A stretch of 64,000 nucleotides of DNA from contig JARCRQ010000012.1 of NCBI GenBank assembly GCA_029850585.1, forward strand, positions 6,130 through 70,129. Direction: 5' to 3'. Each line of letters opens with the position of its first letter. The stretch's first letter is position 1. This DNA is from Sideroxydans sp. GTDB taxonomy: Bacteria; Pseudomonadota; Gammaproteobacteria; Burkholderiales; Gallionellaceae. The notes beneath the pieces are model-generated. The model had not been told where the DNA came from and searched no databases. It was given only the letters and a program-made list of their open reading frames with translations. Position numbers and translations under genes: made by a program. Below, piece by piece: positions 1 to 64,000 of the stretch.

Positions 1-334
1 CCGCCCAATAAACTACTAGGGTCCCTGCGTAACCGATAAACAACGGTAACGCCTCTACTGCTTTGAATTCTTTGAATACCAAGGTGAACAACAGCATCGT
101 AAACGCTAGCTTGTATGCTTCCGCACCGTAATGCGCGCGGACAATTTTTTTTGCCTCAGCACCTTGCGGTGTGGACATTTTTTTTGCATACACTAACGCT
201 GTGATAAAACCGATTGAACCTCCCGCTAAGGCTGATATGGCAGCTAGCTGACCTAGCACTATCCACATCAACAGGGCAATTAACGCAGCCACCGCAATCT
301 GTACCAAAATAATTTTGCGCACTGCTGTATTCAA
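1..334 (-). CDS. atpI: ATP synthase protein I (3' end runs off the window)
   Basis: Not in the ORF track (TTG start at 334, AAGAGG RBS). Translates MNTAVRKIILVQIAVAALIALLMWIVLGQLAAISALAGGSIGF...HYGAEAYKLAFT..., a small 4-TM protein of AtpI type. Confidence 0.8.
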   Translation of the reverse strand, partial: MNTAVRKIILVQIAVAALIALLMWIVLGQLAAISALAGGSIGFITALVYAKKMSTPQGAEAKKIVRAHYGAEAYKLAFTMLLFTLVFKEFKAVEALPLFIGYAGTLVVYWA

Positions 335-358
335 ATTTGCCTCTTTTAACAGCCGCGC

Positions 359-388
359 ATTCTAAACAATGCCTAGATAAAACGTCAA
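359..388 (-). promoter_or_regulatory. sigma70 promoter for the atp operon
   Basis: TTGACG-N18-TAGAAT followed by a GCGCGG discriminator, upstream of atpI. Confidence 0.6.
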
Positions 389-480
389 TACTTTATTTGC
401 CTTGATTAAACTAAAAATCCCGCAATCTAGCGAGAGTTACGCTAGAACTCATCCGACAGGCAAGCTAGCGCGCGCTTAGC

Positions 481-1296
481 CTAACAATACTGACTAGGCA
501 AGCCGCGCAGTTTGGCGGGTTCATGCCACAATTTAGCAAGGGTCGGCTGCGCCTGAGCGATGTCGCCGCTCGTGTAAATTTGCACTTGCGCCGTTGCATC
601 CACCTCATCTGTGGCGCGGCAAATCCGCTCGACTGGCAAACGACGCTGCAATTGGCGCGCTACCGCCGCTCCTGTATCAACTAAAGTAATTTCGCTGCCG
701 ACCAGTTCGCGTATCAGTGGCGCAAGAAAGGGGTAGTGGGTGCAGCCCAAAATTAAAGTGTCCGCCCCGCGTGCCAATAATGGCGCGGTGTAGCGCGTGA
801 TGAGTTCACGAGTTTTTGCGCCATGTAAATCGCCTTGTTCGACTTGCTCAACTAAACCCGGACAGCCTTGCGTGATGATTTCCACTTCTTCGCCGTAGCG
901 TTCTAACAAGGCGGCAAAGCGCGCACTTTCTAGTGTGCCAGTGGTTGCCAACACGCCCACTACGCCGCTCTTGCTGACCGCGACGGCAGGTTTGACGGCG
1001 GGCTCCATGCCGATAATCGGCAAAGAAAATTGCGCGCGCAAACTGGCGGCTGCGACAGCGGTGGCGGTGTTACAGGCGATGACAAGCGCATCTGCACCTT
1101 GCGAAATTAGGAAGCGAGCAAGGGCGTGCGAGCGTTGTTCGATATAGGCTGCGGGCTTATCGCCGTAGGGAACGTGCGCGGAATCGGCGACATAAATCAA
1201 GCGCGCTTCGGGCAAGGTGCGGCGGATGTGGTGTAGCACGGACAGTCCGCCCACACCAGAATCGAATACGCCGATTGTTGCTGAAGCCACCATCAT
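481..1296 (-). CDS. murI: glutamate racemase
   Basis: FDSGVGGLSV, IACNTAT and LGCTHYP motifs. Confidence 0.97.
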   Translation of the reverse strand: MMVASATIGVFDSGVGGLSVLHHIRRTLPEARLIYVADSAHVPYGDKPAAYIEQRSHALARFLISQGADALVIACNTATAVAAASLRAQFSLPIIGMEPAVKPAVAVSKSGVVGVLATTGTLESARFAALLERYGEEVEIITQGCPGLVEQVEQGDLHGAKTRELITRYTAPLLARGADTLILGCTHYPFLAPLIRELVGSEITLVDTGAAVARQLQRRLPVERICRATDEVDATAQVQIYTSGDIAQAQPTLAKLWHEPAKLRGLPSQYC

Positions 1297-1315
1297 CTAG
1301 CCTCGTTGTGCAGTG

Positions 1316-2911
1316 TTACGCCACCGCTTGGTCGCGCAGATACTCTTCATAAGTACCGTGATAATCGTTCACACCTTTGTCGGTGATTTCGATAATGCGC
1401 GTCGCCAAGGAGCTGACAAATTCGCGGTCATGGCTGACAAATACCACCGTGCCTTTGTACTCCAGCAACGCGGTATTGAGTGACTCGATGGACTCCATAT
1501 CCATGTGATTGGTCGGCTCATCCATCAGCAACACATTGTGTTTTTGCAGCATCAATTTGCCGAATAACAGCCGTCCTTTTTCACCACCCGATAAAACTTT
1601 GACGGGCTTGTGCGCGTCGTCACCAGAGAACAATAAACGCCCCAGTGTGGCGCGCACGGTCTGGTCATCGTCCGTTGAACCGCGCCAGTAAGTCATCCAG
1701 TCCGTCATAATTTTATCTTCGGCGAACTCGCTGTAACTGTCCTGCGCGTAGTAACCGATATTGGCTTTTTCCGTCCATTTAATCGTGCCGGTGTCTTGCG
1801 CTAAATCACCCGCCAAACAGCGCAACAAGGTGGTTTTACCGATACCGTTAGAACCAATAATGGCGATTTTTTCACCTGCATCCACGCGCAAATTCACATT
1901 GGAAAAAAGCACTTTGTCGAAGCCTTTAGACATGTGTTCAACTTCCACAGCGGTGCGATGCAGTTTTTCGCGCTCGTCGTATTCAAAGCGAATAAACGGA
2001 TATTGGCGGCTCGACGGTTTGATGTCTTCGATTTTAATTTTGTCGATTTGACGCGCGCGTGAAGTCGCTTGTTTTGCCTTAGAAGCATTCGCCGAGAAAC
2101 GCGCCACAAAGGCTTTCAACTCGGCAACTTTTTCTTTCGCTTTCGTGTTGTCCGCCGATTGCTGTTCGCGCGCCTGTTGCGCTGCCATCATGTAATCGTC
2201 GTAAGTGCCAGGGTAAGTGGTGATTTTCCCGTAGTCCAAATCGGACATATGAGTACATACGCTATTCAGAAAATGTCGATCATGCGAAATGATGACCATG
2301 GTACAAGTGCGTGCGTTCAGAATATTTTCTAGCCAGCGTATGGTATTGATGTCCAAGTTATTGGTTGGCTCATCCAGCAACAAAATATCGGGGTTAGAGA
2401 ACAACGCTTGCGCCAGCAACACGCGCAACTTAAAGCCAGGTGCAACCGCGCTCATCAAACCCTGATGCAATTCAATCGCAATCCCTAAGCCTAGCAGCAA
2501 TTCACCCGCACGCGCTTCAGCGGTGTAGCCATCGTATTCAGCGAAGGTCGCTTCCAAATCGGCGGCGCGCATATAGTCTTCTTCTGTCGCGTCGGGATTC
2601 GCATACAGCGCGTCGCGTTCCGACATCGCCGCCCACATTTCGGTGTGTCCCATCAGCACCACATCCAACACGCGCATCTCTTCGTAAGCAAATTGATCTT
2701 GACGCAATTTACCCAGCCGCTCGGTTTTATCCAGCATCACCTCGCCAGAGGTTTGCACCAAATCACGTCCTAAAATTTTCATAAAGGTCGATTTGCCGCA
2801 ACCATTTGCGCCAATTAAACCGTAACGGTTGCCGTCGCCAAATTTAACTGAAACGTTCTCGAATAAAGGCTTCGCGCCGAATTGCATGGTGATATTTGCG
2901 GTAGATAACAT
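1316..2911 (-). CDS. ybiT: ABC-F family ATPase (YbiT type)
   Basis: Two ABC domains ([24 protein letters not shown]), no TM segments. Confidence 0.9.
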
Positions 2912-3049
2912 GAGAATTGCCTTATTTTGAAGGCGCGCATTCTAGCACTGCTGCGCCCGAAACAGCGGCTTGCTGTGTCGGGCGCAACAGATGAATGGCT
3001 GAAAATCTGCTATCGTCGCGCCCCTCAAAAATCCTTAGCCGCCGTTCCA

Positions 3050-3388
3050 ATGAAAAAATTTAACGACATCCTCGCGTGTTTAGATAGTGCCGAACACCTT
3101 GCCAGCATCGCTTTATTTAACGCCGATGGCAGCAATGCGGGACTGATTGAAAACAAAGCAGGTAGCTTAGGCTCGCTCAAACTGTATCAACATTTAGCCA
3201 AAAAATTTGGCAGCCTCAGCGTCGCGGCAGCGCAAGAGGGAATCGCGATGTACGCTGAACATACGCATGATGCAAAACTGCATCCAGGTAAGCATCCCAA
3301 CATCGACCGCTTGCTCAATGTGATTAAAAATCAGCACGCCTTGAGCATCAAGTTGACCGCGCTGAGCGAATTAGCCGACTTGCCTTAA
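3050..3388 (+). CDS. DUF2322 family protein
   Basis: ENKAGSLGSL and EHTHDAKLHPGKHPNIDRL motifs. Start moved to MKKFNDIL. Confidence 0.75.
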   Translation: MKKFNDILACLDSAEHLASIALFNADGSNAGLIENKAGSLGSLKLYQHLAKKFGSLSVAAAQEGIAMYAEHTHDAKLHPGKHPNIDRLLNVIKNQHALSIKLTALSELADLP

Positions 3389-3411
3389 GCGTGTCTTTCC
3401 AGTAAGTTGCG

Positions 3412-3496
3412 CCCTCGCTAGGGGTCTGCCCACTCAACTGGAGCAGTGAGAAACACCCTTTGAACCTGTACGGATCATGCCGTCGTAGGGAAGCAT
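3412..3496 (+). ncRNA. TPP riboswitch
   Basis: CTAGGGGT...TGAGAAACACCCTTTGAACCTG...GGATCATGCC...CGTAGGGAAG, directly upstream of thiC. Confidence 0.95.
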
Positions 3497-3505
3497 TCTT
3501 AAAAA

Positions 3506-3536
3506 GATGCTCCCCATTTTTATTTCTTGGAGCATC
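3506..3536 (+). promoter_or_regulatory. RBS-sequestering hairpin (TPP expression platform)
   Basis: GATGCTCC (3506-3513) pairs with GGAGCATC (3529-3536), which contains the thiC SD. Confidence 0.75.
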
Positions 3537-3542
3537 ACATAA

Positions 3543-5417
<1,875 letters not shown>

Positions 5418-5438
5418 GCATCCCAACAGGAGCGCGTC

Positions 5439-7226
5439 ATGTTGCGAAAATTGTTATTGGTTGGGACATTGCAAGGCTGGGGTTTGTGGGCGTTATGGCA
5501 AGCGAACGAGTTAAAGCTGTGGCCTGCCACCGACAGTATCAGCCTGCACGCCTTGTTGTATCTAGCTTTATCTGTGCCGCTGGCGATTTATTTGAGTGCC
5601 GATTTAAGCTCGCTCAGCCGCACGCGGCGCATCCAACTGCTAGCATTTATTGCTGTTTTATTCCCCCTGTTAGGCGCATATAGCGGCTGGGCAAACGACT
5701 TTATAGCCACCACCAGCTTTGATACGCAGCGTTTTCGTCCAGGCGATTTATTAGCGGCTAGCGTATTAGGTTTCGTCCTGATTCCACTGTTGGCGCACTT
5801 CAACCCAACCACGCGCAGCTGGACATATCACGATTTATTTGCCAGTGCGTGGCGCAACGCCATGTTGTGCTTGAGCGCGGGCGCATTGACAGGCCTGTTT
5901 TGGGTGGTGTTAGTGGCAGGTTCGGGCTTGTTAGATTTAATCGGCTTGAGCTTTATGCATCAGCTTATTGAGCAAGCGGTGTTCATTATTCCCGTGACCA
6001 GCATTGCCTTTAGCACCGCCTTCGCGCTCGGTTTGGCGCGCAGCGAAATGGTCATCACGCTGCGGCGTTTCCAGTTGTCCATGCTGGCTTGGCTATTGCC
6101 ACTGTTGATGCTGTTTATCGTGGTGTGGGTGGCGGCTTTGCCCTTCACTGGCGTGGACGCGTTATTCAAAACCCATGATGCGGCATTCATCATGTTGTGG
6201 TGCGCGGCGTTGTGTATCAACTTCGTCAATGCCGCCTATCAAGACGGACTCACGCCGCCAGCTTATGGTCGTTTACTCAGTCGCAGCTTGGCATGGGCGT
6301 GGTTAGGCTTATTGGTGGTGGTCAGCGTGGCATGGTGGGCGATGGGCTTGCGCATTGCGCAATACGGCTGGAGCGAAGATCGCGTGTGGGGCGTATTCGT
6401 CGCTTTGATGGCGAGCATTTATGTGCTGGGCTACGCACTATCCGCCTGGCGCGCCCAGCCTTGGCTGGCAAGCATCAGCACCACCAATATCATTGCGGCA
6501 ATCGTACTGTGTGGTGGCTTACTGGCTTTGTTAAGCCCGCTTGCCGACGCACGGCGTATCGCGGTAAACAGCCAAATGCAACGCCTCAGCGCGCAAACAG
6601 TCACGTTGGAAAAATTTGATTTTGACTATCTGCGTTGGGAGGCGGGTCGTTACGGACACGAGGCGTTAGCGCAGTTGGCGACTGGCATAGCTCATCCCGA
6701 ACAAACCGCTATCGCCGCAAAAGCCAAATTATTTATCGCCAAAACGCAACGCTGGAATAGCGAAAATGAAACCTTGAGCGCGGCGCAATTGCGCAGCAAG
6801 TTGCGCGTCTTACCGAGTAAGGCGGTGCTGGATGAAAAACTTATCAGCGCAATGATGGCGGCAGAGAAACAACATTGGCTACTCAGGCGATGCTTTGAAC
6901 TCAATTCAGAATGCGCGGTGTGGTTGCTGGATGTCAATAATGACCAACGCTTAGATGCCGTTCTCTTCGCAAGAGAAGCGAGTCGTGCGGAAGCAGGTGT
7001 GATAGTGATGCAAAATTTTGGCGACAACTACCGCCTTAATGGTGAATTTCCCGCGTCGAATGTTTGCTATGAAGACAGCTTGGCGCAAATCGCCGCCGGT
7101 AATTTCAAATTAGTTAAACCCGAATTTAACGATATAGAAATTGCAGGGCAGCGATTTCAGCTTCGTACCTACCGACCCACAACGAATTCATATTGCGGCA
7201 AAAACAATGCTCACAAATCTAATTAG
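5439..7226 (+). CDS. DUF4153-type polytopic membrane protein
   Basis: About 10 TM segments, RIAQYGWSEDR motif, soluble C-terminal domain. Confidence 0.65.
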   Translation: MLRKLLLVGTLQGWGLWALWQANELKLWPATDSISLHALLYLALSVPLAIYLSADLSSLSRTRRIQLLAFIAVLFPLLGAYSGWANDFIATTSFDTQRFRPGDLLAASVLGFVLIPLLAHFNPTTRSWTYHDLFASAWRNAMLCLSAGALTGLFWVVLVAGSGLLDLIGLSFMHQLIEQAVFIIPVTSIAFSTAFALGLARSEMVITLRRFQLSMLAWLLPLLMLFIVVWVAALPFTGVDALFKTHDAAFIMLWCAALCINFVNAAYQDGLTPPAYGRLLSRSLAWAWLGLLVVVSVAWWAMGLRIAQYGWSEDRVWGVFVALMASIYVLGYALSAWRAQPWLASISTTNIIAAIVLCGGLLALLSPLADARRIAVNSQMQRLSAQTVTLEKFDFDYLRWEAGRYGHEALAQLATGIAHPEQTAIAAKAKLFIAKTQRWNSENETLSAAQLRSKLRVLPSKAVLDEKLISAMMAAEKQHWLLRRCFELNSECAVWLLDVNNDQRLDAVLFAREASRAEAGVIVMQNFGDNYRLNGEFPASNVCYEDSLAQIAAGNFKLVKPEFNDIEIAGQRFQLRTYRPTTNSYCGKNNAHKSN

Positions 7227-7419
7227 CGTCACTGCTGAATCGCCTTGTACAGGTCATTGCAGCACCGTGCTAGGCGACGATGTGTGTCGCAGTTGTAAGC
7301 GCACTTTTGACGAAATTATCGCTTGGCCAACGATTACCGATGCGCAGCGCATCGCCATCAATCAACGCGTTGCGCGCTTAGCACTGACAACCTCTCCACT
7401 CACCACTCACCAAAATTAA
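7207..7419 (+). CDS. DUF1289 family Cys-rich protein
   Basis: SPCTGHCS...[15 protein letters not shown]. Start moved to ATG 7207. Confidence 0.8.
7396..7411 (+). repeat. tandem CCACTCA heptamer (same family as 23353 and 47332)
   Basis: CCACTCACCACTCACC. Confidence 0.5.
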
Positions 7420-7420
7420 A

Positions 7421-8245
7421 ATGGATATTATTTTATTGCTCAAGGCAGCCATTCTTGGCATCGTCGAAGGTCTCACCGAATTTTTGCCTATCTCCTCGAC
7501 AGGGCATTTAATTTTAGTCGGCGATTTGCTCAACTTTAATGACGCGCGCGGCAAGGTATTTGAGATTGTCATTCAGTTCGCTGCCATCCTCGCGGTGTGC
7601 TGGGAATATCGTGCCAAGCTGGCATCGGTGTCATCTGGCTTGCTGCAAAAACAAGCAGCCGCGCAACGCTTCACACTCAATTTATTTATCGCCTTTTTAC
7701 CGCTGGCGATATTAGGTTTGTTGTTTGGTAAAGTGATTAAGGAACACTTGTTCGCGCCGATTCCTGTTGCGCTGGCGTTTATCGTCGGCGGCTTAATTAT
7801 CTTGTGGGCAGAAAAACGTCAGCATGTCATTCGCATCGAAAATGTCGAAGATATGCACTGGCGCGACGCGTTGAAAATGGGGCTGGCGCAAGCCTTGGCG
7901 TTGATACCTGGCACGTCGCGTTCGGGTTCGACCATCATCGGTGGTTTATTTTTTGGTTTATCACGCCGTGCCGCCACCGAGTTCTCATTTTTTTTAGCGA
8001 TACCCACTATCAGCATGGCGACGCTGTATGAAGTGGTGAAGTACCGCCACGATTTTCACAGCGAGGACATGGGCATCTTTTTAGTCGGTTCGATTGCGTC
8101 ATTTATCAGCGCGTTTTTCGCGGTGCGCGCTTTGTTGCGTTACATCAGCCGCCATGATTTCACAGCCTTTGCTTGGTATCGCATCGCCTTTGGTTTGATT
8201 GTGCTGGCAACTTATTTCACCGACGCGGTGAACTGGTCAGCGTAA
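7421..8245 (+). CDS. uppP: undecaprenyl-diphosphate phosphatase
   Basis: [17 protein letters not shown] and PGTSRSG motifs. Confidence 0.98.
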
Positions 8246-8285
8246 TAATGGTCTAGTCGCTTAGCGTGTTTTACCTAGCCTGGCA

Positions 8286-8322
8286 ATGACCATTTATCAG
8301 CCGATAAATGGTCATATTTTTT
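8286..8322 (+). terminator. rho-independent terminator
   Basis: 13-bp perfect stem ATGACCATTTATC/GATAAATGGTCAT followed by a T-run. Confidence 0.75.
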
Positions 8323-8382
8323 GGGCGGAGAAAACTATTTCTCCCGTAAAATGCGCGGCTTTTTTTACTTTAGGAAATCATC

Positions 8383-8874
8383 ATGTCACGCACCCTTATC
8401 GCTTTATTTTGTTTGACCTCTATCGTTAGCAGCGCGTTTGCTGAAACGCCCGCTGAAATTCTTGCCACGATTAAAGCTGAAGCCGCGAATACCGCTGGCT
8501 TTCAAGGTTTTTCTGCTGCGCGCGGCGAAACTTTTTTCAAGGCTAAACATGGCGGCGAATGGAGTTGCTCGTCTTGCCATACCGATAATCCGATGAATTC
8601 GGGCAAACATGCTAAGACCGAAAAAGTCATTAAACCGATGGCTCCTAAGGCAAATGAAGAACGCTTTACTGAACCGAAAAAAGTAGCGAAATGGTTTAAG
8701 CGTAATTGCAACGATGTATTGGATCGCGAATGTACGGCGCAAGAACAAGGCGACGTCATGAGCTATTTGTTAGCCGTCGGTCAGCCTGTTGCCGCCGCAC
8801 CTGCACCTGTTGCTAAGCCAGTTGAAGCCGCGCCTGCCGCAGCACATAGCAGCCATAAACACTCCGCTCACTAA
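8383..8874 (+). CDS. SHP-like (DUF1924) monoheme cytochrome c
   Basis: Signal peptide, CSSCH, and KWFKRNCNDVLDREC (Asn ligand plus disulfide pattern of sphaeroides heme protein). Confidence 0.85.
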   Translation: MSRTLIALFCLTSIVSSAFAETPAEILATIKAEAANTAGFQGFSAARGETFFKAKHGGEWSCSSCHTDNPMNSGKHAKTEKVIKPMAPKANEERFTEPKKVAKWFKRNCNDVLDRECTAQEQGDVMSYLLAVGQPVAAAPAPVAKPVEAAPAAAHSSHKHSAH

Positions 8875-8880
8875 GCCGCC

Positions 8881-9489
8881 ATGACTAAAAAAATTCTAGT
8901 GTGGGACGTGCCCACGCGGGTGTTTCATTGGCTGCAAGCCTTGTCTTTTTTGGGTGCGTATCTCACTGCTGATTCCGAAAAAACCCGCGAGATACACGTC
9001 ACGCTGGGCTTTATTTTGTTCGGCTTAATTGCCTTTCGTTTGGTGTGGGGGGTTGTTGGCAGCAAGCACGCGCGCTTTAGCTCGTTTATTTTTCATCCCG
9101 CCACCGTCATCACTTATGTGCGCTCGCTGTTCAAAAATGATGCGCAACATTTTGTCGGTCACAACCCCATCGGCAGCATTGCGATTTGGTTATTACTCGG
9201 CATGGGCATCGGTCTTGGTGTGACGGGCGTGCTGTTGCTGCAAGACGACGTAGCAGACAGCGTAGTCACCATCCACGCTTATCTCACCAACGGCATGTTG
9301 GTGGTGATTGCGGGGCATTTGTTTGGTGTCGCGATGAGCAGTTTTTTGCATAAAGAAAACCTCGTGCGCGCCATGATTACTGGCTACAAAAAAGGGGCAG
9401 AACAACACGGCATCACCCACGGCTACGCTTGGTTAGGTGCGGCATTAGTCATCGCTGCTGCCGTGTTCGCCTATCTGTACAACCGCTAA
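8881..9489 (+). CDS. cytochrome b/b6-domain membrane protein
   Basis: VWDVPTRVFHW, IHVTLG, GHNPIG, AGHLFGV motifs. Confidence 0.9.
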   Translation: MTKKILVWDVPTRVFHWLQALSFLGAYLTADSEKTREIHVTLGFILFGLIAFRLVWGVVGSKHARFSSFIFHPATVITYVRSLFKNDAQHFVGHNPIGSIAIWLLLGMGIGLGVTGVLLLQDDVADSVVTIHAYLTNGMLVVIAGHLFGVAMSSFLHKENLVRAMITGYKKGAEQHGITHGYAWLGAALVIAAAVFAYLYNR

Positions 9490-9542
9490 TTTTTCACCGT
9501 ATTATTTTTTAATCAATGTAGTTTTTATCTGAAGGAAATCCT

Positions 9543-10154
9543 ATGAAACGCAATCACCCCTACAAGAAAATTGTAGCGAGCCTTTGTTTAGCATTGGCTT
9601 GTAATACCTCGTTCGCGGCGGACAGCACACTCGACTTGAGTTTGCCTGCTGCAAGTGCTAGCCCTAAATCGTTCATGCTCGCGTCTAACGACACGCAGCC
9701 TGCCAGTGTCAGCAGCGCAGCCCCTAAGGCAGAGTTTTCTGAACCTTGGGTGTCAGGCGACAAGCTGCATCAATACATGGGTTGGACGACGCTGGCATTA
9801 GTTGCCGCCACGGCTTTTAGCGCACCCGGGGAAGGCTGTGAAGTCAATTGCCCGCCGCCCTCACAACAGCCTCCGCGCCAAACCAATGGCGCGCACGCCA
9901 AGCTGGCAAAAGCGGCAGCGTTTATGGCAGCAGCAACCGTGACCTCTGGTTTGATTGACCATTGGGATGATTTTCACATGGAAGACGGCTTCACTGACCC
10001 CGACAATTTGCACGCCATGCTGGGCACGGCAGGCGCGTTGATGATGATGTACGCAGTAAATAAATCAGCGAATTCTAAAGTGCCTGTGAGCCATGCAGGG
10101 ATTGCCGAATTAGGCGGCGTAGCCATGGCGGTTGCGGTTAAATTGACTTGGTAA
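9543..10154 (+). CDS. hypothetical exported/membrane protein, possibly b561-like
   Basis: AGGA RBS, signal peptide, four hydrophobic helices each headed by His. Confidence 0.7.
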   Translation: MKRNHPYKKIVASLCLALACNTSFAADSTLDLSLPAASASPKSFMLASNDTQPASVSSAAPKAEFSEPWVSGDKLHQYMGWTTLALVAATAFSAPGEGCEVNCPPPSQQPPRQTNGAHAKLAKAAAFMAAATVTSGLIDHWDDFHMEDGFTDPDNLHAMLGTAGALMMMYAVNKSANSKVPVSHAGIAELGGVAMAVAVKLTW

Positions 10155-10165
10155 GGAGAACAAAT

Positions 10166-10714
10166 ATGTTGAAAAAATTCAAACTCATCGCGCTGTTGAG
10201 CAGCGCATTATTCCTCACTAACACAGCATTCGCGGGCGAAACCACAGCCGATTGGTTGCTCAGTTTTGAGCGCATGAAAAACTTCAAATCGGTCACGGAT
10301 AAAACGTATGCGAAAGAATGTGGTGAATGCCATTTCGCTTATCCAGCAGGCTTGTTGCCGAGCGCGTCATGGGAAAAATTGTTAAACGCCACGGCTCTGA
10401 AAAATCACTTTGGTGACAATGCAGAAATGGATGCGGCAACACTGGAGCGCGTACTCGACTACGCAACTAACAATGCAGCCGAAAAATCTTGGTATAAACG
10501 TGCGCGCAAAATCGCTAACAGCGGTCAAGCTCCGTTGCGTATTACCGAGCTGCGTTACATCAAGCGTGTGCATGAAGAGATTCCTGCCAACATGATTAAA
10601 GACAACAAAGACGTGAAGTCGTTGAGTATGTGTAACGCTTGCCACACCCAAGCGGCTAAAGGTGTATTCGACTCTGACACGGTTAACATTCCTAACTTCC
10701 CCGACTATAACTAA
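10166..10714 (+). CDS. diheme cytochrome c (DHC)
   Basis: AAGGAG RBS, signal peptide, CGECH and CNACH, NHFGDNA, PLRIT motifs. Confidence 0.9.
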   Translation: MLKKFKLIALLSSALFLTNTAFAGETTADWLLSFERMKNFKSVTDKTYAKECGECHFAYPAGLLPSASWEKLLNATALKNHFGDNAEMDAATLERVLDYATNNAAEKSWYKRARKIANSGQAPLRITELRYIKRVHEEIPANMIKDNKDVKSLSMCNACHTQAAKGVFDSDTVNIPNFPDYN

Positions 10715-10733
10715 GCGGCGCAGTTAAACGAAC

Positions 10734-10760
10734 AAGGGAGGCATAAGCCTCCCTTTTTTA
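10734..10760. terminator. rho-independent terminator between convergent genes
   Basis: AAGGGAGGC-ATAA-GCCTCCCTT followed by a T-run. Confidence 0.85.
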
Positions 10761-10785
10761 TTGCCCGCAAAAAATTCAATGGGCA

Positions 10786-11658
10786 TTACGACTCTGGCTG
10801 ATTCTTGAGTTGCAACGCCAGCGGATAAATTTCGTTTCTAGCCGCACCCGTAATTTGCGTGGTGAGTTGTACCGCTTGTTTGAGGGGCAATTCGGCGAGT
10901 AGTAATTGCAAGATGCGTTGCGTTTCTAATGCCAGTCCCGTTTGGGCAACTGCGCCCGAAATCAATACCACGAATTCGCCGCGTTGTTGGTTGCTGTCGG
11001 ACAGCAGCCACGCTTCGGCTTCGCTTAATTTGCAGGAATGGATGGTCTCGAACAATTTGGTGATTTCACGCGCCAACACGATTTGCCGTTCACCGCCGAA
11101 CACCGCGCATAAATCGGCAACGCTTTCGACGATGCGATGCGGGGCTTCGTAAAACACTAGGGTGTAAGGATGTTCTTGCAAACTTTGCAACACGCTACAG
11201 CGCGCCGCCGATTTGTTGGGCAAAAAGCCATAAAACAAAAAGTGTGCGTCGTTTAATCCCGCCGCCGATAACGCCGCCACCACGGCACTCGCGCCCGGAA
11301 TCGGAATGACGCGCAAACCCGCTGCCAGCACGGCTTGCACCAGCAGCGCGCCGGGGTCGCTGACCGCAGGTGTGCCTGCGTCGCTGACAAATGCAACACT
11401 TAAACCCGCTTGTAATTGCGCGATGATTTTGTCGGCCGCGCCGCGTTCGTTGTGTTGATGGACGGCGATGAGTTGTTTGGCGCGAATGGCGTGCTGGCTT
11501 AATAAATGCGCGGTGTTGCGCGTGTCTTCGGCGGCGACGATGTCGGCATGGGCGAGAATTTCTAGGGCGCGCAGCGTGATGTCGCGCAAGTTACCTATTG
11601 GTGTGGCAACTACATATAATGCCGCCTCTAATTTTTGTGGGTGATCGGTATGCAACAT
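10786..11658 (-). CDS. rsmI: 16S rRNA (cytidine1402-2'-O)-methyltransferase
   Basis: LYVVATPIGNL, AEDTR, SDAGTP, YEAPHR motifs. Confidence 0.97.
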   Translation of the reverse strand: MLHTDHPQKLEAALYVVATPIGNLRDITLRALEILAHADIVAAEDTRNTAHLLSQHAIRAKQLIAVHQHNERGAADKIIAQLQAGLSVAFVSDAGTPAVSDPGALLVQAVLAAGLRVIPIPGASAVVAALSAAGLNDAHFLFYGFLPNKSAARCSVLQSLQEHPYTLVFYEAPHRIVESVADLCAVFGGERQIVLAREITKLFETIHSCKLSEAEAWLLSDSNQQRGEFVVLISGAVAQTGLALETQRILQLLLAELPLKQAVQLTTQITGAARNEIYPLALQLKNQPES

Positions 11659-12870
11659 CGCGTCCTCTGGGTTTTAATTTCGTGCGCACTATACGCTTGT
11701 AGTACGCCTGCACCGCTGAAAAAGCCTGTGCCTATCGCCATTGCCGCGCCCGCCCCTGTCGCAGCACCTATTGTTGAAGCCCCCGTTATCACGCCGCTCG
11801 ACGTGCCGCTGTTGCCGTCCGTGACGGTCGCACCGATTATTGAAGAGCCTGCGTTGGTTGTGAATGCCAACGCGCGCGCGCATCTCGCGTTGTTGTTACC
11901 CTTAAATGATAAAAATTTTGGTGCAGCGGCAACAGCGGTGCAGCAAGGTTTTATGGCAGCGGCGAGTTTAGACAGCAGCGCGTTACCGATACAGGTGTAC
12001 AGCGTTGACGAAAGTCGTAACGTCGCCGAGCTGTATCGGCAGGCGGTGATAAATGGCGCGCGCGCGGTGGTCGGTCCGTTGACGCGCAAAGGCGTGGCGA
12101 CGCTGGCGGCAATGCCGCAGATTCCTGTGCCGAGCTTGGCTTTGAATAACGTCGAGGTGCCGCCCGCTGAGCGGTTATTTTTCTTCGGCATGGCGTTAGA
12201 TGATGAGGCGCGCAGCGTGGCGCAACTGGCGATGCAGCGCGATTTGCATAAGGTGATTGTGATTACGGGACACACGCCGCTGGCGCAGCGTATGCAGTTG
12301 GCATTTGAAGAAGCGTGGGTGGCAGCGGGTGGCAAAATTACCAGCGAGATTGATTTCAACGGCGATACCAGCGTCCTAAAAGGCTTGAGCAACACGCCCG
12401 ACAGCTTAATTTTTCTTGCTACCGATGCCGAAAATGCGCGCCACATTCGCCCTTTTTTACCTGCGGGTTTGCCGATTTATGCCACCTCGCAAATTTTTGT
12501 TGGCAACGAAGCCACGCTGGCAAATTACGACTTGAATGGCGTACGTTTTGTCGATATGCCGTGGCTGTTACAGCCCGACCATGCAGCGGTGATAGGCTTC
12601 CCACACAGCAGCACGCCGCTGTCGATTGACGAAGAACGCCTCTACGCACTGGGCATCGACGCCTACCAACTCATTCGCCTGATGATCGGACACAACGAAG
12701 CCGCCAATATGCCGCTCAACGGCGTGAGCGGCATCGTCCGTTTGCAGCAACATAATTTCTTGCGCAGTGCCGTGCCTGGCGTGTTCAAACAAGGACGCGC
12801 GCTATCGCTTGATGCAGCAGCGAAGCCCGACACGCAGATGTTTCCTGACCAATTCAAACCTCGTCCATGA
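11650..12870 (+). CDS. lpoA: penicillin-binding protein activator LpoA/LppC-family lipoprotein
   Basis: Lipobox LYAC, VVGPL and RLYALGIDAY motifs; synteny with rsmI and yraN. Confidence 0.8.
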   Translation: MQHRVLWVLISCALYACSTPAPLKKPVPIAIAAPAPVAAPIVEAPVITPLDVPLLPSVTVAPIIEEPALVVNANARAHLALLLPLNDKNFGAAATAVQQGFMAAASLDSSALPIQVYSVDESRNVAELYRQAVINGARAVVGPLTRKGVATLAAMPQIPVPSLALNNVEVPPAERLFFFGMALDDEARSVAQLAMQRDLHKVIVITGHTPLAQRMQLAFEEAWVAAGGKITSEIDFNGDTSVLKGLSNTPDSLIFLATDAENARHIRPFLPAGLPIYATSQIFVGNEATLANYDLNGVRFVDMPWLLQPDHAAVIGFPHSSTPLSIDEERLYALGIDAYQLIRLMIGHNEAANMPLNGVSGIVRLQQHNFLRSAVPGVFKQGRALSLDAAAKPDTQMFPDQFKPRP

Positions 12871-13211
12871 GTAGCCAAGGCGCACTGGCAGAGCAATTTG
12901 CCGCGCGCTATTTACAGCAGCAGGGCTTAATCCTCATCACGCAAAACTATCGCATCCGCGCGGGCGAAATTGACTTGATTATGCAAGACGGCGCGTGCTT
13001 GGTTTTTGTCGAGGTGCGGATGCGCGGCACAGCACAATTTGGCGGCGCGGCAGGCAGTATTGATGCGCATAAACAACGTCGCTTAATTCTCGCCGCGCAA
13101 CATTATTTAGCCAGCTTGCCGCGCCTGCCGCCGTGTCGCTTTGATGCGGTGCTGATGGAAGACGCGAGGGGCAAGGGTTTGCACTGGTTGAAGAATGCGT
13201 TTAGCGCGTGA
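12867..13211 (+). CDS. yraN: YraN family nuclease-like protein
   Basis: GEIDLIM, LVFVEVRMR, CRFD motifs. Confidence 0.92.
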   Translation: MSSQGALAEQFAARYLQQQGLILITQNYRIRAGEIDLIMQDGACLVFVEVRMRGTAQFGGAAGSIDAHKQRRLILAAQHYLASLPRLPPCRFDAVLMEDARGKGLHWLKNAFSA

Positions 13212-13262
13212 TTCGGTTAATATCCGCGCCCAATTTTTAGCAGCAACGAAGGAGTAGCAACC

Positions 13263-13853
13263 ATGATTGATATACAGGCGAGAATCGTTAAACACTTCCA
13301 AGATAGCGCGGAACTCAAGCTGCAAGTGATGCACGAGCTGGCGGAGCCGATTGCCGACGCGGCACAATTATTTTTTGATTGCGTCGCCAACGACGGCAAA
13401 ATTTTGGTGTGCGGCAACGGCGGTTCGGCGGCGGATGCGCAACATTTTGCCGCCGAGCTGATCAATCGTTTTGAGAAAGAGCGACCCGGTTTGGCGTGCA
13501 TCGCGCTGACCACTGACAGTTCGGTGCTGACTTCCATCGCCAACGATTACGACTATCAGCAAATTTTTTCTAAGCAAGTGCGCGCACTGGGTTTGCCGCG
13601 CGACACCTTGTTGGCGATTTCTACCAGCGGCAATTCGCCTAGCGTAGTCGCCGCGATTCAAGCCGCGCACGAACGCAATATGCGCGTGGTGGTGCTGACA
13701 GGGCGCGATGGCGGCGCGATGGCGCAAGCAATGCGCAGCAACGATATTTTGATTTGCATCAATGCAAAAAGCACCGCGCGCATTCAAGAAACGCATCTGG
13801 TTTGTCTGCATGGTTTATGCGACATCATTGACTATCATTTATTGGGCGAATAG
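13263..13853 (+). CDS. gmhA: phosphoheptose isomerase (GmhA/DiaA SIS family)
   Basis: [27 protein letters not shown] motifs. Confidence 0.85.
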
Positions 13854-14339
13854 ATGTATCCCTTGCCCAACTTTGAAGCCAAATTTTGCACCGCTGAAAA
13901 CTTAGCCGCGCAACTCGCCAAGCTGCCGCGTCCGCTGGTGTTTACCAACGGCTGTTTCGACGTTTTACATCGCGGTCATGTCACCTATTTAGCGCAAGCG
14001 CGCGCCCTAGGCGCATCCTTAATTGTGGGCGTAAACAGCGACGCATCCGTGAAGCGTCAAGGCAAAGGCGATGACCGCCCCATCAACGCCGAAGCTGATC
14101 GCATGGCGGTATTAGCCGCGCTGGAATCGGTCAGTTTAGTGATGCAATTCGATGAGGACACACCGCTCAATTTAGTGCTGGCATGTCAGCCTGACGTGCT
14201 GGTGAAGGGCGGCGATTGGCAGCCGAAAAATATCGTCGGCAGCAGCGAAGTGTTGGCGCGCGGCGGCACGGTACACAGCATTCCGTTTTTACACGAACGT
14301 TCCACCACCGCCTTATTAAAGAAAATCCGCTCGCTATGA
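13854..14339 (+). CDS. rfaE2: D-glycero-beta-D-manno-heptose 1-phosphate adenylyltransferase
   Basis: FTNGCFDVLHRGH, GVNSDASV, LVKGGD motifs. Confidence 0.9.
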   Translation: MYPLPNFEAKFCTAENLAAQLAKLPRPLVFTNGCFDVLHRGHVTYLAQARALGASLIVGVNSDASVKRQGKGDDRPINAEADRMAVLAALESVSLVMQFDEDTPLNLVLACQPDVLVKGGDWQPKNIVGSSEVLARGGTVHSIPFLHERSTTALLKKIRSL

Positions 14340-14728
14340 TTCCTACCGAAATTACCTTGCACCAAAAATCTCGCGAACTTGAAATCGCTTTTGACGACGG
14401 GGCGCACTACCGTTTGCCTTACGAATTTTTGCGCGTGAATTCTCCCTCCGCCGAGGTGCGCGGGCATGGACCAGGTCAAGAAGTGTTGCAAGTCGGCAAG
14501 CAACAGGTGCTGATTACCGAGCTCGCGCCCGTGGGTCAATACGCGCTGAAAATCAGCTTCGATGACGGTCACGACAGCGGGCTGTTTACTTGGGAATACT
14601 TAAACAATTTAGGCAAACATCAGGCGGCGTTATGGCAAGACTATTTGCGCCAACTGCATGTTGCGAATGAGAGCCGCGAACCCAGTGCGCACGTTGCCCC
14701 TGCCGCGCACACAGGCTGCGGTCACTAA
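14336..14728 (+). CDS. DUF971 / GBBH-like N-terminal domain protein
   Basis: [14 protein letters not shown] and [15 protein letters not shown] motifs; ATGA overlap with rfaE2; next to ubiE. Confidence 0.85.
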
Positions 14729-14742
14729 TACGGAGAGTCAAA

Positions 14743-15474
14743 ATGAGCAAAACCCACTTCGGTTTCGAGACCGTCGATGAAACCGAAAAAGCCAAGAAAG
14801 TCGCAGGCGTGTTTACTTCGGTCGCCAGCAAATACGACGTGATGAACGACTTGATGTCGGTCGGCTTGCATCGCATTTGGAAACGCTATGCGGTGAGCGT
14901 CAGCGGCGTGCGTGAAGGGCAAAAAGTATTGGATGTGGCGGGTGGTTCGGCGGATTTGTCGCGCTTGTTTTTGAAAGCGGTGGGCAGCAGCGGACAAGTG
15001 GTGCTGACCGACATTAACAATGCCATGTTGCGCGTCGGCCGTGACCGTTTGCTCCACGAAGGCATTGCCACGCCAACCACGCAATGCGATGCCGAACATC
15101 TGCCGTTTCCCGATAATTATTTTGATTGCGTGAGCATCGCGTTTGGTCTGCGCAACGTCACGCACAAAGAAGCCGCGCTGCGCGAAATGCACCGCGTCAT
15201 CAAACCCGGCGGTCGCGTGATTGTTTTGGAGTTTTCCAAAGTTGCCAAGCCACTAGAAAAAGCCTACGACTTTTATTCCTTCAAACTGCTGCCGAAAATG
15301 GGGCAAATGATTGCGGGCGATGCCGACAGCTACCGCTACCTCGCCGAATCCATCCGTATGCATCCGGGACAAGAAGAGCTCAAACACATGATGACGGACG
15401 CTGGTTTAGAACGCGTTGAATATTTTAATTTGACGGGTGGGGTGGTGGCGGTGCATCGAGGGTATAAACTTTAA
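14743..15474 (+). CDS. ubiE: ubiquinone/menaquinone C-methyltransferase
   Basis: [28 protein letters not shown] motifs. Confidence 0.98.
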
Positions 15475-15623
15475 CGGCGTTTTTGTTTGCCTAGTCGCCA
15501 TGTTTTGTTTTGCATCATTTGTTAAATCAACAAGGTACAAACAATGAACCAGCTTATGCGGCAAACCTGCTCAAGTTATACGGCGATATTGCCGTCGAAT
15601 ATACGTTAACCGTCGCAATCATC

Positions 15624-16382
15624 ATGACCGCCATAATCCTTATCGTTACCGCTGTCTCGCTCACAACATGGGCAGGATGGGCACTCTGGCGTTCTCCGTT
15701 GCTACTCATTCAAAGTGCCGAGGATGTGCAACCCAGAGGTTTCATTCAAAAGCAGGTACGCTATCAAACTTCATTCTTTGTGTTGGCAGTGGTTGTCGCT
15801 GTCCTTGCTAACTCGCTGGCTACTCAAGAAAGCGGAAAAGTGTTCGGCATTGGAGCGCTCGCATCTCCGATTCAAGCCGAGGCTTTTGGTTTACTCCACA
15901 TGGATGGTGCCTCTTGGCTACAGTTGGGCAGCCTGCTGACACTTGGTTTCGGTTTGTCCACCTTGGCATTGGTTTCTGCTTCTTTGCGCGGCATTGCCAA
16001 TTGGCCGGAATTCCTTAGAAGGTTTGGCTTGTGGGTTATCGTGCTGTCGGCGGTAAACGCGCTATCGGAAGAACTCATCTACCGAGGAGCGATAGTCGCT
16101 GTAGCCCAAGGGCTGTTGCAACCATCACAAATCGCGCTCTTGTCGGCAATGCTTTTCGCATTGGCACATATTCGAGGACAAGCCTCTGGCATCGCTGTTG
16201 TCGCAGGCTCTGCAGTAGTGGGTTGGTGTCTTGCTCATGCCGTGTTGCAGACTCATGGTTTGTTTTGGGCTTGGTGCGCACACTTTGTGCAGGACATCGC
16301 AATTTTTCTCGCTTTCATTGCGGCGATGGCTAACCCTCCGCTCAACATGGACGCGCCGAAAAGCGGCGCGCCAGTTAGCTAG
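15624..16382 (+). CDS. CPBP (Abi/CAAX) intramembrane metalloprotease, integron cassette ORF
   Basis: EELIYRG, FALAH, AHFVQD motifs; multiple TM segments; atypical codon usage; reads into an attC. Confidence 0.8.
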   Translation: MTAIILIVTAVSLTTWAGWALWRSPLLLIQSAEDVQPRGFIQKQVRYQTSFFVLAVVVAVLANSLATQESGKVFGIGALASPIQAEAFGLLHMDGASWLQLGSLLTLGFGLSTLALVSASLRGIANWPEFLRRFGLWVIVLSAVNALSEELIYRGAIVAVAQGLLQPSQIALLSAMLFALAHIRGQASGIAVVAGSAVVGWCLAHAVLQTHGLFWAWCAHFVQDIAIFLAFIAAMANPPLNMDAPKSGAPVS

Positions 16383-16392
16383 CACGTTAGAC
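16328..16392 (+). mobile_element. integron attC site (65 bp)
   Basis: R'' GGCTAAC, spacer CCTCC, L'' GCTCAAC, inner stem GGACGCGCC/GGCGCGCC, L' GTTAGC, R' GTTAGAC. Confidence 0.85.
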
Positions 16393-16450
16393 ATTTCGTA
16401 ACGAGCCATTCCAACTCTTGAAGATGCCATGAAAAATGCGATGAGAACTA

Positions 16451-16518
16451 GTAAGGCGCAATCGTTATTGCGCCGAGTGTTTCGCTGGTGCAATCCGCTA
16501 CGCTTATTGCCACACTAC
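16451..16518. repeat. inverted pair of GTAG-type REP-like palindromes
   Basis: GTAAGGCGCAATCGTTATTGCGCC on + and GTAGTGTGGCAATAAGCGTAGCGGATTGCACC on -. Confidence 0.55.
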
Positions 16519-16669
16519 GCCCCAACTAAAACACGATTGCGCTTTCCCTCTCTCCACCGCTCATCGCCAATCCGACACCGTTCGTCTGCTCATTTGCCGT
16601 TCATTTTGCCTTGCCAAAAACCGACCAATCACCTTGGTGTTTAGTGCGTCGCTCGCTATTGTGCGCGCC

Positions 16670-16755
16670 AGCAACATGGGGCAAAACCTGAGAAATCGGG
16701 TGACGCAAAACCTCCGGTCTTCACCTTTTTGGAAAGATAGCGGGGCTGCCATGAA
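16670..16755 (+). ncRNA. c-di-GMP-I (GEMM) riboswitch
   Basis: GGGCAAA, P2 ACCTGA-GAAA-TCGGGT, GACGCAAA junction, P3 CCTCCGGTCT...AGATAGCGGGG; matches the Vc2-type consensus. Confidence 0.88.
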
Positions 16756-16776
16756 ACCCTCTAAAGGAGGCGAATC

Positions 16777-17349
16777 ATGCATCTCGTTATCCTCGGCATT
16801 ATTCTCATTACATCGTTGGTGTCTGCCTCTAGAGTTTGCGCTGCGCCCGTCAATGGCAGCGCAAGCTCTGCCAACTCCTACGGCATCGTGGCGCGCATTT
16901 CTTCGGTGGTTTACAAGTTTGTTGAAGTGAACACCGCACCGCTTGCGGACACCACCAGCCAGCCTGTCGCGGAGTTGATTGAAGTGGAGCAACGCAACGT
17001 CAAAGCGAAAATTTTCCGTGTGGACAGCCGTATTTTTGCCAACACGTTTAGCAACACTGCGGTGGCGCAAGATTCGGCAACTTTTACCTTAAACACCCCG
17101 AATCGTGGGGTGAACAACGCTTTGTCCTTGGTCGGCACGGTGACGCAAACCGCCATCAGCAATGACACGACTAAGTTCATTCAAGTGTTGTCGTTATTGG
17201 TCCAACGCGAAGCAAAATTTGAGTTTGCTTATGTCGCACCGATGAGCCGTAACAGCCGTATCGAATCGCATCTTGATTGTCGCTTGTATAACGCTGGCGT
17301 GAGCAAAGTCGCAACGCTGGCACGCGTCGAGTATCGCGTTGAGTTCTAA
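16777..17349 (+). CDS. hypothetical secreted protein, possible small outer-membrane beta-barrel
   Basis: Strong AGGAGG RBS, signal peptide, amphipathic strands, C-terminal VEYRVEF. Confidence 0.7.
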   Translation: MHLVILGIILITSLVSASRVCAAPVNGSASSANSYGIVARISSVVYKFVEVNTAPLADTTSQPVAELIEVEQRNVKAKIFRVDSRIFANTFSNTAVAQDSATFTLNTPNRGVNNALSLVGTVTQTAISNDTTKFIQVLSLLVQREAKFEFAYVAPMSRNSRIESHLDCRLYNAGVSKVATLARVEYRVEF

Positions 17350-17560
17350 TTGTTAGTCACACTTAAAACCTAGCGCGACTCAGCGCAAGGTTCACGCCCA
17401 CCCCTCTGCTGCTGCCTCATCCTCGCTAAGAAATCGTACTTATTTTTTGCCTAGCAGGCTTTGCTGCCTAGCAACATCAACACGTTCGCTGCGTAGCAAA
17501 TCAAAAAGCCGCTATACTTTTAAGACGCACACTCGTGCCTCTCTTGCTAGGATTTTCACC

Positions 17561-18670
17561 ATGAAATACCCATCGCTGTGCCTCCTGATTTTGTTAACCG
17601 CTTGCTCGGACAAGCCCGCTTCCAGTCCCGCTGCGGGCACGCCTCCGCCGCCTGCGGAAGTTGAAGTAATGACGGTGGTGACGGGTGATGCCACGCTAAC
17701 GCAAGATTTGCCAGGTCGCTTGCAGGCGTATCGCAGTGCGCAAGTGCGCGCGCGTGTGGATGGGGTGATTGAGCAGCGTTTGTTTCGCGAAGGGAGCGAG
17801 GTCAAAGCGGGGCAATCGCTGTATCGCATTGATGCGCGTACCAATCGCGCCGCACGGGATGCGGCGCGCGCTGATTTGGAAGCGGCGTTGATGACGGTGA
17901 CGCGTTATCAAGCGTTGTTAGAAATTAAAGCGGTGAGTCAGCAGGATTTTGATTTGATGAAAGCGCGCGCCAAGCAGGCGCAGGCGGCGATGATACGCGC
18001 CGAAGAAGACCTCAATAATGCCCAAGTCCCTGCTGCGATTACGGGGCATATCGGGCGCGCGCTGGTCAGCGAAGGCGCGTATGTGAGCCGCACCGATGCC
18101 ACGCCGCTGGCGGTGATTGAGCAGCTCGACCCTATCTATGTGAACTTCACTCAGCCCAGTGCCGATGTGCTGCGCTTGCAGCAAGCGGTTAAGGCGGGCA
18201 AGTTGAAAGCGAGTCGCTCCGTGCAAGTGGAAGTGCTGCTCGAAGATGGTCGAACGTATGAGCATAAAGGCAAAATTTTCTTCAGCGATTTGAGCATCGA
18301 CCCCAGCACGGGCGCGATTGCGATGCGCGCTGAAGTTGCCAATCCCAAACATGAATTATTGTCAGGGCAATTCGTGCGACTACGCTTTCCGCAAGCAGTG
18401 GTAGAAAACACTTTTTTAGTGCCGCAACGCGCGGTGCAATCGGGAACACAAGGACAATTCGTGCTGGTGGTCGGCGCAGACAATAAAGTCGCACCACTCC
18501 CCGTGCAAACGGGCGGCATGTCAGGCGCAGATTTCATCATCGAAGCAGGCTTAAAAGGCGGCGAACAAGTGGTGATAAACGGTCTGCAAAAAGCCCGCGC
18601 AGGTAGCGTGGTGAAGCCCGTGCCGCTCGGTGGCGCACCTGTTGCCGCTGCAACTAACGATAAGAAATAG
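17561..18670 (+). CDS. RND efflux periplasmic adaptor (AcrA/MexA family lipoprotein)
   Basis: Lipobox LTAC, VRARVDG, LYRID, DPIYVNF motifs. Confidence 0.93.
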   Translation: MKYPSLCLLILLTACSDKPASSPAAGTPPPPAEVEVMTVVTGDATLTQDLPGRLQAYRSAQVRARVDGVIEQRLFREGSEVKAGQSLYRIDARTNRAARDAARADLEAALMTVTRYQALLEIKAVSQQDFDLMKARAKQAQAAMIRAEEDLNNAQVPAAITGHIGRALVSEGAYVSRTDATPLAVIEQLDPIYVNFTQPSADVLRLQQAVKAGKLKASRSVQVEVLLEDGRTYEHKGKIFFSDLSIDPSTGAIAMRAEVANPKHELLSGQFVRLRFPQAVVENTFLVPQRAVQSGTQGQFVLVVGADNKVAPLPVQTGGMSGADFIIEAGLKGGEQVVINGLQKARAGSVVKPVPLGGAPVAAATNDKK

Positions 18671-18815
18671 TCGAACCTCTCAAAATGCAGAATTTTGGGA
18701 TGAAGCGCAAGGAGCCGCGCAGCGAATGACGCGGGCATATCAGATTGATAGACTAGGAATGAGCGAGCACGCGACACAGCGGTTCGCCCAAAAAATGAAT
18801 TTTCAGAGGTTCGAC
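18670..18815. mobile_element. 146-bp MITE-like element
   Basis: About 30-bp imperfect terminal inverted repeats, both beginning GTCGAACCTCT; no ORF. Confidence 0.65.
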
Positions 18816-18819
18816 CAAA

Positions 18820-21800
18820 ATGTTTGCTAAATTTTTTATTAATCGTCCGATTTTCGCCTGGGTTATCGCGCTGATTATTTTGCTCGGTGGCGCATTGGCA
18901 TTGAATAATCTGCCCGTCTCGCAATATCCGTCCGTCGCGCCACCCGCCTTGTCAGTGAGCATCACTTATCCGGGCGCGTCCGCGCAGGTGGTTGAGGAAA
19001 CTTCAATCGCCCTGCTGGAACAAGAGATGAACGGCATCGAGCATTTGCTCTATATGGAATCCGCTTCAGAGTTGGGTAATGGCAGCATCACGCTGACCTT
19101 TGAGGCGGGCACGAATCTCGATTTAGCCTCCGTAGAAACGCAAAACCGCATCAAGCGCGCCGAGGCGCGTCTGCCCGAAGATGTGCGGCGTTTGGGTATT
19201 ACCGTGGCGAAAACTGCGCGTAATTATGTGATGTTTGTCGCACTGTTTTCACCCGATAAAAGTCTGGACGATGTGGCACTGGGCAGCTATGCCACTGCCA
19301 GCGTGTTAGACGGTATTCGGCGCGTGCCGGGCGTGGGTGAAGCCCTATTGTTCGGTACGGAATACTCGATGCGGCTGTGGCTAAACAGCGACAAATTGCA
19401 GCATTACAAACTCTCGCCAGCGGATATTGCCAAAGCAGTGCGCGCGCAAAACTCACAACTGGCAGTGGGCGAATTAGGACAAGTTCCTGCCGTGCCAGGG
19501 CAGCAACTCAACGCCGTTATTGTGACCAAAAGCCGCCTCTCGACACCCGAAGAATTCGGCAACATCATCGTCCGCACCAACCCAGACGGCTCATCGCTGC
19601 GGGTGAAAGACGTGGCGCGGGTGGAGCTGGGTGCGCAGGATTATTCACGCAACGCGCGCATTGACGGACAGCCCACTGCCGCGATTGCGATTCGTTTATC
19701 GCCGGGCGCAAACGCGCTGAGTACCGTGCGCGACGTGAATGCCAAGATGACCGAGTTGGCAAAATTTTTCCCTAACCCTCCCCCGCAAGCGGGAGAGGGG
19801 ACAAACGAAACGCTGCGCGTCACTCCAGTTAAAAGTCTTGATTGGGCGGTGCCTTACGACACCTCAAAATTCATCGACATTTCCATCAAAGAAGTGTTGA
19901 AGAGTCTCGCCGAAGCCTTGCTGTTGGTGGTGTTGGTGATGTATTTATTTTTGGAAAATTGGCGCGCCACGCTGATTCCCGCCATCGTCATTCCGATCGC
20001 CCTAATCGGCGCGCTGGTCGGGCTTTATTTGCTGGGTTATTCCATCAACGTGCTGACGCTGTTTGCGATGGTGCTGGCGATTGGTATCGTGGTGGATGAT
20101 GCCATTGTGGTGGTGGAAAACGTCGAACGCATTATGTCCACGGAAGGCTTGTCGCCGCGCGAGGCGACGCGCAAAGCGATGGAGCAAATTGTCGGTGCGA
20201 TTATTGCCATCACGCTGGTGTTGATGGCGGTGTTTATTCCGATGGCGTTTTTCCCTGGCTCGACGGGCGCGATTTATCGCCAATTCGCCGTGACCTTGGT
20301 GCTGACCATGATGTTCTCCGCCTTGATGGCGTTGACACTCACGCCTGCCCTGTGCGCGACCTTGCTCAAACACAAGACCGAAAATTTAGGCGCGAACCTG
20401 CTCGCTGGCGGCGGATTTTTCGCTTGGTTTAATCGCTTGTTCTCGCGCAGCACCAACGGCTATGTAAATCGCGTCGCCAAAATCGCCAAAAAACCAGCCC
20501 GCTATTTGCTGATTTACGCGGCAATTTTCATCGCGATGGGCTGGCTGTTTACCAAATTGCCAGGCAGCTTTTTACCCGAAGAAGACCAAGGCTATTTCAT
20601 CAACGTGATTCAGTTGCCTGCGGGCGCGTCTAAAGAACGCACCTTGGCAGTGTTGAATCAAGTCGAACAGTTTTACCTCAAACAAACCGAGGTCGAACAC
20701 GTTATCGGCGTGGCGGGATTTTCCTTTTTCGGGCGCGGACAAAACATGGCGATAGCCTTTGTGCGCCTCAAAGGTTGGGACGAACGCCCCGCTGCCAACA
20801 GTAGCTCAACCGCCTTGGTGCGTAAGGCGAACATGGCGATGTTCGGCATTAAACAAGCGATGATATTCGCCATCAATCCACCGCCTATTCCTGAACTCGC
20901 GGCATCGGGCGGCTTTGATTTGCGCTTGCAAGACCGAGGCGGATTGGGACGCGAAAAATTGCTGGAAGCCCGCAATATAGCACTGGGCATGGCAGCGCAA
21001 AATCCCGTGTTGGCGGGCGTACGTCCCGAAGGTCAGGAAGCGGGCCCGCAATTATTTTTGGACATAGACCGCGTCAAAGCGGAAGCCTTGGGCGTGTCCA
21101 TCACCGATCTGAACGACACCCTGCAAGCCACACTGGGCGTGGCTTACATCAATGACTTTGCGCGCCAAGGACGCATTTTGCGCGTGCAAATGCAAGCCGA
21201 GGCGGCATTGCGCAGCAGCCCCGCTGACATTTTGAAACTGTCGATACGCAACAGCCGTGGCGGCATGGTGTCGCTGGCAGAACTCGCCACGCCGCGCTGG
21301 ATGGTCGGCGCGCCCAAGCTCGACCGCTACAACGGCATCGCGGCGATGAAAATTTCTGGCGCACCTGCGCCCGGTCGCAGCTCAGGCGAAGCGGTTGCCG
21401 CGATGGAGCAAATCGCTGCGAAGTTGCCGCCGGGCATCGGTTATGAATGGTCAGGCACGTCGTTTGAAGAGCGCATGTCGGGTCAGCAAGCCCCTCTGTT
21501 GTTCGCCATTTCGCTATTCGTGGTGTTCCTGTGTTTAGCGGCGTTGTACGAAAGCTGGTCGATTCCCTTTGCGGTGTTATTGGTCGTACCGCTGGGTATT
21601 TTCGGCGCGGTCTTAGCAGTGACGTTGCGCGGCTTACCCAATGATGTGTATTTCAAAGTGGGCTTGATTGCCATCATTGGTTTGTCGTCTAAAAATGCGA
21701 TTTTGATTATCGAATTTGCGCGCCGTTTACAAGACCAAGGCATGGGCTTAATCGATGCGACGCTGGAAGCGTGCCGCTTGCGTTTCCGCCCGATTTTGAT

Positions 21801-21999
21801 GACTTCCATCGCGTTTATCGTCGGCGTATTGCCACTGGCGATTTCCACAGGCGCGGGTGCGCAAAGCCGCCATGCGATTGGTACGGGCGTGATGGGCGGG
21901 ATGATTGCGGCGACGGTGCTGGCGGTGTTTTTAGTGCCCGTATTTTTTGTGGTGGTGCGCAAAATTTTCCCAGGTCACACGCGCAATCAGCACCCTTAA
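18820..21999 (+). CDS. RND efflux permease (AcrB/MexB family)
   Basis: FFINRPIFAWV, GIVVDDAIVVVEN, KNAILIIEFA, RPILMTS motifs. Confidence 0.97.
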   Translation: MFAKFFINRPIFAWVIALIILLGGALALNNLPVSQYPSVAPPALSVSITYPGASAQVVEETSIALLEQEMNGIEHLLYMESASELGNGSITLTFEAGTNLDLASVETQNRIKRAEARLPEDVRRLGITVAKTARNYVMFVALFSPDKSLDDVALGSYATASVLDGIRRVPGVGEALLFGTEYSMRLWLNSDKLQHYKLSPADIAKAVRAQNSQLAVGELGQVPAVPGQQLNAVIVTKSRLSTPEEFGNIIVRTNPDGSSLRVKDVARVELGAQDYSRNARIDGQPTAAIAIRLSPGANALSTVRDVNAKMTELAKFFPNPPPQAGEGTNETLRVTPVKSLDWAVPYDTSKFIDISIKEVLKSLAEALLLVVLVMYLFLENWRATLIPAIVIPIALIGALVGLYLLGYSINVLTLFAMVLAIGIVVDDAIVVVENVERIMSTEGLSPREATRKAMEQIVGAIIAITLVLMAVFIPMAFFPGSTGAIYRQFAVTLVLTMMFSALMALTLTPALCATLLKHKTENLGANLLAGGGFFAWFNRLFSRSTNGYVNRVAKIAKKPARYLLIYAAIFIAMGWLFTKLPGSFLPEEDQGYFINVIQLPAGASKERTLAVLNQVEQFYLKQTEVEHVIGVAGFSFFGRGQNMAIAFVRLKGWDERPAANSSSTALVRKANMAMFGIKQAMIFAINPPPIPELAASGGFDLRLQDRGGLGREKLLEARNIALGMAAQNPVLAGVRPEGQEAGPQLFLDIDRVKAEALGVSITDLNDTLQATLGVAYINDFARQGRILRVQMQAEAALRSSPADILKLSIRNSRGGMVSLAELATPRWMVGAPKLDRYNGIAAMKISGAPAPGRSSGEAVAAMEQIAAKLPPGIGYEWSGTSFEERMSGQQAPLLFAISLFVVFLCLAALYESWSIPFAVLLVVPLGIFGAVLAVTLRGLPNDVYFKVGLIAIIGLSSKNAILIIEFARRLQDQGMGLIDATLEACRLRFRPILMTSIAFIVGVLPLAISTGAGAQSRHAIGTGVMGGMIAATVLAVFLVPVFFVVVRKIFPGHTRNQHP
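19770..19803 (+). repeat. CCCTC-type palindromic repeat inserted in frame in the RND gene
   Basis: CCCTAACCCTCCCCCGCAAGCGGGAGAGGGG encodes PNPPPQAGEG inside an insertion of about 19 aa. Confidence 0.75.
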
Positions 22000-22014
22000 A
22001 GCTGCGCCGATGAC

Positions 22015-23337
22015 TTAGATTTTGCGTACAAAAACTTTGGATTTGCGCTGATAGTTGTACAGCGATTTTTTCTGCGCGGGTAAGGCGGTGACATCACTTT
22101 CGACGAAGCCGCGTTCGACAAACCAATGCGCAGTTCGGGTGGTGAGGACAAATAGTTTTTTGAGTTTTTGCGCTTTCGCCAGCTCCGCCATGTAGTTCAA
22201 AATCGCTTCGCCATAGCCGCGATCGCGACATGATTCATCCACCGCGAGGCAGGCTAATTCGGCAGCCGCTTCGTCGGGAAATGGATAGAGCGCGGCGCAG
22301 CCGACAATGCGATGGTCGTGTTCCAACACCACAAAGCGAGCGATTTCGCGTTCTAATAATTCACGCGAACGGCGCACCAAAATGCCTTGCTCTTCGAGCG
22401 GGCGCAGCAGTTGCAACACGCCTCCCACGTCGTCGATATTGGCGGCGCGCAAGGTGTTCAGGGTGCTTTCCACCAGCATCGTGCCGATGCCCTCATCACT
22501 AAATAATTCTTGCAACACCGCGCCATCGGTATGGCGACTAACCAAATGGGTGCGCGCTACCCCCGCTTCGCAGGCGCGAATCGCGCACGGCAAAAACAAA
22601 TTCACGTCGTCGGGCAGTTTGCGTTTGCCTGCCAACACCGCTTGCGCTTGGCTGACGGTGAGTTCTTTGAGCAACTCGCCTTGCGCGTTTTGCACACCAT
22701 CGGTGTCCATCAAAAATACTAATTTATCGGCATCCAAAGCAATCGCGGTGGCGGTGGCGATGTCTTCCAAAGTGAGGTTGAACACTTCGCCCGTGGGGGA
22801 AAAACCGAGTGGCGAGAGCAACACCACTTCGCCGAATTCCATGCGGTCATTGAGCGCGGCAACATCGACTTTGCGCACGCAACCCGTGTGTTGCAAATCC
22901 ACGCCGTTAATCACGCCGATGGGACGCGCGGTAATAAAATTGCCCCCCGCCACGCGAATGTCGGCGTTCGCCATCGGCGAATTCGCCAAGCCCATCGACA
23001 GCAACGCTTCAATCTCCAAGCGCACCCGCCCGACCGCTTCTTTGACGCATTGCAAGGTCTGCGCATCAGTCATGCGGATGCCTTGGTGATAGCTGTCGCC
23101 GAGATTATTTTTGGCTAAATGCGCCTCGATTTGCGGGCGCGCGCCATGCACCAACACCAAGCGCACGCCTAAGCTGGCGAGCAAATTAAAGTCGTGAGTG
23201 AGTTCGACAAACTTGCCATCCGCGACCACTTCGCCACCAAAGGCAATGACAAACGTCTTGCCGCGAAACGCGTTGATGTAGGGCGCGACGGAGCGAAACC
23301 AAGCAACGAAAGCAGCGGGAGAAGTTTTGATAGGCAT
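22015..23337 (-). CDS. argA: N-acetylglutamate synthase
   Basis: WFRSVAPYI, LVHGARPQI; AAK domain plus GNAT domain. Confidence 0.96.
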   Translation of the reverse strand: MPIKTSPAAFVAWFRSVAPYINAFRGKTFVIAFGGEVVADGKFVELTHDFNLLASLGVRLVLVHGARPQIEAHLAKNNLGDSYHQGIRMTDAQTLQCVKEAVGRVRLEIEALLSMGLANSPMANADIRVAGGNFITARPIGVINGVDLQHTGCVRKVDVAALNDRMEFGEVVLLSPLGFSPTGEVFNLTLEDIATATAIALDADKLVFLMDTDGVQNAQGELLKELTVSQAQAVLAGKRKLPDDVNLFLPCAIRACEAGVARTHLVSRHTDGAVLQELFSDEGIGTMLVESTLNTLRAANIDDVGGVLQLLRPLEEQGILVRRSRELLEREIARFVVLEHDHRIVGCAALYPFPDEAAAELACLAVDESCRDRGYGEAILNYMAELAKAQKLKKLFVLTTRTAHWFVERGFVESDVTALPAQKKSLYNYQRKSKVFVRKI

Positions 23338-23352
23338 GATGATTTAACCTGT

Positions 23353-23518
23353 AAATGGTGAATGGGGCGGCGCTTTGCGCCTAAGTAGTAAGTGGGAACA
23401 ACAGTGCACTGGGTTTAGCGTGTGTGGTCGGGGATATTATCTTTTTACAACCACGGACAGCCGTTGCGGGCTTCCACTTACCACTTAAGGCACACAGTGC
23501 CGCCCCACTCACCACTTT
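23353..23518. repeat. inverted pair of ~45-bp heptamer-based repeats
   Basis: Arms 23353-23396 and 23472-23518 are near reverse complements, consensus AGTGGTGAGTGGGGCGGCACT..TGCCT.AAGTGGTAAGTGG. Confidence 0.65.
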
Positions 23519-24249
23519 CACAAAAAATCCCCCCACTGCATTTGCAAGGCGGTGAGTCCTGCTAGTGCAGCGGTTTCGGTGCGCAACACGCGTGCGCCTA
23601 AGCGGATGGGGGTAAATCCGCAACTCAACGCGCTGTCGCTTTCAGTTTTAGTAAAGCCGCCTTCCGCGCCAATTAGCAGCACCGCTTTTTCAACGGGGCG
23701 CACTTGCGTGTGCAGCGATTGCGCGCCAGTGGGCAGCAAAATAAAACGGCTATAAGGCTGGCTGCGCATGGCTTGCAGCCACACCATGATGTCGAGCGGC
23801 GCATGAATGATTGGCAGCGTGTTGCGCCCGCATTGTTCGCAGGCGGCAATCGCCACTTGTTGCCAATGCGCCATGCGTTTTTCAGCGCGCTCGGCGGACA
23901 GGCGAGCGACGCTGCGCTCGGTGTCGAGCGGCTGAATTTCGTTCACGCCGAGTTCCGTGGCTTTTTGGATAATCCAATCCATTTTTTCGCTGCTGCATAA
24001 AGCCTGTCCCAACACGCTGTGCAGCGGTGATTCGCGCATCGCATCGACCGCCTTGAGCTCGCCCAACACCACCCGCTTACCCGTTAAATCGGCAATCACA
24101 GCGTGACATTCCGTGCCTTGCCCATCAAAAATCTCGACTTGATCGCCGACGCGTAAGCGCAACACGCGCGCGGCGTGATGCGCAGCATCGGGCGGCAAAT
24201 CAAAGTTGCCAGTGTGCGGAATGGGGGCGGGGCAATAAAAGCGTGGCAT
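23518..24249 (-). CDS. rsmE: 16S rRNA m3U1498 methyltransferase
   Basis: HAARVLRL, QKATELGV, IGAEGGF, LRTETA motifs. Confidence 0.97.
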   Translation of the reverse strand: MPRFYCPAPIPHTGNFDLPPDAAHHAARVLRLRVGDQVEIFDGQGTECHAVIADLTGKRVVLGELKAVDAMRESPLHSVLGQALCSSEKMDWIIQKATELGVNEIQPLDTERSVARLSAERAEKRMAHWQQVAIAACEQCGRNTLPIIHAPLDIMVWLQAMRSQPYSRFILLPTGAQSLHTQVRPVEKAVLLIGAEGGFTKTESDSALSCGFTPIRLGARVLRTETAALAGLTALQMQWGDFL

Positions 24250-24409
24250 GGTTTTTAGTTGTGAGCAGTCGTCATTAGTTGGTAGCAGATAGTCAAAGCG
24301 AGCTTGTGATAACTAGTCACTATGGACTAGCGACTAGCCTGTAACTAGCTAGCCCGTGATAATATCGCGCCTCAAAAAAAACAGCAGCAAAATTTTAGGA
24401 GTAGATGTC

Positions 24410-24964
24410 ATGGTTAGTTTGCAGCCGCCGTTGTGCGACTTTGGTTGGAAAGCCCCCGATTTTGATTTGCTCGGCGTCGATGGCGTGCGCTACAACCTCG
24501 CTAACGCAGCAGGTAAAAATGGTTTGCTGGTGATGTTCATCTGCAACCACTGCCCGTATGTAAAATCCATCCGCGAACGCCTCGTGCGCGACACGCTAGA
24601 ACTTAAAGCGCATGGCATTAACAGCATCGCGATTATGTCCAACGACCCTGCTGATTATGAGGAAGACTCGTTCGACAATATGCGCAGCATCGCGCAACAG
24701 TACGGTTATCCCTTCCCTTACGTCATCGACGCGACCCAACAAATTGCCAAAAATTATGATGCGGTGTGTACGCCCGATTTCTTTGGCTTTAATGCCAAGT
24801 TGGAGCTGCAATATCGCGGTCGCTTAGACGCATCGCGCAAAGAAACCGCACCTGACGCACCACGTGATTTATTTAACGCCATGTTGCAAGTGGCACAAAC
24901 AGGATTAGGACCAGCTGAGCAAATCGCCAGCATGGGTTGCTCTATCAAATGGAAATCAGTATGA
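24410..24964 (+). CDS. thioredoxin/AhpC-TSA family protein
   Basis: FICNHCPYV, AVCTPDFF, MGCSIKW motifs; GGAG RBS. Confidence 0.9.
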   Translation: MVSLQPPLCDFGWKAPDFDLLGVDGVRYNLANAAGKNGLLVMFICNHCPYVKSIRERLVRDTLELKAHGINSIAIMSNDPADYEEDSFDNMRSIAQQYGYPFPYVIDATQQIAKNYDAVCTPDFFGFNAKLELQYRGRLDASRKETAPDAPRDLFNAMLQVAQTGLGPAEQIASMGCSIKWKSV

Positions 24965-25773
24965 ATAGCCACGCACCAAAAGGCATGAGTGCCGTTCTCA
25001 AAGCAGTGGTCGCTGCCGTTAAATTAGTTGCCGCTGAAGAAGTGATGCCGCGTTATCACAAGGTTACCCGCCAAGTGAAAAGCGATGGCAGTTTATGCAC
25101 CGAAGCTGACACCGCCGCGCAAGCCGCGCTGATTAAAAAGCTGCAAGCGATTGTGAATGTACCCGTGTTGGGCGAAGAAATGTCCGCTGCCGAACAACGC
25201 GCGCTATGGGAGGCAGGCTATGACGGGCTGTGGTGTATCGACCCGATAGATGGCACGTCAAATTTTGTGCGTGGTGTGCCGTACTTCGCGATTTCGGTCG
25301 CCTTGTTGCGCGAACATAAATCTGTCATCGGGGTGGTGTATAACCCCGTCTCGGATGAGTTGTTCGCCGCTGAAGCGGGCAAAGGTGCGTTCTTAAATGG
25401 CGATAAATTGGTGGTGCGTGAATCGGCTACCAGCTTGGCAGAATCGCTGGCAAGCGTGGATTTGAAACGCTTATCGCCCGCCCTACTGAAGAAATTTTCA
25501 GCTCAACCGCCGTATGCCTCGCAACGTAATTTTGGCGCGAGCGCGCTGGACTGGTGTTACACCGCAACAGGTCGTTACGACGTGTATTTGCACGGCGGAC
25601 AAAAGTTGTGGGACTACGCGGCTGGCGCGTTAATCGGTGAAGAATCGGGCTCGTATGCGTGCTGCATTGAGCAAGATGAATTCGCGCAAGGCGATGTGTG
25701 GCAACGCTCAGTCGTTGCGGCGCGTGATGCGACCGTGTTTGAAGAATGGAAAACTTGGATACGTCAACACTAG
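24961..25773 (+). CDS. inositol monophosphatase family protein
   Basis: LGEE, DPIDGTSNF, WDYAAG motifs. Confidence 0.9.
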   Translation: MNSHAPKGMSAVLKAVVAAVKLVAAEEVMPRYHKVTRQVKSDGSLCTEADTAAQAALIKKLQAIVNVPVLGEEMSAAEQRALWEAGYDGLWCIDPIDGTSNFVRGVPYFAISVALLREHKSVIGVVYNPVSDELFAAEAGKGAFLNGDKLVVRESATSLAESLASVDLKRLSPALLKKFSAQPPYASQRNFGASALDWCYTATGRYDVYLHGGQKLWDYAAGALIGEESGSYACCIEQDEFAQGDVWQRSVVAARDATVFEEWKTWIRQH

Positions 25774-25779
25774 GAAATT

Positions 25780-26808
25780 ATGTTTGCAAAATTACTCGCT
25801 GTCGCTCTGACTTGCTGTGCCAGCAACGCTTATAGCGACAGCATTTTTGGCGTAGGGGCAACGTTCCCCAATAGTGTTTACCAAGCCTGGGGCAAGGCTT
25901 ACCAAGCCGAAACCGGCAACCAGCTCATCTATACCCCCGTTGGTTCAGGCAAAGGACTCGCCGCTATCATCGCCGCTAAGACCGACTTTGGCGCAAGTGA
26001 CAAGCCGCTCAAAATGGACGAGCTGAAGAAAAGCAATCTGCTGCAATTCCCCATGGTGATAGGCGGGGTCGTCCCTGTGGTTAATCTCAAAGGCATCGCA
26101 AGTGGTGAATTAGTGCTGAATGGCGCAACCCTCGCCGCGATTTTTATGGGGCAAGTCACGCGCTGGAATGACCCCGTGATACGCGCCCTGAATCCCAGCG
26201 TGAAGTTGCCTGATGCTGAAATTATTGTCGTCACACGCAGCGACAAATCAGGCACAACCTTTAACTTCAGTAATTATTTGAGCAAAGTCAGTCCCGATTG
26301 GCGCACCAAACTAGGGGAAGGATTACACCTAGCCTGGCCTGTTGGCATCGCTGCCGAAGGCACTAAAGGCGTGGCAAAACAGCTTAGCGAGACCGCTAAT
26401 TCGATTAGCTATATGGACTTGGCGGATGCGCAAGCGCGTCAGTTGAGCAGCGTCAAAATGTTTAATCGCAACGGCACGCTCGTGACACCCAATGCCGCTT
26501 CATTTGCGGCGGCAGCAGCGGCAGCGAAATGGTCCGCAGCAACGGGCTATTACGAGATTTTGACCGACCAAGCAGGCGCGAATAGCTGGCCGATTACGGC
26601 CGCCACTTTCATCTTATTAGAGCGCACCCAAATCACTCCCGAACGCGGTGCGGCAGCACTTAAATTCTTCGACTGGGCGTATCGCCACGGCAATGACATT
26701 GCGCACACCTTGCACTATGTGCCGTTGCCTGACAGCGTGGCAGAAGGCGTGCGTGCTGCCTGGCACAACGGCGTAACAGATAAAATGGGTGTGGCAATTT
26801 GGCGGTAA
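25780..26808 (+). CDS. pstS: phosphate ABC transporter substrate-binding protein, copy 1
   Basis: GATFP, GSGKG, FGASD, RSDKSGTT, WPI motifs. Confidence 0.9.
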   Translation: MFAKLLAVALTCCASNAYSDSIFGVGATFPNSVYQAWGKAYQAETGNQLIYTPVGSGKGLAAIIAAKTDFGASDKPLKMDELKKSNLLQFPMVIGGVVPVVNLKGIASGELVLNGATLAAIFMGQVTRWNDPVIRALNPSVKLPDAEIIVVTRSDKSGTTFNFSNYLSKVSPDWRTKLGEGLHLAWPVGIAAEGTKGVAKQLSETANSISYMDLADAQARQLSSVKMFNRNGTLVTPNAASFAAAAAAAKWSAATGYYEILTDQAGANSWPITAATFILLERTQITPERGAAALKFFDWAYRHGNDIAHTLHYVPLPDSVAEGVRAAWHNGVTDKMGVAIWR

Positions 26809-26868
26809 ACGGCGCGTCATGCAATGACGCATTTTTTAACAGTAACGACAAGAGAGCGAGCATAAAAA

Positions 26869-27906
26869 ATGAAACAAAGCAGCTTAAATAAAGTATTGGC
26901 AGTGAGCCTGATGGTGTGGGCAGGTTACGCGCAAGCGGGTGCATTTTTTGGGGCGGGCGCGAGCTTCCCTAAAACTGCCTATCAGGCGTGGGGCAAGGCT
27001 TACAAGGCAGAGACGGGCAATGTATTGATTTACACCGCCGTCGGCTCAGGCAAAGGTTTGGCAGAAATTGTCGCGGCGCGCACGGACTTTGGCGCATCGG
27101 ATAAACCGTTTAGCCAAGCCGAACTTGAGCAAAATAATTTAATGCAATTCCCCACCTTAATCGGTGGCGTAGTACCCGTATTAAACGTCCAAGGCATTGC
27201 TGATGAGCAGCTGCAATTAGATGGTGCAGTACTCGCAGCGATTTATATGGGCAAAATTACGCGTTGGAACGATGCCGCAATTAAAGCCTTAAATCCTAGC
27301 GTGAGCTTGCCCGCTGAAGCGATTGTGGTCATCCATCGCGACGACAAATCGGGTGGCACTTTCGTGTTGAGCAACTACTTATCTAAAGTCAGCAGTGCTT
27401 GGAAAAGCAGCCTAGGCGAAGGTTTTACTTTGGATTGGAAAAATGGCAACGGCGTAGCAGGCGCGGCAGCGATGGCGCAAACCGTGCGCAGTACGCCGAA
27501 TGCAATTGGCTATATGGATTTTGCCGATATGGATAAAAAGCACATGGCTTCAATTAAATTACGCAATGCTGCGGGGCTATTTGTCGCGGCGGAAGTTCCC
27601 AGCTTTGCGGCAGCGGCATCCGCTGCGCAATGGAATATGGCGAATGGCTTTAATGAAGTGTTGACCAATCAAGCGGGCGACAAGAGCTGGCCGATGACTT
27701 CAGCGACTTTTGTGCTGATTGAACGCAGCCCCGCCGTGCCAGAAAATGTCGCGGCGAGCTTAAAGTTTTTTGATTGGGCGTATCGCAACGGTGATGTCAT
27801 CGCGGTCGATTTAGGCTATGTACCTCTGCCTGACAGCGTGGTGGCGTTGGTGCGGAGCGCGTGGAAAAGTGAAATCAAAAATCGGGCGGGGCAGTCGTTA
27901 TTTTAA
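26869..27906 (+). CDS. pstS: phosphate ABC transporter substrate-binding protein, copy 2
   Basis: GASFP, GSGKG, FGASD, RDDKSGGT motifs. Confidence 0.85.
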   Translation: MKQSSLNKVLAVSLMVWAGYAQAGAFFGAGASFPKTAYQAWGKAYKAETGNVLIYTAVGSGKGLAEIVAARTDFGASDKPFSQAELEQNNLMQFPTLIGGVVPVLNVQGIADEQLQLDGAVLAAIYMGKITRWNDAAIKALNPSVSLPAEAIVVIHRDDKSGGTFVLSNYLSKVSSAWKSSLGEGFTLDWKNGNGVAGAAAMAQTVRSTPNAIGYMDFADMDKKHMASIKLRNAAGLFVAAEVPSFAAAASAAQWNMANGFNEVLTNQAGDKSWPMTSATFVLIERSPAVPENVAASLKFFDWAYRNGDVIAVDLGYVPLPDSVVALVRSAWKSEIKNRAGQSLF

Positions 27907-27941
27907 GTGGTACTAACTAGAACTATCTTCAGGGACACGCG

Positions 27942-29315
27942 GTGAAAATTTTAATTTTGGGTGCGGGGCAAGTCGGCTCCTCAGTAGCGGAAAGTTTGGT
28001 CGGCGAAGCCAATGACATTACCGTGGTGGATTCGGATAGTTTGAAATTGCAGCAACTGCAAGATTGCTTGGATTTGCGCACCCTAACGGGCAATGCCTCG
28101 CACCCTGCGGTACTCGAAAATGCGGGCATTGCCGACACCGATATGTTGCTGGCAGTCACCCAAAGCGACGAGGTGAATATGCTGGCGTGCAAGCTGGCGG
28201 CGAGCTTGTACAACACCCCGACGCGCATCGCACGCATTCGCGCCTCCGAATATCTCGAACGCCCCGAAGTGTTCAGCCGCGATAATTTTTGCGTGGATTT
28301 TTCCATCTGCCCTGAGCAAATTCTCACCGACTACATCGCCAAGCTCATCGAGTTTCCCGAAGCCTTGCAGGTGCTGGAATTCGCCGATAAAAAAGTCAAA
28401 TTAGTGGCGGTAAAAGCCTTTGCGGGCGGGCCGCTGGTGGGGCGACCGCTGAGTTTAATGCGCGCCCACATGCCCAACGTGGAAACGCGCGTCGCCGCGA
28501 TTTTCCGTAAAGACCGCGCCATTACCCCCGAAGGCAGCACCGTCATCGAAGACGGCGATGAGATTTTCTTTATCGCCGCGACCAACAATATCCGCAGTGT
28601 GTTAAGCGAAATGCGCCGTATGGACAAGCCCGCCAAGCGCGTGATGATAGTGGGCGGCGGCAATATCGGACGACGTTTGGCAAAGGCTTTAGAAAACACT
28701 TACCAAGTCAAACTCATCGAATTCAGCAAAAAAGTGTGCGCCAAATTGGCGGAAGATTTGAGCAACACTTTGGTGCTGAACGGCGACGGCACCGATGAAA
28801 AATTGATGCAGCAAGAGCATGTCGAAGAGATTGATGTGTTTTGCGCGCTGACCAATGACGACGAAAACAACATCATGTCCGCGTTGCTGGCAAAGCAAGG
28901 CGGCGCGCGCAAAGTGATTGCGCTGATTAACCGCAGCGCGTACGTCGATTTGGTGCAAGGCGGCAAAATCGACATCGCGCTGTCGCCCGCGCAAGTCACC
29001 ATCGGCTCACTGTTGGCGTATGTGCGGCAAGGCGATGTGGTCGCGGTGCATTCATTGCGGCGCGGCGCGGCGGAAGCCTTGGAGCTAGTCGCGCACGGCG
29101 ATCGCAAATCATCGCGCATCGTCGGGCGACGCATCGACGAAATCGACTTGCCGCGTGGTGCCACTATCGGCGCGTTGGTACGGCGCAACGAGGTCATCAT
29201 TGGTCATCACGATGTGGTTATCGAGGCAGAAGATCACGTCATCGTGTTTGTCATCGACAAAAAAATGGTCGGCAAAGTTGAAAAATTATTCCAAGTTAAT
29301 CTGGGCTTTTTCTGA
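27942..29315 (+). CDS. trkA: Trk potassium uptake regulatory subunit
   Basis: Two RCK domains (GAGQVG, GGGNIG). Confidence 0.96.
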   Translation: MKILILGAGQVGSSVAESLVGEANDITVVDSDSLKLQQLQDCLDLRTLTGNASHPAVLENAGIADTDMLLAVTQSDEVNMLACKLAASLYNTPTRIARIRASEYLERPEVFSRDNFCVDFSICPEQILTDYIAKLIEFPEALQVLEFADKKVKLVAVKAFAGGPLVGRPLSLMRAHMPNVETRVAAIFRKDRAITPEGSTVIEDGDEIFFIAATNNIRSVLSEMRRMDKPAKRVMIVGGGNIGRRLAKALENTYQVKLIEFSKKVCAKLAEDLSNTLVLNGDGTDEKLMQQEHVEEIDVFCALTNDDENNIMSALLAKQGGARKVIALINRSAYVDLVQGGKIDIALSPAQVTIGSLLAYVRQGDVVAVHSLRRGAAEALELVAHGDRKSSRIVGRRIDEIDLPRGATIGALVRRNEVIIGHHDVVIEAEDHVIVFVIDKKMVGKVEKLFQVNLGFF

Positions 29316-30772
29316 TGAAACGCACCCTCACCGTGGTTCACGCATTGGGCTTGATGCTGGCGGTTTTTAGCCTCACCTATCTCATGCCCATTTTGGCTTC
29401 GCTGATTTATCACGACGGCACGGCGATAGATTTTATTTACGCCCTGTTGGCGACCGCGCTCATCGGCGTGCTGTTGTGGTTGGTGTCGTATCGCCAGCGC
29501 GGCGAACTATCCATCCGCCACGGCTATTTGTTGGTGGTCGCGATGTGGACGGCGATGCCCGCCGTGGCGACGCTGCCCTTGCTGTTGGTGCTGCCCGACC
29601 TGTCCTTCACCGATGCGTATTTTGAAACCATGTCGGGCTTGACCACCACGGGCGCGACCGTGCTGACAGGCTTAGAAAATTTGCCGCCCGCTATCAACAT
29701 CTGGCGACACGAACTCAACTGGTTAGGCGGTATGGGCATTATCGTATTGGCAGTTGCCATCTTGCCGCTGCTCGGCATCGGCGGACGACAACTGTTCAAA
29801 GCCGAAACGCCAGGGCCGATGAAAGATGCCGCGCTCACCCCGCGCATCACCGAAACCGCGCGCAACTTATGGTTGGTCTATTTGGCGATTACCTTGGCAT
29901 GTATCGCCTCACTCAAAGTCGCGGGGATGAACTGGTTGGATGCGATTTGCCATGCTTTTGCCGCGATGGGTTTGGGTGGATTTTCGACCTATGACGCGAG
30001 CGTCGGACACTTTGATTCGCCCGTGATTGAAGCCGTACTTATCGTGTTTATGTTGATAGCGGCGATGAATTTCGCCACGCATTTTTTGGTGTGGCGCGGC
30101 AAATCTTTTAAGCCTTATGCGCATGATAAAGAAGGCTTGGCAACGATCGCAGCAATCGTGCTGAGCTGTATCGGCATTGCGGCTTTTCTGTATCAGCAAG
30201 GCACTTATACGAATTTTTGGACGGCGTTGCGCCACGCCAGTTTTAACTTGGTGTCGGTCGCCACCGACTGCGGTTTTGCCAGCCAAGATTTCAATCTCTG
30301 GCCGATTTTCGCGCCGATGTGGATGTTGTTATTGAGCAGCGTGGTGGCGAGTTCGGGCTCGACGGGCGGCGGCATCAAAATGGTACGCACGCTGATTTTG
30401 TTCAAACAAGGCGGACGCGAATTGCACAAGTTGCTGCATCCTGCGGCGGTCAATCCGATGAAAATTGGCGGCGCAGTCATTCCCAATAACGTGGTGTTCG
30501 CGGTGTTGGGGTTTATCTTTTTATACTTTATGACCGTGGTCACGCTGACCTTTGCCTTGCTGATAAGCGGCTTAGATTTTATCTCGGCGTTTTCCGCCAT
30601 CATCGCCTGTATCAATAACGCAGGCCCTGGCTTAGGCGTGGTCGGGCCCGCCAGTAATTTCGGGGGACTGACCGATTTTCAAACTTGGGTGTGCACCACT
30701 GCCATGCTGGTAGGACGCTTAGAAATTTTTACAGTTTTGATTTTATTTACCCCTCAGTTTTGGCGACGTTAA
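29315..30772 (+). CDS. trkH: Trk potassium uptake membrane subunit
   Basis: TTTGAT, GGFS, STGGGIK, NNAGPG pore motifs. Confidence 0.96.
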   Translation: MKRTLTVVHALGLMLAVFSLTYLMPILASLIYHDGTAIDFIYALLATALIGVLLWLVSYRQRGELSIRHGYLLVVAMWTAMPAVATLPLLLVLPDLSFTDAYFETMSGLTTTGATVLTGLENLPPAINIWRHELNWLGGMGIIVLAVAILPLLGIGGRQLFKAETPGPMKDAALTPRITETARNLWLVYLAITLACIASLKVAGMNWLDAICHAFAAMGLGGFSTYDASVGHFDSPVIEAVLIVFMLIAAMNFATHFLVWRGKSFKPYAHDKEGLATIAAIVLSCIGIAAFLYQQGTYTNFWTALRHASFNLVSVATDCGFASQDFNLWPIFAPMWMLLLSSVVASSGSTGGGIKMVRTLILFKQGGRELHKLLHPAAVNPMKIGGAVIPNNVVFAVLGFIFLYFMTVVTLTFALLISGLDFISAFSAIIACINNAGPGLGVVGPASNFGGLTDFQTWVCTTAMLVGRLEIFTVLILFTPQFWRR

Positions 30773-30970
30773 AGTGAAGAATCGTCGTTAGCGGGTCGTC
30801 GTTAGTATCGGCGACCCCGTACCCGCAACGCGCTTTTACATCCGTGGGCAATTAAACAGTGTGAACGGGCATGACAAAGCCCTACAAAGTGGGCTACTAT
30901 CGGAGCTTGGTTGTAAAACTATGTATATCGTTATAACAAAGTGCATTCAGCACAATCAGGGAGCGAAAAC

Positions 30971-31381
30971 GTGAGTGCAGAGCAGCCTTTAGCGGGCATC
31001 AAAGTCGTGTTAATCGACGACAGCAACACCATCCGTCGCAGCGGTGAAATTTTCTTGAAGCAAGCAGGTTGCGAAGTCGCTCTCGCAGAAGATGGTTTCG
31101 ATGGCTTGTCTAAAGTAGTTGAGCATCAGCCACATTTGATTTTTATCGACGTGATGATGCCGCGCTTGGATGGTTATCAAGCCTGCGCCCTGATTAAAAA
31201 CAATCCGCAGTTCAAACATATTCCCGTGGTGATGTTGACCAGTAAAGACACGCTGTTTGACCGCGCACGCGGCAAATTAGTCGGCTCGGATCAATACCTC
31301 ATCAAACCGTTTAACAAACAAAACATCGTCGAAACCGTGCTGATGCACACCCGCAAAGAGGAAATGAATTATGGCTATTAA
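30971..31381 (+). CDS. pilG: twitching motility response regulator PilG
   Basis: DDSNTIRRS, DVMMPRLDGYQACALIK, KDTLFDRARG motifs; GTG start with GGGAG RBS. Confidence 0.9.
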   Translation: MSAEQPLAGIKVVLIDDSNTIRRSGEIFLKQAGCEVALAEDGFDGLSKVVEHQPHLIFIDVMMPRLDGYQACALIKNNPQFKHIPVVMLTSKDTLFDRARGKLVGSDQYLIKPFNKQNIVETVLMHTRKEEMNYGY

Positions 31382-31736
31382 GAAAATTATGTTGGTGGAT
31401 GACTCGGCAACCGAGCGTCATCTAATTGGTGAAATTTTGACTAAGGCAGGCTTCCAAGTCATCGTCATCGAAGACGGCGAACACGCCGTGGCGCAATCCA
31501 AAATCGACCTACCTGATTTAATCGTGATGGACGTGGTGATGCCCGGCTTGAATGGCTTTCAAGCCACCCGCGCAATTACCAAAGACCCCGTAACCGCCCA
31601 TATCCCCGTGATTCTTTGCACCACTAAAGACCAAGAAACCGACAAAGTTTGGGGCTTGCGTCAAGGTGCGAAAGACTATGTCACCAAGCCTGTCAACGGC
31701 GCAGATTTGCTCGGCAAAATTGCCGCGCTGGCATAA
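31371..31736 (+). CDS. pilH: twitching motility response regulator PilH
   Basis: VDDSATE, TTKDQETDKVWGLRQGA motifs. Confidence 0.92.
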   Translation: MAIKKIMLVDDSATERHLIGEILTKAGFQVIVIEDGEHAVAQSKIDLPDLIVMDVVMPGLNGFQATRAITKDPVTAHIPVILCTTKDQETDKVWGLRQGAKDYVTKPVNGADLLGKIAALA

Positions 31737-31747
31737 AGATTTAGGCA

Positions 31748-32230
31748 ATGGCAAATCGCATCAATCTGCGCGAGTTTCAGCAAGCTCTAACCGCGCGCAT
31801 TACCAACAGCGCGAGCGCGCAACAACAAATCTCCACCTTGGGCGTGATGATTGCGGGACAGCATTATGTGCTGGACATGGCGGACATCAGCGAAGTGCTG
31901 GAACGCTCGCGGGCGACCGCCATTCCGCTCAGTCAGCCTTGGGTAGTGGGCATGACCAATGTACGCGGGGTGTTGTATTGCATTAGCGATATTGCCGCCT
32001 ATCTCAAGCTGGGCAAGGCATCAGGCAATAGTGACAACCGTTTGTTGTTGGTAGCGGAACGGTTCGGCTTTAATGCCGCGTTGTTGGTTGATAGCGTGCT
32101 GGGCTTGCGCGATGTGCAAACCTTTACCGCACAGCAAGATCATTACTTAGATGCGCAACAACTGGTGTGGCGCAAGCTCGATGTAGCGGGCTTGTTGCAA
32201 CAAAGCGAATTCTTACAAATCGGCGCATAG
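31748..32230 (+). CDS. pilI: CheW-like adaptor PilI
   Basis: [10 protein letters not shown]; operon position. Confidence 0.85.
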
Positions 32231-32283
32231 CCGAACATTTTTATAAAGCAGCGCGTATCCAAACGCGCCGAGGGAGAGCAGCA

Positions 32284-34266
32284 ATGGCAAACAACGCACT
32301 GAGCAGAAAACTAAAAAAACTAAGTGAGGGCATCCCCTTATTTCGCGCCTTACCGGGTACCAAAGAATTAAAACTGTTGGCAACGGCGTTGTTTTTCACC
32401 CTAGTGATTACCTTGGTTACGGGGTTTTATGCCAACCGAGGCGCAAGCCGTATTACTGAATACGCGCTGATTGCGACCAACGTGGAATTGTTTACCGAGC
32501 GTCTGTCTACCGCAGCCAAAATTGCCGTAACGGGAAATAGCGAAGCGTTTGATGATTTGGATGCCGCACGCATCAGTTTGATTGAAAACTTAGCCACACT
32601 CGATAAAGGTAAAGGCAATATGGCGGCGACGTTTGGTCGTCCCCGCGTGGTACTGGATGCGGCGTTAATCAACGCCAACAAAATCGACACCGATGCCATG
32701 CTGATTTCCAATGGTCGCGCCGCGCTGGTAACTTTATCGCGTTCGATTGAGGCGATTAGTTTGGGCGATACCGAATTCCGTAGCTTGCAAGAGCAGTTAC
32801 GCAATAGCGTGAATCATGATTTAGCCAGCACCTTCCAATTATCCGTGGTGCAAATTGCGCGTGATGCCGCGTATTTGCTGGGTTCTAGCTTGAGCTTGGA
32901 ACAACTGGCGCAACTCGGTATCGACACTTACGCCGCCGAAGCCGCCTTAGCCGCGATGCCTGCGGGCGACCCGACCGTACAGCGCGCTGCTGAGTTGTTT
33001 GAACCGTACCGCAGCGCGGTGGAAACCTTGGTTGGACAATCGCGTCGCTTGGTGGAAGCCAAGGCCGCGCTGGTTGAGCTGGAGCAAGGCTCTGGCAAGC
33101 TGATTAAACAAAGTCAAGAGTTGCGTACCCTGTACCAAGCCAGCTTGCTGACCAAAGGCTTAGGGATTGCGGCGATTGTGTTCGCGCTGCTCACTTTGAT
33201 TTTCTTGACCATGCTGATTCGCGTGTACTTCGCCGACGTCAAACATGCCGCCGCACGCGAACGCACCATTAACCAAACCAATCAGAACGCGATTCTGTTG
33301 CTGATGAACGAATTGAGCGATTTGGCGGATGGTGATTTGACCGTTAAAGCGACGGTGGGTGAACAAATTACGGGGGCGATTGCGGACTCGGTGAATTACA
33401 CCGCTGAAGAATTGCGCAAACTGGTCGCGGGGATTACCAATGCGGCGTTGCGAATGGGGCAAGCCACCCAGCAGGCGGATAACATTTCTAAAGATTTATT
33501 GTTAGCGGGTCAAAAACAAGCCCATGAAATTCAAGATACCGAAGAAGCGGTACAGCTGATGGCGAAGTCTATTGCCGAGGTCGATAGCTCCGCGACCAAA
33601 GCGACCCGCGTGGGTAATCAAACTTTGGCAGCGTCTGAACAAGGCGCGCTGGCAGTGCGGAACGCGATTGCAGGTATGGACTCGATTCGCGAGCAGATTC
33701 AAGAAACGGCGAAACGAATTAAACGTCTGGGTGAAAGCTCACAAGAAATTGGTGAAATCGTGGATTTGATTTCGGACATTACCGAACAAACCAACGTGCT
33801 GGCGTTGAACGCAGCGATTCAAGCCGCCTCGGCGGGTGAGGCAGGACGCGGCTTCTCGGTGGTTGCGGAAGAGGTGCAACGCTTGGCGGAACGTTCCGCC
33901 GAGGCGACCAAGCAGATTGGTGCGCTGGTTAAAACCATTCAAAGCGATACTTACGATGCGGTGGCGGCGATGGAAACCAGTACCGTCGGGGTGGTCGATG
34001 GGGCGAAGTTGGCGGATGCGGCGGGACAATCGTTGCAAGAAATTCAACTGGTGTCGAAAGAGCTGGCTGCCTTGATTAACAGTATTTCGGTGACCACTCA
34101 AGTGCAGACCGACATGGTGAGTGAAGTGTCTAGCAGTATGCGCGACATTTTGACCATTACGGGACAAACCACCGAGGGTACGCGCCAAACGGCGGTGTCG
34201 GTTGCGCAGTTAAATACCTTGGCGAGCGAATTGAGCGCGTCGGTCGCAGGCTTTAAGGTCGAGTAA
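32284..34266 (+). CDS. pilJ: methyl-accepting chemotaxis protein PilJ
   Basis: [23 protein letters not shown]; start moved to MANNAL with GGAG RBS. Confidence 0.92.
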
Positions 34267-34284
34267 CTCAACTGGACTGAAGAC

Positions 34285-37200
34285 ATGAATAACGCTCAAC
34301 ATCAAGCCGCGCTTGCCGTGGTCAAGCCGGGCATCACGGAAGCTCTCACCGTGATTCAGGCGCAATTAGCCATTTTTTTTGCGCATCCTGGCGCGCAAAT
34401 TACGCCGCTACAAATTGCCATTGCCGAAGTTAAACGCATTGCGGGCGCGTGCCAGATGGTTGCGATGCCTGGTTTGGCGGTGTTTTGTGCCGAGTTGGAG
34501 CAAGGTTTTATTGAACTCGCCGTGCGTCCCGCACAAGCCTCGGTGTTGCATAACGAAACCTTCAGCGCAGCACTGCAAAACTTTAGCGACTACTTAAGCG
34601 AAATCGAACAAGGCGCGGATAACGCCACCTTGCGAGTGTTCCCCTCCTACGAAAAACTACAACACTTGCGTGGCTTAGAAATGTCCTTTGATGAGGATTT
34701 ATTTTTCCCCGATTTGGCAGTTCAATTACCCGCCAACATTTTGGCTGCGGTCGAGGTAAGCGATGCCGCCGCGCAACTCAAAGCCGCGCGCAACCAATAT
34801 CAACAAGGCTTGTTGGGCTATCTGCGCCAGCCCGATAAGTCTGCCGCCCTGCAACAAATGCAACAAGCCTTGCACAGCATCAGAGCCTCGATTCCTGCCG
34901 ATTTAGGTCGTGCCTATTGGTGGGTAGCAGAAGAATTTTTAGCGTGCGTCAGCGTAGGTGGGCAAGGCGACAGCGTTAATGTGTCGCGCCTGTTATCACG
35001 TCTCGATGCGCAAGCGCGCGCCTTAATCGAAGCGCGCCCAGTTGAAACGCTGCCCGAAATCAATCAAATGCTGTACGTCATCGGGCGCGCCGCCAATGGC
35101 AGTCGCAGCATTAAAACAATATATGACCTAGACCGTTATTTGCCCGCGCCGAATAGCCTCGCGCCGTCGCAACTGAATAAACGCTTGCTGGTAATAGGCG
35201 AGCAATTAACCGAAGCAGAAGAAAGTTTAGAACGCGCGCAACAAGGCGATGTTGCCGCGCTGACCGCCTATCAAGCGCAAACCACGCTGATTGCGCAGTA
35301 TTGCCAACTGCTCAACGAAGGCTCAATCAAAACGCTGGCAAATGATTTGGCGGCGTTTGCCAAGCAGTACAAAGCCGATGACACACAAACCTTGCTGGGA
35401 TTAAGTTTGGCGTTGGCGATGTTGGGCTTGCAGCGTGCCGTGCGCGACTATCGTCGTCTCGACGGCGGCTTTGCTGAACAAACCGTGTTACTCAGCGATG
35501 ACATGCAAGCGAGCGCAGAAGGCAAATATCTCGCCGATACCAAACTATTACGCTTTGCCGAATTGTCCAGCCATAGCAGCAGTCGCGATGCCTTAGCCCC
35601 GCTCAGCAAAGCCTTGGGCGACAATTTGCGCCAAGTCGAAAGCGTACTGACCGCCTTGTTTGAAGATGCCGAACAACGCGACGGACTGGGCAAATTGCCC
35701 GCGCTGTTAGCCCAAGTGGCGGGCGCATTAGCCCTAATCGAACATCACGATGCCGCCTTATTAGCGCGCGATTTACATACCGCCGTCGAGACCCTGTCGC
35801 ACCACACCAGCTTGCTCAGCCTGCCTGAGAGCCGCGCCTTAGCCAATGCTGTGAGCAGCTTGGATAGCTATTGCCAAGTGCTCGCCGATACCGCCGCGTG
35901 TGGCGCACTGCAAGACGCGCTGATTGCCGCCACGCATGGCTTGCGCGCGCAAAGCGTGTTGCTGCCGAACACCGTAGCCTTGGTCAAAGCCAGCAACGCC
36001 CGCGTCGCCGCGCCGCCGAGCAGCAAGAGCGAAGATGCCGAATTATTGGAAATTTTCTTGGAAGAAGCGCGCGAAGTACTGACCATCGTGCAAGAAAATT
36101 TGGAACTCAGCCAACTGCATCCCGATACGCAAGCCTATGTGGTCACAATACGGCGTGGCTTCCATACCCTCAAAGGCAGCGGGCGCATGGTGGGACTCAT
36201 CGACTTAGGCGATGTAGCGTGGCATGTCGAACGCGCCATGAATGCTTGGCTCAAAGAAGAACGGCCGATTAGCCCCGCCTTGATTGCCATGATAGAACTC
36301 GCCATTCGCCAATTTGGTGAGTGGGTGAGCAGCCTGCAAAAAACGGGGCGCGCCCAGATTGTTGCCGATGAACTTAAGCAATGTGCCGCGCAAATTGAAA
36401 ATCCACACGCGCCTGTTGCCCTCACGGCAAGCCCTGCCAGCCCAGCTGCCGCCGAACCTCACGACAGCGCGTTAAGTTTCAGCGCGCTGGATGAAGCGAT
36501 GCCCGTCAGTGCTGCACCTGCTGCCAGTACCGCGCTGGAATTGAGTATCGAGCCACAGGCTGATGCGCCGCTCGAATTCAGTATTGAGCCAGCCGTTGCA
36601 GTTAGTGCGCCCGCCGCGCTCAGTCTCGCCAGCAGCAGCGAAGAAGTGGTGCAAACCAGTGAAAATTTAGAGCTGGAAATCCTCGAAATTTTCTTGGAAG
36701 AAGCCGCCGAAGTGTTGAGCAATTTGCAAGCCTATTTGGCACTGGCACAAGCGCAGCCGCATGACCATAGCAACTTCGTCAACATCCGCCGCAGCTTCCA
36801 CACCCTCAAGGGCAGTGGACGCATGGTCGGCTTGAGCAAGCTCGGCGAAGTGGCATGGAATGTCGAGCGCGCCATGAATGCTTGGCTCAAACAAGACCAC
36901 GCGCCGACTGCTGGCGTGTGCCAGATGGTGGACTTAGCCATCACGCAATTTGGCGAATGGATTGCCAGCATCAAACAACACGGCGCGGCGCATATCCAAG
37001 CGGGCGAACTGAACGCCTTAGCCGCACACATCGAGCAAGGCACACCCGCCGCAGCGGTGGTTACGCCTGATGCAGCACCGAGCGCAATCGCGCTGGATTT
37101 GCTCGGCGATGAAGCAGTCGCACAAATTGCGCAAGTCGCGCCTGTGTTGGCTGAAATTGCGCCAGCCGCACCCGTATTGGCGCAGCCAGCCGAGCCAGTA

Positions 37201-39939
37201 ACAGTTGCTGACGCGGCAGCAGTGCAGGAAGAAGCGGGCGAACCCGACGCGATTCAAATCGGCAGCGTCAGCTTGTCGCCAACCTTGTTTAGCATCGGCA
37301 CGGAAGAATCAAAACAAAACGTAGCCAAATTACGCAGCCAGTTGAGCGCGCTGCGCGAGTTGGAGGTGGCGGTCATCGAGTACGACTTTATGCGTGCCGC
37401 GCACACCATCGTCGGCGTGAATCGCGCCATGGGCTTTGTGCCCGTGGTCGAGCTGGCATCGGCGTTAGAAAGCTGGTTGTTGATGCGCATCGAACATGCG
37501 TTTGATTTAATTCCTGCGCAATTTACCTTGCTGGAAAACAGCATCGAAAAACTCGCGCAAATGCTCGCGCAGATTAGCGCGCAACACTATCCCGATGCCG
37601 CCGCCGACTTAGTGCAAGCCTTGCAGCAAGACAAAGAAAAACTCAAAAACACCACCCCGCTCGCCAGTGTCATCACCCCCGTCATCGTGAGTGTTAAGCA
37701 AGACGATGAGCCGCAAGTACACGATGAAATCGACACCCAGTTGCTGCCGATTTTCTTGGAAGAAGCGGACGAATTGATTCCCAAAATTGGCGAGGCATTA
37801 CGCCAGTTGCGCGCCCAGCCCAACGACACCGAACCGCTGCATTTACTCAACCGTTTGCTGCATACCGCCAAGGGTAGCGCGCGCATGGCAGGGGCGATGC
37901 GGCTCGGTGATGTGGCGCACAAAATGGAAGACAAAATTTTGAATGCGGGCGGTCTCAAGCACGATGCTCATTATTGGGAACAGCTAGATGGCGATTACGA
38001 CTTCATCAGCGCGCTGCTCGAAGAATTGCGCACGGGAAAACCTGCGCTGGTCGCGGCAACGCCCGCCACGCAAGGCTCACGCAGCAGCGACGCACCCGTA
38101 CTTGCCGCTGTGGCACAGCTTGAAATCGGCGCAGAACGCGCCATGCAAGCCAATATGTTGCGCGTGCGCGCCGACGTGTTGGATCGCATGGTCAATGAAG
38201 CCAGCGAAATTAGCGTGGCACGTTCGCGTATGGAAGCCGAGCTGCGCGCCTTCAAAGAAGGCTTGTTGGAATTGACGGGTAGCGTGATGCGCTTGCGCAA
38301 GCAAGTGCGCGAAGTGGAAATCCAAGCCGAGACGCAAATGCAGGCGCGCGTCAGCGTGACGCAAGACAGCGCGGAACAATTTGACCCGCTCGAATTCGAC
38401 CGTTTTACGCGCTTGCAAGAACTCACCCGCTTCTTAAACGAAAGCGTGCATGACGTGCAAACGGTGCAGCAAACACTGCTGAAAAATTTGGACGAAACCT
38501 CGGCAGCGATGTCGGCACAAGCGCGCTTGAACCGCGAGCTGCAACAAAGTTTGATGAATATCCGCATGGTGCCGTTCAACAGCATCAACGATCGGCTGTA
38601 TCGCATCGTGCGTCAGACCAGCAAACAGCTCGGCAAACGCGCCAACTTAGATTTGATAGGCACAGGCGTAGAAATCGACCGCAGCGTGTTAGAAAAAATG
38701 ACCGCGCCGTTTGAACATTTGCTGCGCAACGCGATTGCGCATGGCTTGGAAAACGAAGCGCAGCGCGAACAAGCGGGCAAAGTCCCGTTCGGCGATATTC
38801 GTCTGGTCGTGAGCCAAGAAAACAACGAAGTGGTGTTTACTTTAAGTGATGACGGCGCGGGCTTAGATTTTGCCGCGCTACGCGAAAAAGCTATTGCCAA
38901 AGGCTTGCTACCCACCGATGACAACAGCTCTGAAGCCGAACTCACGCAACTCATTTTTGCCACGGGTTTAACCACCGCCAGCGAAGTCAGCGAAATCGCG
39001 GGACGCGGCATCGGCATGGACGTGGTGCGCAGCGAAATCGCGGGCTTAGGCGGACGTATCGACGTGCAATCCACCACTGCCAAAGGCACGCAATTCACCA
39101 TTCATTTACCGCTCACCTTAGCGGTCACGCAAGTGTTGATGGTGCGCTGCAACGACGCGACCTATGCGATTCCTGCCGCGATGGTCACGCAAGTGCGCCA
39201 AGTTAAAGCCGCCGATATGGCCGCCTTGTATCAAGCCAATCAAATGGACTGGCAAGGCGTGAGCTACCCGCTGCAATACTTACCCACGCTGCTCGACGAA
39301 CACCATGCCGCAGCCGCAACCCAAGCGCGCAACACCGTGTTGCTGCTCAAGAGCGGCGCAAGCCTGATGGCGTTGCATGTCGATGAATTACTCGGCAATC
39401 AAGAAGCCGTGGTCAAAAATATCGGTCCGCAGTTATCGCGTTTAGCGGGCATTGCGGGGGCGACGGTGCGCGGCGATGGCGCAGTGGTATTGATTTTGAA
39501 TCCACTACAAATGCAACGCCGTCATCAACAACCCGCTCGCCCTAGCAGCGTAGCGGTTGAAGTGGCAAGCAAACCGTTGGTGATGGTGGTCGATGATTCA
39601 CTCACCGTGCGCAAAATCACCACACGCTTGCTGACCCGCTCAGGCTACGAAGTGGTCACTGCCAAAGACGGCGTGGACGCGTTAGAGCAGTTGCGCGACA
39701 TCAAACCGATGGTGATGTTAGTGGACGTAGAAATGCCGCGTATGGATGGCTTTGAACTAACCAAAGAAGTGCGCCGCGCCATTGCCACCAAAGCCATTCC
39801 TATCATTATGATTACCTCGCGCACCGCCGATAAACACCGCGAACACGCCATGCAACTCGGCGTAAATGCCTACCTAGGTAAGCCCTATCAAGAAGACGAT
39901 TTGCTCGCCCGAATTGCAGCGTTTGTAGCAGGGAAATAA
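34285..39939 (+). CDS. chpA: ChpA/PilL hybrid histidine kinase (multiple Hpt, HATPase, CheW, REC)
   Basis: FHTLKGSGRM x2, LHTAKGSARM, EHLLRNAIAHG, GRGIGMDVV, C-terminal receiver. Confidence 0.92.
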   Translation: MNNAQHQAALAVVKPGITEALTVIQAQLAIFFAHPGAQITPLQIAIAEVKRIAGACQMVAMPGLAVFCAELEQGFIELAVRPAQASVLHNETFSAALQNFSDYLSEIEQGADNATLRVFPSYEKLQHLRGLEMSFDEDLFFPDLAVQLPANILAAVEVSDAAAQLKAARNQYQQGLLGYLRQPDKSAALQQMQQALHSIRASIPADLGRAYWWVAEEFLACVSVGGQGDSVNVSRLLSRLDAQARALIEARPVETLPEINQMLYVIGRAANGSRSIKTIYDLDRYLPAPNSLAPSQLNKRLLVIGEQLTEAEESLERAQQGDVAALTAYQAQTTLIAQYCQLLNEGSIKTLANDLAAFAKQYKADDTQTLLGLSLALAMLGLQRAVRDYRRLDGGFAEQTVLLSDDMQASAEGKYLADTKLLRFAELSSHSSSRDALAPLSKALGDNLRQVESVLTALFEDAEQRDGLGKLPALLAQVAGALALIEHHDAALLARDLHTAVETLSHHTSLLSLPESRALANAVSSLDSYCQVLADTAACGALQDALIAATHGLRAQSVLLPNTVALVKASNARVAAPPSSKSEDAELLEIFLEEAREVLTIVQENLELSQLHPDTQAYVVTIRRGFHTLKGSGRMVGLIDLGDVAWHVERAMNAWLKEERPISPALIAMIELAIRQFGEWVSSLQKTGRAQIVADELKQCAAQIENPHAPVALTASPASPAAAEPHDSALSFSALDEAMPVSAAPAASTALELSIEPQADAPLEFSIEPAVAVSAPAALSLASSSEEVVQTSENLELEILEIFLEEAAEVLSNLQAYLALAQAQPHDHSNFVNIRRSFHTLKGSGRMVGLSKLGEVAWNVERAMNAWLKQDHAPTAGVCQMVDLAITQFGEWIASIKQHGAAHIQAGELNALAAHIEQGTPAAAVVTPDAAPSAIALDLLGDEAVAQIAQVAPVLAEIAPAAPVLAQPAEPVTVADAAAVQEEAGEPDAIQIGSVSLSPTLFSIGTEESKQNVAKLRSQLSALRELEVAVIEYDFMRAAHTIVGVNRAMGFVPVVELASALESWLLMRIEHAFDLIPAQFTLLENSIEKLAQMLAQISAQHYPDAAADLVQALQQDKEKLKNTTPLASVITPVIVSVKQDDEPQVHDEIDTQLLPIFLEEADELIPKIGEALRQLRAQPNDTEPLHLLNRLLHTAKGSARMAGAMRLGDVAHKMEDKILNAGGLKHDAHYWEQLDGDYDFISALLEELRTGKPALVAATPATQGSRSSDAPVLAAVAQLEIGAERAMQANMLRVRADVLDRMVNEASEISVARSRMEAELRAFKEGLLELTGSVMRLRKQVREVEIQAETQMQARVSVTQDSAEQFDPLEFDRFTRLQELTRFLNESVHDVQTVQQTLLKNLDETSAAMSAQARLNRELQQSLMNIRMVPFNSINDRLYRIVRQTSKQLGKRANLDLIGTGVEIDRSVLEKMTAPFEHLLRNAIAHGLENEAQREQAGKVPFGDIRLVVSQENNEVVFTLSDDGAGLDFAALREKAIAKGLLPTDDNSSEAELTQLIFATGLTTASEVSEIAGRGIGMDVVRSEIAGLGGRIDVQSTTAKGTQFTIHLPLTLAVTQVLMVRCNDATYAIPAAMVTQVRQVKAADMAALYQANQMDWQGVSYPLQYLPTLLDEHHAAAATQARNTVLLLKSGASLMALHVDELLGNQEAVVKNIGPQLSRLAGIAGATVRGDGAVVLILNPLQMQRRHQQPARPSSVAVEVASKPLVMVVDDSLTVRKITTRLLTRSGYEVVTAKDGVDALEQLRDIKPMVMLVDVEMPRMDGFELTKEVRRAIATKAIPIIMITSRTADKHREHAMQLGVNAYLGKPYQEDDLLARIAAFVAGK

Positions 39940-39960
39940 TTGCAACGCGCATGTCATTAA

Positions 39961-39992
39961 AAAAATAGCCACGACCTGTCGTGGCTATTTTT
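39961..39992. terminator. bidirectional terminator
   Basis: AAAAATAGCCACGAC/GTCGTGGCTATTTTT. Confidence 0.85.
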
Positions 39993-40082
39993 ATGGGCGC
40001 AAGCACACACATCAACAGCTAAGCGCGGTTTTAATTCCGAGCCGACTAGCAAATGCTGATACTGCGCGACGTTGGTCGTACC

Positions 40083-40191
40083 AAAAGGAAAAGCCCGACA
40101 GCTTGCGCTATCGGGCTTTGGATACAGATTCAGCCTTTCGGCTTTATCTTTATTGTAGCAACGGCTCTCACCCCGGATGAACTACTACAAC
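40083..40191 (-). ncRNA. tracrRNA
   Basis: Anti-repeat 40152-40185 (UAGUUCAUCCGGGGUGAGAGCCGUUGCUACAAU), then an AGCC-GAAA-GGCU hairpin and terminator AAAGCCCGAUAGC-GCAA-GCUGUCGGGCUUU; -10 GATAAT at 40204-40199. Ends are estimated. Confidence 0.88.
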
Positions 40192-40217
40192 GGGGTGGAT
40201 TATCAGGGAGAACACGC

Positions 40218-43200
40218 ATGGCTAGCAAGCATAAAAATTTAGGCGCACTGACTTTCGGACTCGACATCGGCATCGCCTCGGTGGGCTGGGCGGTGTTGGG
40301 CGAGAACCGTATTATTGATTTGGGCGTGCGCGCTTTTGATAAAGCGGAAACCGCCAAAGAAGGCGAATCGCTTAATCTGGCACGACGCTCTGCGCGCTTG
40401 TTGCGCCGTCGTTTGCGTCGCCGCGCATGGCGGCTCACCAAGCTCAACCGATTATTCAAACGCGAAGGGCTGATTGCACACCCCTTAGCCCTGCGCAGCC
40501 CATTTACCCAATCGCTTTGGCAACTGCGCGTTGCCGCGCTGGATCGAAAACTGAATGTCGAAGAATGGGCGCGCGTCATTCAACACTTATGCAAACATCG
40601 CGGCTTTTATTGGATTAGTCGCGCCGAAGAAAAGGCGGCAGAAGGCCATAGTAAAAGTGAAGGCGGCAAGGTCAAGCAAGGACTAGCTGGCACGAAGCAA
40701 AAGATGCAGGAGAATAACTACCGCACTGCCGCAGAAATGGTGTTGACTGAATTCCCCGATGCGCAGCGCAACAAGCAAGGCGACTACAGCAAAGCCCTTT
40801 CGCGGGTGTTACTGAGCGAAGAATTTGCCTTGCTGTTTCAGCGTCAACGCGAATTGGGCAACCCACACACCAGCACTGAATTTCAAGAAAAGATACTCGG
40901 CAACGGCGATAAAAAAAGTGGCTTGTTCTGGCAACAAAATCCTGCTTTGTCGGGTGCAGCATTACTCAAAATGCTCGGTAAATGTACCTTTGAAAAAAGC
41001 GAATATCGCGCGCCGAAAGCTAGTTTCACCGCTGAACGCCACGTCTGGCTGACGCGCTTAAATAATCTGCGTATCGTAGTGGGCGGCACAACTCGTTCGT
41101 TGAATGACGCGGAGCGACGCACCGCTCTGCCGTTGCCTTATTTACAAGCGGGTGACTTGAGCTACAAACAGTTGGGTAGTGCTTTAATCAAGGCGAATCT
41201 GTTAGATAAAGACCGCTTCAAATTTACGGGGCTGGTTTACTCCAACAAACAATCTGCCGACGAAAAAACTAAAGACCCCGAAACCACAACGCTGTGCAAA
41301 CTTCCCGCTTGGCAAACTTTGCATAAAACCTTGAAAGACGCGGGGCTGGAAAGCGAATGGCAACAGATTGCTAGTGATGCGTTGCAAGGCAAGTCGCAAC
41401 TGCTGGACGACATCGCTTGGGTGTTGAGCGTTTACAAAGAAGATACCGAAGTCGAAGCCGAATTGCGCAAGTTAACATTGCCGAATAAAGACAAGCTGGT
41501 GCAGGTGTTGAGCTATGTGAGCTTCGATAAATTTAGCAATCTCTCGCTCAAAGCATTACGCCAAATCGTGCCATTGATGGAACTCGGTCAGCGTTACGAC
41601 GAAGCCGTTGCCAATATCCCCGAATATGGTCATCACAGCCAATTGCATGTGGTCGGTACGGGTGAGCACAAATACCTACCGCCGTTTTACAAAGAGCGCG
41701 ACAAAGACGGGCGCATGGTGTTCGACGAGGACATGGATATACCGCGTAATCCCGTCGTGCTGCGCGCGCTCAATCAAGCACGCAAAGTGGTCAATGCGCT
41801 CATCAAAGAGTATGGCTCGCCGCATGAAGTACATATCGAAATGGCGCGGGACTTATCGCGACCATTGAAAGAACGGCTCGAAATTAAAAAAGAGCAAGAA
41901 GGCTATCGCGACCGTAACGAAAAAGCCAAAACCGACTTCGCCAGCGACTTCAATATTGTTGGCGCGGTCAAAGGCAAAGAGTTTGAAAAATATATGCTGT
42001 ATCGCGAGCAACAAGGCAAGTGCGCTTACTCCGTCGAAGCGATGGACATCAACCGTTTGTTTGAGCTGGGCTATGTGGAAATCGACCATGCCCTGCCTTA
42101 TTCGCGCAGTTTTGACGATAGTAAAAATAATCGCGTATTGGTTTTGGCACGAGAGAATCGCAACAAAGGCAACCAGACTCCTTACGAATATCTGGATGGC
42201 AAAAGCGATAGCGCACGCTGGCGGCAATTTGTCGCGTTTGTCGAAGGTAATAAAACCTATCGGCAAGCTAAACGCAGCCGCTTATTGCGCAAAGATTTTG
42301 GTGCAGATGAAGCCAAAGGATTTCGTGAGCGCAATCTCAATGACACACGCTATATCTGCAAATTTTTCAAAAACTATGTCGAGCAATATTTGCAACTGCA
42401 TGAAGACAGCGAGGCGAAAAGATGCGTGGTGCTAAGTGGGCAGATGACTTCATTTTTGCGCGCCCGTTGGGGCTTGGTCAAAGTACGCAGCGATAGCGAC
42501 AGACATCACGCGCTGGATGCCGTGGTGGTCGCTGCGTGCAGCCACAGCATGGTGAAACGCTTGTCCGACTATTCGCGCCGCAAAGAGTTGCAGCAAGTCC
42601 GCGAGGGCTTTGTTGATGTAGATACGGGCGAGATTGTGAATCCCGCGATGTTCCAACAGTTGCACGAACACTTTCCCGACCCGTGGCAAAATTTTCGCGA
42701 TGAAGTGCAGTTACGTTTGAACATCGACGATGCCACTTTACTGCGCAGCGAAATGGAAAAATTCGGCACGTATTCCGATGCCGCACTGCAAGCCCCCCGT
42801 CCGCTATTTGTCTCGCGCGCACCGCAACGTCGTAACAGCGGTGCGGCGCATAAAGACACCATTTACGCGCAACCAGAACGCTTGGTTGCACAAGGCGGTG
42901 TGACGCAAAAAGTATCGCTCACCAGCTTGACTTTGAAAGACCTCGACAAGCTCATTGACCCGCACCGCAACGAAAAACTTTACGCCGCGATTCGCGCACG
43001 TTTGGAACAACACGGTGGTAAAGGCGACAAGGCATTTCCCGCCAACAACCCACTGCGTAAGCCTGACAGCGAGGGCAATCCAACAGGCCCGATCGTGCGC
43101 GGCGTGACGATGGTGATAGACAAACTTTCGGGTATCCCGATACGCGGCGGTATTGCTAAAAACGACACGATGCTGCGAGTGGATGTGTTCACTAAAGCGA

Positions 43201-43574
43201 ACAAGTTTCATCTCGTGCCGGTGTATGTGCATCACCGCGTGACGGGCTTGCCGAATCGGGCGGTTGTGCAAGGTAAAGATGAAAGCGAATGGACGCTTAT
43301 CGACGACAGTTTTGAATTCTGTTTCTCGCTTTGTCCAAATGACTTTGTGCGGGTAACCATGAAGAAAGAAACTCGCGAGGGTTACTACGCTAGCACCCAT
43401 AGGGGCACTGGGTGCATCAACCTCTGGGCGCATGACCGCAATCTCAGCGTAGGCAAAGCGGGAAGCATCGAAGGAGTGGGTGTCAAAACCGCATTAAACA
43501 TCGAAAAATTTAACGTCGATGTCCTCGGCAACTGTTACCCCGCACCACCGGAACAGCGTCGTGACTTGGCGTAG
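40218..43574 (+). CDS. cas9: type II-C Cas9, 1118 aa
   Basis: RuvC-I GLDIG, Arg-rich bridge helix, RuvC-II HIEMAR, HNH EIDHALP...NRNKGN, RuvC-III HHALDA. Real start is MASKHK with AGGGAG RBS. Confidence 0.98.
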   Translation: MASKHKNLGALTFGLDIGIASVGWAVLGENRIIDLGVRAFDKAETAKEGESLNLARRSARLLRRRLRRRAWRLTKLNRLFKREGLIAHPLALRSPFTQSLWQLRVAALDRKLNVEEWARVIQHLCKHRGFYWISRAEEKAAEGHSKSEGGKVKQGLAGTKQKMQENNYRTAAEMVLTEFPDAQRNKQGDYSKALSRVLLSEEFALLFQRQRELGNPHTSTEFQEKILGNGDKKSGLFWQQNPALSGAALLKMLGKCTFEKSEYRAPKASFTAERHVWLTRLNNLRIVVGGTTRSLNDAERRTALPLPYLQAGDLSYKQLGSALIKANLLDKDRFKFTGLVYSNKQSADEKTKDPETTTLCKLPAWQTLHKTLKDAGLESEWQQIASDALQGKSQLLDDIAWVLSVYKEDTEVEAELRKLTLPNKDKLVQVLSYVSFDKFSNLSLKALRQIVPLMELGQRYDEAVANIPEYGHHSQLHVVGTGEHKYLPPFYKERDKDGRMVFDEDMDIPRNPVVLRALNQARKVVNALIKEYGSPHEVHIEMARDLSRPLKERLEIKKEQEGYRDRNEKAKTDFASDFNIVGAVKGKEFEKYMLYREQQGKCAYSVEAMDINRLFELGYVEIDHALPYSRSFDDSKNNRVLVLARENRNKGNQTPYEYLDGKSDSARWRQFVAFVEGNKTYRQAKRSRLLRKDFGADEAKGFRERNLNDTRYICKFFKNYVEQYLQLHEDSEAKRCVVLSGQMTSFLRARWGLVKVRSDSDRHHALDAVVVAACSHSMVKRLSDYSRRKELQQVREGFVDVDTGEIVNPAMFQQLHEHFPDPWQNFRDEVQLRLNIDDATLLRSEMEKFGTYSDAALQAPRPLFVSRAPQRRNSGAAHKDTIYAQPERLVAQGGVTQKVSLTSLTLKDLDKLIDPHRNEKLYAAIRARLEQHGGKGDKAFPANNPLRKPDSEGNPTGPIVRGVTMVIDKLSGIPIRGGIAKNDTMLRVDVFTKANKFHLVPVYVHHRVTGLPNRAVVQGKDESEWTLIDDSFEFCFSLCPNDFVRVTMKKETREGYYASTHRGTGCINLWAHDRNLSVGKAGSIEGVGVKTALNIEKFNVDVLGNCYPAPPEQRRDLA

Positions 43575-44466
43575 CGTGGTTATTTCGCGTCCCGCTAAGT
43601 TGCGGCGCGAACAGTTTCGGTTGGCTATCGAGCAGGAGCAAACCGCGCTCGTGCCGTTCGAGGACATCGCGGTGATTGTGTTGAATCATCGCGAAATCAC
43701 GCTGACGCATTCAGTGCTGTCGGCTTGCGGCGAATATGGCATCAGCCTGTTTGCCACAGGCGATACGCATCACCCTAGCGGCGTATTTATTCCCTTTTTA
43801 CCGCACTCGCGCGCGACTAAATGGATGCGTTTGCAACTGGCTTTGCCACGTCCCATCGCCAAGCAAACTTGGGCTGCTATCGTGCGGCAAAAAATCACCA
43901 ACCAATCGTTATGCTTACAGCTCTTGGGGCGCGAGGGCGAGGAGCGGATGGATGCGTACTTGCGCCGCGTGCGCTCTGGCGATCCTGGCAATTTAGAAGC
44001 CCTCGCCGCCGCTTATTATTTTCCGCAACTATTTGGCAAAGGCTTTTATCGCGACCAGCCGCGCTTTGCCAATGCCGCGCTCGATTATGGCTATGCGATA
44101 TTGCGCGGCACGATTGCACGCGGACTGGTGGCGCATGGCTTGTTGCCCGCCTTGGGAATTTTTCACGCCAGTGAGCAAAACGCTTTCAACTTAGCCGACG
44201 ACCTCATTGAACCGTTCCGCCCCGTGGTGGATTTATTCGTCGCGCAATATGCGTATGCGCAAGACGGCGAACTGCGCCCGCCCGACAAAGTGGCGTTAGT
44301 TGGCTTGCTCAATGTCGATGTGTTAATGCCGCGCGGCAAGATGTCGGTGCTGTCCGCCATCGAACACAGTATTGAGAGTTTGGCGCGGATTTATAACGGC
44401 GGCTCTGAGGCGTTATTGGAATTGCCCACGCTGATTAAGCTGGAGCAGCACCGCTTAGAGTGCTGA
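43561..44466 (+). CDS. cas1: CRISPR integrase Cas1 (type II)
   Basis: NAALDYGYAILR, GIFH, NLADDLIEPFRP motifs; GTG start (MTWRSV). Confidence 0.96.
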   Translation: MTWRSVVISRPAKLRREQFRLAIEQEQTALVPFEDIAVIVLNHREITLTHSVLSACGEYGISLFATGDTHHPSGVFIPFLPHSRATKWMRLQLALPRPIAKQTWAAIVRQKITNQSLCLQLLGREGEERMDAYLRRVRSGDPGNLEALAAAYYFPQLFGKGFYRDQPRFANAALDYGYAILRGTIARGLVAHGLLPALGIFHASEQNAFNLADDLIEPFRPVVDLFVAQYAYAQDGELRPPDKVALVGLLNVDVLMPRGKMSVLSAIEHSIESLARIYNGGSEALLELPTLIKLEQHRLEC

Positions 44467-44467
44467 C

Positions 44468-44800
44468 ATGAGCGAGGAGACACGACGGTTTATGCGCTTA
44501 CTGGTGTTGTTCGATTTACCTGTGGTAAGCAAAGCCGACCGCCGCGCCTACACTTTGTTTCGCCGCTTCTTATTGAATGACGGCTACGACATGATTCAGT
44601 TTTCCATCTACGGACGCATCGTCAACGGCAACGATGCCTTAGACAAACACATGAAACGCTTGGTGAATAATTTGCCGCCCGACGGCTCGGTACGCTGTTT
44701 AAGCGTCACCGAAAAGCAATATGCCAGCATGAAACTGCTAGTTGGGCTGCCACTTTTCCAAGAAAAAGCCCTCAAAGTGAATCAAATGCTACTGTTTTGA
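44468..44800 (+). CDS. cas2: CRISPR-associated Cas2
   Basis: VLFDLP, FRRFLLNDGY, QFSIY motifs. Confidence 0.96.
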   Translation: MSEETRRFMRLLVLFDLPVVSKADRRAYTLFRRFLLNDGYDMIQFSIYGRIVNGNDALDKHMKRLVNNLPPDGSVRCLSVTEKQYASMKLLVGLPLFQEKALKVNQMLLF

Positions 44801-44818
44801 GCTCAAATTTTTCACAGC

Positions 44819-44853
44819 AAAATGCCCGCCAAGCTAAGCTGGGCGGGCATTTT
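44819..44853. terminator. bidirectional terminator between cas2 and the array
   Basis: AAAATGCCCGCC/GGCGGGCATTTT. Confidence 0.85.
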
Positions 44854-44863
44854 GCTGAGGTCT

Positions 44864-45771
44864 AGTGTAGTTCATCCGGGGTGAGAGAGGGAGCTACAAC
44901 ATGCGGCTCTGCGTTGGCGATTGTGCAAGGAGTGTAGTTCATCCGGGGTGAGAGAGGGAGCTACAACAAAATGTGCGAACGCACGTCTTGCCCTGTGAGT
45001 GTAGTTCATCCGGGGTGAGAGAGGGAGCTACAACGGTGGTCGTCAACCCAATATCGAGCAACGTAGTGTAGTTCATCCGGGGTGAGAGAGGGAGCTACAA
45101 CTACGAACCCTGCTAGTGCTGTTACTGCTACAGTGTAGTTCATCCGGGGTGAGAGAGGGAGCTACAACTGGAATACCGCACGGCGGCGGAAGAGGCGGAG
45201 TGTAGTTCATCCGGGGTGAGAGAGGGAGCTACAACCGTGGTCGCACCGTCTGCGTGTCTAGCATCAGTGTAGTTCATCCGGGGTGAGAGAGGGAGCTACA
45301 ACGACCCCGCTTATTCTGCCGTTAATGTAGCGAGTGTAGTTCATCCGGGGTGAGAGAGGGAGCTACAACTGAACATTTGGTAATTTGTCGCCGCCTTGAA
45401 GTGTAGTTCATCCGGGGTGAGAGAGGGAGCTACAACCTACAACGCTTACGACACTAAGCAAATTTTAGTGTAGTTCATCCGGGGTGAGAGAGGGAGCTAC
45501 AACGCAGAAGACGGGCGCGAGGCGGGGGCTAAGAGTGTAGTTCATCCGGGGTGAGAGAGGGAGCTACAACACAGGGTTGCCTTTAGTGTCGGGTATAGAC
45601 AGTGTAGTTCATCCGGGGGGAGAGAGGGAGCTACAACCCGTTACGGGGTTGCTGTTACTAGGTGCGCAGTGTAGTTCATCCGGGGTGAGAGAGGGAGCTA
45701 CAACAACTCAAGCGGCGGCTAGGCAAGACTAAACAGTGTAGTTCATCCGGGGTGAGAGAGGGAGCTACAAC
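44864..45771 (-). CRISPR. CRISPR array: 14 repeats of 37 bp, 13 spacers of 30 nt
   Basis: Repeat on the crRNA strand is GTTGTAGCTCCCTCTCTCACCCCGGATGAACTACACT with an exact 67-bp period; one variant at 45619 (repeat 12). Orientation inferred from the tracrRNA anti-repeat and the Neisseria-like repeat. Confidence 0.99.
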
Positions 45772-45915
45772 CTAATGCGCGACCCACAAGGGGTCACGAA
45801 TTACGTTGCCGCTTACGCGGGTTTGGCAAAAAAATGGGGCGAAACCACATCGAATTCATGCCACCTTCTTCAATGCAAAGCTAGCTCAACAGCATTCTTA
45901 TAAACGATGCAAAGA

Positions 45916-47328
45916 CTAAGGTTTTGCCGCCTTAAACATCGCTAGTGTTTTTTCGCGCGCGACGGCGTGATCGACGAGGGGGGCGGGATAATTTTCGCCG
46001 ATGATGATCTGGCGGGCGCGTTGTTCGATGGGCGGCAACGTCCACGGCGCATGAATAAATTTGTCGGGACAGTTGGCGAGTTCTGGCACATAGCGACGAA
46101 TAAATTTTCCTGCCGCATCAAATTTTTCAGATTGCGTAATCGGATTAAAAATCCTAAACCACGGTTGCGCATCGCAGCCTGTCGATGCCGCCCACTGCCA
46201 ACCGCCGTTGTTGGCGGACAAATCAAAATCGTTCAAATGTTCGGCAAAATAGGCTTCGCCCCAACGCCAATCGAGCTGCAAATCTTTCACCAAAAATGAC
46301 GCGACTACCATGCGCAAACGATTGTGCATAAAGCCGGTTTGATTGAGCTGACGCATCCCCGCATCGACCAGCGGATAGCCTGTCGCACCGTTACACCACG
46401 CCGCGAACCAGTCGCGATTTTGGTTAAATTTTAAGTGTTCAAATTGCGGCTTAAACGCATGTCCGATGACATACGGATGGTGCTGCAACAACATCTGATA
46501 AAAGTCACGCCAGACTAATTCGGACAACCACACCGCTGCCCCCAAACCCTTGGCGCGTGTGGCATAGCGCGCGAGGGCGCGGATGGAAATTGTGCCAAAA
46601 CGCAGGTGCGTAGATAGATATGACACGCCCTTCACCGCAGGGAAATTACGCGCTTCGTCGTAGTGCGCGATGCGCTCGCTAAAGTCCGCCAGCAGCGTTT
46701 CCGCACCCGTCATGCCGCACGGAATTTTTAGCTCAGTGAGATTGGTTTTAGCAAAGCCTAGCTGCGCCAAACTAGGCAAAGCGGGCGCGCTAAATTTTGC
46801 TAACGCGGCAAAGTATTTTTCAGTCGGATAAGCGCGCAAATAAAAATCATTGAGCTTTTTCAGCCAAGCATTTTTGTACGGCGTAAAGACGTGATACGGC
46901 GTGCCGCCGCCCGTCAAAATTTCATCGCGCTCAAAAATCACTTGGTCTTTGTAACTATGCAAGACGCAATTTTGTGTGGCTAATTGCTCGGCAACGTGCG
47001 CGTCGCGCGCGATAGCTGACGGCTCGTAATCGTGATTGCAAAACACCGCCGTCGCGCCAATTTGTTGCGCCAGTTGCGGAATCAACACGGTCGCGCTGCC
47101 ATGCAAAACATGCAGGTCGCTACCTAATTTTTGTAACTCAGTTTTGAGTTCAGCAAGGCTGTGCCAAATAAACTCGACGCGCCTATCTGCCTTATTCGGC
47201 AAGGCTTGCAAGATGTCGGTGTCGAACACAAACACGCACTGCACCGCGCGTGAATTTTTTAGCGCGTGATATAAAGCGGCATGGTCGAACAGACGTAAAT
47301 CGCGGCGTAGCCAACAAAGAGAGGTCAT
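45916..47328 (-). CDS. phr: deoxyribodipyrimidine photolyase
   Basis: WLRRDLRL, HNRLRM, NNGGWQW, RIFNP motifs. Confidence 0.96.
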   Translation of the reverse strand: MTSLCWLRRDLRLFDHAALYHALKNSRAVQCVFVFDTDILQALPNKADRRVEFIWHSLAELKTELQKLGSDLHVLHGSATVLIPQLAQQIGATAVFCNHDYEPSAIARDAHVAEQLATQNCVLHSYKDQVIFERDEILTGGGTPYHVFTPYKNAWLKKLNDFYLRAYPTEKYFAALAKFSAPALPSLAQLGFAKTNLTELKIPCGMTGAETLLADFSERIAHYDEARNFPAVKGVSYLSTHLRFGTISIRALARYATRAKGLGAAVWLSELVWRDFYQMLLQHHPYVIGHAFKPQFEHLKFNQNRDWFAAWCNGATGYPLVDAGMRQLNQTGFMHNRLRMVVASFLVKDLQLDWRWGEAYFAEHLNDFDLSANNGGWQWAASTGCDAQPWFRIFNPITQSEKFDAAGKFIRRYVPELANCPDKFIHAPWTLPPIEQRARQIIIGENYPAPLVDHAVAREKTLAMFKAAKP

Positions 47329-47331
47329 AGG

Positions 47332-47392
47332 AGTGGTGAGTGGCAAGTGGGGCGGCACTAACGTGCCTCAGTGCCGTTCCACTCACCACTTT
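47332..47392. repeat. heptamer-based palindromic repeat (same family as 23353)
   Basis: AGTGGTGAGTGG...GGCACT..GTGCC..AGTGCC...CCACTCACCACT. Confidence 0.65.
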
Positions 47393-47440
47393 ATAAAATC
47401 CGTAATTGTGCCGCTTAGCGGCTAAAGCTACAATGCGCAA

Positions 47441-48001
47441 ATGAATGAACTTAATCTCACCAATCACTTTTTGATTGCCATGCCTGCCATGCAGGAAGGC
47501 GTTTTTGCAGGCACATTGACTTTTGTGTGCGAGCACAACGAAAACGGCGCACTCGGCATCGTGGTCAATCGTCCCACCAGCATCACTTACGCGGACATGT
47601 TCGAGCAAATCAGCATTCCTTTGCATCAACCCGAAATCGAAAAACTGCCTGTGCATTTTGGCGGCCCGGTGCAAACCGAACGCGGCTTTGTGTTGCACGA
47701 CACGCAGCAACAATGGCAATCAACGTTGCGTATCGGCAGCAGCATGGCACTCACCACGTCTAAAGATATTTTAGAAGCGATTGGTGCAGGCACGGGCCCG
47801 CGCAATGTCTTGATTAGCTTGGGCTACGCGGGTTGGGAGCCGGGTCAGTTGGAGCACGAAATCGCGGAAAATACTTGGTTGACCGTGCCTGCCAGCGAAC
47901 ACATTTTGTTTGAGCTGCCGCCAGAAGAACGCTTAGCCGCAGCGATGGCGTTGTTAGGCATTGACTACGCCTCCTTGGTGGAAGAAGCAGGACATGCCTG
48001 A
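47441..48001 (+). CDS. yqgE: YqgE/AlgH family protein
   Basis: FLIAMP, GGPVQ, LGYAGW motifs. Confidence 0.94.
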   Translation: MNELNLTNHFLIAMPAMQEGVFAGTLTFVCEHNENGALGIVVNRPTSITYADMFEQISIPLHQPEIEKLPVHFGGPVQTERGFVLHDTQQQWQSTLRIGSSMALTTSKDILEAIGAGTGPRNVLISLGYAGWEPGQLEHEIAENTWLTVPASEHILFELPPEERLAAAMALLGIDYASLVEEAGHA

Positions 48002-48476
48002 CGTTACGCTCGGCAATCCTCAATCCAAAATCCTCAATCCCGATTTAACAGGCACGCTGCTCGCCTTCGATTTTGGCACGCGCCGCATCGGCATTGCTAA
48101 AGGTAATACTTTATTGAGCAACGCCGAGCCGCTCGCCACGATTGATGCAGAAAAAACTGACACACGCTTCGCGCAGATTGCCGATCTGATAACAAATTGG
48201 CAGCCGAGTGGCTTGATTGTTGGGCTGCCGTGCAATGAAGATGGCACGCCGCACGAGTTAACCGCGCTGTGTCGCCGCTTCGCTAACCGCCTAAAAGGGC
48301 GGTTTAATTTGCCCGTGATTCTGGTCGATGAGCGTTACACCTCGGCGGCGGCGAGCAGCGCGTTAAACGAGCTTGGCATACGCGGTCGCAAACAAAAAGC
48401 GGTGCTCGACCAATATGCTGCGCAGCAAATTTTGCAAGCCTATTTTGATGAACCTACAGCGGGAATATCAGTATGA
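47994..48476 (+). CDS. yqgF: YqgF/RuvX nuclease
   Basis: [21 protein letters not shown] motifs. Confidence 0.94.
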
Positions 48477-49432
48477 ATAATCCACAATTAAATCGTGACG
48501 GTGGGCTGCAACATTTGCTCACTACCGAAGGCTTGCCAGCGCGCATCGTGCGCGACATTCTCGATACCGCCGCGACTTTTCTCGACGAAAATTCCAGCAA
48601 AGACATCAAAAAAGTGCCGCTGCTGCAAGGCAAGTCGGTGTTCAACGTGTTCTTTGAAAACAGCACACGCACGCGCACCACGTTTGAAATTGCGGCGAAA
48701 AAATTGTCCGCCGACGTGGTCAATCTCAACATCGGTTCGTCCAGCACCAGCAAGGGCGAAACGCTGCTCGATACGGTAGATAATTTGTGCGCGATGCACG
48801 CCGATATGTTTGTGGTGCGTCACGCTTCCAGCGGCGCGGCGCACTTTATCGCGCAGCATGTCGCGCCCGAAATTCATGTCATCAATGCGGGCGATGGTCG
48901 CCATGCGCACCCCACGCAAGCCCTGCTGGATATGTACACCATCCGCCATTACAAAAAAGAATTTCACAACCTGCGCGTAGCGATTGTTGGCGATGTGTTG
49001 CATTCGCGCGTGGCACGTTCGCAGATTCACGCGCTGACCACTTTGGGTGTACCAGAAGTGCGCGTGATTGCGCCGAAAACGCTGTTGCCGACCATGGTAG
49101 AAAATCTCGGCGTACGCGTGTTTCACGACATGGCGGAAGGCTTAAAAGATGTCGATGTGATTTTGATGTTGCGCTTGCAAAACGAGCGGATGCAAGGCGC
49201 GGCATTGCCCTCTGCGCAAGAGTATTTTAAGAATTACGGTCTCACTGAAGAAAAATTAGCGTATGCAAAAGCAGATGCGATTGTGATGCACCCAGGGCCG
49301 ATGAATCGTGGTGTAGAAATTGATTCGCACGTCGCCGACGGCGCGCAATCGGTGATTTTGGCGCAAGTCACCTTCGGCATCGCGGTACGCATGGCGGTGA
49401 TGGCAACCTTGGTAGGCGGGAGTAAACGATGA
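48473..49432 (+). CDS. pyrB: aspartate carbamoyltransferase catalytic subunit
   Basis: [16 protein letters not shown] motifs. Confidence 0.98.
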
Positions 49433-50706
49433 ACATTCATATCAAAAACGGTCGCGTCATCGACCCTAAAAATCAGCTCGATGCGCAACGCGATGTGTAC
49501 ATTGTGGATAGACGCATCGCCGCTGTAGGCTCTGCGCCACAAGGCTTTGTCGCCGATCAAGTGATCGACGCGACGGGCTTGTGCGTGATGCCCGGTCTGA
49601 TCGACATCGCCGCGCGGCTGCGTGAGCCAGGTTTTGAATACAAAGCCACACTGGAATCAGAAATGAACGCAGCGGCGGCGGGCGGCGTGACCAGCCTCGC
49701 CTGTCCGCCAGATACAGACCCTCCGCTGGACGAACCCGGCTTAGTCGAAATGCTCAAGCACCGCGCGCGCAATCTCAATTTGGCGCGGGTGTTTCCCATC
49801 GGCGCGCTGACGTATGGTTTGAAAGGTTTAGAGCTGACCGAAATGATTGAGCTCAGTGAGGCGGGCTGCAAAGCCTTTAGTCAAGCCGATGCGCCGCTCA
49901 CCGACACGCGCGTGTTGCTGCGCGCCATGCAATACGCCGCGACCATGGGCTACTCGGTTTGGCTGCGTCCGCAAGATAGTTTCCTGGCGAAAAATGGCGT
50001 AGCGCATGACGGCATCGTCGCGACGCGTTGCGGTTTGGCGGGCATTCCCGTCAGTGCCGAAACCATCGCGCTGGCGACCATGCTGACCTTGGCAAAAGAC
50101 ACGGGCGTAGCCCTACACATTTGCCGTATTTCTAGCGCAGCGGGCGTGGAGCTCATTCGCGCGGCGAAGCAGCAGGGCATTAAAGTGAGTTGCGACGTGG
50201 CAATGAATCATCTGCATTTGTCCGAAATGGACATCGGCTTTTTTGATGCGAACTGTCATTTAGTCCCGCCGCTGCGCAGCTTGCGTGACCGCGATGCACT
50301 GCGCGCCGCTTTGCACGATGGCACCATAGACGCGATTTGTTCCGACCACACGCCCGTCGATGAAGACGCAAAATTGTCACCATTTAGCGATGCCGAAGCG
50401 GGTGCGACAGGCTTGGAATTATTGTTGCCATTGACGCTGAAATGGGCGGCACAAGCAGGCGTACCGCTGTTAGACGCGCTGGCACGCGTCACGCTGCAAC
50501 CCGCGCAGCTATTGGGCATCGCCATGGGACATCTGTCGGTAGGCGCACATGCTGACGTATGTATTTTTGATATAGATGCGAGCTGGCGCGTGCAGCCTAG
50601 CGCGCTAAAAAGCCAAGGCAAAAATACCCCGTTCAACGGCTACGAAATGCAAGGAAAAGTGCGCTATACGCTGTTAGCGGGCGAAGTCGTTTATCAAGCG
50701 CAGTAG
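49429..50706 (+). CDS. pyrC: dihydroorotase homologue, probably inactive PyrC'
   Basis: DHOase fold, but [10 protein letters not shown] replaces DxHxHxREPG. Confidence 0.85.
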
Positions 50707-51318
50707 TTAAGCGGCGCAGCGCACTTGCTGCATGACCAGTTGTTTGAGTTGCACCATGCGACCGTGAAAAAAATGTCCTGCGCCAGGCAACACGATAATG
50801 GGTAGTTGTTGCGGTTTTGCCCACGCTAATGCCGCGCTAAATGCCACAACTTCGTCTTCGTCACCGTGTATCACTAAAGTATTTTCCGCCACGTCGGGCA
50901 TGGCGAAACGTCCGACCGCTGGGGCGATTAACACGAGGCGGCTGGGTTGTATCACCGCTGCGGCGCGCGCTTGTACATAGCCGCCGAAAGAAAATCCCGC
51001 GCACAGTAAATCTAAGTCGGGATAACGCGCGCGCAAAAATTCAGCGGCGGCAATCGCGTCATGGGTTTCACCATTACCTTCGTCGTACTCTCCTGCACTT
51101 TCACCCACGCCGCGAAAATTAAAGCGCAACGCGGCGTAGCCTAGCTCGACAAAAGCGCGCGCTAAAGTGGTGACGATTTTGTGTTCCATGGTACCGCCCA
51201 TGGTCGGCAGCGGATGGGCGATTAACACCAGTGCGACAGGCTTTTCATCAGGTAAATGCAGCACGCCTTCAAGGTTTCCCACTGCGCCGGCGAAGTGAAT
51301 TTTTTCGATGCTCGCCAT
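50707..51318 (-). CDS. alpha/beta hydrolase
   Basis: HPLPTMGGTM, RFNFRGVG, GFSFG, GAGHFF motifs. Confidence 0.9.
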   Translation of the reverse strand: MASIEKIHFAGAVGNLEGVLHLPDEKPVALVLIAHPLPTMGGTMEHKIVTTLARAFVELGYAALRFNFRGVGESAGEYDEGNGETHDAIAAAEFLRARYPDLDLLCAGFSFGGYVQARAAAVIQPSRLVLIAPAVGRFAMPDVAENTLVIHGDEDEVVAFSAALAWAKPQQLPIIVLPGAGHFFHGRMVQLKQLVMQQVRCAA

Positions 51319-51629
51319 TAGATTGTCAACCTCGCGACGATGCGACCGTGTTGTAAATGCTCGCTAATAATTTCGTCCAAATCGCTCTCGTCAATAAAAG
51401 TGTACCAAGTGCCTTCGGGATAAATCACCAACACGGGGCCTTCGTCGCAGCGATCTAAACAGCCCGCCGAATTGATGCGGATGCGATTCTCGGCGTTGGA
51501 AATGGCTAGCTGTTTAACTTTGTCTTTAACGTAATCGCGCAGCTTTTGCGCACCAAAATTATTGCAACAGCTATCGCCATTCGCGCGCTGGTTGGTGCAG
51601 AAGAAAACGTGTTTATCGAAATGGCTCAT
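51318..51629 (-). CDS. thioredoxin-like [2Fe-2S] ferredoxin
   Basis: HVFFCTNQR...CC...AGCLDRCDEGP..YPEGTWY; start moved to MSHFDK. Confidence 0.9.
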   Translation of the reverse strand: MSHFDKHVFFCTNQRANGDSCCNNFGAQKLRDYVKDKVKQLAISNAENRIRINSAGCLDRCDEGPVLVIYPEGTWYTFIDESDLDEIISEHLQHGRIVARLTI

Positions 51630-51655
51630 CGCAACTTTCGGGTGTGAATGAAAAA

Positions 51656-52720
51656 TTAGGGGTGGCGTACGCGCCATAAATGCAGCAATAACAACAAGGG
51701 AAAAGCCAGCGTGATGGTTTGCGCGAGCCCGTTGTAGTTGAGTAAGTGTCCGTAATGCCAATGATAAATCGACATCGCGGCGGCGGGAGTTCCGCTGTCT
51801 AAAATGCCGTGTGCGACCAGCAGATAGGCGAGGCTGATGAGTGCGGCGACGCGCGCTAACATTACAACATTGAGGGTGCGCATCATCACCAGCAGCACAC
51901 TGCCCAACAGGATGCCTAGCATGGCTTCGCTGTTGACCCACAGCAATATCGCGGACGATTTTAGCAACACCGCAGCGGTGCTAAATTTCAGCAAAGCTAC
52001 GCTGCCTAGCAACGCTAATAAAATTAGTATCAGCTGATTTTTATTGCGCAATAGTGTGAGCAACAGCGCGCCTAACATCAATAAATTGAGTAACACGGCG
52101 ATGCTTTCCCAAGCATCAAATGGGCTGGATTTCATCGCGGCAAAGGGTTGATGGTCGAGCGCGCTGATAAACACATTGCCCAACATCGGCAAGCTCGGAT
52201 TGCATTGTCCAAACATCCACAAGGCGAGCAACGCCAAGCCGAAATCCATCGTTTTGCCCTGCCTAAAAATCTGCTCGCGTCTATGCGCGAGCGCGTCATA
52301 CAGACCTGTCCAACGAATCACACTCAATGCCAACAGCGCGCCTAAAAAAGAGCCACTGGCGTTGGTGAGCAAATCCAAATTTGAACTGGTGCGACTGGGC
52401 AAATACATCTGCAAAAATTCCATGCTGGCGGACAGTGCCAAGCCTAAACAACACGCCAAGAGCAAACTCGTTAACACACCCCAACGCGCCCGCAAGGTCA
52501 AGCCCAGCAACAGTCCTAGCGGGATATAAGCCAGCACATTGAGCAACGCGTCGAAGCCAGTGTAGGTTTGCAGCAAGGGTTGTTGCAGCACCTCGCTGAA
52601 GCTAAACGCCGCGTCGCGCCAGCCTGTGAAAGGCGACAAACTGGCGTACACGATGAACAAACAATAGCCAAACAACAGCCATAAACGTAAGCGCGCAGGT
52701 GTGCTAGGGAGGTTAGCCAT
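51656..52720 (-). CDS. VanZ family membrane protein
   Basis: LNVLAYIPLG, MEFLQ.YLPSR...DLLTN motifs. Confidence 0.8.
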   Translation of the reverse strand: MANLPSTPARLRLWLLFGYCLFIVYASLSPFTGWRDAAFSFSEVLQQPLLQTYTGFDALLNVLAYIPLGLLLGLTLRARWGVLTSLLLACCLGLALSASMEFLQMYLPSRTSSNLDLLTNASGSFLGALLALSVIRWTGLYDALAHRREQIFRQGKTMDFGLALLALWMFGQCNPSLPMLGNVFISALDHQPFAAMKSSPFDAWESIAVLLNLLMLGALLLTLLRNKNQLILILLALLGSVALLKFSTAAVLLKSSAILLWVNSEAMLGILLGSVLLVMMRTLNVVMLARVAALISLAYLLVAHGILDSGTPAAAMSIYHWHYGHLLNYNGLAQTITLAFPLLLLLHLWRVRHP

Positions 52721-52836
52721 GAGTAGGTATGCAGACGGGGCGGCGATGAGAACTGCTTGCCGTATTCAATAAACGATTTTGCATGGCGGGATTTTAACCC
52801 AATCAAAAGCCGCACTCGCTAGCGGCATTGAAAACC

Positions 52837-52928
52837 TCGCTCGATAAATCAAGCCCCCACAGATTCTGTGTTCACCCCAAAATTGGCTGATGAAATGAAG
52901 TTTGTAGGAGGCCGATTTATCGGGCGAT
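52837..52928. repeat. REP doublet, copy A
   Basis: TCGCTCGATAAATCAAGCCCCCAC ... GTAGGAGGCCGATTTATCGGGCGAT. Confidence 0.75.
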
Positions 52929-53009
52929 AACTCCCCCCAAAAACCTCACGCGACAAGTCACTCGCTTACGTTGCGCCCAATGCAGCAACAAGGTGCTGTT
53001 AAGCAGGCT

Positions 53010-54662
53010 TTAATTCCCAGCTAGTTGTATCGGCAGATACATCATAAAATTTGTGCCGTTACTAGTCGATTGCCAATCTACTGCCCCACCTATCGCTTCG
53101 GCGCGGCGCACTTGATTGGACAAGCCTTTGCCGCCGCGCTGCAAAGCGGCGGATACCACAAAGCCTTGCCCGTTATCCAAAATCGACACCAGCACGCGTT
53201 CGCCGACCACGCTGGTCGCGACGCGAATTTCACTCGCATTGCTATGTTTGATGATATTGGTAAAACTCTCTTGCAGGATGCGCATGATATGCAGCGCGTT
53301 TTTCGGGTCTAGCCACAGCAGCGCGGGGATATCTTGCACTTCCCACTTGAGGCGGATGCCCGTGCTTTCTAAACGCGGCTCAAGGCGGAAACGAAACGTC
53401 GCGAGCAACAACAGCAAATCTGGCTCTGCGGTTTCCATTGAATCTATCGCCAATTTGAGATCGTCAATACAGCCTTTCAGCACTTCGGCAACCGCGACCT
53501 CGTCCATTTGCCCATATTCCACCACGCGCAGCGCGCTGACCAGCGACGAGCCTAGTCCATCATGCATATCCTGCATCAAGCGTTGCCGCTCTTGGCTAAG
53601 CGTCTGACGTTGTTCAATGTCACGCAAACGTCTGCCACTCTCCGCCAGCTCTGCCTCGCGTTGACGATGCTCGCTAATATCTTGCAGCGTGCTAAATAGT
53701 TTGTGCGGCTGCCCCGCCGTATCAAAGCTCATCCGCCCCAAGGCGCGCAACCAACGCACTTGCTGATTATCGTAACGAATAATGCGATAGGAAATATCGA
53801 ACACGCCGCTCTTGTTAGCGATGCTTTGTTCTAAGTAAGTCTGCATCAGTTGATTGTCATCTGGATGGTCAAGTTGAGCGAGAGCGGTGAGCGTCGTCTC
53901 GTAACTTTTATCAATGCCGTGCATCTGAAAAATGGCATCGGAGCCTTGCCAGCGTCCCGTCTGAATATCTAAAACGTAACTCCCCAAACCTGCTATCAGC
54001 TGCGCCTCTCTAAGAAATTCTTCGCTTTCACGCAAGCGTTCCAAGCTGCCCATCAACTGCAAACGTAAATCAATTGAAGCGCGAATGGTGCGCGCATTGT
54101 TGCGTGCCACGCCCAACATAGTGAGCAAATATAAAATCGTCGCCATCGCCAAATAATCGAAAGTTGTCATCCCGATCAACCAAAATTTGGATGCCATGCC
54201 TAAGGCAACGGGTATCCCAAATGCCATATACACAGGCAGTACGGGCGACAACAAAGACGGCGCGCCCCCCACAATGGCTGCCATAACAGACACCACCAAA
54301 ATGCTGCTAGTCAAACTGCTGCTATCCATGGTGAGCCAAGGCAACATTGCCCAAAGCAAGCCATCCACACCACGCATCACAACAAACTGCCGCGCCACTC
54401 GCCGCGCTTGCGCAAGCTCAATCCCTAGCTTGAGGTAATGTTGTGCCTGGAAAAATCCAATCAGACTAGACAGCAGCACCATCGCCCACCACCACATAAA
54501 AACGGGAGCATTTTGTTCAGTCACCGCAGACAGCCACATCAACAAGGAAATCAATACGGCAGAGAACACGAAGTTGTGCGCATGGCTGAGCAAAGCGAGC
54601 AGTTGCTGCACCAAGACGCAATCATCATCGAACTGGAGCGAGAACTTAAAGGGCGTATTCAT
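53010..54662 (-). CDS. membrane sensor histidine kinase (TM, PAS, HisKA_3, HATPase)
   Basis: ERQRLMQDMHDGLG, ESFTNIIKH, DNGQGF, GKGLSN motifs. The upstream ORF extension is REP sequence. Confidence 0.9.
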   Translation of the reverse strand: MNTPFKFSLQFDDDCVLVQQLLALLSHAHNFVFSAVLISLLMWLSAVTEQNAPVFMWWWAMVLLSSLIGFFQAQHYLKLGIELAQARRVARQFVVMRGVDGLLWAMLPWLTMDSSSLTSSILVVSVMAAIVGGAPSLLSPVLPVYMAFGIPVALGMASKFWLIGMTTFDYLAMATILYLLTMLGVARNNARTIRASIDLRLQLMGSLERLRESEEFLREAQLIAGLGSYVLDIQTGRWQGSDAIFQMHGIDKSYETTLTALAQLDHPDDNQLMQTYLEQSIANKSGVFDISYRIIRYDNQQVRWLRALGRMSFDTAGQPHKLFSTLQDISEHRQREAELAESGRRLRDIEQRQTLSQERQRLMQDMHDGLGSSLVSALRVVEYGQMDEVAVAEVLKGCIDDLKLAIDSMETAEPDLLLLLATFRFRLEPRLESTGIRLKWEVQDIPALLWLDPKNALHIMRILQESFTNIIKHSNASEIRVATSVVGERVLVSILDNGQGFVVSAALQRGGKGLSNQVRRAEAIGGAVDWQSTSNGTNFMMYLPIQLAGN

Positions 54663-54743
54663 TGGGGGGCTGGGGTTAAGAGTGGCAGTGGGGTTTGGGT
54701 GATGGTGTGGGCGCGCGACGGATGATAGCAACATCAAAAAACA

Positions 54744-54832
54744 TCGCTCGATGAATCGAGCTCCCACAACTTGGTGTTCCTTCAAAAATCAGCGGATGAA
54801 TAGATTCGTAGGAGGCCGACTTGTCGGGCGAT
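54744..54832. repeat. REP doublet, copy B
   Basis: TCGCTCGATGAATCGAGCTCCCAC ... GTAGGAGGCCGACTTGTCGGGCGAT; homologous to copy A. Confidence 0.75.
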
Positions 54833-54863
54833 TGCTGCACGACCACAAACACTACAACAGCAA

Positions 54864-55538
54864 TTATTTTGCCAACAAACGCTGATAGCGCGCTTCATAA
54901 ATGGCTTCGGTTTTGGAATTGACTTCGAGCTTTTCATAAATACGGCGCACATAGGTGCGTATTGTGTGGCGCGACACACCCAATTGCTGCGCAATTTCTG
55001 GGGTCGAATAGCCTTTGGTGAGATGTTCCAGCACCACTTGCTCGCGTGCGGACAACAACGCGGGGGTTTTATCGGCAAGGCGTGCAGGTGCGGCAGCTTG
55101 GTGAAAGCGCGTGAGCACTTGCCTAGCAATAAGCGGACTGATGGGGCTGCCGCCCGCGAACAAGCTGCGTATCTCAAAAATCATATTGTCAGGCGCGCTA
55201 TCTTTCAGCAGATACCCCGTCGCCCCCGCCTCGACCGAGCGCATCACATGCGTTTCATCGCCAAACGCGGTGCTGACCATGATGTTGCAATCAGGCCATT
55301 GTCGATGCGCCGCCGCAATCACGTCGATGCCCGACCCATCGGGCAAGCCCAAATCGACCAACAACACATCGGCAATCAGCTCATCCAGCATGTGCAACGC
55401 CAGCGCGCGCGTCCCAACCACCTTGACCAAGCTCATATCGGGCGCGCTGTGCATGGCATGGATGAGGTCATTCTGAAAATTAGCATCATCTTCCACTAGT
55501 GCCACACGAATGATGGGATTTTTAAGCGTTGTTTGCAT
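54864..55538 (-). CDS. NarL/LuxR family response regulator
   Basis: VEDD, LVDLGLPDG, GYLLK, LSAREQ..HTH motifs. Confidence 0.93.
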   Translation of the reverse strand: MQTTLKNPIIRVALVEDDANFQNDLIHAMHSAPDMSLVKVVGTRALALHMLDELIADVLLVDLGLPDGSGIDVIAAAHRQWPDCNIMVSTAFGDETHVMRSVEAGATGYLLKDSAPDNMIFEIRSLFAGGSPISPLIARQVLTRFHQAAAPARLADKTPALLSAREQVVLEHLTKGYSTPEIAQQLGVSRHTIRTYVRRIYEKLEVNSKTEAIYEARYQRLLAK

Positions 55539-55608
55539 TGCTTGCTACCTAGATTTTGTACGCACACTTTGACGCGCTCAAATTTTGCCACACATTATCC
55601 ATCGAGCT

Positions 55609-55628
55609 TGTCATCCATTTGGGGGACA
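55609..55628. promoter_or_regulatory. candidate response-regulator operator
   Basis: Imperfect palindrome TGTCATCC-ATTT-GGGGGACA between the divergent genes. Confidence 0.4.
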
Positions 55629-55714
55629 TACCGCGCGACGTGACATGGTTATTGTGCCAGTCGTAACACACGGTAAAAATTTGTTTCATTCACTTAACGA
55701 TAAGGAAATACAAA

Positions 55715-57097
55715 ATGTTCACTGACTCGATTTCTCATCCTCAAGCGTTGCGCGGATTGAGCGTTAGCTTGCTCGCCGCTGCCAGCGTTGCACTCACCGC
55801 GTGCGGCGGTGGCAGTTCGCCAGCACCTACGCAAGCCGCCCCCACTTACACCATCAGCGGCACGGTCACGGGGCTTACTGCGGGCAAAACTGTGGTACTG
55901 AACAACAACGGGACGGACACACTGACGATTAAGGCAAACGGTGCGTTTAGCTTTGCTACGCCATTAGCCAGTGCTGCGGCTTACCAAGTGAACGTGAGCA
56001 GTGCCACGCAAAATTGTGCGGTCACCAGTGCTGCGGCAGGCACAGTGGCAGCCGCGAATATCAGTAACGTGGCGGTCAATTGTGGCTTGGATACGTTCAC
56101 TGCGACGGGTGCGATGGTCGGCGCACGTTACGACTCGACTTTCACCACCCTAGCTGATGGACGCATCTTGATGACAGGTGGCTCTACCACAGCAGGAACG
56201 GGTATTGCCACTGCGGAACTGTACGACCCTGCGCTCGGCACTTGGAAGGCAGCCGCTGCGATGAGTATCCCCCGCTCCAGTCGTCCCACCGCCACGCTGT
56301 TACCTAACGGTAATGTCTTAGTGGCAGGCGGACGAGATGCAGCGGGAGCATCGGTCGCCAGTGCGGAAATCTACAACCCTAAATTAAATACTTGGACAGT
56401 CGCTGCACCTATGTTGTCGCCACGCTCCGATACCACCGCCACCTTGTTGAGCAATGGCAAAGTGCTGGTTAGTGGGGGATATAATACAAACGCGGTGGCA
56501 CCGACCCTAGCAACTGAACTGTATGACCCAGCCTTAAACAAATGGACGGCTACAGGCACAATGAATATCGCGCGCTCTAGCCATAACGCCACGCTGTTAG
56601 CCAATGGCAAAGTGTTGGTGAATGGCGGAGCAGCTGGCATGATTGCCGAGTTGTACGACCCGACCAAAGGCACATGGACTGCAACTAAAGGCGCAATGAC
56701 TTACGCTCCCTTCTATTACCACAGCAACACCTTGCTCGCCAACGGCAAAGTACTGACCTGCGGTGGCACTGACCTAGGGGCATACTTCTCGGCGTGTTCT
56801 TTATACGACCCCCTGGCAGATAGTTGGACAGCCGCACCAACACTCGCAGTTACGCACGCTTTTCACAGCGCAACACGATTGGCTAATGGCAAAGTGCTGA
56901 TTGCGGGTGGGTTCAACGGCGCATTTCTAAACACTACTGAGTTGTATGACCCTATCGCCAACACCATGACAGCAGCAGTCGCTCTTCCCACTCCACGTTC
57001 TTCACACATGGCGACGTTACTTGGTAATGGCAAGGTATTGATCAGTGGCGGAAATACTGGCACGGTCGTAACAACCACCAGTGACTTGTATTGGTAA
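55715..57097 (+). CDS. Kelch-repeat (7-blade) lipoprotein with an N-terminal Ig-like domain
   Basis: Lipobox LTAC; seven W..M..R...TLL.NGKVL..GG...ELYDP repeats. Confidence 0.88.
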   Translation: MFTDSISHPQALRGLSVSLLAAASVALTACGGGSSPAPTQAAPTYTISGTVTGLTAGKTVVLNNNGTDTLTIKANGAFSFATPLASAAAYQVNVSSATQNCAVTSAAAGTVAAANISNVAVNCGLDTFTATGAMVGARYDSTFTTLADGRILMTGGSTTAGTGIATAELYDPALGTWKAAAAMSIPRSSRPTATLLPNGNVLVAGGRDAAGASVASAEIYNPKLNTWTVAAPMLSPRSDTTATLLSNGKVLVSGGYNTNAVAPTLATELYDPALNKWTATGTMNIARSSHNATLLANGKVLVNGGAAGMIAELYDPTKGTWTATKGAMTYAPFYYHSNTLLANGKVLTCGGTDLGAYFSACSLYDPLADSWTAAPTLAVTHAFHSATRLANGKVLIAGGFNGAFLNTTELYDPIANTMTAAVALPTPRSSHMATLLGNGKVLISGGNTGTVVTTTSDLYW

Positions 57098-57123
57098 GTT
57101 TTAGCCTCTCGTTTTAGAACCAC

Positions 57124-57150
57124 AAGAAGCCCGCGCAAGCGGGCTTCTTT
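57124..57150. terminator. bidirectional terminator
   Basis: AAGAAGCCCGC-GCAA-GCGGGCTTCTTT. Confidence 0.88.
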
Positions 57151-57170
57151 ACGTCCCTATGCAACTCTAA

Positions 57171-59543
57171 TTAAGGCTGCGCGCCCAATTTGCGCCAAGT
57201 TTCTAACAAACTATCGGGGTTCAGCGACATCGTTTGTATGCCTTGTTGCATCAGCCATTGCGCGAAATCGAAATGATCGGACGGGCCTTGGCCGCAAATT
57301 CCGACGTATTTGTTCAGTCGGTTGCAGGTGCTAATCGCCATACTCAGTAAGGCTTTCACGGCGGGGTCGCGTTCGTCGAATCTATCCGCGACTAAACTGG
57401 AATCTCTATCTAAGCCCAAGGTGAGTTGAGTTAAATCGTTCGAGCCTATCGAGAAGCCGTCGAAGTATTGTAGGAATTCTTCGGCGAGCAGCGCGTTGGA
57501 GGGAATCTCGCACATCATAATTAAACGCAAGCCGTTTTCGCCTCGGCGCAAGCCTTGCGCCGCCAGCATTTCCACCACCTCACGCGCCTCGCTGACGGTG
57601 CGTACAAAGGGAATCATCACCTCGACATTTTTGTAACCCAAGTCATCGCGCACTTTTTTCATGGCGCGACATTCGAGTACAAAACAGTCGCGGAATGTTT
57701 TGGCAACGTAACGCGCCGCGCCGCGAAAACCGATCATGGGATTTTCTTCCAGCGGTTCGTACAAGTCGCCCCCCAATAATTTTCGGTATTCGTTGGACTT
57801 GAAATCAGACATCCGCACGATGACGGGACGCGGCCAAAAAGCTGCGGCTAAAGTGGCAATTCCCTCGCTGAGTTTGTCCACATAAAAACTCACTGGATCG
57901 GCATAGCCGCTGGTTTTTGCTAGCACTTGCTCGCGCAATTCGGCAGGCAATTTATGGCATTCCAACACCGCTTTGGGATGGATGCCGATGAGGTTGTTGA
58001 TGACGAATTCCAAGCGCGCCAAACCGATACCCGCAGAGGGCAACGCGGCAAATTCAAACGCCAGCGCGGGGTTGCCTACGTTGAGCATTAGCTTCACGGC
58101 AAGCTCAGGCAGTGGCGAGTTATCGAGCCGCTGCTCGGTGAAATTCAAACGGCCGCGATAGACGTAGCCCGTGTCGCCTTCCGCGCAGGAGGCGGTGACT
58201 AGCTCGTTGTCAGTTAACGCTTGGGTGGCATTGCCGCAACCGACGATGGCAGGGATGCCTAACTCGCGCGCGATGATGGCGGCATGACAGGTGCGACCGC
58301 CGCGATTGGTGATGATGGCAGCGGCTTTTTTCATCACCGGCTCCCAGTTGGGATCAGTCATGTCGGTGACCAGCACATCGCCCGCTTGCACCTTGTGCAT
58401 CTCGCTAAGGTTGGCAACCCGCCGCACCACCCCTGCGCCGATTTTTTGCCCGATGGCGCGACCTTCCACGAGGATTTCACCGCTTTGTTGCAGCACGAAT
58501 TTAGTCGCGCCGCCTGATTGTTTTAAGTGCGCTTGCGATTGCACGGTTTCAGGTCGCGCCTGCAAAATATACAGCTTGCCATCCACGCCATCTTTGCCCC
58601 ACTCGATGTCCATCGGACGACCGTAATGTTGCTCAATTGCCATCGCGTGTTTCGCCAGTAGCAACACTTCCGCGTCACTTAAAGAAAACTGTTTGCGCAA
58701 ATTTTCTGGCACGTCTTCGATGCGTGTGGAACGTCCAGCAGCACGCTCGGTATTGAAGACCATGCGTTGTTGTTTAGAACCCAAACTGCGTCGGATTAAA
58801 GCGGGAAAACCTGCGACGAGTTGCGGCTTATGTACATAAAATTCATCGGGATTGACCGCACCCTGCACCACCATTTCGCCCAAACCGTAAGACGAAGTAA
58901 TGAACACCGCATCGCGAAATCCCGACTCGGTATCCAGCGTAAACATCACGCCCGCCGCACCCAAATCGGCGCGCACCATGCGTTGCACACCCGCCGACAA
59001 AGCCACGCTGCTGTCGTGATAGCCGGTATGCACACGGTAGGAAATCGCTCGGTCGTTGTACAACGACGCGAACACTTCATGGATGGCGTGGAGAATATTT
59101 TCGATGCCGTGGATGTTCAAAAAAGTTTCCTGCTGCCCCGCAAAAGAAGCATCGGGCAAATCTTCTGCGGTCGCCGACGAGCGCACCGCAAAGCTGCCGT
59201 CGCCGTCTGCCGCGAGTTGCGCATAGTGATGGCGTATCGCTTGTTCCAGCGGGGCTGGCAAGGGCGTATTGATAATCCAGCCACGTATTTCTGCGCCCGC
59301 TTTGGCGAGTGCCACCACGTCATCCACATTGAGCGTAGTCAGCGTCTGCGCGATACGCGCAGACAAACCGCTGTCGTCTAAAAATTCTTGATACGCACTC
59401 GCAGTGGTGGCGAAACCGCCCGGCACGAGTACGCCCGCCGCCGCCAAGTGTTGAATCAGCTCGCCCAGCGAAGCATTTTTTCCGCCGACATCGCGCAGGT
59501 CGGCGAGGCTTAAAAATTGGAATGGAAGCACATAATTTTGCAT
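57171..59543 (-). CDS. ppsA: phosphoenolpyruvate synthase
   Basis: [36 protein letters not shown] motifs. Confidence 0.97.
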
Positions 59544-59624
59544 GGCGGACTCCTAGCTGGGGGGCGATGAGGTTGCGCATAGTAGCGCGCTTAGCTGCGC
59601 TGAAAATCTTAATCCCGCAAAATT

Positions 59625-60521
59625 TTAGCCGCGTGGATGGTGGTCGTGATGCAGTTGCTTGAGGCGTTGGCGGGCAACGTGCGTGTAGATTTGCGTGGTG
59701 GAAATATCGCTGTGACCCAGCAGCATTTGCACCACGCGCAAGTCCGCGCCGTGATTGAGCAAGTGGGTGGCGAAAGCATGGCGCAAGGTGTGCGGCGACA
59801 GCGCGATTGGTACCTCACCACGTTGCGCATATTTTTTAATCAAGTACCAAAACATTTGCCGCGTCATGGCATCGCGGCGATTGGTGATGAACATCGCGTC
59901 ACAACTTTTTTGCCCTAACAACACAGGGCGGGCATCAGCGAGATAGCGCGTCAGCCAGTCCAAGGCAACTTCGCCTAGCGGCACGACGCGCTCCTTGCTG
60001 CCCTTGCCCATCACGCGCACCAAGCCGCCATTCAAATCCACTTGCGTGACCAATAAACCCACCAGCTCGGAGACGCGCAAGCCTGTTGCATAGAGCACTT
60101 CTAGCATGGTGCGGTCGCGTAAACCTAACGGCGTTTGTGTGTTGGGCGCATTCAATAACAACTCGACGTCTCCCTCCGCAATACTTTTTGGCAAAGTGTG
60201 CGGCAGCTTAGGCGTGTCGATATTCAAGGTTGGATCGACGCTGATTTTGCGTTCGCGCAATAGGTAGCGGAATAAGCGTTTTAGGCTGGACAGGGTGCGG
60301 CTGCTGGAGCTGGCTTTGGCGTGTTGCTGCTGAAATAAATGGGCGAGATAGGCTTGCATATCGGCGTGACTGGCATCCAATAAAGCCTTGCCGTTAAAGG
60401 CTTGCAGCCAGTCGGCGAATTTAATTAAGTCACGCCGATAGCTATCCAGCGTGTTACGCGACAAGCGATCTTCCAACCATAGCGCGTCGAAAAATTCGTC
60501 TAGGAGTTCGGTGTTATTCAT
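59625..60521 (-). CDS. xerD: tyrosine recombinase XerD
   Basis: LYATGLRVSEL, GKGSKER, SPHTLRHAFATH, LGHSDISTTQIY motifs. Confidence 0.95.
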   Translation of the reverse strand: MNNTELLDEFFDALWLEDRLSRNTLDSYRRDLIKFADWLQAFNGKALLDASHADMQAYLAHLFQQQHAKASSSSRTLSSLKRLFRYLLRERKISVDPTLNIDTPKLPHTLPKSIAEGDVELLLNAPNTQTPLGLRDRTMLEVLYATGLRVSELVGLLVTQVDLNGGLVRVMGKGSKERVVPLGEVALDWLTRYLADARPVLLGQKSCDAMFITNRRDAMTRQMFWYLIKKYAQRGEVPIALSPHTLRHAFATHLLNHGADLRVVQMLLGHSDISTTQIYTHVARQRLKQLHHDHHPRG

Positions 60522-60550
60522 CTACGCTGGTGTCGGATTTGAGAAGCTGT

Positions 60551-60611
60551 TGTGGGAGCGAGCAAAGCTCGCGATTTTTATTTTAATTCGCGAGCTTTGC
60601 TCGCTCCTACA
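60551..60611. repeat. REPIN (inverted REP doublet)
   Basis: GTGGGAGCGAGCAAAGCTCGCGA-N13-TCGCGAGCTTTGCTCGCTCCTAC. Confidence 0.85.
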
Positions 60612-60632
60612 TTTGATTCGCGGCAAAAAAAT

Positions 60633-61097
60633 TCATAACGCGCTTTCATGCTGCAACAGCCAGCGTTTGATGTTCAATTCATCGCCGTCGGTATGGCGCA
60701 TAAAGCCACCCAAGCCCGTTTTACTAACCACGCGATGGCAAGGAATAATCAGTGCGATGGGGTTTGCACCGCAGGCTTGCCCGATGGCTTGCGATGCCGA
60801 ACCTAACGCCTTTGCCAGCTCGCCATATTGCCGTGTTGCGCCGCGTGGAATATCCAACAAAGCGCGCCAAACTTTCTGCTGATGAAGCGTGCCCTGCGGC
60901 GCGAGTAGCACATCAAATACCGTGTCGGGATTGCGCAAATAATCGCGCAATTGTGCGCACACTTTATCGGCAATTTCATTCGTCGCCGCTTGCGGTGCGA
61001 TGCTCAACGGCAAAAACTCTAAACCCAGCAAAGCCACGTCGCTGCAAAGAATGGCGAGCATAGCGAAAGGTGTTTTAAGGATGGCTTGATATTTCAT
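60633..61097 (-). CDS. ogt: methylated-DNA-protein-cysteine methyltransferase
   Basis: IPCHRV active-site motif. Confidence 0.93.
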   Translation of the reverse strand: MKYQAILKTPFAMLAILCSDVALLGLEFLPLSIAPQAATNEIADKVCAQLRDYLRNPDTVFDVLLAPQGTLHQQKVWRALLDIPRGATRQYGELAKALGSASQAIGQACGANPIALIIPCHRVVSKTGLGGFMRHTDGDELNIKRWLLQHESAL

Positions 61098-61126
61098 AAG
61101 GCGCGCATCTTAACGCAACAGGCAAT

Positions 61127-61156
61127 AAAAAACGGGAGCCGTAGCTCCCGTTTTTT
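61127..61156. terminator. bidirectional terminator
   Basis: AAAAAACGGGAGC-CGTA-GCTCCCGTTTTTT. Confidence 0.85.
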
Positions 61157-61336
61157 ACTGCGAAAACTTTGCACGATTCAGTGTGTCGTTTCGTAAGGAA
61201 AGTTGAATAGGGTGAAACTCACTGCGGCTCAAAAAAGAATTCGAGTCTGACCCCATCACTTGCGCACTCCCCCTCGGCTGGCTTCAGTTTACTTGCTTAA
61301 ATCATTGCGATCCGTTCGATTTTCAATCGAGTTAAT

Positions 61337-62137
61337 TCATTGCTTGTTTTTACCTAATCGTATCGCTTCACGAATCGCCTGCACCACAGCCTCTGGCTTT
61401 TCCAGCGGAATAGCATGCCCGCTTTCCACCCACATCTGCTTTGCCCCGGGATAGAGGCGGGCGATGTCTTTGCGTTTTTCGTTGGCATCATCAGCGACAG
61501 ATGAATGTTCTGTCAGAGGCTCTGCCGCGCTTAATACAAAGACTGGTAGATTCGATGGCACTGGCAGGCTCAATACTTGTTCACCTGTGCGGGACAGCAG
61601 TGCCAACTCTTCTTCAGCAACACCCGTCACCATGATTCCCAATGCTGTTCGCACCCATAGGGATTGATTCTCTAGTGCACCTACTCCCTCAAGTTGTTTT
61701 GGATGGGTCGAGTCAATCAATATCAATGCACTCACTTCTTCAGGGTAGCGACGTGCGAAGAGCTGCATGTACAGCCCGCCTAGAGAATGGCCTACTAGCA
61801 CATAAGGTGGAGTAAGTCCCTTGCCACGCAGTAGTGCTCGCAATTCGTCCACGATATGTGCGCCATCACGCGGCATTGCGGTTGCCTCACTCGCCCCTAA
61901 GCCAGGGCGGTTGTAGGCAAACGTAGTGGTGTCGGCAGAAATCTGCGGTAAGACTTTTTCCCACCATTCCATCCGTCCACCCAAACCGTTCTCGAATACC
62001 ACGCTCTGCGTGTCATGTCGCGTCATCGCGAACTCGACTTTGCGCTCCCCCACTTTTTCCACGCTTCTGTTCAGTAGGGATGCGCAGCCAGACAGCATAA
62101 GTAACGTGAATGCAATGATTGCTAATTTGATTTTCAA
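61337..62137 (-). CDS. alpha/beta hydrolase lipoprotein
   Basis: Lipobox LSGC, FENGLGG, VGHSLGG motifs; likely TTG start with GGGG RBS (ORF-track start is 62203). Confidence 0.8.
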   Translation of the reverse strand: MKIKLAIIAFTLLMLSGCASLLNRSVEKVGERKVEFAMTRHDTQSVVFENGLGGRMEWWEKVLPQISADTTTFAYNRPGLGASEATAMPRDGAHIVDELRALLRGKGLTPPYVLVGHSLGGLYMQLFARRYPEEVSALILIDSTHPKQLEGVGALENQSLWVRTALGIMVTGVAEEELALLSRTGEQVLSLPVPSNLPVFVLSAAEPLTEHSSVADDANEKRKDIARLYPGAKQMWVESGHAIPLEKPEAVVQAIREAIRLGKNKQ

Positions 62138-62272
62138 TTTATGCCCCTGTACAAAAATATATTGTAAAAAATCGTAGGCTGGCGGTAAGCAATGCGAATT
62201 CATGCTTGTTGATTTTTCCTAACGCTGGAACTCGGACCTCGCCACCAGCCGATTCAACCCAGTTGGTAGGCA

Positions 62273-63013
62273 TCACATCTGTCTAAACAACTGCGCATAG
62301 CTGCGGCTCACCGCAACTTTCTCAACCCTATCGCGCAGGGTGAGCGACACTTTCCCTAACAAATCGTGATGCGCTGCAACAATCTGCTGCACGTTAACCA
62401 CAGTGCCGCGATGGACTTGCCAAAATTGTTCCGCATCAAGTTGTGCTATCAATTCTTTGAGCGGGGTACGCAATAACAATTCGGCATCACGGGTTAGCAC
62501 AGTGGTGTATTTGTCGGCAGACTGGAAATAGCAAACCTCTTCAACCGCCACCATGCGCACCGACTGTCCTACTTGCACACGCAACCAGCGCAGCTGTTCA
62601 GACTTTGCGGGAGTCGCCAGCAGTTTTTGCAAACGCATAAGCAGCACGTCAGGCTCGACTTCGCTACGCTGTTGCAAGCGTTCTACACATCGCGTCAGGC
62701 GTTCATCGGAAACGGGTTTTAACAAATAATCCACTGCCGCTTGTTCGAATGCCTGCACCGCGTGATCGTCATACGCAGTTACGATTACCACACGGCAATC
62801 CTTTGCTGCAGAACGCGCCGCGTCCAATCCGCTTTGCCCTGGCATACGAATATCGAGAAATGCGATGTCAGGTTTTATTTCTGTGAGTGCAGTTGCCGCC
62901 GATACTCCATCGTGCACGATTGAAGCAATGTGTAATTCAGGCCATAGCTTGGTCAGACGACGACGCAAGTCTTCCGCTAGATGCACTTCGTCGTCGGCGA
63001 TGATGGCTTTCAT
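62273..63013 (-). CDS. LytR/AlgR family response regulator
   Basis: ADDE, FLDIRMPG, DYLLKP, FWQVHRG, VSRSY motifs. Confidence 0.93.
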   Translation of the reverse strand: MKAIIADDEVHLAEDLRRRLTKLWPELHIASIVHDGVSAATALTEIKPDIAFLDIRMPGQSGLDAARSAAKDCRVVIVTAYDDHAVQAFEQAAVDYLLKPVSDERLTRCVERLQQRSEVEPDVLLMRLQKLLATPAKSEQLRWLRVQVGQSVRMVAVEEVCYFQSADKYTTVLTRDAELLLRTPLKELIAQLDAEQFWQVHRGTVVNVQQIVAAHHDLLGKVSLTLRDRVEKVAVSRSYAQLFRQM

Positions 63014-63058
63014 TTCAAATACACTCCGTGATTGATTGAGTTATGAGGTTGTTTGAAT

Positions 63059-64000
63059 TCATATCGGTAACTCCAACCTAGCCATCGCACCAACGTTAGC
63101 ATTGTTCTCCAAGCTCAACTTGCTCGCTTCACCGAACAAAGTTGCCAGCCGCGCACGCACGTTCGCCAGACCAGCACCGCCAAAATTCGGATTGCCGATC
63201 AACCCCACGCCGCTATCGCGTACTTCAACATGCAAACTGGCATTTTGAATCGCAGCACAAATTACAATCTCGCCGCCGCCTATTTTGGGTTCAATACCGT
63301 GACGCACCGCGTTCTCCACCAGCGGTTGCAGCAGCATCGGCGGAAAGGACAAACTGCGGGCATCTTCAGGCACGTCAATCGTCCAGCGCAGGCGTTCACC
63401 AAAACGTATCTTCAAAATCTGCAAATAGTTTTCCAACATATCCAGTTCATCGCCCAAGGTCGATTTGTCATTGCGCGCACGCAGCAGTGCGATGCGCAGC
63501 CAATCATTGAGTCGCCCCAGCAATCGTTTTGATAGCACAGGGTCGCTGTCGATGAGGCTATTCACGTTTGCTAAGCTATTGAACAAGAAGTGGGGTTCTA
63601 TCTGCGCTTGTAGCATCTTGAGTTGCGCTTCCATCTGGTGCTTTTCACTTTCTACCAGATTGAGTTCGCGCTGCTGTACTTCCATGTCTAGGTTCTCGAT
63701 TCGCTCGGACAGGATGCAGATAATGGTCGCGATGATGCCGCAGAAGAGACCGACGAACACGGTCGTGCGTGCAAGTGAGTGACTCCAATCGACGAACCCT
63801 ATCATCCACAAAGCCAAGCCAATACCGATGGCGGTACCGGCAGGCAGGGTGATGGATAGTGCCAGCCAGCGCCACTTACCAAACTTGATGTGCCATATCA
63901 CCAAAGTGTTGATTACCGCGATGGAGAAACCGATACATTGCGAGACGATAAAGTTGCCCCAAAAACTCATCTCGCTCATCACCAACATCAACAAGCCTGC
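63059..64000 (-). CDS. LytS/YehU-type sensor histidine kinase (5' end probably outside the window)
   Basis: LQAQIEPHFLFNSL, LQPLVENAVRHG, GAGLANV motifs; frame is open to the window edge. Confidence 0.9.
   Translation of the reverse strand, partial: AGLLMLVMSEMSFWGNFIVSQCIGFSIAVINTLVIWHIKFGKWRWLALSITLPAGTAIGIGLALWMIGFVDWSHSLARTTVFVGLFCGIIATIICILSERIENLDMEVQQRELNLVESEKHQMEAQLKMLQAQIEPHFLFNSLANVNSLIDSDPVLSKRLLGRLNDWLRIALLRARNDKSTLGDELDMLENYLQILKIRFGERLRWTIDVPEDARSLSFPPMLLQPLVENAVRHGIEPKIGGGEIVICAAIQNASLHVEVRDSGVGLIGNPNFGGAGLANVRARLATLFGEASKLSLENNANVGAMARLELPI

Follow-up and report, generated by a model that had tools for sequence, protein, structure and literature searches.

A class I c-di-GMP riboswitch upstream of an unnamed, lineage-restricted secreted-protein gene in Gallionellaceae

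Genomic setting and the aptamer

The window (the whole 64,000-nucleotide stretch of Sideroxydans DNA analyzed here) carries a c-di-GMP-I (GEMM-I) aptamer on the + strand at positions 16670..16753, followed on the same strand by a 190-aa ORF at 16777..17349 that encodes a secreted protein of an unnamed family, as read from the ORF listing and homologue alignments. Upstream of this riboswitch unit are ubiE (14743-15474) and, between ubiE and the unit, a + strand gene for an Rce1/CPBP-like membrane protease (15510-16382; PF02517, E 9e-13), nothing comparable to which was present at the syntenic loci L007 and L008. Downstream of the ORF, a pair of genes for an RND efflux adaptor and a pump occupies 17561-21999. 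Relatives of the locus keep the upstream block rsmI-lpoA-UPF0102-SIS-CTP_transf-GBBH_N-ubiE, while the downstream gene varies among them (yjdM, plsY, or IS elements), so that riboswitch and ORF make up a unit of one gene. At locus L013, IS3-type transposase gene pairs (4632-5737 and 7017-9296) stand on both sides of the riboswitch-gene unit, which suggests that the unit is mobile. The only other Rfam match in the window was a TPP riboswitch (RF00059) at 3410-3508 on the + strand, with 55.2 bits against a gathering threshold of 54.3. A TPP match was also found near the family gene at L025.

The region immediately upstream of the aptamer contains two kinds of putative transcription signals. Direct repeats with the consensus ACCGYTCRT begin at 16557, 16578, and 16597 on the + strand, spaced by 21 and 19 nt, with a one-mismatch copy, CTGCTCAT, at 16588. 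Three of the window's six exact matches to this consensus are thus clustered within 16557..16604, and the same three boxes precede the aptamer by ~113, 92, and 73 nt in related and distant family loci such as L028 and L031-L033. We regard them as candidate transcription activator sites. By our own reading, a promoter-like TTGGTG-N17-TATTGT lies at 16634..16662 (+), from which transcription would begin near 16669, immediately ahead of the aptamer. Its -10 box, TA(A/T/C/G)TGTGCGC, is kept in nearly all leaders of the sublineage, even in those with a decayed aptamer. A stricter sigma-70 scan of the + strand did not list the TTGGTG-N17-TATTGT promoter because its -35 element is weak. The boxes and promoter could together act as an activator-dependent promoter that adds a transcriptional layer above the riboswitch.

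The aptamer matched the Rfam covariance model RF01051 (c-di-GMP-I) with 61.9 bits (E 1.1e-09; gathering threshold, 35 bits) over model positions 1-87 of 87, in agreement with an earlier reading of the window, made without database searches (hereafter the sequence-only reading), which had claimed a full GEMM motif. It was the single RF01051 copy in the 1.97-Mb, 96%-complete assembly. In the RF01051 alignment, the P1 5' strand CAUGG occupies 16675-79, P2 with its GAAA loop 16686-16701, P3 16709-16747, and the P1 3' strand CAUG 16750-53, all on the + strand. The earlier placement of the aptamer 21 nt upstream of the ORF was correct in position and slightly off in distance, as the distance from the end of the Rfam match to the ATG at 16777-16779 is 23 nt.

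Base 16680, a G, falls on model position 11, next to the conserved GCAAA on its 5' side, and we take this position to be the equivalent of G20 in Vc2 of V. cholerae. The equivalents of the other two ligand contacts, A47 and C92, are 16707 and 16749. Among 21 homologous leaders, the G20 equivalent was G in 20, the A47 equivalent A in 20, and the C92 equivalent C in all 21. The role of A47 in Vc2 is to intercalate. G20 makes a Hoogsteen contact with G-alpha of the ligand, and C92 forms a Watson-Crick pair with G-beta (PMC6140456). A sensor of 3',3'-cGAMP or of another dinucleotide in place of c-di-GMP has to be considered, given that GEMM-I includes cGAMP-sensing variants, which arise by replacement of G20 with A (PMC6140456), and that A is found at the G20 equivalent in L007 and in the distant leader shared by L029 and L030. 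We hold this to be very improbable for the window, where the hallmark of the cGAMP-sensing GEMM-Ib group, A at Vc2 position 20, is absent: position 16680 is the G that the sequence-only reading had assigned to the c-di-GMP type, and it is shared by nearly all of the homologous leaders. Moreover, Vc2 with its G20 strongly prefers c-di-GMP, for which it has a picomolar Kd, over cGAMP, which it binds only at ~10 uM (PMC6140456).

Comparison of the 21 leaders also supported the aptamer helices. In the alignment, 95% of the helix cells were paired, compared with 23-32% when partners were slid, and three aptamer pairs in P2 and P3 showed compensatory changes, a modest number because the leader sequences are closely related. 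P1 and the outer stem of the sequestering hairpin described below were invariant across the leaders, and therefore neither is backed by covariation; covariation support is limited to P2, P3, and the inner stem of that hairpin. The same genome encodes 13 GGDEF-domain genes and therefore makes c-di-GMP. Judged by its sequence, the window element is a genuine class I c-di-GMP riboswitch of the G20 type.

The linked protein family

The sequence-only reading had described a 190-aa protein with a signal peptide and a terminal YRVEF that it did not recognize, and the ORF listing, alignments, and database searches bore out each of these points. No significant match was obtained when the ORF was scanned against Pfam (the only one at E <= 1, Ost4, had an E value of 0.28, below the cutoff), and NCBIfam gave no match. 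The 35 aligned members gave nothing below E 0.02 against Pfam, and a profile search of the PDB returned 0 matches at E <= 10. The signal peptide, assigned by eye from the alignment, spans residues 1-22 (16777-16842, + strand) and ends in an A-x-A-type site at a near-invariant A22, ahead of the likely cleavage site. A run of at least 10 uncharged residues is present within the first 45 aa in 53 of the 55 distinct full-length members. The N-terminal third of the mature protein (~50 residues) shows little conservation and an abundance of S, T, P, and A, and is followed by a conserved core at about residues 75-190 (the C-terminal ~115) that reads in the alignment as short amphipathic strands joined by tight turns.

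A strongly constrained part of this core is the C-terminus, which in the window has the motif TLARVEYRVEF (17314..17346, + strand). Among the 55 members, the last residue is F in 52 and L in 3, position -2 is K or R in 38 and D or E in 10, position -3 is hydrophobic in 45, position -5 is Y in 53, position -7 is hydrophobic in all 55, and position -9 is A or V in 52. The family thus has the terminal F/W and the hydrophobic residues 3, 5, 7, and 9 from the end that define an outer-membrane beta-signal. A C-terminus of alternating hydrophobic residues with a final F is the pattern of the insertion signal of outer-membrane proteins, and K or R at -2 of this signal is a reported preference of Neisseria-type beta-proteobacteria.

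The protein resembles the 8-stranded barrels of the OmpX/OmpW/PagP/OprH class in its size (~165 aa when mature), Sec signal peptide, amphipathic strands, and short turns, and has in common with them a C-terminal hydrophobic-x-hydrophobic-x-Y-x-hydrophobic-x-F signature. It differs in belonging to a family without a sequence or profile match, in its low Gly and Trp content, in its disordered-looking N-terminal 50 residues, and in the lack of a barrel in its low-confidence AlphaFold models. Gly and Trp make up 4.5% and 0.6% of the family, respectively, the former being low for a small beta-barrel. The AlphaFold2 pLDDT was 36.8 for an alignment of 8 sequences and 45.8 for one of 35, and neither model contained a barrel. 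The 35-sequence model, itself of low confidence, placed helices at 112-122 and 129-143 among five strands. A Foldseek search of the PDB had unrelated actin-capping proteins as its top matches (best E 0.61, TM 0.26), a result that is not interpretable because of the low AlphaFold2 confidence.

These features have to be weighed between an outer-membrane beta-barrel and a soluble periplasmic or secreted alpha+beta protein. The soluble reading, to which we give slightly less than an even chance, draws on the two modeled helices, the composition, the lack of a match to any outer-membrane-barrel family in Pfam, and the alternating strand pattern, which would suit a beta-sandwich equally well. What it leaves without explanation is the exactness of the C-terminus, with its final F, the Y at -5, the hydrophobic -3, -7, and -9 positions, and K or R at -2, since there is no obvious reason for a soluble fold to fix its last residue. 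The C-terminus fits an outer-membrane beta-signal, and the protein probably sits in the outer membrane or is attached to it. As to fold, an outer-membrane barrel and a soluble secreted protein have roughly even odds. The beta-barrel-like protein with a Bam beta-signal of the sequence-only reading is one possibility.

The family is small and narrowly distributed. A word-indexed search found eight close relatives. When 1.84 billion cluster representatives were searched exhaustively with a profile, 39 clusters matched, nearly all of 183-198 aa, and 19 of the matches had E <= 1e-10. The ORF has its close relatives in Gallionella and beta-proteobacterial MAGs, and all family entries named in their source are called "hypothetical protein." Members were present in 13 of 151 genomes of the Gallionellaceae, the bacterial family of the window, and in seven of its 18 genera, a count that includes two gene remnants. 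They were present in two of 301 genomes of the order, both from the Gallionellaceae, and in 0 of 399 other scored genomes of the class. Within this single bacterial family, sequence divergence reaches 75-80%. Rapid divergence and patchy presence are what would be expected of an exposed, dispensable protein. Two sequences, L026 (1501-1689) and L027 (1501-1611), match only the C-terminal part of the family, in open frames of 79 and 48 aa, respectively, and are probably gene remnants. Our literature searches turned up nothing on Gallionellaceae riboswitches or on the 190-aa protein family.

The gene and the riboswitch are closely linked. Of the 26 distinct family loci that had enough 5' DNA, 21 have, immediately before the gene, an RF01051 match that reaches the threshold, and the linkage holds at 25-35% protein identity (L016, L019, L022, L025, L028, L029, L031-L034, and L036). 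Two library gene calls, P0019 and P0023, begin inside the aptamer, and their prefix, IRKDSGAAMNTSKE, results from translation of the riboswitch's 3' half. The five exceptions (L007, L017, L018, L021, and L023) have recognizable remnants of the same leader.

The linkage is not exclusive in the other direction. RF01051 occurs in 103 of the 151 Gallionellaceae genomes, with up to eight copies per genome, mostly before other genes, so the idea that GEMM-I in these bacteria belongs only to the 190-aa family was rejected. The 16 other RF01051 copies that we examined have a different aptamer sequence subtype and other genes downstream. Many of those at L037-L049 (genomes G400, G084, and G301) precede ORFs of 60-90 aa that have a 'QELRA[KR][YH]E' motif in common; HlyD-like or sensor-kinase-like genes come next. 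These small ORFs may be a second riboswitch-linked small-protein family.

Expression platform and proposed switch

Folding and conservation together define a hairpin at 16750..16779 (+) that would hide both the Shine-Dalgarno sequence (SD) and the start codon. Its outer stem pairs CAUGA (16750-54) with UCAUG (16775-79), and the 5' arm of this stem doubles as the P1 3' strand. Its inner stem pairs a local anti-SD, CCUCU (16758-62), with the SD GGAGG (16766-70). Three CAUG boxes, at 16675-78, 16750-53, and 16776-79 in window coordinates, were invariant in 21 of 21 leaders. As CAUG is self-complementary, the middle box is able to pair with either outer box, and in unconstrained folds it paired with the start box in nearly every leader. 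Every leader keeps the local anti-SD, which lies 4-8 nt before the SD and pairs with it in all folds. The complete hairpin was present in 17 of 17 distinct sequence variants, with predicted energies of -5.4 to -12.0 kcal/mol (-9.1 kcal/mol in the window, and -4.7 for its inner stem alone), and the inner stem has two solutions among these variants, of the CCUCU:GGAGG and AACCU:AGGUU types. The invariance of P1 and of the outer stem could partly come from the fixed AUG.

Partition-function calculations were consistent with an opening of the start codon by the folded aptamer. In the window, the probability that the AUG is unpaired rose from 0.03 in the free ensemble to 0.96 with the aptamer enforced, and across the 21 leaders the mean was 0.13 free and 0.95 with aptamer and P1 enforced. 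The corresponding means for the SD were 0.16 and 0.18. The SD is thus paired in both modeled states, and the predicted effect depends on the start codon and on the overall stability of the hairpin. The aptamer state cost 0.9-9.4 kcal/mol (mean 4.2; 21 leaders), all energies being nearest-neighbor predictions that hold no tertiary or ligand terms. The picomolar Kd of Vc2 implies a c-di-GMP binding energy, by our estimate, well above this cost. P1 of GEMM-I riboswitches forms upon ligand binding and is critical for it (PMC9262584). The overlap of the P1 3' strand with the strand that pairs with the start codon makes the two structures mutually exclusive in silico, as an ON switch demands. Neither the sequence nor a terminator scan revealed a + strand terminator in the interval from the aptamer to the ATG, and control is therefore exerted on translation or mRNA fate. 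The minimum free energy (MFE) fold of the window pairs the P3 3' strand with codons 2-6. This pairing was rejected as a general OFF structure, as it is not conserved in distant members.

The altered and decayed leaders bear on the proposed coupling of aptamer and hairpin in both directions. At L018 and L023, loss of the aptamer was accompanied by loss of the outer sequestering stem, and this joint loss fits a functional coupling of the two, whereas at L007, L017, and L021 the hairpin was kept despite a degenerate aptamer, which counts against it.

Individual leaders have further peculiarities. The homologous leader at L007 (5928-6034) has kept P3 by compensatory changes and has lost the GAAA loop and GACGCAAA. 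It has the A at the G20 equivalent mentioned above and an intact SD/start hairpin of -11.4 kcal/mol, and it gave no Rfam match even at E 10; its aptamer is either degenerate or re-specified. The leader at L029 (3565-3648) and L030 (3077-3160) scored 43.8 bits and has GACAUUAA in place of GACGCAAA. Together with its A at the G20 equivalent, this replacement means that ligand specificity may be altered. The next downstream gene is Adhesin_E-like (PF16747). At L017 (1270-1500), a degenerate aptamer of 28 bits, below the threshold, lies ~130 nt from the RBS, and the spacer holds a second partial copy of the leader 3' end. A sub-threshold match to a group II intron domain lies downstream on the other strand.

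We propose the following model. Without ligand, the P1 3' strand CAUGA would pair with UCAUG and close the hairpin, in which the anti-SD pairs with the SD, so that SD and start codon would both be hidden. c-di-GMP bound at the three-helix junction (G16680, A16707, and C16749) would stabilize P1, formed by CAUGG at 16675-79 and CCAUG at 16749-53. P1 formation would remove the outer stem and free the AUG, leaving a weak 5-bp SD hairpin that a ribosome could open. The product would be exported by means of its Sec signal peptide and then, to judge from its conserved C-terminus, probably be inserted into or attached to the outer membrane. At high c-di-GMP, the sessile or biofilm state, the cell surface would therefore gain the 190-aa protein. 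Taken as the whole explanation, a riboswitch that turns ON the translation of one self-contained gene is, in our view, likely. Within it, the aptamer match, the conserved aptamer and hairpin, the linkage of riboswitch and gene, and the distribution of the family are observations, and we infer the response to the ligand, the ON polarity, and the localization and function of the protein.

Two other accounts of the RNA were weighed against this model. The sequence-only reading had likewise proposed a translational ON switch, with the P3 5' strand CCUCC (16711-15) as the anti-SD and ligand locking this strand into P3 to free the SD. Its polarity and level of control have in silico support and remain the best reading; the switching strand does not hold. 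CCTCC at 16711-16715 and the SD GGAGG at 16766-16770 do lie at the positions it gave and are perfect complements, and their pairing would indeed give ON polarity. However, the equivalent of 16711-15 is CCUCC in only five of the 21 homologous leaders, and is CCACC in 11, CAACC in four, and CCGCC in one. In the window, a fold with CCUCC:GGAGG forced has -28.5 kcal/mol against -39.0 for the MFE, a cost of 10.5 kcal/mol, and in all folds the SD is instead taken by the conserved local anti-SD. We therefore find control through the P3 strand distinctly improbable.

The other account accepts the aptamer as real and has it exert a different control, as an OFF switch, through Rho, through mRNA stability, or as a relic of little regulatory effect. 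The best-known GEMM-I riboswitch, Vc2, has been described as switching translation OFF (PMC9262584), the SD is paired in both modeled states, and the aptamer has decayed at five family loci. Yet the P1 3' strand and the start-codon sequestor are the same nucleotides, so that a ligand-stabilized P1 can only open the AUG; the constrained folds contained no ligand-favored alternative that blocks the RBS; and the window aptamer is full-length with all ligand contacts intact. These points leave the different-control account unlikely, although less so than control through the P3 strand, and the translational ON switch remains our preferred explanation.

Known systems and significance

Vc2, from the V. 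cholerae tfoY leader and the type example of RF01051, shares with the window element the three-helix aptamer, the GNRA loop of P2, and the G20, A47, and C92 equivalents. A ligand-dependent P1 and action at the level of translation are common to both, the action here being predicted. Vc2 differs in its described OFF polarity (PMC9262584), as opposed to the ON polarity predicted here, where the P1 3' strand also serves to sequester the start codon, and in its target, a regulator rather than an unnamed secreted protein. Two ON-type switches precede genes for surface proteins. Vc1 of V. cholerae is a GEMM-I of this type before gbpA. Bc2 of Bacillus thuringiensis is an ON-type c-di-GMP-I switch before the gene for the collagen adhesion protein Cap (PMC4933901). 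In both cases a GEMM-I leader mediates the induction of a secreted or surface protein at high c-di-GMP, as is predicted here. The target families are unrelated, and Bc2, in a Firmicute, works by transcription anti-termination, whereas the window leader is terminator-less and is predicted to control access to the start codon.

GEMM-I switches before secreted proteins are common, and the earlier description of this locus as a candidate for an undescribed system was overstated; its novelty lies in the target family. As an ordinary RF01051 member, the RNA contributes little of its own: GEMM-I riboswitches are catalogued, and any Rfam-based annotation would find them. What is new here is an unnamed, lineage-restricted target family carried as a cassette, a compact three-CAUG platform, and a series of intact, altered, and decayed sensors.

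The target family has no name, domain, or structure, and its tight and ancient linkage to a c-di-GMP sensor supplies a hypothesis, that the protein is made when the cell turns sessile. The linkage also offers a simple assay handle in hard-to-grow iron oxidizers with dense c-di-GMP networks; Gallionella capsiferriformans is among the organisms with the highest c-di-GMP network densities (PMC10333796). The three-CAUG design is an example of a compact and easily mutable translational ON platform, and the natural series of intact, re-tuned, and decayed leaders allows a comparative view of riboswitch loss.

A broader reading, which we put forward tentatively and rate well below even, is that activator boxes, promoter, GEMM-I ON switch, and a single gene make up a mobile, self-contained cassette. 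It would encode a fast-evolving, lineage-restricted outer-membrane or surface protein that iron-oxidizing Gallionellaceae show only at high c-di-GMP, with the sensor re-tuned elsewhere (A at the G20 equivalent in L029 and L007) or discarded together with the sequestor (L018 and L023). If this cassette reading is true, the family would represent a new class of minimal beta-barrels or adhesins linked to attachment or to stalk and biofilm formation.

Follow-up and report, generated by a model that had tools for sequence, protein, structure and literature searches.

Spacers of an Nme-like type II-C CRISPR-Cas locus point to the pI/Zot gene of an inovirus lineage of the host's own genus

CRISPR targeting of inoviruses, that by type II-C systems included, is already documented, and no new mechanism is put forward here. 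The catalogue of Roux et al. 2019 (PMC6813254) holds 1,150 inovirus-matching spacers from 42 bacterial families, 3 CRISPR types and 8 subtypes; inovirus self-targeting was found to be rare, and Neisseria meningitidis, a type II-C host, was an outlier for inovirus-derived spacers. The locus described here agrees with that catalogue in its inovirus-matching spacers and in the rarity of self-targeting. However, Roux et al. 2019 (PMC6813254) required 0-1 DNA mismatch, and their approach would have missed spacers 8 and 9 of the present array, whose origin can be recognised only after translation. The string 'Gallionell' is absent from their main text. What differs here is the host, which belongs to an environmental iron-oxidiser lineage, together with a phage lineage that is absent from reference virus collections.

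The DNA that was analysed, hereafter the window, is a stretch of 64,000 nucleotides deposited as Sideroxydans sp. (GCA_029850585.1 JARCRQ010000012.1:6130-70129). It holds a complete Nme-like type II-C CRISPR-Cas locus composed of a tracrRNA, cas9, cas1, cas2 and an array of 13 spacers (Table 1). We consider it very probable that, within this Nme-like II-C locus, the pI/Zot gene of an inovirus infecting the genus of the host gave rise to spacers 8 and 9, and that the lineage of this inovirus accounts for five or six of the 13 spacers.

Table 1. Features of the CRISPR-Cas locus and spacers with an assigned or possible origin (positions counted from the first letter of the window)
Feature	Position	Strand	Description
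tracrRNA	40085..40190	-	anti-repeat AGTAGTTCATCCGGGGTGAGAGCCGTTGCTACAAT, small hairpin, terminator hairpin, then T-run
cas9	40218..43574	+	1118 aa from ATG; HNH, RuvC_III and Cas9_RuvC domains
cas1	43519..44466	+	PF01867
cas2	44468..44800	+	PF09827
CRISPR array	44864..45771	-	14 repeats of 37 nt (crRNA sense GTTGTAGCTCCCTCTCTCACCCCGGATGAACTACACT), 13 spacers of 30 nt
spacer 1	44901..44930	-	Rep_trans gene; + strand text is the coding sense, CGSALAIVQ
spacer 3	45035..45064	-	inovirus Rep_trans gene, GGRQPNIEQR
spacer 4	45102..45131	-	possible pVI-like minor coat gene, opposite orientation; reverse complement VAVTALAGFV
spacer 6	45236..45265	-	76-aa ORF directly upstream of inovirus Rep, RGRTVCVSSI
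spacer 8	45370..45399	-	inovirus pI/Zot gene, motif EHLVICRRL(D)
spacer 9	45437..45466	-	inovirus pI/Zot gene, motif YNAYDTKQI(F)

The type II-C locus and its array

The locus is similar to the II-C system of N. meningitidis in its Cas9, in repeats beginning GTTGTAGCTCCC, in an array that is transcribed opposite to the cas genes, in the duplex-plus-bulge architecture of the tracrRNA pairing and in the large inovirus share of its spacers, which in N. meningitidis concerns the Nf/MDA filamentous prophages. Unlike in N. meningitidis, the host belongs to a lineage of environmental iron oxidisers and is probably a Gallionella, the tracrRNA gene lies upstream of cas9 and divergent from it, and the repeat is 37 nt long. 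Residues 11-1105 of Cas9 gave a full-length match to the N. meningitidis Cas9 structures 6JDQ, 6KC8 and 6JDV (E = 5.5e-250). ORFs and Pfam matches around the locus revealed neither csn2 nor cas4 beside the array, and the locus is flanked by a ChpA-like kinase gene and a photolyase gene. The identical Cas2 protein is present in two other assemblies and one sequencing run. For cas1, the gene callers used on the sister contigs place the start 42 nt later, which gives a protein of 301 aa. It should be pointed out that the longest cas9 ORF opens at 40053 and overlaps the tracrRNA gene of the opposite strand (40053-40217); the real start is the ATG at 40218 (MASKHKNLGALTFGLDIGIASVGW).

When the crRNA repeat and the tracrRNA were joined and folded, a long duplex with an internal bulge and two 3' hairpins was obtained (-87.6 kcal/mol, z = -12.8). 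The crRNAs are therefore transcripts of the - strand, and the + strand text of each spacer is the complement of the guide. Hence, in the target the PAM is expected, as its reverse complement, directly 5' of the stretch that corresponds to the + strand text of the spacer. Nme-like II-C systems make their crRNAs independently of processing, from promoters located within the repeats; here, a consensus scan for promoters found none, and the repeat ends in ...TGAACTACACT with a possible -10 element, TACACT.

The array is the sole one in the host genome. Its period of 67 nt was divided into a repeat of 37 nt and spacers of 30 nt because, on the + strand, every one of the 13 stretches between repeats has A as its last letter. 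The sister strain GCA_049685855.1 (L012 2398-3640) has an identical Cas2 and the same repeat, and none of its 18 spacers is common to the window array. Likewise, three strains with 100% identical Cas2 and the same repeat (that of the window, L012, and L013 from GCA_054333635.1) have no spacer in common at either end of the array, the numbers of spacers compared being 13, 18 and at least 2, respectively. Spacers are thus replaced quickly in comparison with the divergence of the cas genes.

The sister strain and contigs from other runs share with the window a conserved stretch of ~70 nt past the last repeat (45772-45840, CTAATGCGCGACCCACAAGGGGTCACGAATTACGTTGCCGCTTACGCGGGTTTGGCAAAAAAA). This stretch lies upstream of the array in the crRNA direction and is a leader candidate; in the sister strain, the repeat adjoining it is the only mutated one. 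Outside this group of strains, the plasmid NZ_CP117194.1 of Acidovorax temperans in PLSDB carries at 33550-33590 a sequence 91% identical to the CRISPR repeat, and a repeat of related II-C type is thus found on a betaproteobacterial plasmid.

Spacers 8 and 9 and the pI/Zot gene

The initial annotation had read the + strand of spacers 8 and 9, in frame 2, as EHLVICRRL followed by GA (D or E) and as YNAYDTKQI followed by TT (F or L), respectively, and both readings were borne out with exact coordinates. The M13 pI motifs that it had named are indeed present in the translation of V00604 3196-4242, with AEHVVYCRRLD at residue 140 and LYNAYDTKQAF at residue 200. Spacer 8 aligns with residues 141-149 of M13 pI (EHVVYCRRL, 7/9 identical) and spacer 9 with residues 201-209 (YNAYDTKQA, 8/9 identical). 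In an alignment of 8 pI proteins including that of M13, both motifs are located in conserved blocks downstream of Walker B. M13 pI has a length of 348 aa and would be ~40% identical overall to the source gene of the two spacers, whose nearest relatives have 284-327 aa.

In a comparison with six-frame translations of inoviruses totalling ~1.85 million residues, spacers 8 and 9 gave perfect 9-mers with scores of 48-49, while 130 shuffled spacers gave scores of at most 43 and the other spacers scored 30-39, one low-complexity proline artefact excepted. Both peptides are exact in a single protein (P0038), 59 residues apart, and in the DNA encoding it 26/30 positions agree with spacer 8 and 24/30 with spacer 9. 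Meanwhile, the peptide of spacer 8 is identical in many PF05707 proteins and that of spacer 9 in L003, L136 and L142. With identical peptides in Zot proteins of inovirus contigs, the earlier proposal that the two spacers come from one gene, pI/Zot, stood up. The codon-degenerate peptide patterns also retrieved small IMG/VR contigs with ORFs scoring 90-111 bits on PF05707 (Zot), in which GEHLVICRRLDR and LY.AYDT.Q.F are separated by 47-62 residues. In all close relatives, protospacer 9 is situated 177 nt downstream of protospacer 8 on the same strand.

At the DNA level, the closest matches were again located in pI genes of inovirus relatives and reached 26/30, for spacer 8 in L136 and L144 and for spacer 9 in the G243 prophage from the host's genus. 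All 20 DNA differences between the two spacers and their four best relatives (L136, L144 and L142 among them) are at third codon positions. Such third-position-only differences with unchanged peptides indicate a diverged homologous coding sequence, so the true phage is an unsequenced relative.

Neither spacer 8 nor spacer 9 had a protospacer with 0-1 mismatch, the usual rule of assignment (PMC6813254), in the collections scanned. The exact 30-mers were absent from IMG/VR, JGI metagenome contigs, GTDB species genome contigs and the host assembly. When up to 3 mismatches were allowed for spacer 9, none of 300 genomes from the host's family contained it, and its codon-degenerate pattern had no match in the JGI metagenome contigs. 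Codon-degenerate scans led to pI genes of distant relationship, from IMG/VR, a Vibrio olivae prophage and a Methylophagaceae MAG, all at 25/30 or less, and 80 pI relatives retrieved from IMG/VR by alignment gave at most 24/30. When the whole array was compared by blastn, only noise was obtained with the INPHARED phages, and only the similar CRISPR repeat of an Acidovorax plasmid with the PLSDB plasmids. IMG/VR held no close relatives of the G243 pI, and neither exact spacer 3 nor the degenerate pattern of spacer 6 was found there. The Logan contigs of the probable source run and its sister runs, which break at CRISPR repeats, gave no related phage at 80% identity or more when compared with the array and the G243 prophage.

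The assignment of spacers 8 and 9 thus rests on protein-level identity together with the pattern of synonymous differences, and this evidence supports their derivation from the pI/Zot gene of an inovirus outside the reference collections. Accordingly, translated search can assign spacers from conserved phage genes without a DNA match, and standard pipelines that allow 0-1 mismatch miss them.

The inovirus lineage and its host

Matches to the same lineage were obtained for other spacers as well. Spacer 3 is exact, 30/30, at 4436-4465 of L137 (ENA ERZ25039499 contig_70783), in the Rep_trans gene; it also matches at 28/30 in L145 and L146 ('Sideroxydans sp.' MAG contig) and at 27/30 in G091, a genome of the genus. 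Spacer 1 lies in frame in a Rep_trans ORF, at 28/30 in L145 (1465) and 27/30 in L137 (4777). For spacer 6, 26/30 nucleotides and 10/10 residues are matched in frame at L145 250-279, and all four differences are third-position ones. In a control with shuffled spacers on 18 kb, no match exceeded 21/30. A translated comparison of all 13 spacers with the prophages of the genus flagged spacers 1 and 3 (Rep_trans, in frame) and spacer 4 (pVI-like) with scores of 39-41, at a per-spacer shuffle P of 0.002-0.004 and with host flanks, the control, scoring at most 34. Spacers 1 and 3 were then confirmed by their DNA matches. Spacer 6 was missed by this comparison and found at the DNA level.

The match of spacer 4 is to TAVTAIAGFV (8/10 residues, in frame) in a 108-aa DUF5455-like ORF of the G147 prophage. 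As the nucleotide match is only 17/30 (shuffle P ~0.004 per spacer) and the hit did not recur in other relatives, spacer 4 is tentatively placed with a pVI-like gene of the same lineage. Spacer 5 also reached a high BLOSUM score (PPLPPPCGIP) and was rejected, the match being proline-rich, of low complexity and in a non-coding frame.

The array of the sister strain GCA_049685855.1 carries spacers against the lineage as well: its spacer 11 matches the Rep gene of L137/L145 at 30/30 and its spacer 17 the Walker B region of pI at 25/30. At least five, perhaps six, of the 13 spacers in the window therefore derive from one inovirus lineage. Nearly half of one array is thus devoted to a single inovirus lineage, a pattern that was earlier highlighted mainly for N. 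meningitidis. Several spacers together with the second strain support repeated exposure to the lineage. The spacers may stem from at least two mosaic phages and not from one, because L137 is 30/30 to spacer 3 but 24/30 to spacers 8 and 9. Exact protospacers inside an inovirus element were found for spacer 3 of the window and spacer 11 of the sister strain, not for spacers 8 and 9.

Related prophages are present in further species of the host's genus, in which 17 of 151 genomes contain PF05707. In the G243 prophage, spacer 9 is matched at 26/30 and, at a distance of 177 nt, spacer 8 at 22/30; this prophage encodes on one strand Rep_trans, Phage_coatGP8, a 605-aa pIII-like adsorption-like protein, a DUF5455 minor protein, Zot and Secretin (pIV). 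Its pI matches PHROG 1675, 'protein I of M13', at 2.8e-101 and passes PF05707. The order in L137 (Rep, gp8, pIII-like, pVI-like, Zot) is the same without the secretin. The gene order of the lineage thus reads Rep_trans, gp8 coat, pIII-like, pVI-like and pI, with a pIV secretin added in some relatives. This gene content supports the source element being an inovirus (Tubulavirales), for which filamentous ssDNA virions and chronic infection of the host are predicted.

When the G243 pI was compared with 5.8 billion proteins, dozens of metagenomic relatives with 55-78% identity were obtained, one of them annotated as 'zonular occludens toxin domain-containing protein [Gallionella sp.]'. Unannotated prophages and metagenome contigs are thus the only sources of the lineage, which at the DNA level is unrelated to the phages of the reference collections. 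The inovirus had been called probably undescribed. This holds insofar as no exact protospacer occurs in the collections, but relatives were already present as unannotated prophages in Gallionellaceae MAGs.

Within the host's genus, the prophages closest to the spacers are those with the pI of G243 (spacer 9, 26/30) and the Rep of G091 (spacer 3, 27/30). Among 317 genomes of the family, DNA search detected the Rep lineage only in the host's genus. Judging from these prophages, the inovirus lineage infects the host's own genus. The host itself is probably a Gallionella; the 90%-identity cluster of the window photolyase includes a member named 'Gallionella sp.', which makes the identification indirect but consistent. 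The locus is present in metagenome runs from mine drainage, groundwater, freshwater and drinking water. An uncultured inovirus lineage is thereby tied to Gallionella-type iron oxidisers by two independent lines, namely the prophages of the genus and the CRISPR memory of two strains.

Target strands, PAM and routes of acquisition

If the system is active, as we infer, the crRNAs would pair with the tracrRNA and guide Cas9, which would cut the double-stranded replicative form or else an integrating or integrated copy of the phage. Cutting by Cas9 would block chronic infection as well as lysogeny. Such a block would be in keeping with the host assembly (1.97 Mb, 95.7% complete, 101 contigs), in which no Zot gene, no Rep_trans gene of the lineage and no protospacer were found, an absence that is not absolute.

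Three protospacers are identical to their spacers at 28/30 positions or more; on the side where the orientation of the tracrRNA places the PAM, they carry CGCTGAGT, TGATGTTT and CGACGTAA, all with G at +5. The G at +5 fits a putative PAM of the N4G-type, Nme-like kind, three sites being too few to define it, and the PAM-side flanks of more diverged relatives are mixed and inconsistent.

For 5/6 assignable spacers, or 6/8 when the sister strain is included, the guides are the complement of the coding strand, and it is this strand that an inovirus packages; the bias is not significant (two-sided binomial P ~0.2-0.3). PAM-independent cutting of ssDNA by NmeCas9 has been reported ('DNase H' activity). 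The array might thus be biased in orientation, with crRNAs complementary to the packaged (+) ssDNA, which has the sense of the mRNA, and the Nme-like Cas9 could then destroy the entering strand before the replicative form arises. We regard this as very unlikely; if it were true, an orientation bias for ssDNA targeting would represent a dedicated anti-inovirus mode of type II-C immunity.

The route by which the spacers were acquired can be approached through their targets. They might have been taken from prophage-bearing chromosomal DNA of related strains, received via transformation or conjugation, and the array would then mainly limit gene flow between strains, a function reportedly proposed for the N. 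meningitidis II-C system by Zhang et al. 2013. The closest matches indeed all belong to prophages that are integrated in genomes from the host's genus or family, and L137 has host-like flanks, the right one being 89% identical to the host contig C29. However, the assignable spacers all map to phage genes (Rep, its upstream ORF, pVI-like and pI) and none to host flanks, so that we hold the chromosomal route to be unlikely. It should be further pointed out that uptake from chromosomal DNA and uptake during infection are not mutually exclusive, and that the same immunity results from both.

The neighbouring position of spacers 8 and 9 raises the question of priming, in which cleavage by Cas9 at a first target would have freed DNA ends and Cas1-Cas2 would have taken up a nearby fragment. 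Priming of acquisition by Cas9 cleavage was reportedly shown for type II-A by Nussenzweig et al. 2019; we know of no case shown for II-C. The likeness to the type II-A system of S. pyogenes consists in neighbouring spacers that map close together on the target, whereas the subtype differs and II-C lacks Csn2. All close relatives have protospacers 8 and 9 on one strand at a distance of 177 nt, and the targets of spacers 1 and 3, which are one position apart in the array, are separated by 341 nt. Yet in an array of 13, any two given spacers would be neighbours by chance with P = 0.15, and when six sites are placed at random on a circle of 6.5 kb, the observed confinement to two windows of 1.25 kb arises with P ~0.2. 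Detection is moreover biased toward the conserved genes pI and Rep, so that other spacers may lie anywhere on the phage, and the sister strains have no spacer in common from which the polarity of acquisition could be read. Priming is therefore compatible with the data and unsupported by them, and we give it about as little credence as the chromosomal route.

The idea that the pI resemblance of spacers 8 and 9 is a chance artefact of translation has nothing in its favour except the absent exact DNA match and deserves practically no credence, since both spacers show perfect nine-residue identities to a single protein, correctly ordered and spaced, their DNA differences are without exception third-position ones, and shuffled spacers never reach such scores. 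The initial annotation had likewise judged such a pair very improbable by chance. The derivation of the two spacers from an inovirus pI/Zot gene is thus retained as the preferred reading.

Some observations concern the DNA that neighbours the prophages. Host contig C29 is, at ~9171-10153, 87-90% identical to the DNA past the Zot end of the L137 prophage (9111-9239 and 9569-9900), and weaker matches to it are found beside the prophages in L138, L146, L147 and G243. Within this region of C29 are a hydrophobic mini-ORF of 26 aa, a terminator hairpin and two small genes resembling a toxin-antitoxin pair. The region would be either something retained by the CRISPR-bearing host, namely a phage remnant or a regulatory module, or a cassette common to host and phage. 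A 27-nt exact match between C29 and the phage contigs was considered as an attachment site and rejected, the match being the terminator hairpin. Spacer 18 of the sister strain is 23-24/30 to the C29 region. In L139 (6540-12358), a metagenomic inovirus prophage with a close pI (P0028) directly adjoins a JetA-JetB-JetC (Wadjet-like) cluster.
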